Source: a virus (Duplodnaviria > Caudoviricetes). Taken from it: 36,295 nucleotides of DNA. The notes beneath the pieces were generated by a model. The model did no database searches and was not told the DNA's origin. It worked only from the letters and a program-made list of their open reading frames with translations. The DNA lies in IMG/VR virus record IMGVR_UViG_3300046779_000312, positions 1 through 36,295 of that record; one strand, given 5' to 3'. Within the stretch, counting starts at the first letter, position 1, and every line of letters begins with the position of its first letter. A program made the position numbers and the translations under genes. Shown here piece by piece: positions 1 through 36,295 of the stretch.

Positions 1-2141
1 GCCAACATTCTTGCTTGTTCAGATTCAGCAGATATTCCGTACTTCTGTGCTGCCTTAAGTTGAGCATTTTTATTTGCTTCTTCTTTGGTTGGTTCTTGTA
101 CAGGACGTCTAATTGCTTTTAAAGTTTGCGTAAATTTTCCGCCTTTAAAATGATTTATAACTTCCTGAACATTATATAGTCCGCTAAAGCCAGTGTTTTC
201 TAATCCGCTGGCAAAATCCATTTGTCCTGTTAAACCGTTATAATCTATAGGTGTCCTAAAATTAACAATAATGTCAACTTCACCACTTTGATAGTTCATA
301 GATCCGTTGGCTGTTTCGTTAAAGTTTTGTGGAACATCGCTAAAGTTTCCCATACCGCTATCAGCAATATAGTATGGGTCTCCCATTACATCTATTTCAA
401 CTGTCATCATATCTGCTTGACTGTTTAACAACGATTCATAAAAGTTTTTAGCAACTAAACTTCTGTAATCATCATTTGGGCCGCCGCCAGCATTAGAATA
501 TCGCTTGTATAGCTCTCCCATAGGTGCGCTTGGAACGCCTTTTTCTTGAGAATTTTTATTTGCTTCATCGTTAGTAGGCTGTCCGCCTTTTTCAACGCCC
601 TGACCGTTTATTTGCGGATAAACAGATCCTGCTAACGCATTCTTATCTGCGTATGCAGTTGTAAACAATCCTGCTTTTAACTGTATGTTAAAGTTTAAAA
701 TGTCAACGTTTTTGCCTGTGTAAATGTAATTGTATTCTTTAACACAATTCTTTTTCATTTCTGCGTAACCTTGCGGCTGACTTGCAGGCGGTTTAAATCT
801 GTGCTCGTGTACAAGATATTCAACAACTTTAAACACAAACAATTTAGGAACTTTTGCTCTATTGTTATTTCCCGGTGCAGGTTTTAAATTAAACACTTGT
901 GTTTCAATTCTAAACCACTTTTTAAATCCAGACTTATCGCTAGGTTCTGCTACACCGCGTTTACAGTATTCGCTCATCAACAGTACTTCTGTAATAGCAT
1001 TAACAATAGAAGTTCCTTGTGGAAACTTAAACACTTTGTCTTTAGGATCGTAAACGTTGTCTTTTCTAGAATTTGGTTTATCTGGATCTTTTTGAATTTG
1101 ATCTTTAGGTTTTAACTGACTGTCTCCGCCGGTATTAAGGTCAAAGCCCATTTTGGCTTTACCTATGTCATTTAAAGATTCTGTATTTTGAACTAGCAAT
1201 TTTACAGAGCCTGCAGACCCTGCCACCGAATTGCTAGACTTGTTTAGAGTTAACTTTTCTTCTATCTTTTTACTAGAAGACTGATCCTTAGGATTTACTG
1301 TTGCCGACTGTCCTGAGTCGTCTTGTAAATCTGTAGAGGAAATTCTTGCACCGTCTTTAGGAAAAATGATTACAACTTCGTCAGGAACGTATTCTTCTTT
1401 TCCTGTTTCGCTTCCTTGTTTAGCCATTTCGGCTGAACGATCGTTGAGCCAGCGTTGTAAACTATTTTCACCTGATTGCAAAATTTCTTGGACTGTTGTT
1501 CCGCTAATTTTCATATCAGATTTAAGAATATTGACTTGGTCTGATAGTGCAGATTCATTATAGGGAACTGCTGTACATTTGTATCTACAGCCGGATGCAG
1601 TTACATCCATTTCTATCTGTCCCCAAGTAAATGGGATATGTCTGTTTAGCTCGTCGTTGACTACACAAACATTTCCATATTTGTCGTAGCCTATAAATTC
1701 GATGGTTAATAGAAAAGGTGTTTCTACATAGTTTGCCATCATTCCTTGGTCTGCTACAGCGGCTGCGGCTAACTGCAAACTTTGTAAAAACAAACCAAGA
1801 CTATAAGGTTCAAATATTTCAAAACTTATGTTAGTAGAATTAGTTCCTTTGGTTCGTTTGTCGTAGGTCATTAAACTACCAATTTCTACATTGTCTATAT
1901 AAAACTCAAACTTGCCTGTAGGGTTAGCCAGTGTTTTATAATTTGTCATAACACGATTGTCTGGCTTACCTGAACCACTACGCAATACTATTTGCCCTAA
2001 CTGATTATTTTTATAACTAGTAGCAGACTCTGGAAAATTAAGTTGGTTGCTGGTTAACGCACTAATCGTAAAGATAGTGTTATAGGAAGTAAACTGTTCA
2101 AGTATATTAGGCTTGATTCCAATAGAGTCTTTTACTGGCAT
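1..2141 (-). CDS. Putative baseplate hub/tail protein (gp27-like); 3' end runs off the window start
   Basis: Absent from the ORF track because there is no stop in the window. ATG at 2141 reads MPVKDSIGIKPNILEQFTSYNTIFTISAL...; near the window edge it reads ...VNFRTPIDYN...FSGLYNVQEVINHFKGGKFTQTLKAIRR, resembling hub-protein C-termini. Both ends were translated by hand; the middle was not checked codon by codon. It sits directly downstream of the gp53-like gene. Confidence 0.65.
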   Translation of the reverse strand, partial: MPVKDSIGIKPNILEQFTSYNTIFTISALTSNQLNFPESATSYKNNQLGQIVLRSGSGKPDNRVMTNYKTLANPTGKFEFYIDNVEIGSLMTYDKRTKGTNSTNISFEIFEPYSLGLFLQSLQLAAAAVADQGMMANYVETPFLLTIEFIGYDKYGNVCVVNDELNRHIPFTWGQIEMDVTASGCRYKCTAVPYNESALSDQVNILKSDMKISGTTVQEILQSGENSLQRWLNDRSAEMAKQGSETGKEEYVPDEVVIIFPKDGARISSTDLQDDSGQSATVNPKDQSSSKKIEEKLTLNKSSNSVAGSAGSVKLLVQNTESLNDIGKAKMGFDLNTGGDSQLKPKDQIQKDPDKPNSRKDNVYDPKDKVFKFPQGTSIVNAITEVLLMSEYCKRGVAEPSDKSGFKKWFRIETQVFNLKPAPGNNNRAKVPKLFVFKVVEYLVHEHRFKPPASQPQGYAEMKKNCVKEYNYIYTGKNVDILNFNIQLKAGLFTTAYADKNALAGSVYPQINGQGVEKGGQPTNDEANKNSQEKGVPSAPMGELYKRYSNAGGGPNDDYRSLVAKNFYESLLNSQADMMTVEIDVMGDPYYIADSGMGNFSDVPQNFNETANGSMNYQSGEVDIIVNFRTPIDYNGLTGQMDFASGLENTGFSGLYNVQEVINHFKGGKFTQTLKAIRRPVQEPTKEEANKNAQLKAAQKYGISAESEQARML

Positions 2142-2142
2142 G

Positions 2143-2442
2143 TTACAATCCTAGCACAGAAAATAAACTAGATTTTTTCGGAATATAAATTTTTACACCT
2201 GTTCTGAAATCAAACAATGGATCTTTAATGATGTCCATGTTTCTTTGCATAAACACCCACCACAATTTTGTAGAGCCGTATAAGTCATAGGCCAATAAAT
2301 CTGGTCTATTATTGTACTGTGGTTCGATAGTATAAACCCAATCGTCTGGTTCGGCACTTACTGGTCTAACATTTATAGGTGCCATGTATCCTGGCAACTG
2401 TTGGGTTTTATACCAAGGTGTTTTGTTTGTATAAGTTGCCAT
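2143..2442 (-). CDS. Baseplate wedge protein, gp53-like / LysM-like
   Basis: Motif YTIEPQYNNRPDLLAYDLYGSTKLWWVF...N...IKDP resembles T4 gp53-type LysM-like baseplate proteins; its start overlaps the stop of the upstream gene. Confidence 0.7.
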   Translation of the reverse strand: MATYTNKTPWYKTQQLPGYMAPINVRPVSAEPDDWVYTIEPQYNNRPDLLAYDLYGSTKLWWVFMQRNMDIIKDPLFDFRTGVKIYIPKKSSLFSVLGL

Positions 2443-3326
2443 TAGATAAATCCTGTTCTTCCTGGTCCGCTGCCAATAACATAATCGCCTTTAACAAACT
2501 TATCAAGACTAAAGTTACGAACTTGTTCTCTGCTGTAAAGCGGTTGTAGTGTTAGAGTAAAAGTACTCTTTACCGGAGCCCATGCAACTCCTTGTCCTAC
2601 AGAAGAGCCTGGAACATTTAAACCTATTACACTTGATATAGCATTGCTAACTAAATTTCCAGATGTTGCGGCAAGTCCTGTAGAAATATAATCTACATCG
2701 TTCGGCATTTCTAAAGTAAAGTTTGTAACCACCACTGGAACATCCTTAAACATATAATCTCCGTAGCCGTTTAGTTTTAACACTGGAGGTGGTGCACCTG
2801 CATTTGTGTCTTTACCAAACTGCATTTTAGTTACAGACTTTAAAAAATGTACTGCGCCAATCCAATAAGATGCTTCGACGCTATCCTCAATATAAAACGG
2901 AGCAGTTACTTGCAATGTATCTATTTTGCTATTTTCATATGATAAAAAAGGATAATTATTGTGTACCGGATTCATCGGCGAATACGATGCAGAATGTGCT
3001 ATTGAAATAGACGGCGTATAAGGAAACACTAACCCATTGGTTTGTAATAACGGCTTTAAAAGCGGACTAGTCAAGTATGCGGCATTCAGCGGCAAACTTA
3101 ATCTTACCCTCCAGTCCCTTGTTGCAGACGATCCAAAAATTGCTGAAACCGGATTAAAATTCACACCTGTTTCACCACCTGGAATTAAATTAACGCTACG
3201 CAGGGCCGCGCCGAATCCTTCAGTTTTTAATGTGTTTACAGTATTAACAACCGTACCTATTGTACTAGCCGCTGTACCTGCTATGGATCTTGCTCCACTG
3301 ACAAACGAGTTTAAGTCTACTGGCAT
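2442..3326 (-). CDS. Putative baseplate-tail tube junction / tube initiator protein (gp48/gp54-like)
   Basis: Segments GLVFPYTPSISIAHSASY, GAPPPVLKLNGYGDYMFKDVPVVVTNF and WAPVKSTFTLTLQP suggest a tube-like fold; baseplate gene context. Confidence 0.55.
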   Translation of the reverse strand: MPVDLNSFVSGARSIAGTAASTIGTVVNTVNTLKTEGFGAALRSVNLIPGGETGVNFNPVSAIFGSSATRDWRVRLSLPLNAAYLTSPLLKPLLQTNGLVFPYTPSISIAHSASYSPMNPVHNNYPFLSYENSKIDTLQVTAPFYIEDSVEASYWIGAVHFLKSVTKMQFGKDTNAGAPPPVLKLNGYGDYMFKDVPVVVTNFTLEMPNDVDYISTGLAATSGNLVSNAISSVIGLNVPGSSVGQGVAWAPVKSTFTLTLQPLYSREQVRNFSLDKFVKGDYVIGSGPGRTGFI

Positions 3327-3348
3327 AATTGGTTATCCTTGTTAAACA

Positions 3349-3356
3349 TATTTATT
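3349..3356 (-). promoter_or_regulatory. T4-type late promoter (AATAAATA) for the baseplate genes
   Basis: Reverse complement of TATTTATT is a 7/8 match to T4 late consensus TATAAATA, about 22 nt upstream of the ATG at 3326. Confidence 0.6.
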
Positions 3357-3383
3357 GACTTTAAAATCTGCGTATATTATAAT
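3355..3383 (+). promoter_or_regulatory. Sigma70-type promoter for the gp55-47-46 operon
   Basis: TTGACT (3355-3360), 17-nt spacer, TATAAT (3378-3383); Shine-Dalgarno GAGGAG at 3391-3396. Confidence 0.75.
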
Positions 3384-3407
3384 TTAAAGTGAGGAGTCAT
3401 AATTATA

Positions 3408-4238
3408 ATGAAAAAAGTTAACTACCTAAACAATAAGGATTTGCTGGCAGAAATCCATCGTTCAAAGAACACTTATTGTAGTTTTACCAAGCCAGAATAT
3501 CACCAATATGATATCATTTTACCAAGTTTAGAAAAAATAAACATTAGGTCAATTGCCGAAGCAAAACGTAATCGTGCTAAACGTATGGCACAACAAGCAT
3601 TTGAAGCGGCAAAAGCAGAAAATCTTAAAGTCAAACTAGCAGAATTTGAAGTCGATTATAAGACTATTGAAAAAACCGACGTAGTGTTCCGTATCATGAC
3701 CTACGATCATATTCCTTTAGAACCCGGGCGTAAACGCACACCTAAGTCCGCGGCAGATCATAGAGAAAAAGTAAACTTCCCTGCGTTCCAACATTGGAAA
3801 TTCGATGACAACGACGAACTAATATGTGTTGGAAAAAGTCATTGGAGGGGTGGAATGAAAACTGGCAAGTTTTCAAAAGACCACGGACAGATTACAAACA
3901 ACCTAGCTCGCATGTACATTAAACTTTGCGAACGATATGCTACTAGAGGCAACGTCAGAGGTTATACCTACAACGACGAAATGAAGGGGCAAGCAATCCT
4001 TCAACTTACACAAATTGGACTACAATTCGATGAATCAAAAAGTGATAATCCTTTCGCATATTTTACCGCCGCGGTTACTAACTCGTTTGTCCGTGTCATC
4101 AATATCGAAAAGAAAATGCAAAACATCAGAGATGATATCTTACAAGAAAACGGCATGAACCCAAGTTACACTCGTATGATTAACCAAGAATACGATAATG
4201 CTATGAAAAGAGAGAATACACCGGTAAGTGAGGATTGA
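3408..4238 (+). CDS. gp55: RNA polymerase sigma factor for late transcription (T4 gp55-like)
   Basis: N-terminal NYLNNKDLLAEI and C-terminal YTYNDEM...FDESKSDNPFAYFTAAVTNSFVRVINIEKK are characteristic of gp55; it precedes gp47/gp46 as in T4. Confidence 0.85.
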   Translation: MKKVNYLNNKDLLAEIHRSKNTYCSFTKPEYHQYDIILPSLEKINIRSIAEAKRNRAKRMAQQAFEAAKAENLKVKLAEFEVDYKTIEKTDVVFRIMTYDHIPLEPGRKRTPKSAADHREKVNFPAFQHWKFDDNDELICVGKSHWRGGMKTGKFSKDHGQITNNLARMYIKLCERYATRGNVRGYTYNDEMKGQAILQLTQIGLQFDESKSDNPFAYFTAAVTNSFVRVINIEKKMQNIRDDILQENGMNPSYTRMINQEYDNAMKRENTPVSED

Positions 4239-4264
4239 CCTTGCATACAAATGTATGCTATAGT
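4235..4264 (+). promoter_or_regulatory. Possible internal sigma70-type promoter with an inverted repeat in the spacer
   Basis: TTGACC (4235-4240), 18-nt spacer, TG-c-TATAGT (extended -10, 4256-4264); GCATACA-AA-TGTATGC at 4243-4258. Confidence 0.45.
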
Positions 4265-4284
4265 CATAGGTATAAAGGATAATA

Positions 4285-5289
4285 ATGTTTAAAAAAGTTG
4301 CTTGTTTTACAGACATACACTTTGGTTTGAAATCTAACAGTCTTGTGCATAATCAAGACTGCGAAGACTTTGTAGATTGGTTTATTGCAGAGGCCAAAAA
4401 AGAAGGATGCGATACTGGTATCTTCCTCGGCGACTGGCACCATAATCGAAACAGTTTGAATATGCTTACACTAATGAGCAGTATTCGCAGTCTTGAAAAG
4501 TTAGGTAAAGCATTTGACAATTTTTATTTCTTCCCTGGCAATCACGACTTGTATTATAAGGACAAGCGCGATGTCCATTCTATTGAATGGGGTATCCATA
4601 TACCTGGTGTAACTATTGTTCGAGACATTACAACTATTGGAGATACTACACTCGTTCCTTGGTTAGTTGGCGAAGAGTGGAAGAAGATGGAAAAATTAAA
4701 GAGCCGTTATGTATTTGGACACTTTGAACTTCCGTTGTTTCAGATGAATGCTATGGTAACTATGCCCGATCACGGAGAGTTGCAGGCACATCATTTTAAA
4801 AATCCTGAATATGTATTCTCAGGACACTTCCATAAACGTCAAGCCAAGCAGAACATTGTCTATATCGGCAATGCGTTTCCGCACAACTATGCAGATGCTT
4901 GGGACGATGACAGGGGTATGATGATTTTAGAACACGGCGGTAAACCGGAATATCGCGTGTGGCCCGATGCTCCTAAGTTTAGAACTGTAAAACTAAGTCA
5001 ACTTATCGACGATTCAGAAAACATTATCAAAAGCAAGACTTACTTAAGAGTAGGTATTGACATTGATGTTAGTTTTGAGGAAGCAAGTTTTATTAAAGAA
5101 ACATACATGGCGCAGGATAACGTTAGAGAACTAACGCTAATTCCTGAAAAGAAAGATGTAGAGATTAACACAGACTTAGATGTAGAGCAGTTTGAAAGTG
5201 TTGATCAAATTGTTAGCAATCAAATCGCAAGTATTCAAAGCGATGCATATGACCCTAAGGTGCTGTTAGCCATTTATAATAACTTATGA
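4285..5289 (+). CDS. gp47: Recombination endonuclease subunit, Mre11/SbcD-like metallophosphoesterase
   Basis: Motifs DIHFG, GDWHH, GNHD, GHFE and SGHFH. Confidence 0.92.
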   Translation: MFKKVACFTDIHFGLKSNSLVHNQDCEDFVDWFIAEAKKEGCDTGIFLGDWHHNRNSLNMLTLMSSIRSLEKLGKAFDNFYFFPGNHDLYYKDKRDVHSIEWGIHIPGVTIVRDITTIGDTTLVPWLVGEEWKKMEKLKSRYVFGHFELPLFQMNAMVTMPDHGELQAHHFKNPEYVFSGHFHKRQAKQNIVYIGNAFPHNYADAWDDDRGMMILEHGGKPEYRVWPDAPKFRTVKLSQLIDDSENIIKSKTYLRVGIDIDVSFEEASFIKETYMAQDNVRELTLIPEKKDVEINTDLDVEQFESVDQIVSNQIASIQSDAYDPKVLLAIYNNL

Positions 5290-7067
5290 TTAGAATAAAA
5301 GATTTAACTGTAAAAAACTTCATGAGCGTAGGCAATGCTACGCAAGCAGTAGACTTTGGTAAAGAGCAACTTACACTTGTGTTAGGTGAAAACTTAGACC
5401 AAGGTGGCGACGACTCTGGTTCCCGTAACGGTACAGGCAAAACTACGATTGTTAATGCCTTAAGTTATGCCCTTTACGGACAAGCATTAACTAATATTAA
5501 GAAAGACAATCTTATCAATAAAATCAATGGTAAGAACATGTTAGTTACTGTTGAGTTTGAAAAAGATGGAAAACTATATCGCATTGAACGCGGACGCAAG
5601 CCTAATGTCTTAAAGTTTTATATCGATGAACAAATTGTCGAAGACGGAGATGTTGAAGACGAAGGTCAAGGCGATAGCAGAGAAACACAAAAAGATATCG
5701 ATGAACTCATCGGAATGAGTCACGATATGTTTAAACACATCCTAGCATTAAACACTTACACAGAGCCGTTCTTGTCCATGAAGGCAAACGAGCAACGTGT
5801 TATCATTGAACAACTACTTGGTATTACTCTGCTATCGGAAAAAGCAGAAAATCTCAAAGAGCAAATTAGAATTACCAAGGATGAAATTGTTCAAGAAAGT
5901 GCCAGAATTGATGCTATCAAAAAAAGCAATGACAAAATTCAAGAAAGCATTGACAGTTTAAAACTTAAACAAAGTGCATGGCAACGACAACGCGATGCTG
6001 ACATTAGTAAAATACAAAAAGCAATCGACGAACTTGCTGGAGTAGATGTTGATAGCGAAATTGCACAACACGAGCTAGTAAAAGTCTATGACGAGCAAGC
6101 GGCGTTGATTAAAAGCCTAAACAAAGAAAAAGCAACTTTAGAAACTGCACTTATGCAAGCAGATAAGACAGTTCAAAAGTACAAAAAAGAAGTAGAACGC
6201 TTAGAACATAAAACTTGTCCAGCGTGTGAACAAGAGTTACACGACCATAAGCATGAAGAAATGGCTAAGACTGCACAAACACATCTAGACGAAGCAACAA
6301 TTTATCTAAACAATGTTGCTACACAACTAGAAGCCATACTTCACGAACTAGCAACCATTGGCGACATTAATGGTCGCCCTAATACATTCTATGATACACT
6401 AAACGAAGCATACAATCACAGAAGTAATTTAGAGAGTTTAGCAATTCAACTTAAAAACAAGCAGGACGAAACAGATACGTATCAAGAACAAATTGTAGAA
6501 TTAGAAAATACTGCTCTACAAGAAGTCACTTGGGACGCCGTTAACAGTTTAAATCTAATGAAAGAACATCAAGAGTTCTTATTAAAACTGTTGACGTCAA
6601 AAGATTCGTTTATTCGTAAGAAGATCATTGACCAGAATCTTGCTTATTTGAATAATCGTCTCACTTACTACCTTGATAAGGTGGGTCTACCTCACACCGT
6701 TGTATTCCAAAATGACCTGACGGTAGAAATAACCCAACTCGGACAAGATTTAGACTTCGATAATCTGAGCCGAGGAGAAAGGAATCGCTTAATCTTAGGA
6801 TTATCATGGGCATTCCGCGATGTCTGGGAGTCGTTATACCAGAACATCAATCTCTTATTCATAGACGAACTTATTGACAGCGGCATGGATGCTAATGGCG
6901 TTGAAAATTCTTTAAGTATTTTGAAAAAGATGGCTAGAGAACGCAATAAGAACATCTATCTAATTTCTCATAGGGATGAATTAGTGGGTCGAGTGAACAA
7001 CGTGCTCAAGGTAGTAAAAGAAAACGGGTTCACTAGTTACGCAAACGACGTAGAAATATATGACTGA
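5286..7067 (+). CDS. gp46: Recombination endonuclease ATPase subunit, Rad50/SbcC-like
   Basis: KNFMSVGN, Walker A NGTGKTT, coiled coil with CPAC zinc hook, signature LSRGE, Walker B LFIDE, H-loop ISH. Confidence 0.93.
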   Translation: MIRIKDLTVKNFMSVGNATQAVDFGKEQLTLVLGENLDQGGDDSGSRNGTGKTTIVNALSYALYGQALTNIKKDNLINKINGKNMLVTVEFEKDGKLYRIERGRKPNVLKFYIDEQIVEDGDVEDEGQGDSRETQKDIDELIGMSHDMFKHILALNTYTEPFLSMKANEQRVIIEQLLGITLLSEKAENLKEQIRITKDEIVQESARIDAIKKSNDKIQESIDSLKLKQSAWQRQRDADISKIQKAIDELAGVDVDSEIAQHELVKVYDEQAALIKSLNKEKATLETALMQADKTVQKYKKEVERLEHKTCPACEQELHDHKHEEMAKTAQTHLDEATIYLNNVATQLEAILHELATIGDINGRPNTFYDTLNEAYNHRSNLESLAIQLKNKQDETDTYQEQIVELENTALQEVTWDAVNSLNLMKEHQEFLLKLLTSKDSFIRKKIIDQNLAYLNNRLTYYLDKVGLPHTVVFQNDLTVEITQLGQDLDFDNLSRGERNRLILGLSWAFRDVWESLYQNINLLFIDELIDSGMDANGVENSLSILKKMARERNKNIYLISHRDELVGRVNNVLKVVKENGFTSYANDVEIYD

Positions 7068-7287
7068 CGATATCAAAGACGACACACATGACAAATTAGT
7101 CAAAGCGTTCATTGAATATTCTCGTTGGAACGAGAGATTTGAACGATATGGCTACTTTGCGTCTAGTCAGCAAGCTCGTGAATACTTACGAGATATACGT
7201 GATTTATGTAAAGCAAGGCGCATGGAAATACAGGCAAAACGCAGGCAACTAAAGCAAACCAAAACCGAAGGGGAAGGAACTGATTAA
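7060..7287 (+). CDS. Small helical protein, possibly Hc1 (histone H1-like) family
   Basis: 75 aa; E..RFE..G...S.QQAR..L.DIR.L.K.RR.EIQ resembles the Hc1-like pattern; overlaps the end of gp46. Confidence 0.45.
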   Translation: MTDDIKDDTHDKLVKAFIEYSRWNERFERYGYFASSQQAREYLRDIRDLCKARRMEIQAKRRQLKQTKTEGEGTD

Positions 7288-7302
7288 GCGGTATATATGT
7301 GC

Positions 7303-7737
7303 ATGTCATGGCACTATAATAACGTTTTAGTCGAAGAACTTCCCGAAGATTGTATTGGTTTTGTCTATATCATTACTAATAAAGTCACAGGCAGAAAGTA
7401 CATAGGCAAAAAACTAGCCAAGTTCTCAAAAACTACCTACAAAGTACACAAATTAAAAAACGGCACAAAGAAAAAGAAGCGTATTCGCACTAAAGTCGAC
7501 AGCGACTGGAGAGAGTATTACGGTTCTAATGATCAATTAAACAAAGACGTAGCAGAGTTAGGCACAGACAACTTTCACAGAGAAATATTGTTTTACTGCA
7601 AGAGTAAAGCAGAGTGTAGTTACATAGAGGCTCGAGAACAATTCACACACAAAGTCCTAGAATCTGACGATTTCTACAATGGTCATATTCAAGTTCGTGT
7701 ACATGGCTCCCATATAAAGAAACTTTTACAAGGCTAA
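7303..7737 (+). CDS. Small stand-alone GIY-YIG family nuclease
   Basis: GFVYIITNKVTGRKYIGKK (GIY...YIG), later YYGS, a candidate catalytic Glu in YIEAREQF, and FYN. Start could be 7297 or 7303. Confidence 0.8.
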   Translation: MSWHYNNVLVEELPEDCIGFVYIITNKVTGRKYIGKKLAKFSKTTYKVHKLKNGTKKKKRIRTKVDSDWREYYGSNDQLNKDVAELGTDNFHREILFYCKSKAECSYIEAREQFTHKVLESDDFYNGHIQVRVHGSHIKKLLQG

Positions 7738-7744
7738 TCAATAC

Positions 7745-8238
7745 GGTTAAAGCTCGCGCAGGCTAATTTCGTGCGCCCTAATCTCTGGTGATGTCGCAGA
7801 GCGTGGAAGTCTTTTTGCCGTAAAAAGCACTTAGCAACTATCCTTAACAGGACGATGATCGGATATGCCTATGAACCGGTTTTGCTATTTTAAGAGTGAG
7901 GAAAGGCTAAAGGATGTGGACATAAAACGTGATCCACACGGTTATTATACAAGATAGCGTTTGTATATTAATCCGCCGTTGTAATAAGACGGAACGAGCA
8001 GGTACCGGACAACCGCCTGTGCTATTGTTTATAGTAAATTATAGACAATTATAGTTCTAACGCTGTGTGACATTGTGCAACTCAGATAATGCCAATACTT
8101 TCGCCCGCCAGGGCGAAGTGTGACTGAACAATCTAGATAATACTTAAACTGCTTCGCAGTTAATAATGCTCTATCGTTAAGAAAGAAAGAAATAGTTCGA
8201 GCTGAAAGCGAAGAACAGATGAACGTAGTTCATCTTTG
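7745..8238 (+). ncRNA. Putative large structured non-coding RNA (family not recognised)
   Basis: About 500 nt with no ORF in the track, in an otherwise gene-dense genome. At least 12 stem-loops are visible by eye, several with G-U pairs that form only on the + strand. Confidence 0.6.
8217..8237. terminator. Hairpin between convergent transcription units
   Basis: AGATGAAC-GTA-GTTCATCT followed by a short T run; lies just beyond the stop (8243) of the minus-strand ORF. Confidence 0.45.
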
Positions 8239-8242
8239 AGTA

Positions 8243-8473
8243 TTAGAAGAAAGGTAATCCTGATTTCTTAGTAGTTTCAAGATTATCCTTGATTATTTCC
8301 GATATGATTTCACGATCTTCGTATGTAAGGGCAAATGCATCGTCGATAGTAATACTACCACGCATGTACCAGCACAATTTGAATAATTCAGTTCTTACGG
8401 ATTTTGCTTCTTTATCGAGCCCTTCAACTTCTCGTAGTGCCTCTTCGAGTGTTAGATTGAAGAGCTTTACCCG
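8243..8473 (-). CDS. -1 frame extension of the gp26-like chaperone (gp51-like / gpT-like segment); alternatively a 40-aa ORF from ATG 8365
   Basis: Not in the ORF track. Open frame RVKLFNLTLEEALREVEGLDKEAKSVRTELFKLCWYMRGSITIDDAFALTYEDREIISEIIKDNLETTKKSGLPFF* begins at the slippery heptamer T-TTT-TTC (8479-8473). Confidence 0.7.
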   Translation of the reverse strand, partial: RVKLFNLTLEEALREVEGLDKEAKSVRTELFKLCWYMRGSITIDDAFALTYEDREIISEIIKDNLETTKKSGLPFF

Positions 8474-9333
8474 AAAAAATTTGAAGCGTCTAGTCCTATA
8501 GGTGTTTCGAACTCAGCAGGCGCACCTTGCTCTTGTTCTTCTAATGTCGTTTGAACTTTAAAGGCAGGCATTTGGAACTTATCACGTTGCTTTTCTAAGT
8601 GTTCAATGATTGCAGTATAAAAGTCCTTGTCCGCATTATCAATAAATTCCTTAATGAATACAGGATCAGTAACTTCACCGTCAGGTGTTACTATCTTAAC
8701 TAAACTTCTAGAAACTGAACTAATTGTAATTTCGGTTAGTGCTTTAAAGCTCTTATTAAATTGAGCAATCTTTTGTTCTTCTGTTAACTCTTGACTGTTA
8801 ACAATATTAAAAATACGCTGTTCCTCTAAGCTCTTTAAACTACTTTGAGTAAATTCTTCGTAGTTTAACGGACGCAAGTAAGCAGTGATTTCGTCGTTGA
8901 TTTTAACTTCCGGATCAAATGTTGCACCTAACAGTTTGTCTAATGCTAATCTTAAGTCAGTAGTATATGTTTTGGTATTACTAGTTCCAGGAATAGTAAT
9001 ATCTACTTCAATTTGCTCGCCATATGTAGCAATACGTATAGCAATTAAAATAGCATCGATGTCAATACTAGGTACTGCCCAACCATTTTTAATATTAGGC
9101 ATACAACTTTGAATAACGTCAACTGTGCTTTGACCGTTTAGTAAAGCGTCGGGAGTTTTAATAGCAATTTCATCTCTAGCAGTCATAGCATACACAGGAA
9201 ACTCCATATTCTGTGTAAACTCTAGTGTTCCTGGTGGATAAAAATTACCAGAACTAGGCAACTTAACATAAAGTTTTGGTTGTCTGAAATACTTTTTTAA
9301 CGGGTTTTGTGGTACTGCTACTTGATTTTCCAT
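8467..9333 (-). CDS. Baseplate hub / tail assembly chaperone (T4 gp26-like)
   Basis: NPLKKYFRQPKLYVKLPS.G..Y, MTARDE, DIDAILIAIRIATYGE and C-terminal NFF resemble gp26-type hub assembly proteins; adjacent to the tape-measure-like gene. Confidence 0.7.
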   Translation of the reverse strand: MENQVAVPQNPLKKYFRQPKLYVKLPSSGNFYPPGTLEFTQNMEFPVYAMTARDEIAIKTPDALLNGQSTVDVIQSCMPNIKNGWAVPSIDIDAILIAIRIATYGEQIEVDITIPGTSNTKTYTTDLRLALDKLLGATFDPEVKINDEITAYLRPLNYEEFTQSSLKSLEEQRIFNIVNSQELTEEQKIAQFNKSFKALTEITISSVSRSLVKIVTPDGEVTDPVFIKEFIDNADKDFYTAIIEHLEKQRDKFQMPAFKVQTTLEEQEQGAPAEFETPIGLDASNFFG

Positions 9334-9347
9334 GCAATTTTACTCCA

Positions 9348-9380
9348 ACTAAATAATATACTGCTGTACCATTATTTATA
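9348..9380. promoter_or_regulatory. Pair of face-to-face late promoters
   Basis: ACTAAATA on + (9348-9355) pointing towards 9405, and a perfect TATAAATA on - (9380-9373) pointing towards 9333. Confidence 0.65.
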
Positions 9381-9404
9381 TACGCAGTTTTTGACGGAAA
9401 AATT

Positions 9405-11768
9405 ATGCCAGTAAAAGCCATAGGTGTACCAGGAGCCGGTACAATTACCATAGAGAATGCTGCCGAAGAATCTACGATGCGTCAGATTCTGGCCGCTATT
9501 AACAAAAGCGGCTTGCCTAGCGGTAAAGAATCAGCAACACCTGGCGCGGCCATGACTGAAACCGACAAGGCAATGTCGGAAAAAATAAGAGCGGCACAAG
9601 GCGAAGAAGACAAGTTTTCAAAACGAGCAAAAATGGCTGGCGAGTCTATTGCATTTGCCGCAGAGAGTTTTGGTAAAACGTTTTCAAATACCACTCCAAC
9701 AATTAAAGACTTTTCTGGTGTATTAAGTCAAATGCCAGGTGGAAACATTAAGGGCATTAACAATATTATTACGCAGTTTGGTGGAACTCTTGAGGATCAA
9801 ATACAAATCTTTAGAACATTAAGTGGCTCTGGCATTGACTTAGGCGACTCACTACTTCAAGCACAATTAAGTGCAGGCGAAGCAAGACTTCCTTTAGAAA
9901 TTTTTGGAAAAACAATTAAAGATAATTCTCAGATGTTAGCAATGGCATTTGGTAGTGCTACTGCTGGTGCTACTAAGTTTGCCGAAACACAAGGTAAGTT
10001 TATGGCACAATCGGGTCAGAAATTTGCCGCACTTGGTTTTAGTATGGACGAACTAGCACAATATAATGCTAGTTACATGGAAATGCAACAACGTAACGGG
10101 CGTTTATCAAGAATGTCTACTGATGAAATTGTTGCAGGTCAAGAAAGATACAATGAAGAACTAGACAGACTAGCAAAAGCGACTGGACTATCTAGACAAC
10201 AGTTAGACGAAGCAAACAAAGCGGCGCAACGCGATGCTAGAATGAAATTAGCATTGGGCAAGTTAGACGAAGGTCAACAAGCCGCAGTTAATGCGAAAAT
10301 TAAACAATTAGAACAACTAGACCCAACAGGCAAAATGGCCGCAGGCTTTAAAGATTTAATTGCCGGCGGAGGTGTTGCTCTTACAGCAGAAGCAAGACAG
10401 TTTACATTGTCTATGCAAAGTGCAGGAGTTGATGCTAGTAAAATGTCTAGAGATATTTTTAGTGGATCTAAAGATGCTGTAGACAATATGAATGCAGGAT
10501 TTAGTCGAGCAGCCAAAGCAAGTGAAAGCATAACCGAAGGTGAACGCAGAACAGCAGCCGCAATGGCAACAATGGGTCAAGTAACACCGATGTTAGGTAA
10601 AGCAGTTCTTCAAGGTATGGGCGATTCTGCTAAAGCCGTAGAAATGGCCAAAGAAGAACAGAAGAAACGTTTAGAAGCCGCTAAAACAGACCCAACAAGA
10701 CAAGTTGCAGGATTAGACCAAACACTAACACAAGTACAAAACTCATTTAAAAAATCGTTTATCGAAACAGGCGTGTTAGATAATACCGCTAGCGGAATGA
10801 AGAAAGCCGCAGAAGGCGCCGAGTTTGTTGCACAGAAGTTTAAAGAGTTAAGTCCTGAAAACCGCATGACTACTCTTTTTGGTGCAGCCTTAGGTAAAAC
10901 TATCACAGATGCCGCACTAGCAGAAGGATATAAGGCCGCAGTTAGTGCCGCTGGCGCAAAGAAGGCCGGCATGACTGTTGAAGAATATGAAAAAGCCAAG
11001 AAAGCCGGTAAGATTGTTGAACCAGAAGTTAAAGCACCAGCAAGTGAACCGGTAAAACCAACAGCAGGTACAGCAGCCACAAGTGCTGCCGATGATATTG
11101 CAAAAGCAAGTAAGATGGAAAAAATTGTTGCTACATTAAAAAGTCCTTTTGCGTGGGCTATAGCAACAACCGCGGGTTTAATCATTTACAAAGACGAAGT
11201 TGTAGATTTTATGACTCCAGATTTTTTAAAGAATAAAACAGCCGCTACAGCAGATCAAAAAGAAAAAACAAAAAATGTAGTGCCCGGAGCAGAAATTCCA
11301 AAAGCCAACGAACCAAAAGTTCCAGAATTGCCTGCAGATGCTGTAGCCAAAATGAATAATGAAGTTAATGCTCTCAAGACAGCATTAAAAGATATCGACT
11401 ATTCGAAATTAATGTTCCCAGAAGCAGTGGGTACAAGTATTGATTCAGGTGTGATCAAGTTAAAAACTCTTAGAGATGAGATTACTACAACTACAAGTGC
11501 GTTCAAAGACTTTAGTAATGTCAATTTACAAAACTTGAATTCAAATATTAGCAAGTTAAGTGAGACACTTAAAGAAGTTAACAAACCAAAAGAAGATGGT
11601 AAGGTATCTTCGGCAACGGGATTTAATGATTCCAACAAGCAAGTCGTCGAGTTGCTAAATCAGTTAAATACTAACATGGGCAACCTTGCAAGTATGCAAG
11701 GAGATGCCGTTGATTATCTAAGTAAAACAGCCAAATATACTAGACAAGCATCAAACAATACTGTATAA
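9405..11768 (+). CDS. Putative tail tape measure protein
   Basis: 787 aa, Ala/Gly/Lys/Gln-rich and helical-looking; ELDRLAKATGLSRQQL motif; hydrophobic segment SPFAWAIATTAGLIIY; coiled-coil C-terminus; next to the chaperone gene. Confidence 0.6.
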   Translation: MPVKAIGVPGAGTITIENAAEESTMRQILAAINKSGLPSGKESATPGAAMTETDKAMSEKIRAAQGEEDKFSKRAKMAGESIAFAAESFGKTFSNTTPTIKDFSGVLSQMPGGNIKGINNIITQFGGTLEDQIQIFRTLSGSGIDLGDSLLQAQLSAGEARLPLEIFGKTIKDNSQMLAMAFGSATAGATKFAETQGKFMAQSGQKFAALGFSMDELAQYNASYMEMQQRNGRLSRMSTDEIVAGQERYNEELDRLAKATGLSRQQLDEANKAAQRDARMKLALGKLDEGQQAAVNAKIKQLEQLDPTGKMAAGFKDLIAGGGVALTAEARQFTLSMQSAGVDASKMSRDIFSGSKDAVDNMNAGFSRAAKASESITEGERRTAAAMATMGQVTPMLGKAVLQGMGDSAKAVEMAKEEQKKRLEAAKTDPTRQVAGLDQTLTQVQNSFKKSFIETGVLDNTASGMKKAAEGAEFVAQKFKELSPENRMTTLFGAALGKTITDAALAEGYKAAVSAAGAKKAGMTVEEYEKAKKAGKIVEPEVKAPASEPVKPTAGTAATSAADDIAKASKMEKIVATLKSPFAWAIATTAGLIIYKDEVVDFMTPDFLKNKTAATADQKEKTKNVVPGAEIPKANEPKVPELPADAVAKMNNEVNALKTALKDIDYSKLMFPEAVGTSIDSGVIKLKTLRDEITTTTSAFKDFSNVNLQNLNSNISKLSETLKEVNKPKEDGKVSSATGFNDSNKQVVELLNQLNTNMGNLASMQGDAVDYLSKTAKYTRQASNNTV

Positions 11769-11780
11769 TAGGAATTAATA

Positions 11781-13475
11781 ATGAGTTGGAAAAGACATTT
11801 TTCGCCAGTTGAATCTGGTAACATTAGTCCAATATCAGGCGCCGGAGGCAAGCCTGGACCAGCTCGCACGAACTACAGTTCATATCTTCCTGACGTTTAT
11901 ACAGGCAGTCCTAATCGTGTTGAACGCTATATGCAATACGATACAATGGATATCGATAGTGAAGTTAATGCGGCACTAGATATCTTAGCAGAGTTTTGTA
12001 CACAAAAGAACAAGGAAAACGGTACACCGTTTACATTACAGTTTAGAAATCGTGCTACAAATTCAGAAATTAAAATTCTAAAAGAGTACTTACAGCAATG
12101 GTCTAAGTTACAACAACTAGACAGTCGCATGTTCCGTATTGCTCGTAACTTATTCAAGTACGGCGATGGTTTCTTTGTACGTGATCCCGAAACACAAAAG
12201 TGGTATTACATCGATCCGGGCAAAGTAGTTAAGATTATTGTTAACGAAAGCGAAGGTAAGAAGCCTGAGCAATATGTTATTCGTGACTTAAACATTAACT
12301 TACAAGATCTTGTAGTTACACAGATTAATCCTAATACGCAAAATACACAACCTGGTGGCGCCGCTTACGTTCAAGGCGGCAGTGGTGCCCGCGGTATGAC
12401 TGGTGCATACCCACAACAAACCGGCACACGCTTTAGTCGTAGTCAAAATGAGTTTGCTATTGATGCAAAACATGTTATTCATCTAAGTTTAAGCGAAGGA
12501 TTAGACAACAACTATCCATTTGGCAATAGTTTATTAGAATCTGTATTCAAAGTTTATAAACAAAAAGAATTATTAGAAGATGCGATTATCATTTATCGCA
12601 TACAACGTGCTCCAGAGCGTAGAATTTTCTACATCGACGTTGGTAATATGCCAAGTCACTTGGCTATGGGCTTTGTTGAAAGGGTAAAAAATGAAATTCA
12701 TCAAAGACGCATACCTAGTAGTACCGGTGGCGGTAGTGCTATTGATAGTGCTTATAACCCACTATCTATCAATGAAGATTACTTCTTCCCTCAAACAGCA
12801 GAAGGTAGAGGATCCAAAGTTGAAACTCTTCCAGGAGGAACGAATCTTGGCGAGATTGACGACTTAAAATACTTTACTAACAAGTTAATGAGAGCGTTGC
12901 GTATTCCTAGCAGTTACTTGCCAACAGGTGCAGATGATAGTCAAGCGGCATTTAACGACGGTCGTGTAGGAACCGCATACATTCAAGAACTACGTTTTAA
13001 CAAATACTGTGAGCGTTTACAAACATTAATGATTCAAACCTTTGATACGGAATTTAAACTGTTCTTGTATAACAAAGGTGTAAACATTGACTTTAGTTTG
13101 TTTGATTTACGCTTCCAAAGTCCACAAAACTTTGCGGCATATCGTCAAGCAGAACTAGACAATCAACGTATTAATACGTTTGCACAAATTGTTCAGTTAC
13201 CTTTTATGAGTAAGCGTTTCTCATTGAAGCGTTTCTTAGGTATGACAGACGAAGACTTAGCAGAAAATGAACGTATGTGGAAAGAAGAAAGCGGTATGGC
13301 TAAGTCTAATCCTATAGATGCCGCAGGCGAATTGCGTACAGCAGGTGTAAGTCCAACAGGCATTGCATCAGATGCACAAGCAATGGCCGGAGAAACACCT
13401 GCACCAGAAGGAATGGCTCCAGAAGCAGGAGCAGAAGGCGCACCAGCCGAAGCACCAGCCGCACCTCCAGCATAA
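11781..13475 (+). CDS. gp20: Portal protein (T4 gp20-like)
   Basis: EVNAALDI, LLEDAIIIYRIQRAPERRIFYIDVGNMP, EDYFFPQTAEGRGSKVETLPGG, ALRIPSSYL and ELRF. Confidence 0.95.
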   Translation: MSWKRHFSPVESGNISPISGAGGKPGPARTNYSSYLPDVYTGSPNRVERYMQYDTMDIDSEVNAALDILAEFCTQKNKENGTPFTLQFRNRATNSEIKILKEYLQQWSKLQQLDSRMFRIARNLFKYGDGFFVRDPETQKWYYIDPGKVVKIIVNESEGKKPEQYVIRDLNINLQDLVVTQINPNTQNTQPGGAAYVQGGSGARGMTGAYPQQTGTRFSRSQNEFAIDAKHVIHLSLSEGLDNNYPFGNSLLESVFKVYKQKELLEDAIIIYRIQRAPERRIFYIDVGNMPSHLAMGFVERVKNEIHQRRIPSSTGGGSAIDSAYNPLSINEDYFFPQTAEGRGSKVETLPGGTNLGEIDDLKYFTNKLMRALRIPSSYLPTGADDSQAAFNDGRVGTAYIQELRFNKYCERLQTLMIQTFDTEFKLFLYNKGVNIDFSLFDLRFQSPQNFAAYRQAELDNQRINTFAQIVQLPFMSKRFSLKRFLGMTDEDLAENERMWKEESGMAKSNPIDAAGELRTAGVSPTGIASDAQAMAGETPAPEGMAPEAGAEGAPAEAPAAPPA

Positions 13476-13478
13476 ATA
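13471..13478 (+). promoter_or_regulatory. Late promoter (CATAAATA)
   Basis: 7/8 match to TATAAATA; overlaps the portal stop codon and ends 5 nt before ATG 13484. Confidence 0.55.
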
Positions 13479-13483
13479 ATAGT

Positions 13484-13723
13484 ATGATCCTACGTGAACT
13501 ATTTTATTTTAATAGAGATACTGCTGAATTAGAGCAGGACGACAGTTATATCGCTGATCGCGATACAGATCGTCTTGACGGTTTAGAAGATACTAGAAAG
13601 ACTCGTTTAACTCTCGGTCAAATTAACGAGTTACGTAGAGCATCTGACCAACACATGAAAGAAACTCAAGCAGAGTTAGAATTTATCAGCCGTATGTACG
13701 CGGCTCCGCCACCAGCGGCCTGA
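13484..13723 (+). CDS. Small hypothetical head-module protein
   Basis: 79 aa, MILRELF...DTRKTRLTLGQINELRR...MY; lies between portal and prohead core genes. Confidence 0.7.
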   Translation: MILRELFYFNRDTAELEQDDSYIADRDTDRLDGLEDTRKTRLTLGQINELRRASDQHMKETQAELEFISRMYAAPPPAA

Positions 13724-13734
13724 TAAATTAATAC

Positions 13735-14310
13735 ATGAATCACGCATTTGTATTAGGTAATGGGCGTTCTCGCCTGGTAGTAGATCCTACAAGATTAAAA
13801 GAATTAGGAAAATTATACGGCTGTAACGCTTTATATCGAGACTGCGAACCTGATTTTTTAATTGCTGTAGATCCAAAAATGGTGTTTGAAATAGCCGATA
13901 AGGCAGTACACACACGTATCCCAGTGTACACAAACATCAATACAAAAGTTAAAAATATCCCCAAATTGAACTTTATAGATCCTAGCAAAGGCTGGAGTAG
14001 TGGGCCAACAGCACTATGGATTGCTACTAATCATGGCTATGAAACTATCTTTATACTAGGGTTTGATTATGTAGGTATTAACGACAAACTAAACAATGTT
14101 TATGCTGATACACACAACTATAGACGTAGCACAGACCCTGCAACATTCAATGGTAACTGGCAACGTCAAACCGAAAGTGTCATCAAAGAAAATCCTAATA
14201 CTAAATACATCAGGGTTATGCCGCCAGGTTCGCAAGAATTTGGATGGCAAAAATACAAAAATTACAGCACAATGACTTATGATGAGTTTAAATCTGTAAT
14301 TAAATATTAA
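13735..14310 (+). CDS. Hypothetical protein with glycosyltransferase-like (MAF_flag10/DUF115, sialyltransferase-like) motifs
   Basis: AFVLGNGRSR, YGCNALY, PDFLIAVD, WSSGPTAL and IFILGFD. The ORF is solid; the function is inferred. Confidence 0.55.
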   Translation: MNHAFVLGNGRSRLVVDPTRLKELGKLYGCNALYRDCEPDFLIAVDPKMVFEIADKAVHTRIPVYTNINTKVKNIPKLNFIDPSKGWSSGPTALWIATNHGYETIFILGFDYVGINDKLNNVYADTHNYRRSTDPATFNGNWQRQTESVIKENPNTKYIRVMPPGSQEFGWQKYKNYSTMTYDEFKSVIKY

Positions 14311-14324
14311 AATATCGTATTTTG

Positions 14325-14347
14325 AACCGGTTTGTACCGGTTTTTTT
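14325..14347 (+). terminator. Rho-independent terminator
   Basis: AACCGGT-TTGT-ACCGGTT followed by a T run. Confidence 0.75.
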
Positions 14348-14355
14348 ATGTACAT

Positions 14356-14363
14356 AGTAAATA
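14356..14363 (+). promoter_or_regulatory. Late promoter (AGTAAATA) for the head operon
   Basis: TAAATA core just after the terminator; SD AGGAG precedes ATG 14418. Confidence 0.55.
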
Positions 14364-14417
14364 CATTCGACAGCCTTGTGAGGCAATTTTGCCTCATCAC
14401 ACATATAGGAGAATAAC

Positions 14418-15194
14418 ATGACTGATCGCGCAAAGTTCGAGCAGATGCTTGAATATCTAATTAATGAAGACAAATCCAAAGCCGAAGAACTTTTCCACGA
14501 ATTAATCGTTGCAAAGTCTCGCGAAATTTACGAAAACTTGTTAGACGATGATCTAACATTTGACCAACCAGCAGAAGAAGCATTTGGCCTAGAAGGTACA
14601 GATGAGCCTGCTGATGATTTACTAGGTGACATCGATGCTGATTCAGACGAAGGTGGCATGGATGACATGGGCGGTGGCGATGAAGAGCCAGCAACTGTAG
14701 GCGACTTAGACTTAATGAAGCAAGACATCATTGATGCTTTAACAGCAGAATTTGAACAAATGATGGGCGGCGACAAAGAAGAAGGCGGTGATGAATTCCC
14801 AGCAGGCGGTGACGCAGGTGCCGATGAAGAACCAGCAGCCGACGAAGAAGGCGAAGAAGAAGAAACTAAAGAAGACTTCGTTGTAGAATATGTAGAAAAA
14901 GTTTCTGCTCCAAAAGGCGGAGACAATGGTGCTAACACAAAGAGCATCGTAGCCGGTAAGAACGATATGGGCGGTACAACTGCTAACATCGTTAAAGGTG
15001 GCGAAGCAAAAGGCGAAGGCACAAAGGGTGGTTTATTAAACCCAGCAACAAAGGATTTGAATTCTGGAAACGTTAATGTTCCAGGTTCAAAAAATGCGAC
15101 AAAACTAAGTAGCGTAGCGAAAGGTCACGGCGCAGAGAAGAAAGGTGCCGCCGAAAGCGGTGCTGACACCAAAAGCATTATTGGTGGCAAGTAA
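14418..15194 (+). CDS. Putative prohead core / scaffolding protein
   Basis: Very acidic middle region and Gly/Lys-rich C-terminus; occupies the T4 gp67/gp68 position between portal and protease. Confidence 0.55.
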   Translation: MTDRAKFEQMLEYLINEDKSKAEELFHELIVAKSREIYENLLDDDLTFDQPAEEAFGLEGTDEPADDLLGDIDADSDEGGMDDMGGGDEEPATVGDLDLMKQDIIDALTAEFEQMMGGDKEEGGDEFPAGGDAGADEEPAADEEGEEEETKEDFVVEYVEKVSAPKGGDNGANTKSIVAGKNDMGGTTANIVKGGEAKGEGTKGGLLNPATKDLNSGNVNVPGSKNATKLSSVAKGHGAEKKGAAESGADTKSIIGGK

Positions 15195-15214
15195 GGTTAA
15201 CTAGGGTCTAATAG

Positions 15215-15847
15215 ATGAGTAACTTTTACTTACGTGAGAATTTAACGTTCGACCAAGCCCGAATGGTTGTGGAATCGGATGGTGCTGACGGTAAGAACCT
15301 TTATATGAAAGGTATCTGCATCCAAGGCGGCATCCGTAACGCAAATCAGCGTGTGTATCCTGTGAGCGAAATCGGCAGGGCTGTCAAGACACTAAACGAC
15401 CAGATCACTGGCGGATATTCAGTTCTCGGCGAAGTAGATCATCCAGATGACCTGAAGATTAACTTAGATCGTGTAAGCCATATGATTACAGAAATGTGGA
15501 TGGATGGCCCTAACGGTTATGGAAAACTTAAGATTCTTCCAACCCCAATGGGACAATTAGTGAAAACTATGTTGGAAAGTGGTGTTAAGTTAGGTGTTAG
15601 TTCACGCGGATCCGGAAACGTCAAAGAAGACGGTTCCGGTGAAGTATCGGATTTCGAGATTATTACGGTAGACGTAGTAGCTCAACCATCAGCCCCAGGT
15701 GCGTATCCAACGCCCATTTATGAGCATCTCATGAATACAAGGGGAGGTTATAAGGCAATTTTAACAGCAAAAGAAGTTCAAGGCGACAACAAGGCACAGC
15801 AATACTTAAAAGAGAGCTTATTAAAGATAATAAGCGGACTCCAATAA
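15215..15847 (+). CDS. gp21: Prohead core protease (T4 gp21-like)
   Basis: GICIQGGIRNANQRVYP, LGEVDHP, VSH, GVKLGVSSRGSG and DVVAQPSAPGAY. Confidence 0.95.
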   Translation: MSNFYLRENLTFDQARMVVESDGADGKNLYMKGICIQGGIRNANQRVYPVSEIGRAVKTLNDQITGGYSVLGEVDHPDDLKINLDRVSHMITEMWMDGPNGYGKLKILPTPMGQLVKTMLESGVKLGVSSRGSGNVKEDGSGEVSDFEIITVDVVAQPSAPGAYPTPIYEHLMNTRGGYKAILTAKEVQGDNKAQQYLKESLLKIISGLQ

Positions 15848-15862
15848 CAAGGGAGAATCACA

Positions 15863-16954
15863 ATGTTGGATGCACTAAAAAGTTTATTCGAAAACAACGT
15901 GATTTCCGAAGAAATCAAAGCAGACCTTCAGGCTGCTTGGGATGCCAAAATCGCTGAAAACCGCGAACAGGCTACACAATCACTACGCGAAGAATTTGCT
16001 CAGAAATATGAGCATGACAAAAATACAATGATCGAAGCAATCAACTCAATGATTGAAGATCGTTTATCTATCGAAATCCAAGAATTTGCAGAAGATCGCA
16101 ATCAACTAGCAGAGGCGAAAGCCAAGTATGCTGTTGCTATTCGCGAGCATTCAGGCAAACTAAATGAATTCGTAATCACATCTCTAGCAAAAGAAATTTC
16201 TGAACTTCACGAAGATCAGAAAGTTATGGCAGAGAACTTCGCAAAGTTAGAGCAGTTCGTAGTAGAAGCATTGGCTAAGGAAATTGCAGACTTCTATGAA
16301 GACAAGAAAGATTTAGCAGAAACTAAAGTACGTCTTGTTAAAGAAGCGAAAGAACAATTTGCTCAGTTAAAGAGCAAATTCATCAAGACATCAGCAGAAC
16401 TAGTTGAGTCTACTGTAAAAACAGGTCTTGAAAAAGAAATTCATCAACTTAAAGAAGACATCGACCAAGCTCGTCAAAACGACTTTGGACGTAAAATCTT
16501 CGAAGCATTTACTTCTGAATATCAGAACAGTCTTCACAATGAAAAGAGTGAAACTGCTAAGTTACTAAAAGTAATTGCAGAAAAAGAACAGAAACTCGCA
16601 GAAGCACAGAGCATTATTTCTGAAAAGCAACAGTTAGTTGAAAGTACACAGCAAGAAATTGCTCGCGCACAAGAAACTGCTGAACGCCGTGAAGTAATGA
16701 ACGAACTTCTAAGTCCTTTGAACAAGGACCAAAAAGATATTATGGGCGAGTTACTAGAAAGTGTGCAAACTGGCAAACTACGTAGTAGTTTTGACAAGTA
16801 CCTACCTGCTGTATTAAGCGGTAGCACACCGGAGAAGAAGAAGGCTCTTGTAGAGGCTAAAGAAATAACAGGCAATAAAGAATCAAATAGCATTAGTAGT
16901 GCTAATAGCCAGGCGGAAGTAATAAACATTCGTCGCCTTGCTGGATTAAAATAA
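15863..16954 (+). CDS. gp22: Prohead scaffolding protein (gp22-like)
   Basis: Long Glu/Lys/Ala coiled-coil protein between protease and major capsid gene; ends IRRLAGLK. Confidence 0.75.
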   Translation: MLDALKSLFENNVISEEIKADLQAAWDAKIAENREQATQSLREEFAQKYEHDKNTMIEAINSMIEDRLSIEIQEFAEDRNQLAEAKAKYAVAIREHSGKLNEFVITSLAKEISELHEDQKVMAENFAKLEQFVVEALAKEIADFYEDKKDLAETKVRLVKEAKEQFAQLKSKFIKTSAELVESTVKTGLEKEIHQLKEDIDQARQNDFGRKIFEAFTSEYQNSLHNEKSETAKLLKVIAEKEQKLAEAQSIISEKQQLVESTQQEIARAQETAERREVMNELLSPLNKDQKDIMGELLESVQTGKLRSSFDKYLPAVLSGSTPEKKKALVEAKEITGNKESNSISSANSQAEVINIRRLAGLK

Positions 16955-16964
16955 GGAGATTTAT

Positions 16965-18140
16965 ATGTCAGAACTACTAGAAAGCCGCTGGCACGAAACT
17001 AAAGAGGCACTATTAGAAGGCCTTCAAGGTACCAAGCGCACAAACATGGCAGTTACTTTAGAGAATACTCGCAAGTATTTGTCAGAAAGTGCATCAACTG
17101 GTGCTACTTCTGCCGGTAACGTTGCAACCCTAAATCGCGTGATCCTTCCAGTGATCCGTCGTGTGATGCCTACGGTCATCGCTAATGAATTAGTTGGCGT
17201 ACAGCCAATGACTGGTCCAGTTGGTCAAATCCATACTCTACGTGTTCGCTACAGCGATACACTAAGCGGTACATATGGTGCGACTGCTGGTGAAGAGGCT
17301 CTAAGCCCATTCAAGATTGCAGAAGGTTATTCTGCAAACAACGGTAGTGCTACTACTGCTGCCGCAACAGCCGCTTTAGAAGGCGTTGCAGGTAAGCGTA
17401 TGAGCATTCAAATCTTGAAGCAAACTGTTGAAGCCAAAACTCGTAAGTTATCAGCTCGCTGGACTTTCGAGGCTGCTCAAGATGCACAAGCCCAACAAGG
17501 TATTGACATCGAAGCAGAAATCATGGCTGCTCTTGCTCAAGAAATTACTGCTGAAATCGACCAAGAAGTTCTAGGTTCTCTAGCAACTCTTGCAACATCT
17601 AACGGTAATAACCAAGCATTTGACCAGGCTACTGTTTCTGGTACAGCAACATTCGTTGGTGACGAGCATGCCGCATTGGCAGTTCTAATCAACCGTGCCG
17701 CAAACGTTATCGCTCAGCGTACACGTCGTGGTGCAGGTAACTGGGCAGTTGTAAGCCCATACGCTTTGACAATTCTACAAAGCGCAACTACTTCTGCATT
17801 TGCTCGTACAACAGAAGGTACATTCGAAGCCCCAACAAACACTAAGTTCGTTGGTACACTAAACAACGCAATGAAGATTTATGTTAACACATACGCTTCA
17901 GACAGCGCATCTGTTTTAGTTGGCTACAAGGGTTCAAGCGAAAGTGATGCGGCAGCGTTCTATTGCCCATACATTCCTCTAATGAGCTCTGGTGTTGTAT
18001 TGGATCCATCAACATTTGAACCAGTCGTATCTTTCATGACACGTTATGGTTATGTTGAGTTGAACAACACAGCATCTTCTCTAGGTAATGCGGCTGATTA
18101 CTTAGGAACTGTAAGCATTTCTAATGCTACATTCCAGTAA
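16965..18140 (+). CDS. gp23: Major capsid protein (T4 gp23-like)
   Basis: IRRVMPTVIANELVGVQPMTGPVGQI, VEAKTRKLSARWTFEAAQD, EITAEIDQE, RRGAGNW, AFYCPYIPL and FMTRYG. Confidence 0.97.
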   Translation: MSELLESRWHETKEALLEGLQGTKRTNMAVTLENTRKYLSESASTGATSAGNVATLNRVILPVIRRVMPTVIANELVGVQPMTGPVGQIHTLRVRYSDTLSGTYGATAGEEALSPFKIAEGYSANNGSATTAAATAALEGVAGKRMSIQILKQTVEAKTRKLSARWTFEAAQDAQAQQGIDIEAEIMAALAQEITAEIDQEVLGSLATLATSNGNNQAFDQATVSGTATFVGDEHAALAVLINRAANVIAQRTRRGAGNWAVVSPYALTILQSATTSAFARTTEGTFEAPTNTKFVGTLNNAMKIYVNTYASDSASVLVGYKGSSESDAAAFYCPYIPLMSSGVVLDPSTFEPVVSFMTRYGYVELNNTASSLGNAADYLGTVSISNATFQ

Positions 18141-18164
18141 TTAACGTTTACTTACGTTAAGAAT

Positions 18165-18191
18165 AAAAAGGACTCTTCGGAGTCCTTTTTT
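18165..18191 (+). terminator. Rho-independent terminator with UUCG loop
   Basis: AAAAAGGACTC-TTCG-GAGTCCTTTTTT downstream of the major capsid gene. Confidence 0.9.
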
Positions 18192-18198
18192 ATTTGTG

Positions 18199-18206
18199 GC
18201 TAAATA
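18199..18206 (+). promoter_or_regulatory. Late promoter (GCTAAATA)
   Basis: TAAATA core directly after the terminator. Confidence 0.55.
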
Positions 18207-18291
18207 CTATGTCTAAATTGAGAGCCGTATTATACGGACTTATGCAGAATCCCTCTGCGTAGACCTAAAACGTCAACATAAGGAGAAACAA

Positions 18292-18714
18292 ATGGGACGT
18301 CCATTAAAGAAAGACGTGTACGGTACTAAAGTTACACGTTCATTTACAACATCACAAGCAGGTATTTTAGTTCAAGGTTACTTCGGTGGTTCTTTAGCCA
18401 GCGACTATCAAATTGTTAAACAACGTGGTAAGAGCACATACGTTGTTGTAAGCACAGCAACTGATGCATTTAACGATGCAGATAGTATTAGTAGTCTTAC
18501 CGGTACTGATTTAAAAACAGGAAAATTAGTTTCTGGTACACCATCAGCCAACGGCGAAATTCGCATTCTTGGTTCTACAACAGGTCAAACACCAGGAACA
18601 ACTGCTATTGCTAAACTAACTAAGCGTCTTGCTTATGACTTCAGCGGCAACAAGTACAAGTGGTACTTGGATAACGATTCGTCTGCTGACGTATTAGTTT
18701 TAATTCCAGTATAA
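18292..18714 (+). CDS. Hypothetical virion protein (possible head decoration)
   Basis: 140 aa starting MGRPLKK; has its own late promoter, SD AAGGAG and terminator, directly after the capsid gene. Confidence 0.6.
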   Translation: MGRPLKKDVYGTKVTRSFTTSQAGILVQGYFGGSLASDYQIVKQRGKSTYVVVSTATDAFNDADSISSLTGTDLKTGKLVSGTPSANGEIRILGSTTGQTPGTTAIAKLTKRLAYDFSGNKYKWYLDNDSSADVLVLIPV

Positions 18715-18717
18715 TAC

Positions 18718-18738
18718 AAGGGACTTCGGTCCCTTTTT
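18718..18738 (+). terminator. Rho-independent terminator with UUCG loop
   Basis: AAGGGAC-TTCG-GTCCCTT-TTT. Confidence 0.85.
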
Positions 18739-18749
18739 AAGGATTTGAT

Positions 18750-19763
18750 ATGGCAAGAATAGTTAGCGTACAAGACTCAGATTATAAAATTTCCGTAAAC
18801 TCAGGCGGTACTATCACCCTGAATACAGGAAATCAAATTGGTACGGTTCTTGTCACCGGCGACTTAACAGTTTTAGGTAATACAACATCAATACAAACAG
18901 CCAATGTTGAAATAGAAGATAAAATTATTTTATTAAACAGAGGCGAGTCTGGTGCAGGCGTTGGCCCATTAGGCAACGGGCAGTCAGGCATTCAAATATC
19001 TCGCGGTAGTAGACCGGATGCACAATTATTATTTGACGAATCTAGAAGTTGGTTAGACACACAAACAGGTACAACTAGAACAGGTATATTTGTTCTTAAA
19101 AATGAAAACGACGAGTTGTTAGGTGTCCAAACTAATTCTATTACTACAAACGGATATAACTTAAATCTTATAGGTACAGGAACTGCGGTAGTTAATGTTA
19201 CTGGTACAGTTAACTACGAAGAGCAAGTATTAGATTATTCTGCTCCGGGTTTGCCACCACAAGATCCAGACATCATTCCAAACATTCAAGCAGTTGTTGA
19301 TTATGTTGGAAGTTACTTTACATTAAATCCTCCATATAAGATTCAAGATAGTGCCATTATTGGCGGTACTACTGTATTGTATGATTCTTATTTAGAAATT
19401 AGTGATTTTGAAGCAGATGGTGGACCGAGTAATCTTACATTAACATTAGACAATGTTGTTAATGCGGCATTCTTTACAGATCGGTTTGAAGTACAAGATT
19501 TAAAATTTTATGAAGCAACGATTGAAAGTAGATTAAGTAATACAGACTTAACAATAAGAAGTGACGGAGCAGGTTGTGTTACCGTAGACGATCACTTTAA
19601 GTTAACTCTTCAATCTGACCCAACTAGTGTAGTTGACGGAACAAAATTATACGCTAAAGCAGAAGCGCAAGGCGGCACAGGTGTGTTCTTTGTAAATACA
19701 AATAATACACAAGATGAATTAATTAGTAGACGAAAAGCAATCGCCTACAGTATGATATTTTAA
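18750..19763 (+). CDS. Putative virion fibre/structural protein
   Basis: VTGDLTVLGNTT...IEDKIILLNRGE fibre-like beta motifs; C-terminus KAIAYSMIF. Confidence 0.6.
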   Translation: MARIVSVQDSDYKISVNSGGTITLNTGNQIGTVLVTGDLTVLGNTTSIQTANVEIEDKIILLNRGESGAGVGPLGNGQSGIQISRGSRPDAQLLFDESRSWLDTQTGTTRTGIFVLKNENDELLGVQTNSITTNGYNLNLIGTGTAVVNVTGTVNYEEQVLDYSAPGLPPQDPDIIPNIQAVVDYVGSYFTLNPPYKIQDSAIIGGTTVLYDSYLEISDFEADGGPSNLTLTLDNVVNAAFFTDRFEVQDLKFYEATIESRLSNTDLTIRSDGAGCVTVDDHFKLTLQSDPTSVVDGTKLYAKAEAQGGTGVFFVNTNNTQDELISRRKAIAYSMIF

Positions 19764-19772
19764 GGATATAAC

Positions 19773-20093
19773 ATGGCTATTACAAGTACAGCAGTTACTA
19801 CATCAGGCGGAGCAATTTTCACATGTCCAACCGACGAAGAACATGCCGTTACTTGCATGATGTTTTGTAATTACGACACATCTGATGTAGTTTTAAATCT
19901 TTGGTTATTAGCACCGCTACCTGCGGCAATTTCTAACACAACTAAAGTAATTCACAATTTAACTATACCAGCAGGTGAAACTTTTACATTCGATACAGAA
20001 AAAATTGTTTTAGGTAGCGAAGAACGTGTATGGGCTACAGCAGATGTAAACAGCAGATTGTCTGTTTCCGTAACTAGCATGAGAGTAAGTTAA
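19773..20093 (+). CDS. Small beta-rich virion protein (fibre partner)
   Basis: 106 aa; IPAGETF...EKIVL motif shared with 28702..29031. Confidence 0.6.
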   Translation: MAITSTAVTTSGGAIFTCPTDEEHAVTCMMFCNYDTSDVVLNLWLLAPLPAAISNTTKVIHNLTIPAGETFTFDTEKIVLGSEERVWATADVNSRLSVSVTSMRVS

Positions 20094-20842
20094 TGAAGTT
20101 TTTAAAGAAAAGTCAGTTAAATTTTCGTAACGTCAAAGACCAAAGTGTTGCAGTAGGTTTTGACGGCAACGAGGATGGAACAGCCTCTACAGTTACAGGC
20201 CCACGTGCTCGTATTGTAATGGAAAACACAAACTCGTTACAGTTACCGAGTGGCGTTACTAGCGAACGCCCTGATCCTGCTATTTTAGTAGACGGAATGA
20301 TTCGTTATAATCAAACAACAAACGAATTAGAAGCTCGCCAAAATTCTGCATGGCGTAAAATTTCTTTTAAAGAACCAAGAATTATAACACAACAAAGTTT
20401 AGGCAACGGAGATGCTGCCGAAATTTATTTTGGTCCTTTAGATTCAGGAAATACAGACTATCCTTACCCTGAGTTAACAAAACCTCAAAACATTATTGTG
20501 TTGATTGAAAACGTATTTCAATTAGCAACTACAAACTACACACTAGCAGATAATCCTGTTAGTACAATATCTGTAGCAAAAACAGATGGCAGTCCAACAC
20601 TAATTACTAGCGAAGCAACAGATAGTATGATTGGTGCAACTGTGTCTGGTACAGGAATTTCAGGAACTGTTACAGGAGTAACTCCTGGTGTGAGTTTAAC
20701 ACTTGATGCAAATGCAAGTGGCGCAGGAACTGTTAGCGTAACTGTAACTAGAGATGGCAGATTTGTCGAGTTTACTAGTGCTGTTCCTTATGGCAAGCCC
20801 GTAACTGTGTTACACGGTTTCGATGGCGCAACCAACGTTTAA
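20093..20842 (+). CDS. Putative virion structural protein
   Basis: Contains the LPSGVTSERP...GMIRYNQTTNELE...W module also found in the large fibre proteins downstream. Confidence 0.6.
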   Translation: MKFLKKSQLNFRNVKDQSVAVGFDGNEDGTASTVTGPRARIVMENTNSLQLPSGVTSERPDPAILVDGMIRYNQTTNELEARQNSAWRKISFKEPRIITQQSLGNGDAAEIYFGPLDSGNTDYPYPELTKPQNIIVLIENVFQLATTNYTLADNPVSTISVAKTDGSPTLITSEATDSMIGATVSGTGISGTVTGVTPGVSLTLDANASGAGTVSVTVTRDGRFVEFTSAVPYGKPVTVLHGFDGATNV

Positions 20843-20870
20843 TACCAATACTTTTTAAAACTTTAAATCC

Positions 20871-20878
20871 AATAAATA
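20871..20878 (+). promoter_or_regulatory. Late promoter (AATAAATA)
   Basis: 7/8 match to TATAAATA; SD GGAG at 20884-20887 and ATG at 20897. Confidence 0.6.
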
Positions 20879-20896
20879 TTATTGGAGACTTTTCAC

Positions 20897-23800
20897 ATGC
20901 CTGTAGATATTGGTAGAATTTCTGGTCATATGCTTAAAGATAACCTCACAAGAGATGGGGTTGATTTATCATTTGAGACCGATTTACTTTACTTAGATGT
21001 AAACACAAATACTCTAGGCATTAAAAATACTAGCCCAACTGTTCCTCTCGAAATTACAGGCGATTTAAGAACTGCTAATTTCATAGCAGATGTTAGTTTA
21101 ACTAACGGCGATATTACAATCGACACATCGCGTTTTACTACAGCACTTGGCTCGTTAAACTTTACAGCCGTTGATAGAGTATTTGCTCCAGAGATTAGAA
21201 CAGACGATATTAGCATTAACAATAACGTAATATCAACAATCAGTAATGTTCTATTAGAATCTCTAGACGGCGAATTTGCGGCAACTCCAAGAGATTTCTT
21301 TTTAGATTTAGGTAGTGCATCTACAACAGTTTTTGATGATGTTATCGACTTAGGCGATGCATCTTTATCTGCTAGTGCATCTAATACAAATTTAGAAATT
21401 CGTCCTAACGGTTCGGGTTCATTATTTGTTTATAATGACTTTAATGTTACAGGCAATCTACATGCTACAGGCGACGTTACATTAGACGGCACCATTACTT
21501 TAGGTAGCAATTCCGACGACTATGTAGACTTTAACGCAGACATTGCAAGTAATATTGTTCCTACATCAGATGTAACTTTTAACTTAGGCGGCTCTTCTAC
21601 AAGAAGATGGAACGGCTTATATACAAACCTAGTTAACGGACAACAAGTTACCACAAGTAGTTTATCAACTCCTAGCGGAGTTAACTATGCATTACGTCCA
21701 GGTAATGTTTGGTTTGTTGCCGAGAACGGTGATAACACTAATCAAGGTAATCACGAAAACGGTCCGTTCGCTACTATTGAAAAAGCATTAACAGTTGCTA
21801 CAGCCGGCGATACTATTAAAGTATATCCAGGAACATATACAGAATTACTTCCTTTAGTTGTTCCAGCGGGTGTTGCAGTTCATGGACTTGAATTAAGAAG
21901 TGTAACAATCATACCAGATACTGCAAGTCAAAGCGAAGACGTATTTCATTTAAACGGCGAAACTACTGTTAGCAATTTAACAATTAAAGATTTTTATTAC
22001 GATAGTATAAACGATAAAGGATATGCTTTTCGTTTTGCACCAAACGCACAAGTAACAAGTCGCAGTCCATATATTCAAAACGTGTCTGTTATTACACACG
22101 GCACTACTGTTACAGCAGACGATCCTAGAGGTTTTGCTAGCGGCGACGCAGGTAAAGGCGCATTAGTTGACGGTGCAGATACAAATTACCTAACTAAAGA
22201 AGCATCAATGTTATTCCATGCGGTAACATTTATTACACCGGGCGTAGATGCGTTAACTATGACCAACGGTGTACGTGTAGAGTGGTTAAACAGTTTTACA
22301 TACTTTGCTAATAGAGCTATGTATGCTACACAAGGTACAGGCAGATTAACTGAAGACGGCAGTACACTAGCATTTGGTGCAGAAGTTCGTAGTATTGGAT
22401 CGGCAAACGTTTATGGTAATTACGGTGCATACGCAGATGGTGCAGATACATTAATGTATCTAATTCAGCACAACTTTGCATATATTGGAACAGGTAAAGA
22501 TTTTAGTAACGACGACACCTTAGTTATACAAGCAAACGAAACTGTAGAATTAAACAGTGGACGAGTTTACTATCAAAGTCAAGACCACAAAGGTACGTTC
22601 CGTGTAGGTGATTTATTCTATGTAGATTTTGAAAACGGCACAGTTAGTTTTGATGCTAGTAGTTTAGATTCTACAGGTGCATCAGGTTTAACTATTACAA
22701 CAGGCACAGATGTAACAGCAATAACAAAAGATTTTGTTACTACAGGCAATTTAAAAATTGCAGGAAATACAATAGAGTCGTTGTTTGGCGAAGTAAACAT
22801 ACTATCTGCTAGTAATGAAATTAATTTTACTCAGAATGTAAACGTAGCCAAGAATGTTATAGTAGACGGAGACTTTACCTTAAGCGGCGAACTTATACTA
22901 GGTAATCAAACTACAGATACTTTAACATTTGCACAAAGTTTAAATCAAAATTTAGAACCTGATGTAACAGAAACTTATAGTTTAGGATCTTCTTCTAAAG
23001 TATGGAAAGATGTTTACGCTAGTGAATCAAACACAAATGATATAAGAATACGCGGCAACGTAATTGAAACCACTGTATCAAACAGTGACTTAGAGTTACG
23101 TGCTAATAGTGCCGGAATCGTGCATATTATCGATTATGCGGCGTTTGATCAAGCATTAACTGTTAACGGATTGACAACTACACAATCTGTTAATGTTATA
23201 GGAACGTTAACTCATTTAGGCCCAGTAATTCTATCTGGAAATAAAAGCAATACTGGAACATTTGATATTAGTGGAACACTAACAGTAGGTTCACACGCAT
23301 ACTTTGATAATGTTACAATTTATAATAATAAAGTTTATACATCAGATTCGAATAGCAATTTAGAATTAAATGCTTCAGGTACAGGATTAATTACTGCGCC
23401 TGTAGATAACGTATCTATTAGTCAAAGTTTATCTGTTGATAGTGACATCAATGTAACTAATGTTACTGCAAGTACTAGAGTCACAGCAGAAGAGTTCTAT
23501 ACAGGCGATATTTTAATCAAAGACAACTACATTACTACTTCTAACTCTAACAGCAATTTAGAGTTGCGTGGAAATAGTGGCGGTGGCGTTTGGTTAGAAA
23601 ACACAAGATTTACTACTAATGTTATTTCAAGTACAGACGACATAGTATTCCAACCAAATACAGCCAAAGATTTGCAAATTGACTCAACTGCCGCAGTAGT
23701 ATTACCTAAAGGAACAACTTCTGATAGACTAGTATTTTCGCAAGGCGACCTACGATTTAATACAGATACAAATATTTTTGAAGGCTACGGTGCCGCATTT

Positions 23801-24319
23801 GGTGGCGTGTACAGCCAAGATAGGCAAACTAGTGTTACTGCTGGGTCTAGTGAAGAATTAAACTTTAAGGCCAACAATATCCTAACTATGGATATTACAG
23901 GAACTAGAGTTCGTTTAAATGGTTTATTAGTTGACAATACACTATTTGACACAAATACAGTAATTACAACAAATAACGACTTAACATTTGCTCCTAATGG
24001 CACAGGGTTAAATCGTATAGAAAATATTACTCCTGACGGATCGGACATTCGTAATGAGTTGAATACTGCTATAACAGTAACATCTACTGGACTAGGATAC
24101 GTAGTTTTATCAGGAACTAATGGATTCGTTATGCCTTATGGTATGACAGCGGATCGAAGCACTAGTCCTGAATTAGGAGAAACTAGATATAACATAGAGG
24201 AAGGTTATGTTGAAGTTTGGGACGGCACACAATGGGGTAACGCAGGTGGCGAAGGCGAAACAGTTACCCAACAATATATGGAAGATATTTCCTATCTCTG
24301 GAACCTAATCCTGGGTTAA
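20897..24319 (+). CDS. Large virion fibre/structural protein with a pectin-lyase-like beta-helix region
   Basis: The track starts at TTG 20882, but ATG 20897 has the SD and matches the paralog N-terminus (GRISG). Motif WFVAENGDNTNQG...PFATIEKAL...GDTIKVYPGTYTE...LRSVTI; repeated SNSNLELRAN units. Confidence 0.75.
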   Translation: MPVDIGRISGHMLKDNLTRDGVDLSFETDLLYLDVNTNTLGIKNTSPTVPLEITGDLRTANFIADVSLTNGDITIDTSRFTTALGSLNFTAVDRVFAPEIRTDDISINNNVISTISNVLLESLDGEFAATPRDFFLDLGSASTTVFDDVIDLGDASLSASASNTNLEIRPNGSGSLFVYNDFNVTGNLHATGDVTLDGTITLGSNSDDYVDFNADIASNIVPTSDVTFNLGGSSTRRWNGLYTNLVNGQQVTTSSLSTPSGVNYALRPGNVWFVAENGDNTNQGNHENGPFATIEKALTVATAGDTIKVYPGTYTELLPLVVPAGVAVHGLELRSVTIIPDTASQSEDVFHLNGETTVSNLTIKDFYYDSINDKGYAFRFAPNAQVTSRSPYIQNVSVITHGTTVTADDPRGFASGDAGKGALVDGADTNYLTKEASMLFHAVTFITPGVDALTMTNGVRVEWLNSFTYFANRAMYATQGTGRLTEDGSTLAFGAEVRSIGSANVYGNYGAYADGADTLMYLIQHNFAYIGTGKDFSNDDTLVIQANETVELNSGRVYYQSQDHKGTFRVGDLFYVDFENGTVSFDASSLDSTGASGLTITTGTDVTAITKDFVTTGNLKIAGNTIESLFGEVNILSASNEINFTQNVNVAKNVIVDGDFTLSGELILGNQTTDTLTFAQSLNQNLEPDVTETYSLGSSSKVWKDVYASESNTNDIRIRGNVIETTVSNSDLELRANSAGIVHIIDYAAFDQALTVNGLTTTQSVNVIGTLTHLGPVILSGNKSNTGTFDISGTLTVGSHAYFDNVTIYNNKVYTSDSNSNLELNASGTGLITAPVDNVSISQSLSVDSDINVTNVTASTRVTAEEFYTGDILIKDNYITTSNSNSNLELRGNSGGGVWLENTRFTTNVISSTDDIVFQPNTAKDLQIDSTAAVVLPKGTTSDRLVFSQGDLRFNTDTNIFEGYGAAFGGVYSQDRQTSVTAGSSEELNFKANNILTMDITGTRVRLNGLLVDNTLFDTNTVITTNNDLTFAPNGTGLNRIENITPDGSDIRNELNTAITVTSTGLGYVVLSGTNGFVMPYGMTADRSTSPELGETRYNIEEGYVEVWDGTQWGNAGGEGETVTQQYMEDISYLWNLILG

Positions 24320-24330
24320 AAAACCAAACG

Positions 24331-24338
24331 ACTAAATA
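24331..24338 (+). promoter_or_regulatory. Late promoter (ACTAAATA)
   Basis: TAAATA core preceding a leader of about 130 nt. Confidence 0.55.
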
Positions 24339-24343
24339 CTACT

Positions 24344-24461
24344 GATTACAAGGCAGACCAAGCCCTGTATGGTTAAACTGTGGTAAACCAGCAAAGAGCC
24401 GTAAAAGCGGCTGCGGAGAAATCCAAAATAGGTTAACCGTGAAACACGGGGTGAACAGGAG
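24344..24461 (+). promoter_or_regulatory. Putative structured 5' leader RNA
   Basis: GC-rich intergenic stretch with several short hairpins including GGA-GAAA-TCC and CCGTG-AAA-CACGG, ending at SD AGGAG. Confidence 0.5.
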
Positions 24462-24467
24462 TGTACA

Positions 24468-27400
24468 ATGGCCGTTGGTCGAATTTCCGGTCCTCTCTTA
24501 AAGTCGAATCTTCTTCGCAACGGAGTAGATCTGGCTTTTGAGACTGACCTTATATACTTAAACGTAACAGACGCCGATCCTGCCAATCATAAAATTGGCG
24601 TTAAGACTACGACTCCTACTCACACATTAACAGTTGACGGTACAACTCGTACAACAAATCTTTTAGTAGATACACTTGCAGAAATTGCCGATATTAGCAT
24701 TTCTGGAACAACTGTTGAAACTTCTCAAAGCGTTTTATCGTTAATGCCTGCAGGCGCAAGCCCTGTAGTTTATCAAGCAAAATTACGTGTAGATGATGTC
24801 GAAATTGAAAATAACGTCATTAGCACTCACACAACAAACACTAATTTAGAACTTCGTCCAAACGGAACTGGGTCTGTTGAAGTATTTTCAGATGTAACAG
24901 TAAACGGTAATATTCATGCTACCGGAAACATCACAGCAGACGGTAACATCCAACTTGGTGATGCTAATACAGACAATATCACATTTGCCGCAGATGTTGC
25001 CAGCAACATTGTTCCGGACGCAGACGATACCTATACACTAGGAGAAAGCGGAAAACGTTGGGCAGATGTATGGACTAATAACTTATTTGCTGATGTTATT
25101 GATACTGGCGACTTAGTAGTTGACAGTATTAACTTAAACTTACGTCAAGGTAATATTTGGTACGTTGCCGTAAATGGCAGTGATTCATATAGCGGAACAC
25201 ATCAAAACGACCCGTTCCTAACAATTAAACACGCACTAAGCCAAGCAACATCGGGCGATACAGTTTATGTTTATCCTGGCGATTACGAAGAAATTTTTCC
25301 ACTAACAGTTCCACAAGGTGTTGCGATTGTAGGTGCTAACTTACGTTCTGTAACAATTCGTCCAACAGCGGCAACACGCACATTAGACTGTTTCAAAATG
25401 AATGGTGAAACAACTATTCAAGACTTTACAATTACAGGTTTTGAACACGAACCGATTGGCAATACTGGACACGCATTTACATTTGCTCCGGGTATGAAAG
25501 TTACTACTCGTAGTCCTTATGTAAAAAATATTACAGTTTTAACATTTGGTAGTAGTGTAAGATTAGGCACAGCAACCGCTGACGATCCTCGCGGGTATGC
25601 CGCAGGCGATGCAGGTCACGGTGCGTATATTGATGGAAGTTTAGTAGATCCAGACAGTATCGAAGCGGCAATGTTATTCCACGCAGTAACATTTATTACA
25701 CCCGCCGCAGAAACATTAATTGCTACAAACGGTGCAAGAGTTGAATGGTTAAACTCATTTACATACTTTGCTGATAAAGGTATGTATTTGTACAGCGGAA
25801 CTACAGGATTTGCTGGACAAGGTAGAACAGAAGTTAGAGTAACCGGCGATACTGGCACGTTTGCCGTTGGCAACACATTAAGTTATTATGATACAGACGG
25901 TGTTACTGTATTAGGTTCCGGTGTTATTGACGAAATTGATACAGACGGTAAGATTTATCTAACAGGTAACGTTTCTGGATTAGAAACACAGTTAGAGCGT
26001 GGCGGAAAAACTATCACAGCCGGCGGCAATGCTCAATTAGCAACAGCACAGAAAAAATTTGGAACTGCTAGTTTATACTTAGACGGCACTGGAGACTATG
26101 CTAACATAGCAAGTAATTCAGACTTTGGGTTTGGAACTGATGATTTTTGTATAGAAGCATGGGTATATCCAACTTCTACAGGAACATATAGAACATTATT
26201 TGATTTAAGAACAGCGGCACCGGCAGATGGCGGCGGAATTATTCTTGGAATAACAGATTCTAATCAATTATATTTCTACTATAACTTTAATTACAGAGTA
26301 GGTCCAGTAGGAACTATTTCTACTAATACATGGACACACGTTGCTTTAGCTCGTGTTTCGGGTAGTACTCGTGCATTTGTTAATGGAACACAAGTTGGTT
26401 CAACATATACAGATACTAATAACTACGCAACAAGACCGTTGCGTATAGGTGCAGATCCAAACGGCAATTACGCATTTACAGGTTACGTTGATGATGTAAG
26501 AATTAGCAAAGGCGCAGGAAGATATTCTTCAAACTTCGTTGCACCTACATCGGCTTTAGTAAATGATTCTTATAGCGTTTTATTAGCACACTTCGATGGT
26601 GCAGATACTTCTACAGTATTTGCAGACGATGTACTATTGCCACAAGATATTAGAACTAGTGCAGGCGGAACAGCCACAGCATTTAGTTTAGTTGACTATT
26701 CAGACTTTGGCGCAGAAGTTCGTAGTATTGGTAGTGCCGCAGTTTATGGTAACTATGGTATCTACGGTGATGGTGCAGGAGTTGTTGCTTACCTAATAGG
26801 TCAAAACTTAGCCTACATTGGAACACAACACAGATCCGACAACGATGTAACTTACGTTGTTCAAGCCAACGAAGTTATTGAATTAAACGGCGCAAAGATT
26901 TATTATAGTAGCGTAGACCACAAAGGCGACTTTAGAGTTGGAGATTTGTTCTACGTTAATCAAGCCGCAGGAACAGTCGAGTTTACAACTACAAGTTTTA
27001 ACATTAGTTCTTTAACTGGTGTTACATTTACTGACGGTGTTAATACAACATATATTGACGGCACAGAAGTTAGCACAGGCAATATTAAAATTAGCGGCAA
27101 TACTGTTGAAAGCACCACAGGCGATGTAAACATTTTATCAGCCAGTGACGAAATTAATCTTCAAAATAATGTAAACATTGCTGGTAACTTAGATGTAACA
27201 GGTAATGTTACTATCGGCGGAAATATTCAACTAGGTGACCAAACAACCGATACAATTAGTATTGTTGCAGGAATCACTAGTGACATTACTCCTAGTGCAA
27301 CCGAAACATATACATTAGGTACAAACGGTTTACAGTGGGCAAATATCTATGCTGGTAACTTACACATTGACAGCATTAACATTGACGGTAATGTAATTAA

Positions 27401-28697
27401 GACTGTAGATTCTAATGCTGATTTAGAATTACGTGCTAACGGAACAGGCAGAATTTATGTTCCAGATGACAATGTTTTAATTGATAACAACTTAACTGTT
27501 TTAGGTACAACCACTCTTGGCAATACAAATATTACTGGTACTGTTACCTACACCGGTGATATTATTCAAACTGGTAATGTAACACAAACTGGTAACTACA
27601 GCGTTACAGGTACTTTAACTGTTGGTAGTGACGCACAATTTGAAAATATTAAAATTGCTGGAAACAGATTATATACAACATTATCAAACAGTAACTTAGA
27701 ATTAAGTGCCGCAGGTACAGGTATTATTACTATACCTTACAACAATGTTTCTATGGGACAGAATTTATCTGTTGCTGGAGATATTACTGTAACAAATGTT
27801 ACAGCAAGTAATCGCGTAACTGCGGAAGAATTTTATACTAGCGACATTTTAGTCAAAGACAATTATATTGCTACTACAACTTCTAATAGCAATTTAGAGT
27901 TACGTGCTAACGGAACAGGTTATATTAAATTAGAAGAATTTGACATTAATGCAAACGTTATTAGTTCAAATTCTAGCAGTGATATCGTACTACAGCCAGG
28001 AACAGGTAAGGTTGTTTCGATTAGTTCAAATCAAAGTTTAATTATTCCGGTAGGTAATACAGCAGAGCGTCCGACAGCCGAGTCTGGTATGATTCGCTTT
28101 AACAGCCAAATGGGTCGTTATGAAGGTTATGATGGCACAAATTGGATTAAATTAAGTGGTGTTGGCGACTTAGATGAAACAACATATATTACCGCAGAAC
28201 TAACACCGGGTGCAAACGACGACACTATTCGTTTTTACAATAACAATGTACTAACTGCTGATTTGACTAGTGCAAGATTAAGTGCTCCACGAATTGAAGT
28301 CGATAACTTGATTATCGACGGCAATACAATTAGCAGTACAACAAATACAGATATTATCTTTAACGCAACAGGAACTGGCAGTATTAAACTAGCCAACTTT
28401 GCTATTAAAGACAATACAATTACAAACACAGTATCAGGTGCTATAACAACAATTACACAATCGGGCACAGGATATTTTAAGATTGCAGGCACTAACGGTT
28501 TTGTTGTGCCAACAGGTGTTAGCTCAGAGCGTCCTAGTGCGTATGCTGTTGTCGGTATGACACGATACAACTCCGAACTAAAGCAGTTAGAAATTTTTAA
28601 CGGAACTTCTTGGGACTCAGCCGCAGGAGCAGGCGGTGGTATTAATGCGGCAACTGCGGAAGATATTGCAATCACTTACGCTTTGATATTAGGATAA
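24468..28697 (+). CDS. Large virion fibre/adhesin, paralog of 20897..24319, with inserted LamG/concanavalin-A-like domain
   Basis: Same architecture as the upstream gene plus KKFGTASLYLDG...FGTDDFCIEAWVYP...WTHVALAR...GYVDDVRISKG (LamG-like). Confidence 0.8.
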   Translation: MAVGRISGPLLKSNLLRNGVDLAFETDLIYLNVTDADPANHKIGVKTTTPTHTLTVDGTTRTTNLLVDTLAEIADISISGTTVETSQSVLSLMPAGASPVVYQAKLRVDDVEIENNVISTHTTNTNLELRPNGTGSVEVFSDVTVNGNIHATGNITADGNIQLGDANTDNITFAADVASNIVPDADDTYTLGESGKRWADVWTNNLFADVIDTGDLVVDSINLNLRQGNIWYVAVNGSDSYSGTHQNDPFLTIKHALSQATSGDTVYVYPGDYEEIFPLTVPQGVAIVGANLRSVTIRPTAATRTLDCFKMNGETTIQDFTITGFEHEPIGNTGHAFTFAPGMKVTTRSPYVKNITVLTFGSSVRLGTATADDPRGYAAGDAGHGAYIDGSLVDPDSIEAAMLFHAVTFITPAAETLIATNGARVEWLNSFTYFADKGMYLYSGTTGFAGQGRTEVRVTGDTGTFAVGNTLSYYDTDGVTVLGSGVIDEIDTDGKIYLTGNVSGLETQLERGGKTITAGGNAQLATAQKKFGTASLYLDGTGDYANIASNSDFGFGTDDFCIEAWVYPTSTGTYRTLFDLRTAAPADGGGIILGITDSNQLYFYYNFNYRVGPVGTISTNTWTHVALARVSGSTRAFVNGTQVGSTYTDTNNYATRPLRIGADPNGNYAFTGYVDDVRISKGAGRYSSNFVAPTSALVNDSYSVLLAHFDGADTSTVFADDVLLPQDIRTSAGGTATAFSLVDYSDFGAEVRSIGSAAVYGNYGIYGDGAGVVAYLIGQNLAYIGTQHRSDNDVTYVVQANEVIELNGAKIYYSSVDHKGDFRVGDLFYVNQAAGTVEFTTTSFNISSLTGVTFTDGVNTTYIDGTEVSTGNIKISGNTVESTTGDVNILSASDEINLQNNVNIAGNLDVTGNVTIGGNIQLGDQTTDTISIVAGITSDITPSATETYTLGTNGLQWANIYAGNLHIDSINIDGNVIKTVDSNADLELRANGTGRIYVPDDNVLIDNNLTVLGTTTLGNTNITGTVTYTGDIIQTGNVTQTGNYSVTGTLTVGSDAQFENIKIAGNRLYTTLSNSNLELSAAGTGIITIPYNNVSMGQNLSVAGDITVTNVTASNRVTAEEFYTSDILVKDNYIATTTSNSNLELRANGTGYIKLEEFDINANVISSNSSSDIVLQPGTGKVVSISSNQSLIIPVGNTAERPTAESGMIRFNSQMGRYEGYDGTNWIKLSGVGDLDETTYITAELTPGANDDTIRFYNNNVLTADLTSARLSAPRIEVDNLIIDGNTISSTTNTDIIFNATGTGSIKLANFAIKDNTITNTVSGAITTITQSGTGYFKIAGTNGFVVPTGVSSERPSAYAVVGMTRYNSELKQLEIFNGTSWDSAAGAGGGINAATAEDIAITYALILG

Positions 28698-28701
28698 TAA
28701 A

Positions 28702-29031
28702 ATGGCAAACTTTTTTAAAAATAAAGTTATAAACGAAATCGGAACTACTCCAATACAAGTTTTAGAATTTGGTCCAAGTACCAGAGGAACAGTTATTGGG
28801 TTAAGTCTTGCAAATTTAACAGCCAGTAACATATTGGCAAGTATTACTATTACAGACGACGCAAGTACTGTTGGATATTATATTAAAGATATTTTGATAG
28901 CACCTAACTCAAGTTTAAGAGTAGTTAACGGTGGTGAAAAATTAATTTTAGCACCAAACAATTCAATCCATGTTTTTGCAAGTCAAGACTATTCATTGGA
29001 TTGTATTTTAAGTTACGTTGAGATAGCATAA
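28702..29031 (+). CDS. Small beta-rich virion protein (fibre partner)
   Basis: 109 aa, MANFFKNK...TVIGLSLAN...IAPNSSL...GGEKLIL...DCILSYVEI. Confidence 0.65.
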   Translation: MANFFKNKVINEIGTTPIQVLEFGPSTRGTVIGLSLANLTASNILASITITDDASTVGYYIKDILIAPNSSLRVVNGGEKLILAPNNSIHVFASQDYSLDCILSYVEIA

Positions 29032-29041
29032 GGAGCATAAC

Positions 29042-29404
29042 ATGACATTTTATCTTGGAACTCAACCATCAGAAACAATTGATTTATCGTCGAGATACTT
29101 CTATGCTATTCGCAGAACAGATGACGGTTTATTATATTTTATAAAAGTAGACCAAATGAAAGACGATGACGAAATCATTGTTAACAACCCAGGTCTAACT
29201 GAAAACGACTTTACAGAGTTTGAATATGGAGTTGACTATTTTGACGGCAGGTCGGAACTAGATCATAGCAGACCGCATACAAACTTACAATGGGATCAAT
29301 ATCGTTGGGACGGAAGAAGTTTATATTATTACATCAATGACAACGGAGAATTTGTTGTTCGTGTAAACAAAGAATATGTTTATCCACCAGGATCTGAAGT
29401 TTAA
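29042..29404 (+). CDS. Hypothetical virion protein
   Basis: 120 aa; RYFYAIRRTDDG...YRWD...YYINDNGEFVVR; SD AAGGAG. Confidence 0.65.
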   Translation: MTFYLGTQPSETIDLSSRYFYAIRRTDDGLLYFIKVDQMKDDDEIIVNNPGLTENDFTEFEYGVDYFDGRSELDHSRPHTNLQWDQYRWDGRSLYYYINDNGEFVVRVNKEYVYPPGSEV

Positions 29405-29439
29405 TAAGTACTAAGGTAAATCGAGATAAGGACAGCAAA

Positions 29440-32400
29440 ATGGCTCAAGAGTTTAAAATTGGTAGATTGCGTTTTACATGGCGCGGACAGTGGGACAACA
29501 ACGTCGAATATAACAGAGACGCCGTAGTTCAATACGAGGGTAAATGTTATGTATGTAAATATCCTCATACAAGTTCTGCTACAGACTTCTACGAAGATTT
29601 GTATTACATAGCACAAAGTGGTGCAGATGAATCTCGCTGGACAATCATGCTAGATGGTAAAGCATGGAAACAAGATTGGACACCAAATACTTCTTACTCT
29701 TTAGGTAACATTGTTCGTTACGGCGGCGTTGTTTATGTTTGTATAGAAGCACATACTAGCGATCCAGATGCAATAGATCAAACTAAATGGGACGTTTATT
29801 CTCGATTCGATAATTGGACAAGTGCTTGGACTACTAGCACATTCTACGGTGAAAACGATATTGTTAAGTACGGCGGTATTGTATATCGTTGCGTGGAAGA
29901 CCATGAATCTACAACAACTGTATCATTAGGTTTAGAAGCAGATCAAGCCAAGTGGGAAGTTGTTAATGACGGATTAGAATATAGAGGTGAGTGGGCCGCA
30001 ACTACTCGTTATAAGAAAAACGATATTGTTAAGAGCGGAGCAGATGCCTACAAGTGTACACAGGGACATACATCTACTAGCACATTTGATGACACAAAAT
30101 TTAGTCTATGGCTACCAGGTGAAGAATATTACGGTACTTGGAGCAGTAGTGCCGTTTATCAAGAAGGCGATATAATCATTTATGGCGGATACTCATACAT
30201 GAGTATCATTCCAAATAACACAAATATTGTTCCGTCTACAAACGCTGAAGACAGTTCTTCAGCATGGGAATTAGTAACTAAAGGATTTAACACTAGAAAC
30301 GAATGGTCTTCTGGCCCGTACAAAGTTGGTGATATTGTTAGAAGAGCAGGACAATTATTTGCCGCTATTGCAGACAGTACAAGCGAAGATCCAACAGCAT
30401 TTTCTGTTTCAACAACATATACTGCTACAGGTAGTTCTGGAACAACTGTAAAAGTTGCAAGTTCATCTGGCGTAGTGCCGGGTATGATTATTCACGGATC
30501 AGGATTTACCTTAGGACAAACAGTTGTGTCTGTACAAAATAGTACAACAGTTGTTCTTGATAGAGCACCTGACGGTACTCCTACAGATAGTCAGATATTA
30601 AACTTCGTTGGTGTCAACTATACATATTGGAAGTTAGTAATTCCAGGCATTAACTGGAATAATTTCTGGGAAGCAGAAACATTATATGTTATCGGCGAAA
30701 CAGTTATTTGGCAAAACGCAACGTATCGTTGCACACAAACAATTCCTAACACAACGTCGGCTATTAGACCTGACTTAGATACTTCTAGTTCTTATTGGAC
30801 TTTATTGGCAGCTCATGATAGATTTAATGCCGGTAATACACAAGGAGATATTGTAACTAGAAGTGCAGACGAAGTAAACGTTGCTGTACCTATCGGCACA
30901 CAAGACTATGTACTAAGAGCCACTGACGGTACTCCGCAATGGAGGAAAATACAAGTAGTTCCAGATGTTTACTATGTTGCTCCAGAAGGCATTGACAGCG
31001 CAGACAGAGGAGATACAATAGATAAGCCATGGGCATCTATCAAGTACGCTTGCGAAAGAATTGCACAAGGATCGTTAAATCAGAATGCAAATACTTTACT
31101 AGTTGAAAATAAAGAATGGCTAGTAGAAGAAATGTATCAATGGATGCTATATCAAAAGCAAGAGTCTAACAGTCCATTTAATCCAGCATCTGAGTTTGAT
31201 GAGTTTTCAACTAGACGAGATGCAAGATTAATCATTGATGCATTATCCTATGATATTACTCGCGGAAGTAACAGTCGTATTGTATATGCTACACAATCAT
31301 ATTTTGCTGACAACAGCGACACATCGTTTTATAACGAAGAAACAGATGCCGCACAAGCATTTATTGTTGCTAGTTTAGAATTCTTAACAACACTAATTGG
31401 AAATGCATTAAATCAAACTACACCAGCAGACAGTTATCAAGAATTAATGTCTGTTCCTGAGATTGACAGATTATCTCAATATAAGAACGCAGGAATTTCT
31501 ACTGAGTTAAATGCTTATGTAGAAATTCAAAGTCTAATGGACTTAGTTATCAACGCAATCGATGTTGCTAATAAGAAAACATTGCCCTTGCCAAACGATG
31601 GAATTACTTCAACTGTTATGGTAAAGACAGGAACATACTCGGAACAGTTGCCTATTATTGTTCCAGACAATACTGCAATTAACGGAGATGAATTGCGCGG
31701 TGCAGTTGTGCAACCTGCAACAAGAATTGTAACATTTGCAACAAACGTATATGAATCTACTAATGAAATTGGAGTATATTCTGTAGCAGGTATGGAAGTA
31801 GATATGCCAATACAAATGAAGGCTCCTACAACCAATGATCAATTTAGTAATATTACAGAAGCACAAACATATTATATTGCTTCTATTGACGAAGTTACAA
31901 ATAGAATTACAATCTCGGAAACTGTAGGCGGAGCAGACTTTGACATTGATGCTGACGATTCAGGATTCATGGATGTGTATGCTGGAGAGTGCTTAAAGGA
32001 TATGTTCTATGTTCGTAATGCCACAGGTATTCGTAACATGACACTAACAGGCCTGGCAGGTTTCTTAGGACCGATTAACTCATTTGGTACACGCAGACCA
32101 ACAGGCGGCGCCTATGTTAGTTTGGATCCAGGCACTGGTCCAGACGACACAACAACATGGATTCTACGTAGAAGCCCGTATATTCAAAACGTTACAAACT
32201 TTGGTACAGGTTGCGTAGGTATGAAAATTGACGGTTACTTGCACAACGGCGGTAACAAATCGATTGTGTGTAACGACTTTACACAAATTTTAAGCGACGG
32301 TATCGGTGTGTGGTGTGTAGGTCCTGACTCGTTAACTGAGTGTGTGTCTGTGTTCGCATATTATAACTATGCTGGATACTTTGCTGAAGACGGTGGCCGC

Positions 32401-35400
32401 ATTCGTGCTACTAACGGTAACAGTTCCTATGGTTCTTATGGTGTTATTGCTGAAGGGTTTGACGCTACAGAAATTCCTATCACAGGAAAAATTGACAACC
32501 GTTCAACACAAGTACAGGCAGATGTACAAAGTGCATTTGGTACTAGTGCTGAATTATTATCAATGCAATATAACAATGCAGGTTCAGGATATTTTGAATC
32601 TACAACAAATATGTTGTTACACAGTAATAACTTTATCGAGAGCGCATGGGTTACCGATGGTAATGTATTAATTCAACAAAACAATACAGCACCTAATGAC
32701 CAAACAACAGCGTGGACGTTTACTGGAACAACTTCAAGTTCTGATTCTAGTTACATCTATCAAAACGTATCTATACCAGTTGCCGGTGAAGAATATACAG
32801 CGTTAAGTTCGTTGAACGTTACTGGTAGCGGAAGCAGTGCAACATTTGATATTACAGTGGGTGCAACTTCTTATAGCGCAGTTGTAAACGACGGCGGCAG
32901 CGGCTACGTTGTTGGTAATCAATTGCGAATTTTAGGAAGCCAACTAGGCGGTGTAGACGGAACTAACGACTGTTTCTTAGAAGTACAAAGTTTGTCTGGA
33001 AGTTCTATTTTAACTGTAACTGTTACAGGAACTGTACCACAAGGTTCTGCACAAGAATATACATTGAGCATTTATGCAAGACAAGGTACAAGTACTTCAT
33101 TTGACATGAGTGCTATCTTTAGTGGTAGCTCAACATGTACAGCAAATGCAAACTTTAACTTTGAAAATGAAACATTTACAACATTTGTAACTGGCGCTAC
33201 AGGAACTGTTACTACAGGAAAGTTAGAATTGCCTAGCGGTTGGTGGAGACTTTGGATTACAGTATATGATTATAATGCTCTAAATAACCAAGTACAGTTT
33301 AGAATTTATCCACGTGGTAGAACAGGTAATGCTGGCTTTACAAGATACTATGGCGCACAAGTACAAATAGCAAGTTCTCCAACTTTCTATTTAGAAACTA
33401 ACTCTAACAAGTTTTCAAGTTATGCAGATTACTTTGTTACTGGCGCAGGAACTGGCGCAGAGCTTATTGGTGACGAATTAAGAAGCGGTGCAGTATTCCA
33501 AACACGTATCACAGATGAAGGTACTGGAACAGGTGGTAGAGGATACTTAGTTGCAAGTAATAACGCACAAGGCGGTAACGACGAATATGTTATCCTTGCA
33601 GGATCCAATACTAACACAGAAAACCAACTTGTTGGAATGCGTGTATTCTTACAAAGTGGTACGGGTGCAGGCCAGTACGGTTATATCAGCGCATTTGACG
33701 ATGCCGTAACTAAGACTGCCCAAGTATTAAAAGAATCTTTTGAACCATTAGTTATTACAGCAACTGATAACAGTACTAGCGAGTTTACAATTTCTGGCGG
33801 TACCACAGATCATTTCTATGTAGACCAATTAGTTCAGTTTATACCAACTTACTATACAACAGAAGTAACTCAAACATCTACAGAAGAATTAGATGTATCT
33901 GCTACACTGGGCGGAACTGATAATAAAATTACAGTTTTAAGTACAGCAAAATTAGAAGCCAACATGACTGTTAAATTTACAGGAAGTATATTTGGCGGAC
34001 TTACAGACGAGTACACATATTACATTAAAGAAGTTGTTAACAGCACACAATTTAGTATTACTACAGAACCGTTTGGAAATGTACAACAACTAGTGGATGC
34101 GTTTGCAACACCGACTCAAATTATGAAGGTTATTTTCCCTTCATATACAAGTTATATTAATGCTAATACATCAAACATGTTAGTTAACATGCCCATCTCT
34201 TTCACAGGTACATCAATGGGTGACATTGACGTGGGTACAACTTATTATGTTAACGATGTTATTGATGGTTCGACATTTACAATTAGTTCAACTTTAGTAG
34301 AATTAAACGCTACAGCAACTCAAGCAAGTACTAATTACATCACAACTTCAGGAACATCTAATTTAGTATCAATGAATCCAATATTGTTCTCTGGTACAAC
34401 AATTGGCGGATTAGTTGCTGGAACAAAGTACTATATTAATAAAATTATTAACAGTACACAGTTTACTATCACAGATACTATTATTGAAACTACAGCATAT
34501 GAAACAGCAGAGATTACAAACTTGATTACTGTTGATTCTACAACAGGCTTCATTGCTAATAATCCAATTAAATTTGTTGGAAATACTTTTGGTGGTATTG
34601 TAAACAACACAATTTATTACATCCTTGCGATTAACGATGCAACAACATTTACTATAAGCACTACTCCTGGCGGGTCTGCTGTTATTCTTTCAGCAGGAGC
34701 AGGAGAAGTTAGCGTACAAACAACCGACGCACCATTTACTTTAACAACTGCAACAGGAACAGTAGCCTTAGCAACTACTAACACAAGAACTTCCTTAAAC
34801 TTTGGACAAGGAAGTATGATCGGCACGTTCCAAACTAAGTTGTTTGGTAATGTTGTTAAAGGAACAACTTATTACATTAAAGATATTGTCGATTCGACAC
34901 ACTTTACTGTAACAGCAACATTGGGTGGTAGCACCGCAGTTACTTTAAAAACTGATACAGGGTCTATGAACGTCGGTGCAGTTGGCTGGGATCATATTAA
35001 CCCAGGTACTCCTATCGAATCAACTTTAGATAATTCTACAGTTTATTACGTTGAACCAAGAGTTAAGTACTCGGATCCAACATTTACACAATCGAGCACT
35101 ACATTGCCAACACAATCTATAGGCACTACATGGTCCGCGATTGGATACGGTGATGGAACATTTATTGCAATTCCAAGTAACTATGCAACTGCGGCAAGAA
35201 GCACAGATGGCGAAACATGGACGTCTGTAACCCTACCAGATACAACTAACTGGGCAGACATTGCATACGGTAATAATTATTGGGTTGCTATTTCAGAAGA
35301 AGTTGCATTAGATAGTACACCGAATACAGTGGCTTATTCCAATTCTAATGGATTAGGATGGAGAACTTCTACCCTTCCTTCGTCGTCTGCATGGAAAAAA

Positions 35401-36295
35401 GTAGTGTACGGCAACTCAAAATTTGTTGCTATATCTGGTAGTTCTTCATATACATTTAAAGAACTTTCAGGAACAAATGTTTCAGGAACAGGTGTTGGCG
35501 CAACATTTAATGTCAGTGTAATTAATGGTGACTATACAGTTACATTAGTTAATACAGGATCGGGATATTCAGTATCGAATCAAATTAAGATTTTAGGTAC
35601 TGCATTAGGAGGCACAAGTCCAACAAACGATTTAACTATTACTGTTGCAACGCTTACATCAACAGCATTACCTCCTGCATCTACTACAGGTATCGAGACT
35701 GTAACAATATCTGGCACAGGTGTAAACTCTTCAGCATCAGCATACTCTACTAATTATGGATCTGCGTGGACTGCTGGAACCGGCTTACCAAGTGCAAACT
35801 ATACAGGTTTAACTTACGGACAAGGCAGATTTGTTGCTGTATCAAATGGCGGATTTTACTCTGCGTTAAGTGCTACAAACGTAACTGCAACCGGTTCTGG
35901 AGCAAAATTTAATGTTACAAAAACTGGTAGTACTTATACTGTTTCTGTAGCCAACGGCGGCACAGGTTACTCTGCAGGCCAAACATTAAAAATTCTTGGA
36001 ACAAGTTTAGGCGGATCTACTACAGCAAATGACTTGTCTATAACAATTGACACAATGCAGTCTGGACTAGGAGCAGATCCTACAGCAATCGCTACAGTTA
36101 CTTTTACTGGAACTGCGGTATCTAATACAGCGGCTTACAGCGATGACGGCATCACATGGACCTCAACCACATTGCCTACTACTAGTACATGGAGTGATGT
36201 AACTTTTGGTTCTGGATTATTTGTTGCAGTATCTAGCGACGATGCTAAACCAATATACAGTAGAGATGGCATTACATGGTATGAGTCATTGATAA
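29440..36295 (+). CDS. Giant multidomain virion fibre/adhesin (>2285 aa), truncated at the window end
   Basis: Absent from the ORF track because there is no stop in the window. ATG 29440 reads MAQEFKIGRLRFTWRGQW...; it contains CBM5/12-like repeats (W....Y..GDIV.YGG..Y.C), a beta-helix region and Asp-box motifs S.DG.TW, and is still in frame at the last bases (..SRDGITWYESLI). Confidence 0.85.
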   Translation, partial: MAQEFKIGRLRFTWRGQWDNNVEYNRDAVVQYEGKCYVCKYPHTSSATDFYEDLYYIAQSGADESRWTIMLDGKAWKQDWTPNTSYSLGNIVRYGGVVYVCIEAHTSDPDAIDQTKWDVYSRFDNWTSAWTTSTFYGENDIVKYGGIVYRCVEDHESTTTVSLGLEADQAKWEVVNDGLEYRGEWAATTRYKKNDIVKSGADAYKCTQGHTSTSTFDDTKFSLWLPGEEYYGTWSSSAVYQEGDIIIYGGYSYMSIIPNNTNIVPSTNAEDSSSAWELVTKGFNTRNEWSSGPYKVGDIVRRAGQLFAAIADSTSEDPTAFSVSTTYTATGSSGTTVKVASSSGVVPGMIIHGSGFTLGQTVVSVQNSTTVVLDRAPDGTPTDSQILNFVGVNYTYWKLVIPGINWNNFWEAETLYVIGETVIWQNATYRCTQTIPNTTSAIRPDLDTSSSYWTLLAAHDRFNAGNTQGDIVTRSADEVNVAVPIGTQDYVLRATDGTPQWRKIQVVPDVYYVAPEGIDSADRGDTIDKPWASIKYACERIAQGSLNQNANTLLVENKEWLVEEMYQWMLYQKQESNSPFNPASEFDEFSTRRDARLIIDALSYDITRGSNSRIVYATQSYFADNSDTSFYNEETDAAQAFIVASLEFLTTLIGNALNQTTPADSYQELMSVPEIDRLSQYKNAGISTELNAYVEIQSLMDLVINAIDVANKKTLPLPNDGITSTVMVKTGTYSEQLPIIVPDNTAINGDELRGAVVQPATRIVTFATNVYESTNEIGVYSVAGMEVDMPIQMKAPTTNDQFSNITEAQTYYIASIDEVTNRITISETVGGADFDIDADDSGFMDVYAGECLKDMFYVRNATGIRNMTLTGLAGFLGPINSFGTRRPTGGAYVSLDPGTGPDDTTTWILRRSPYIQNVTNFGTGCVGMKIDGYLHNGGNKSIVCNDFTQILSDGIGVWCVGPDSLTECVSVFAYYNYAGYFAEDGGRIRATNGNSSYGSYGVIAEGFDATEIPITGKIDNRSTQVQADVQSAFGTSAELLSMQYNNAGSGYFESTTNMLLHSNNFIESAWVTDGNVLIQQNNTAPNDQTTAWTFTGTTSSSDSSYIYQNVSIPVAGEEYTALSSLNVTGSGSSATFDITVGATSYSAVVNDGGSGYVVGNQLRILGSQLGGVDGTNDCFLEVQSLSGSSILTVTVTGTVPQGSAQEYTLSIYARQGTSTSFDMSAIFSGSSTCTANANFNFENETFTTFVTGATGTVTTGKLELPSGWWRLWITVYDYNALNNQVQFRIYPRGRTGNAGFTRYYGAQVQIASSPTFYLETNSNKFSSYADYFVTGAGTGAELIGDELRSGAVFQTRITDEGTGTGGRGYLVASNNAQGGNDEYVILAGSNTNTENQLVGMRVFLQSGTGAGQYGYISAFDDAVTKTAQVLKESFEPLVITATDNSTSEFTISGGTTDHFYVDQLVQFIPTYYTTEVTQTSTEELDVSATLGGTDNKITVLSTAKLEANMTVKFTGSIFGGLTDEYTYYIKEVVNSTQFSITTEPFGNVQQLVDAFATPTQIMKVIFPSYTSYINANTSNMLVNMPISFTGTSMGDIDVGTTYYVNDVIDGSTFTISSTLVELNATATQASTNYITTSGTSNLVSMNPILFSGTTIGGLVAGTKYYINKIINSTQFTITDTIIETTAYETAEITNLITVDSTTGFIANNPIKFVGNTFGGIVNNTIYYILAINDATTFTISTTPGGSAVILSAGAGEVSVQTTDAPFTLTTATGTVALATTNTRTSLNFGQGSMIGTFQTKLFGNVVKGTTYYIKDIVDSTHFTVTATLGGSTAVTLKTDTGSMNVGAVGWDHINPGTPIESTLDNSTVYYVEPRVKYSDPTFTQSSTTLPTQSIGTTWSAIGYGDGTFIAIPSNYATAARSTDGETWTSVTLPDTTNWADIAYGNNYWVAISEEVALDSTPNTVAYSNSNGLGWRTSTLPSSSAWKKVVYGNSKFVAISGSSSYTFKELSGTNVSGTGVGATFNVSVINGDYTVTLVNTGSGYSVSNQIKILGTALGGTSPTNDLTITVATLTSTALPPASTTGIETVTISGTGVNSSASAYSTNYGSAWTAGTGLPSANYTGLTYGQGRFVAVSNGGFYSALSATNVTATGSGAKFNVTKTGSTYTVSVANGGTGYSAGQTLKILGTSLGGSTTANDLSITIDTMQSGLGADPTAIATVTFTGTAVSNTAAYSDDGITWTSTTLPTTSTWSDVTFGSGLFVAVSSDDAKPIYSRDGITWYESLI

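Follow-up and report, generated by a model that had tools for sequence, protein, structure and literature searches.

A gene-free gap in a freshwater jumbo phage contains a conserved, pseudoknotted element of about 390 nt (positions 7752-8141, + strand), predicted by sequence comparison to be an RNA, which by analogy with plasmid ColE1 would on balance appear to be an RNA-primed replication origin. The 3' two-thirds of the element are undescribed and carry an unusual, testable signal, a pair of same-sense repeats. The window, i.e. the whole stretch of 36,295 nt analysed here, is an entire record and represents a 36-kb fragment of a T4-like phage genome.

The late sigma factor of the fragment is nearest to those of Pseudomonas phage PA5oct and its relatives (48%), followed by those of Phosso and the Rak2-like E. 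coli phages. The gene order is gp55-like (late sigma factor), gp47-like (SbcD) and gp46-like (SbcC) genes (3408-7067, + strand; PHROGs 12791, 100 and 77), a gene for 75 amino acids, a GIY-YIG gene (7297-7737, + strand), the gap, a convergent baseplate-hub gene and the portal, protease and capsid genes. The best sigma-70-like promoter match, TTGACT-17-TATAAT (3355-3383, + strand; 11/12, a consensus match only), heads the gp55-gp47-gp46-75aa-GIY-YIG operon 4.4 kb upstream of the element and is, judged from sequence, the likely source of a transcript ending in the RNA. No strong promoter was found immediately 5' of the element in this locus. The sequence-only reading had called the gap the sole long one free of ORFs, and this holds: other gaps between long ORFs are at most 151 nt, and positions 8243-8497 are occupied by a minus-strand frame. 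At the end of the baseplate-hub gene (8467-9333) a T-run lies just before the stop and a second frame runs on without a stop for 84 residues, up to 8243-8245 (- strand), which makes the region 8243-8497 (- strand) a candidate programmed frameshift. No tRNA or tmRNA was found.

The eleven stems named in the sequence-only reading were all found in the sequence, and the + strand folds better than its shuffles (-142 kcal/mol, z -3.78, 0/100 shuffles as good), with a z of -1.37 for the - strand. Mutual information in 81 type-A sequences (86 filtered at 92% identity) recovered the local stems together with long-range pairings at 7957-7959/8061-8063, 7980-7981/8010-8011 and 7992-7994/8055-8057. In a 37-sequence alignment the 83 named pairs are 80.6% paired, compared with 68.9% for shuffles and 38-42% for slid controls; 56 of them change on both sides, and pairing reaches 100% and 97.8% in the two core pseudoknots. 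Helices 10-13 of the core are 98-100% paired. Two stems proposed earlier, CCGTT/GACGG (7976-7992) and CGG-ACAA-CCG, are not conserved pairings, as covariation joins 7978-7982 with 8009-8013, and 7992-7994 with 8055-8057; the hairpin at 8024-8049 exists but is an optional insertion found in a minority of relatives. The argument for a + strand molecule from G-U pairs was borne out for part of the gap: over the 81 type-A elements, G-U pairs outnumber A-C mismatches 113 to 21 in the body and 13 to 0 in the inter-repeat hairpin, while the last hairpin is balanced (6 and 6). The RNA was therefore placed at about 7752-8141 and the tail treated as strand-neutral. In three sequencing runs from the same study, consulted for expression, there were only short contigs of relatives, two of them on the element, and strand and ends are not readable from these.

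Several parts can be told apart in the gap. The first (7751-7890, + strand) corresponds to the Polynucleobacter-1 domain, RF01718, and includes a small 5' pseudoknot (7752-7754/7761-7763). It is followed by a double-pseudoknot core (7915-8064, + strand), comprising a hairpin (7946-7967) whose loop pairs with about 8061-8064, the pairings 7978-7982/8009-8013, 7992-7994/8055-8057 and 8000-8002/8016-8018, and the optional hairpin 8024-8049. The third part consists of two repeats (8065-8090 and 8118-8141, + strand) on either side of a G+C-rich hairpin (8100-8117, + strand), the latter indicated by covariation and the G-U counts. The last is an A-rich tail (8142-8240, either strand) with three short hairpins, the last of them strand-neutral; candidate roles are an unwinding element, DNA hairpins or a two-way terminator. 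The tail is only mildly A+T-rich, at 0.64 overall and 0.69 over 8142-8195, against 0.61 for the whole window; the first 60 tail bases average 0.66 in 157 elements.

The match to RF01718 (97.3 bits, E 5.5e-20, gathering threshold 37, model positions 1-141 of 141) is the sole significant one in Rfam, with none to ROOL, GOLLD, OLE, ARRPOF or EGFOA. Fold, covariation and G-U counts support the earlier proposal that a big phage encodes a large, structured + strand RNA, with the qualification that its 5' third had already been catalogued; its novelty fails for the first 140 nt and stands for the structure that covariation carries on to about 8141, beyond that model. Polynucleobacter-1 was described as probably an RNA, probably cis-regulatory and of ambiguous riboswitch status (Weinberg et al. 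2010, PMC2864571, Table 1). The model covers about one third of the element, and the double-pseudoknot core and the repeats fall outside it. No function for it has been reported since 2010 in the literature searched; the motif is discussed in Additional File 1 of the 2010 paper, which may mention neighbouring genes. The main text of the 2017 motif paper (PMC5737381) mentions neither GIY-YIG nor Polynucleobacter, and no description of the element was found in the literature on GIY-YIG proteins, ncRNAs, jumbo phages, origins or R-loops. A supposed link between EGFOA and GIY-YIG genes is absent from the text consulted, and EGFOA was set aside.

Classification by eye of the best 80 GIY-YIG loci revealed the same 5' domain directly behind the gene in 48, with two more cut short, a different 5' domain (type B) in 16, a third kind in one and another gene in 11; the remaining two have no downstream DNA. 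Types A and B have in common a GGTACCGG..CCGCC core, and types A, B and C all have the repeats and the tail. The 3' end is retained behind unrelated, structured-looking 5' domains in type B and its variants (L003, L009, L043, L047, L085 and L092) and in type C (L015). The 5' domains of types B and C are candidate new motifs; 12 type B, type C and cultured loci gave no Rfam matches. Searches of cultured phages and plasmids by blastn with the window's element, and likewise with a type B element, returned nothing. Among genome contigs there were 14 matches, six of them due to chance and eight true elements on MAG contigs, the long ones of which have phage gene order; copies in satellites or chromosomal islands were not confirmed.

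The signal on which the proposed function turns lies in the repeats. Repeat 1 (8065-8090) consists of GTGTGAC (8065-8071) and box 1, AGATAAT (8084-8090), and has a linker of variable length. Repeat 2 (8118-8141) consists of GTGTGAC (8118-8124) and box 2, AGATAAT (8135-8141), lies at a fixed distance from the hairpin and would provide both the RNA 3' end and the DNA target. Three strong covariation signals, 8084/8135, 8088/8139 and 8090/8141, are identities and not pairs. The 7-nt boxes are identical to each other in 157/157 scored elements, which use 10 words (161 distinct elements were collected; three truncated ones and the degenerate L029, whose boxes are mismatched, were left out). The search patterns partly constrain box positions 2-4 and 6 and leave positions 1, 5 and 7 free; letters at the variable positions are divided 80/77, 87/70 and 121/33/3. 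Positions 1, 5 and 7 have switched at least 15, 7 and 8 times, respectively, on an RNA tree built without the box columns, and 23, 15 and 10 times on a GIY-YIG tree (FastTree). The upstream TGAC, about 10-12 nt 5' of the box, co-varies too. No complementary partner for the boxes inside the RNA was present among the top 70 covarying pairs.

Mismatches between the boxes are rare and biased in direction. Complete scans of viral contigs found G in box 1 with A in box 2 at 13 loci, in about 4-6 lineages by eye, and the reverse at none. Two real elements with A in box 1 and G in box 2 were found in metagenome contigs, a collection in which the opposite class was not counted, and the G/A rule is therefore a bias only. 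At position 5 neither class of mismatch is seen in viral contigs, even though a wobble ought to be acceptable at that place. Upstream of the boxes, TGG in repeat 1 with TGA in repeat 2 occurs in 6/157 contexts and the reverse in none. Where repeat 2 has TGG (120 loci, 53 contexts, read by eye in 47/64 parts of the collection), repeat 1 has TGG in 45 contexts, AGG in two, TGT in four and something else in two, and never TGAC in register. If box 1 of the RNA pairs with the strand complementary to box 2, the G1/A2 state leaves a G-T wobble, and an A-C mismatch arises in the reverse state. Local folding of the four A/G states did not single out the missing one.

The centre of the hairpin is 26.1 +/- 0.6 nt from box 2 and 20.9 +/- 3.0 nt from box 1 (157 elements), a pattern that suggests a fixed target and a tethered invader. 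The repeat flanks are invariant yet unlike each other (ACTC and ATCT). The same-sense, co-varying repeats and the wobble bias mean that an upstream RNA segment matches a downstream template segment, to which it would pair. A helix of box 1 with the ATCT-box 2 region was considered and rejected, being broken in L017 and L015 and not an energy outlier. The boxes were also rejected as -10 promoter elements, because words like GATGAA, GACGAA and CGTCAAG do not preserve the consensus.

Probable homologues occur in cultured phages. Sequence of the PBECO4 syntenic gap recurs in 73 records, almost all of them from Rak2-like phages and mostly with 4-5 matching places per record. PBECO4 itself has dispersed copies at 38, 94, 195 and 305 kb, co-oriented along the strand that carries most genes; three of the four have a TATAAT -10 match, and CGTCAA is common to all four. 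The PA5oct copies lie at 13, 76 and 246 kb. In 13 Rak2-group copies, whose topology was read with positional anchors, the parts have the same order as in the window: a hairpin loop pairing downstream, a second pseudoknot and twin boxes. The first pseudoknot is 7/7 Watson-Crick in 12 of the 13, with six letter variants among those 12, and the second joins CCG plus four bases with four bases plus CCCGC, in three variants. Twin boxes follow 16-19 nt past the first pseudoknot in all 13 copies (19 nt in the window), and a script found a -10 match upstream of 11.

One PA5oct copy coincides with an RNA detected by RNA-seq, ncRNA004 (246116-246734, +; Lood et al. 2020, PMC7318152, Table 1), which appears in the consulted text of that paper without a structure or function. 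It makes up 0.08/0.03/0.02% of phage reads, highest early, while PA5oct ncRNA001 and 002 account for about 1-5% (PMC7318152). The RNA starts about 20 nt behind TTGACA-17-TAAACT and is a paralogue of the syntenic PA5oct gap, with both pseudoknots, one of them lettered as in the freshwater member L036, and a twin box. Unlike the window element it is about 620 nt long and has its own promoter and another 5' domain. The published 3' end falls at 246734, the final base of box 2, CATAAG (246729-246734). This CATAAG twin was chosen from the alignment before coordinates were compared and is only 6 nt long, and the published end was drawn from short-read coverage.

The PBECO4 and PA5oct copies go undetected by both a sequence profile and a covariance model built on the freshwater family, so homology with the cultured copies rests on synteny and hand-read topology; given also the short twin and the short-read boundary, it is probable and not proven. 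In Phosso a 1-kb gene-free syntenic gap lies between Holliday-junction resolvase and RNase HI genes (L204:8760-9770, 229.8-230.8 kb). The core motif was not found in this gap and Phosso is therefore not counted as a member. In the syntenic region of Atu_ph07 no clear element was found. Tiny hypothetical CDSs are annotated over the element in cultured phages (L304:957-1109, L307:562-1217, L201:6705-7517 and L308:659-1163) and are probably false genes.

These observations can be joined in a model of replication initiation. A structured replication origin had been the main alternative in the sequence-only reading, and it is the explanation preferred here. Positions 7752-8141 would form the 3' end of the gp55-gp47-gp46-GIY-YIG transcript, and the folded core would display repeat 1 as a pair of short strands, one being TGAC and the other the 7-nt box, separated by about one helical turn. 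During passage of RNA polymerase these strands may invade the template strand at repeat 2, giving a persistent R-loop on the RNA's own template from which phage DNA replication would be primed. Whether formed directly or by RNase processing, an RNA 3' end lying at or close to box 2 would be extended by the T4-like replisome, and the tail would open for loading of helicase and primase. It is likely from the comparisons that the RNA pairs back on its own DNA via the repeats; the role in replication is drawn from the likeness to ColE1 RNA II. The origin reading is supported by the identity and joint switching of the boxes, the G1/A2 bias, the spacing fixed for repeat 2 only and the topology conserved in cultured copies. 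Several co-oriented, promoter-led copies and a rare early transcript ending at box 2 would fit an origin primer.

Other observations count against an origin or give no sign of one. GC and AT skew, uninformative here, track the gene strand and do not switch at the element in 4/4 genomes, and classical RNase H (PF00075) was found in two of five genomes, not in the two freshwater ones or PA5oct. To these are added the lack of an absolute mismatch asymmetry, the empty position 5 and the mild A+T content of the tail. On the supporting side, the competing mechanism of DRT2-like template jumping predicts the opposite wobble bias and was rejected on this ground and because reverse transcriptase (PF00078) was found in 0/5 related genomes, the window itself being only a 36-kb fragment.

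The closest mechanistic likeness is to ColE1 RNA II, whose rG stretch, lying upstream, hybridises to a run of dC in the template strand; the hybrid persists and is cut by RNase H to form the primer (PMC4412123). Like RNA II, the element would be a folded transcript in which an upstream segment matches a downstream template segment. The words of the element, however, are mixed-sequence, two-part and lineage-variable, the host is a jumbo phage and no antisense like RNA I was seen; the likeness is one of mechanism, and no sequence or structural homology is claimed. T4 has at least five origins, two of which were shown to work by R-loops (PMC3016281). Of these, oriF and oriG are of about 100 bp and consist of a middle promoter and an A+T-rich unwinding element, with R-loop formation that is sequence-independent (PMC3016281). 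As in the proposal made here, they belong to a T4-like phage, are driven by promoters and occur several to a genome; they differ in having neither a large RNA fold nor matching repeats. ARRPOF RNA (Weinberg et al. 2017, PMC5737381; PMC12990946), of about 255 nt and pseudoknot-rich, lies in a gene-free region needed for replication, but belongs to a Fusobacterium plasmid and has no Rfam match here.

The literature searched offered no description of replication initiation in Rak2-like and PA5oct-like jumbo phages, and the T4 review names the rules for R-loop formation at a phage origin as an open question (PMC3016281). The element is a defined origin candidate in phages that grow on laboratory hosts. 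If the origin reading is true, it would also yield origins specific to a phage, of use in engineering plasmids and genomes, as well as a natural RNA able to target double-stranded DNA via a short two-part match. A wider proposal is held only tentatively and is more doubtful than the origin itself: that a widespread T4-like jumbo-phage clade, including cultured E. coli and Pseudomonas phages, may start replication from several copies of a pseudoknotted RNA with a rewritable two-part guide, which invades its own DNA without a dedicated protein. If the fold itself invades or makes the primer end, the RNA would be a self-targeting RNA device whose specificity is reprogrammable by changing both repeats.

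The same repeat evidence is compatible with an R-loop that serves another purpose, either to end transcription of the operon or to open a site at which gp46/47 and the resolvase next to it would initiate recombination-dependent replication or repair. This explanation is unlikely, if the best placed of the rivals. The syntenic copy is always behind gp46/47 and beside a GIY-YIG, EndoVII or PD-(D/E)XK nuclease gene, and the end of ncRNA004 at box 2 would suit it. The extra copies in PBECO4, PA5oct, BF and K64-1, however, are far from gp46/47 and behind promoter-like sites of their own, and so have no operon to terminate, and a knotted fold of 390 nt is elaborate for a terminator.

Less probable still is that the repeats are tandem sites, iterons or RNA boxes, for one phage protein, the whole perhaps still being an origin or a regulator. 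The two-part form with about one helical turn between the parts would suit a protein, as would the one word common to all PBECO4 copies and the near-invariance of box positions 2-4 and 6 in the freshwater family (partly fixed by the search pattern), and T4 oriE has iterons (PMC3016281). Base pairing nevertheless fits better with frequent joint switches that leave almost no mixed states, and with a one-way G/A bias where a protein would accept both letters. Invariant but differing flanks and a spacing fixed for repeat 2 only also speak against protein-read sites. No residue of the GIY-YIG protein, the sole protein compared, predicts the box word (best normalised mutual information 0.26-0.32).

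A free-standing, trans-acting ncRNA, acting as a scaffold, oligomer or ribozyme in the manner of ROOL, GOLLD or ARRPOF and using the repeats for maturation or antisense pairing, is quite improbable. The ornate fold with its invariant core, the promoter-led copies and the discrete PA5oct transcript are what such an RNA would show, and the wobble bias is blind to whether the partner is template DNA or an antisense RNA. Yet ncRNA004 is rare, unlike ncRNA001 and 002, the boxes lack a covarying partner among the top 70 pairs, and same-sense repeats are unable to pair with each other.

The sequence-only reading had proposed a nuclease-plus-RNA particle, and for this the neighbouring gene is informative. 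It encodes a 146-aa, single-domain SegE-type GIY-YIG protein (PF19835, E 5.8e-33; phrog_447), a minimal nuclease with a Lys-rich insert and no sequence relatives in the PDB at E <= 1. The element begins 0-50 nt past the GIY-YIG stop, and gene and element are probably co-transcribed. Among the 69 element-first loci with enough upstream DNA (51 others are too short), 53 have the gene next to the element, 11 have it at a greater distance behind intervening genes, and in five it was not found within 2.5 kb; it thus lies within 2.5 kb upstream in 64/69. PA5oct, PBECO4 and Phosso lack the gene, and their syntenic gap is adjoined instead by EndoVII, a RusA-like nuclease or a Holliday-junction resolvase. 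The protein family occurs in 541 cultured-phage records, of which the only carrier inspected, Melnitz, has a 148-nt gap with no profile match to the element. HEARO/omegaRNA with IscB likewise places a structured RNA beside a small nuclease gene; the element differs in having no variable guide, no fixed nuclease partnership and no signs of mobility, its locus being fixed between core genes and its sequence constrained throughout the alignments. A ribonucleoprotein of this kind is thus very improbable, and by these comparisons the element is independent of the nuclease gene, a usual but replaceable neighbour and not a required partner.

Several minor observations concern the genes and contigs around the element. 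In PHROGs and many GenBank records the GIY-YIG family (7297-7737) goes under the name 'NAD synthetase', apparently a misannotation of the GIY-YIG domain that has been passed on. Contigs with the element that resemble jumbo-phage DNA have been binned into bacterial MAGs (L290 and L292, Haliscomenobacter; L297, Bifidobacterium), and in L290 radical-SAM genes separate gp46 from the GIY-YIG gene. Two elements lie away from gp46 and the hub gene and are possibly second copies, as in PBECO4: L085:2438-2607, among a DNA polymerase III alpha fragment, an exoribonuclease and a Tad3-like gene, and L112:2468-2629, near WYL-like, winged-helix and carboxypeptidase genes. At the far end of the window, positions 29440-36294 encode a tail-fibre-like protein that exceeds 2,285 aa and contains five CBM5/12 carbohydrate-binding modules.
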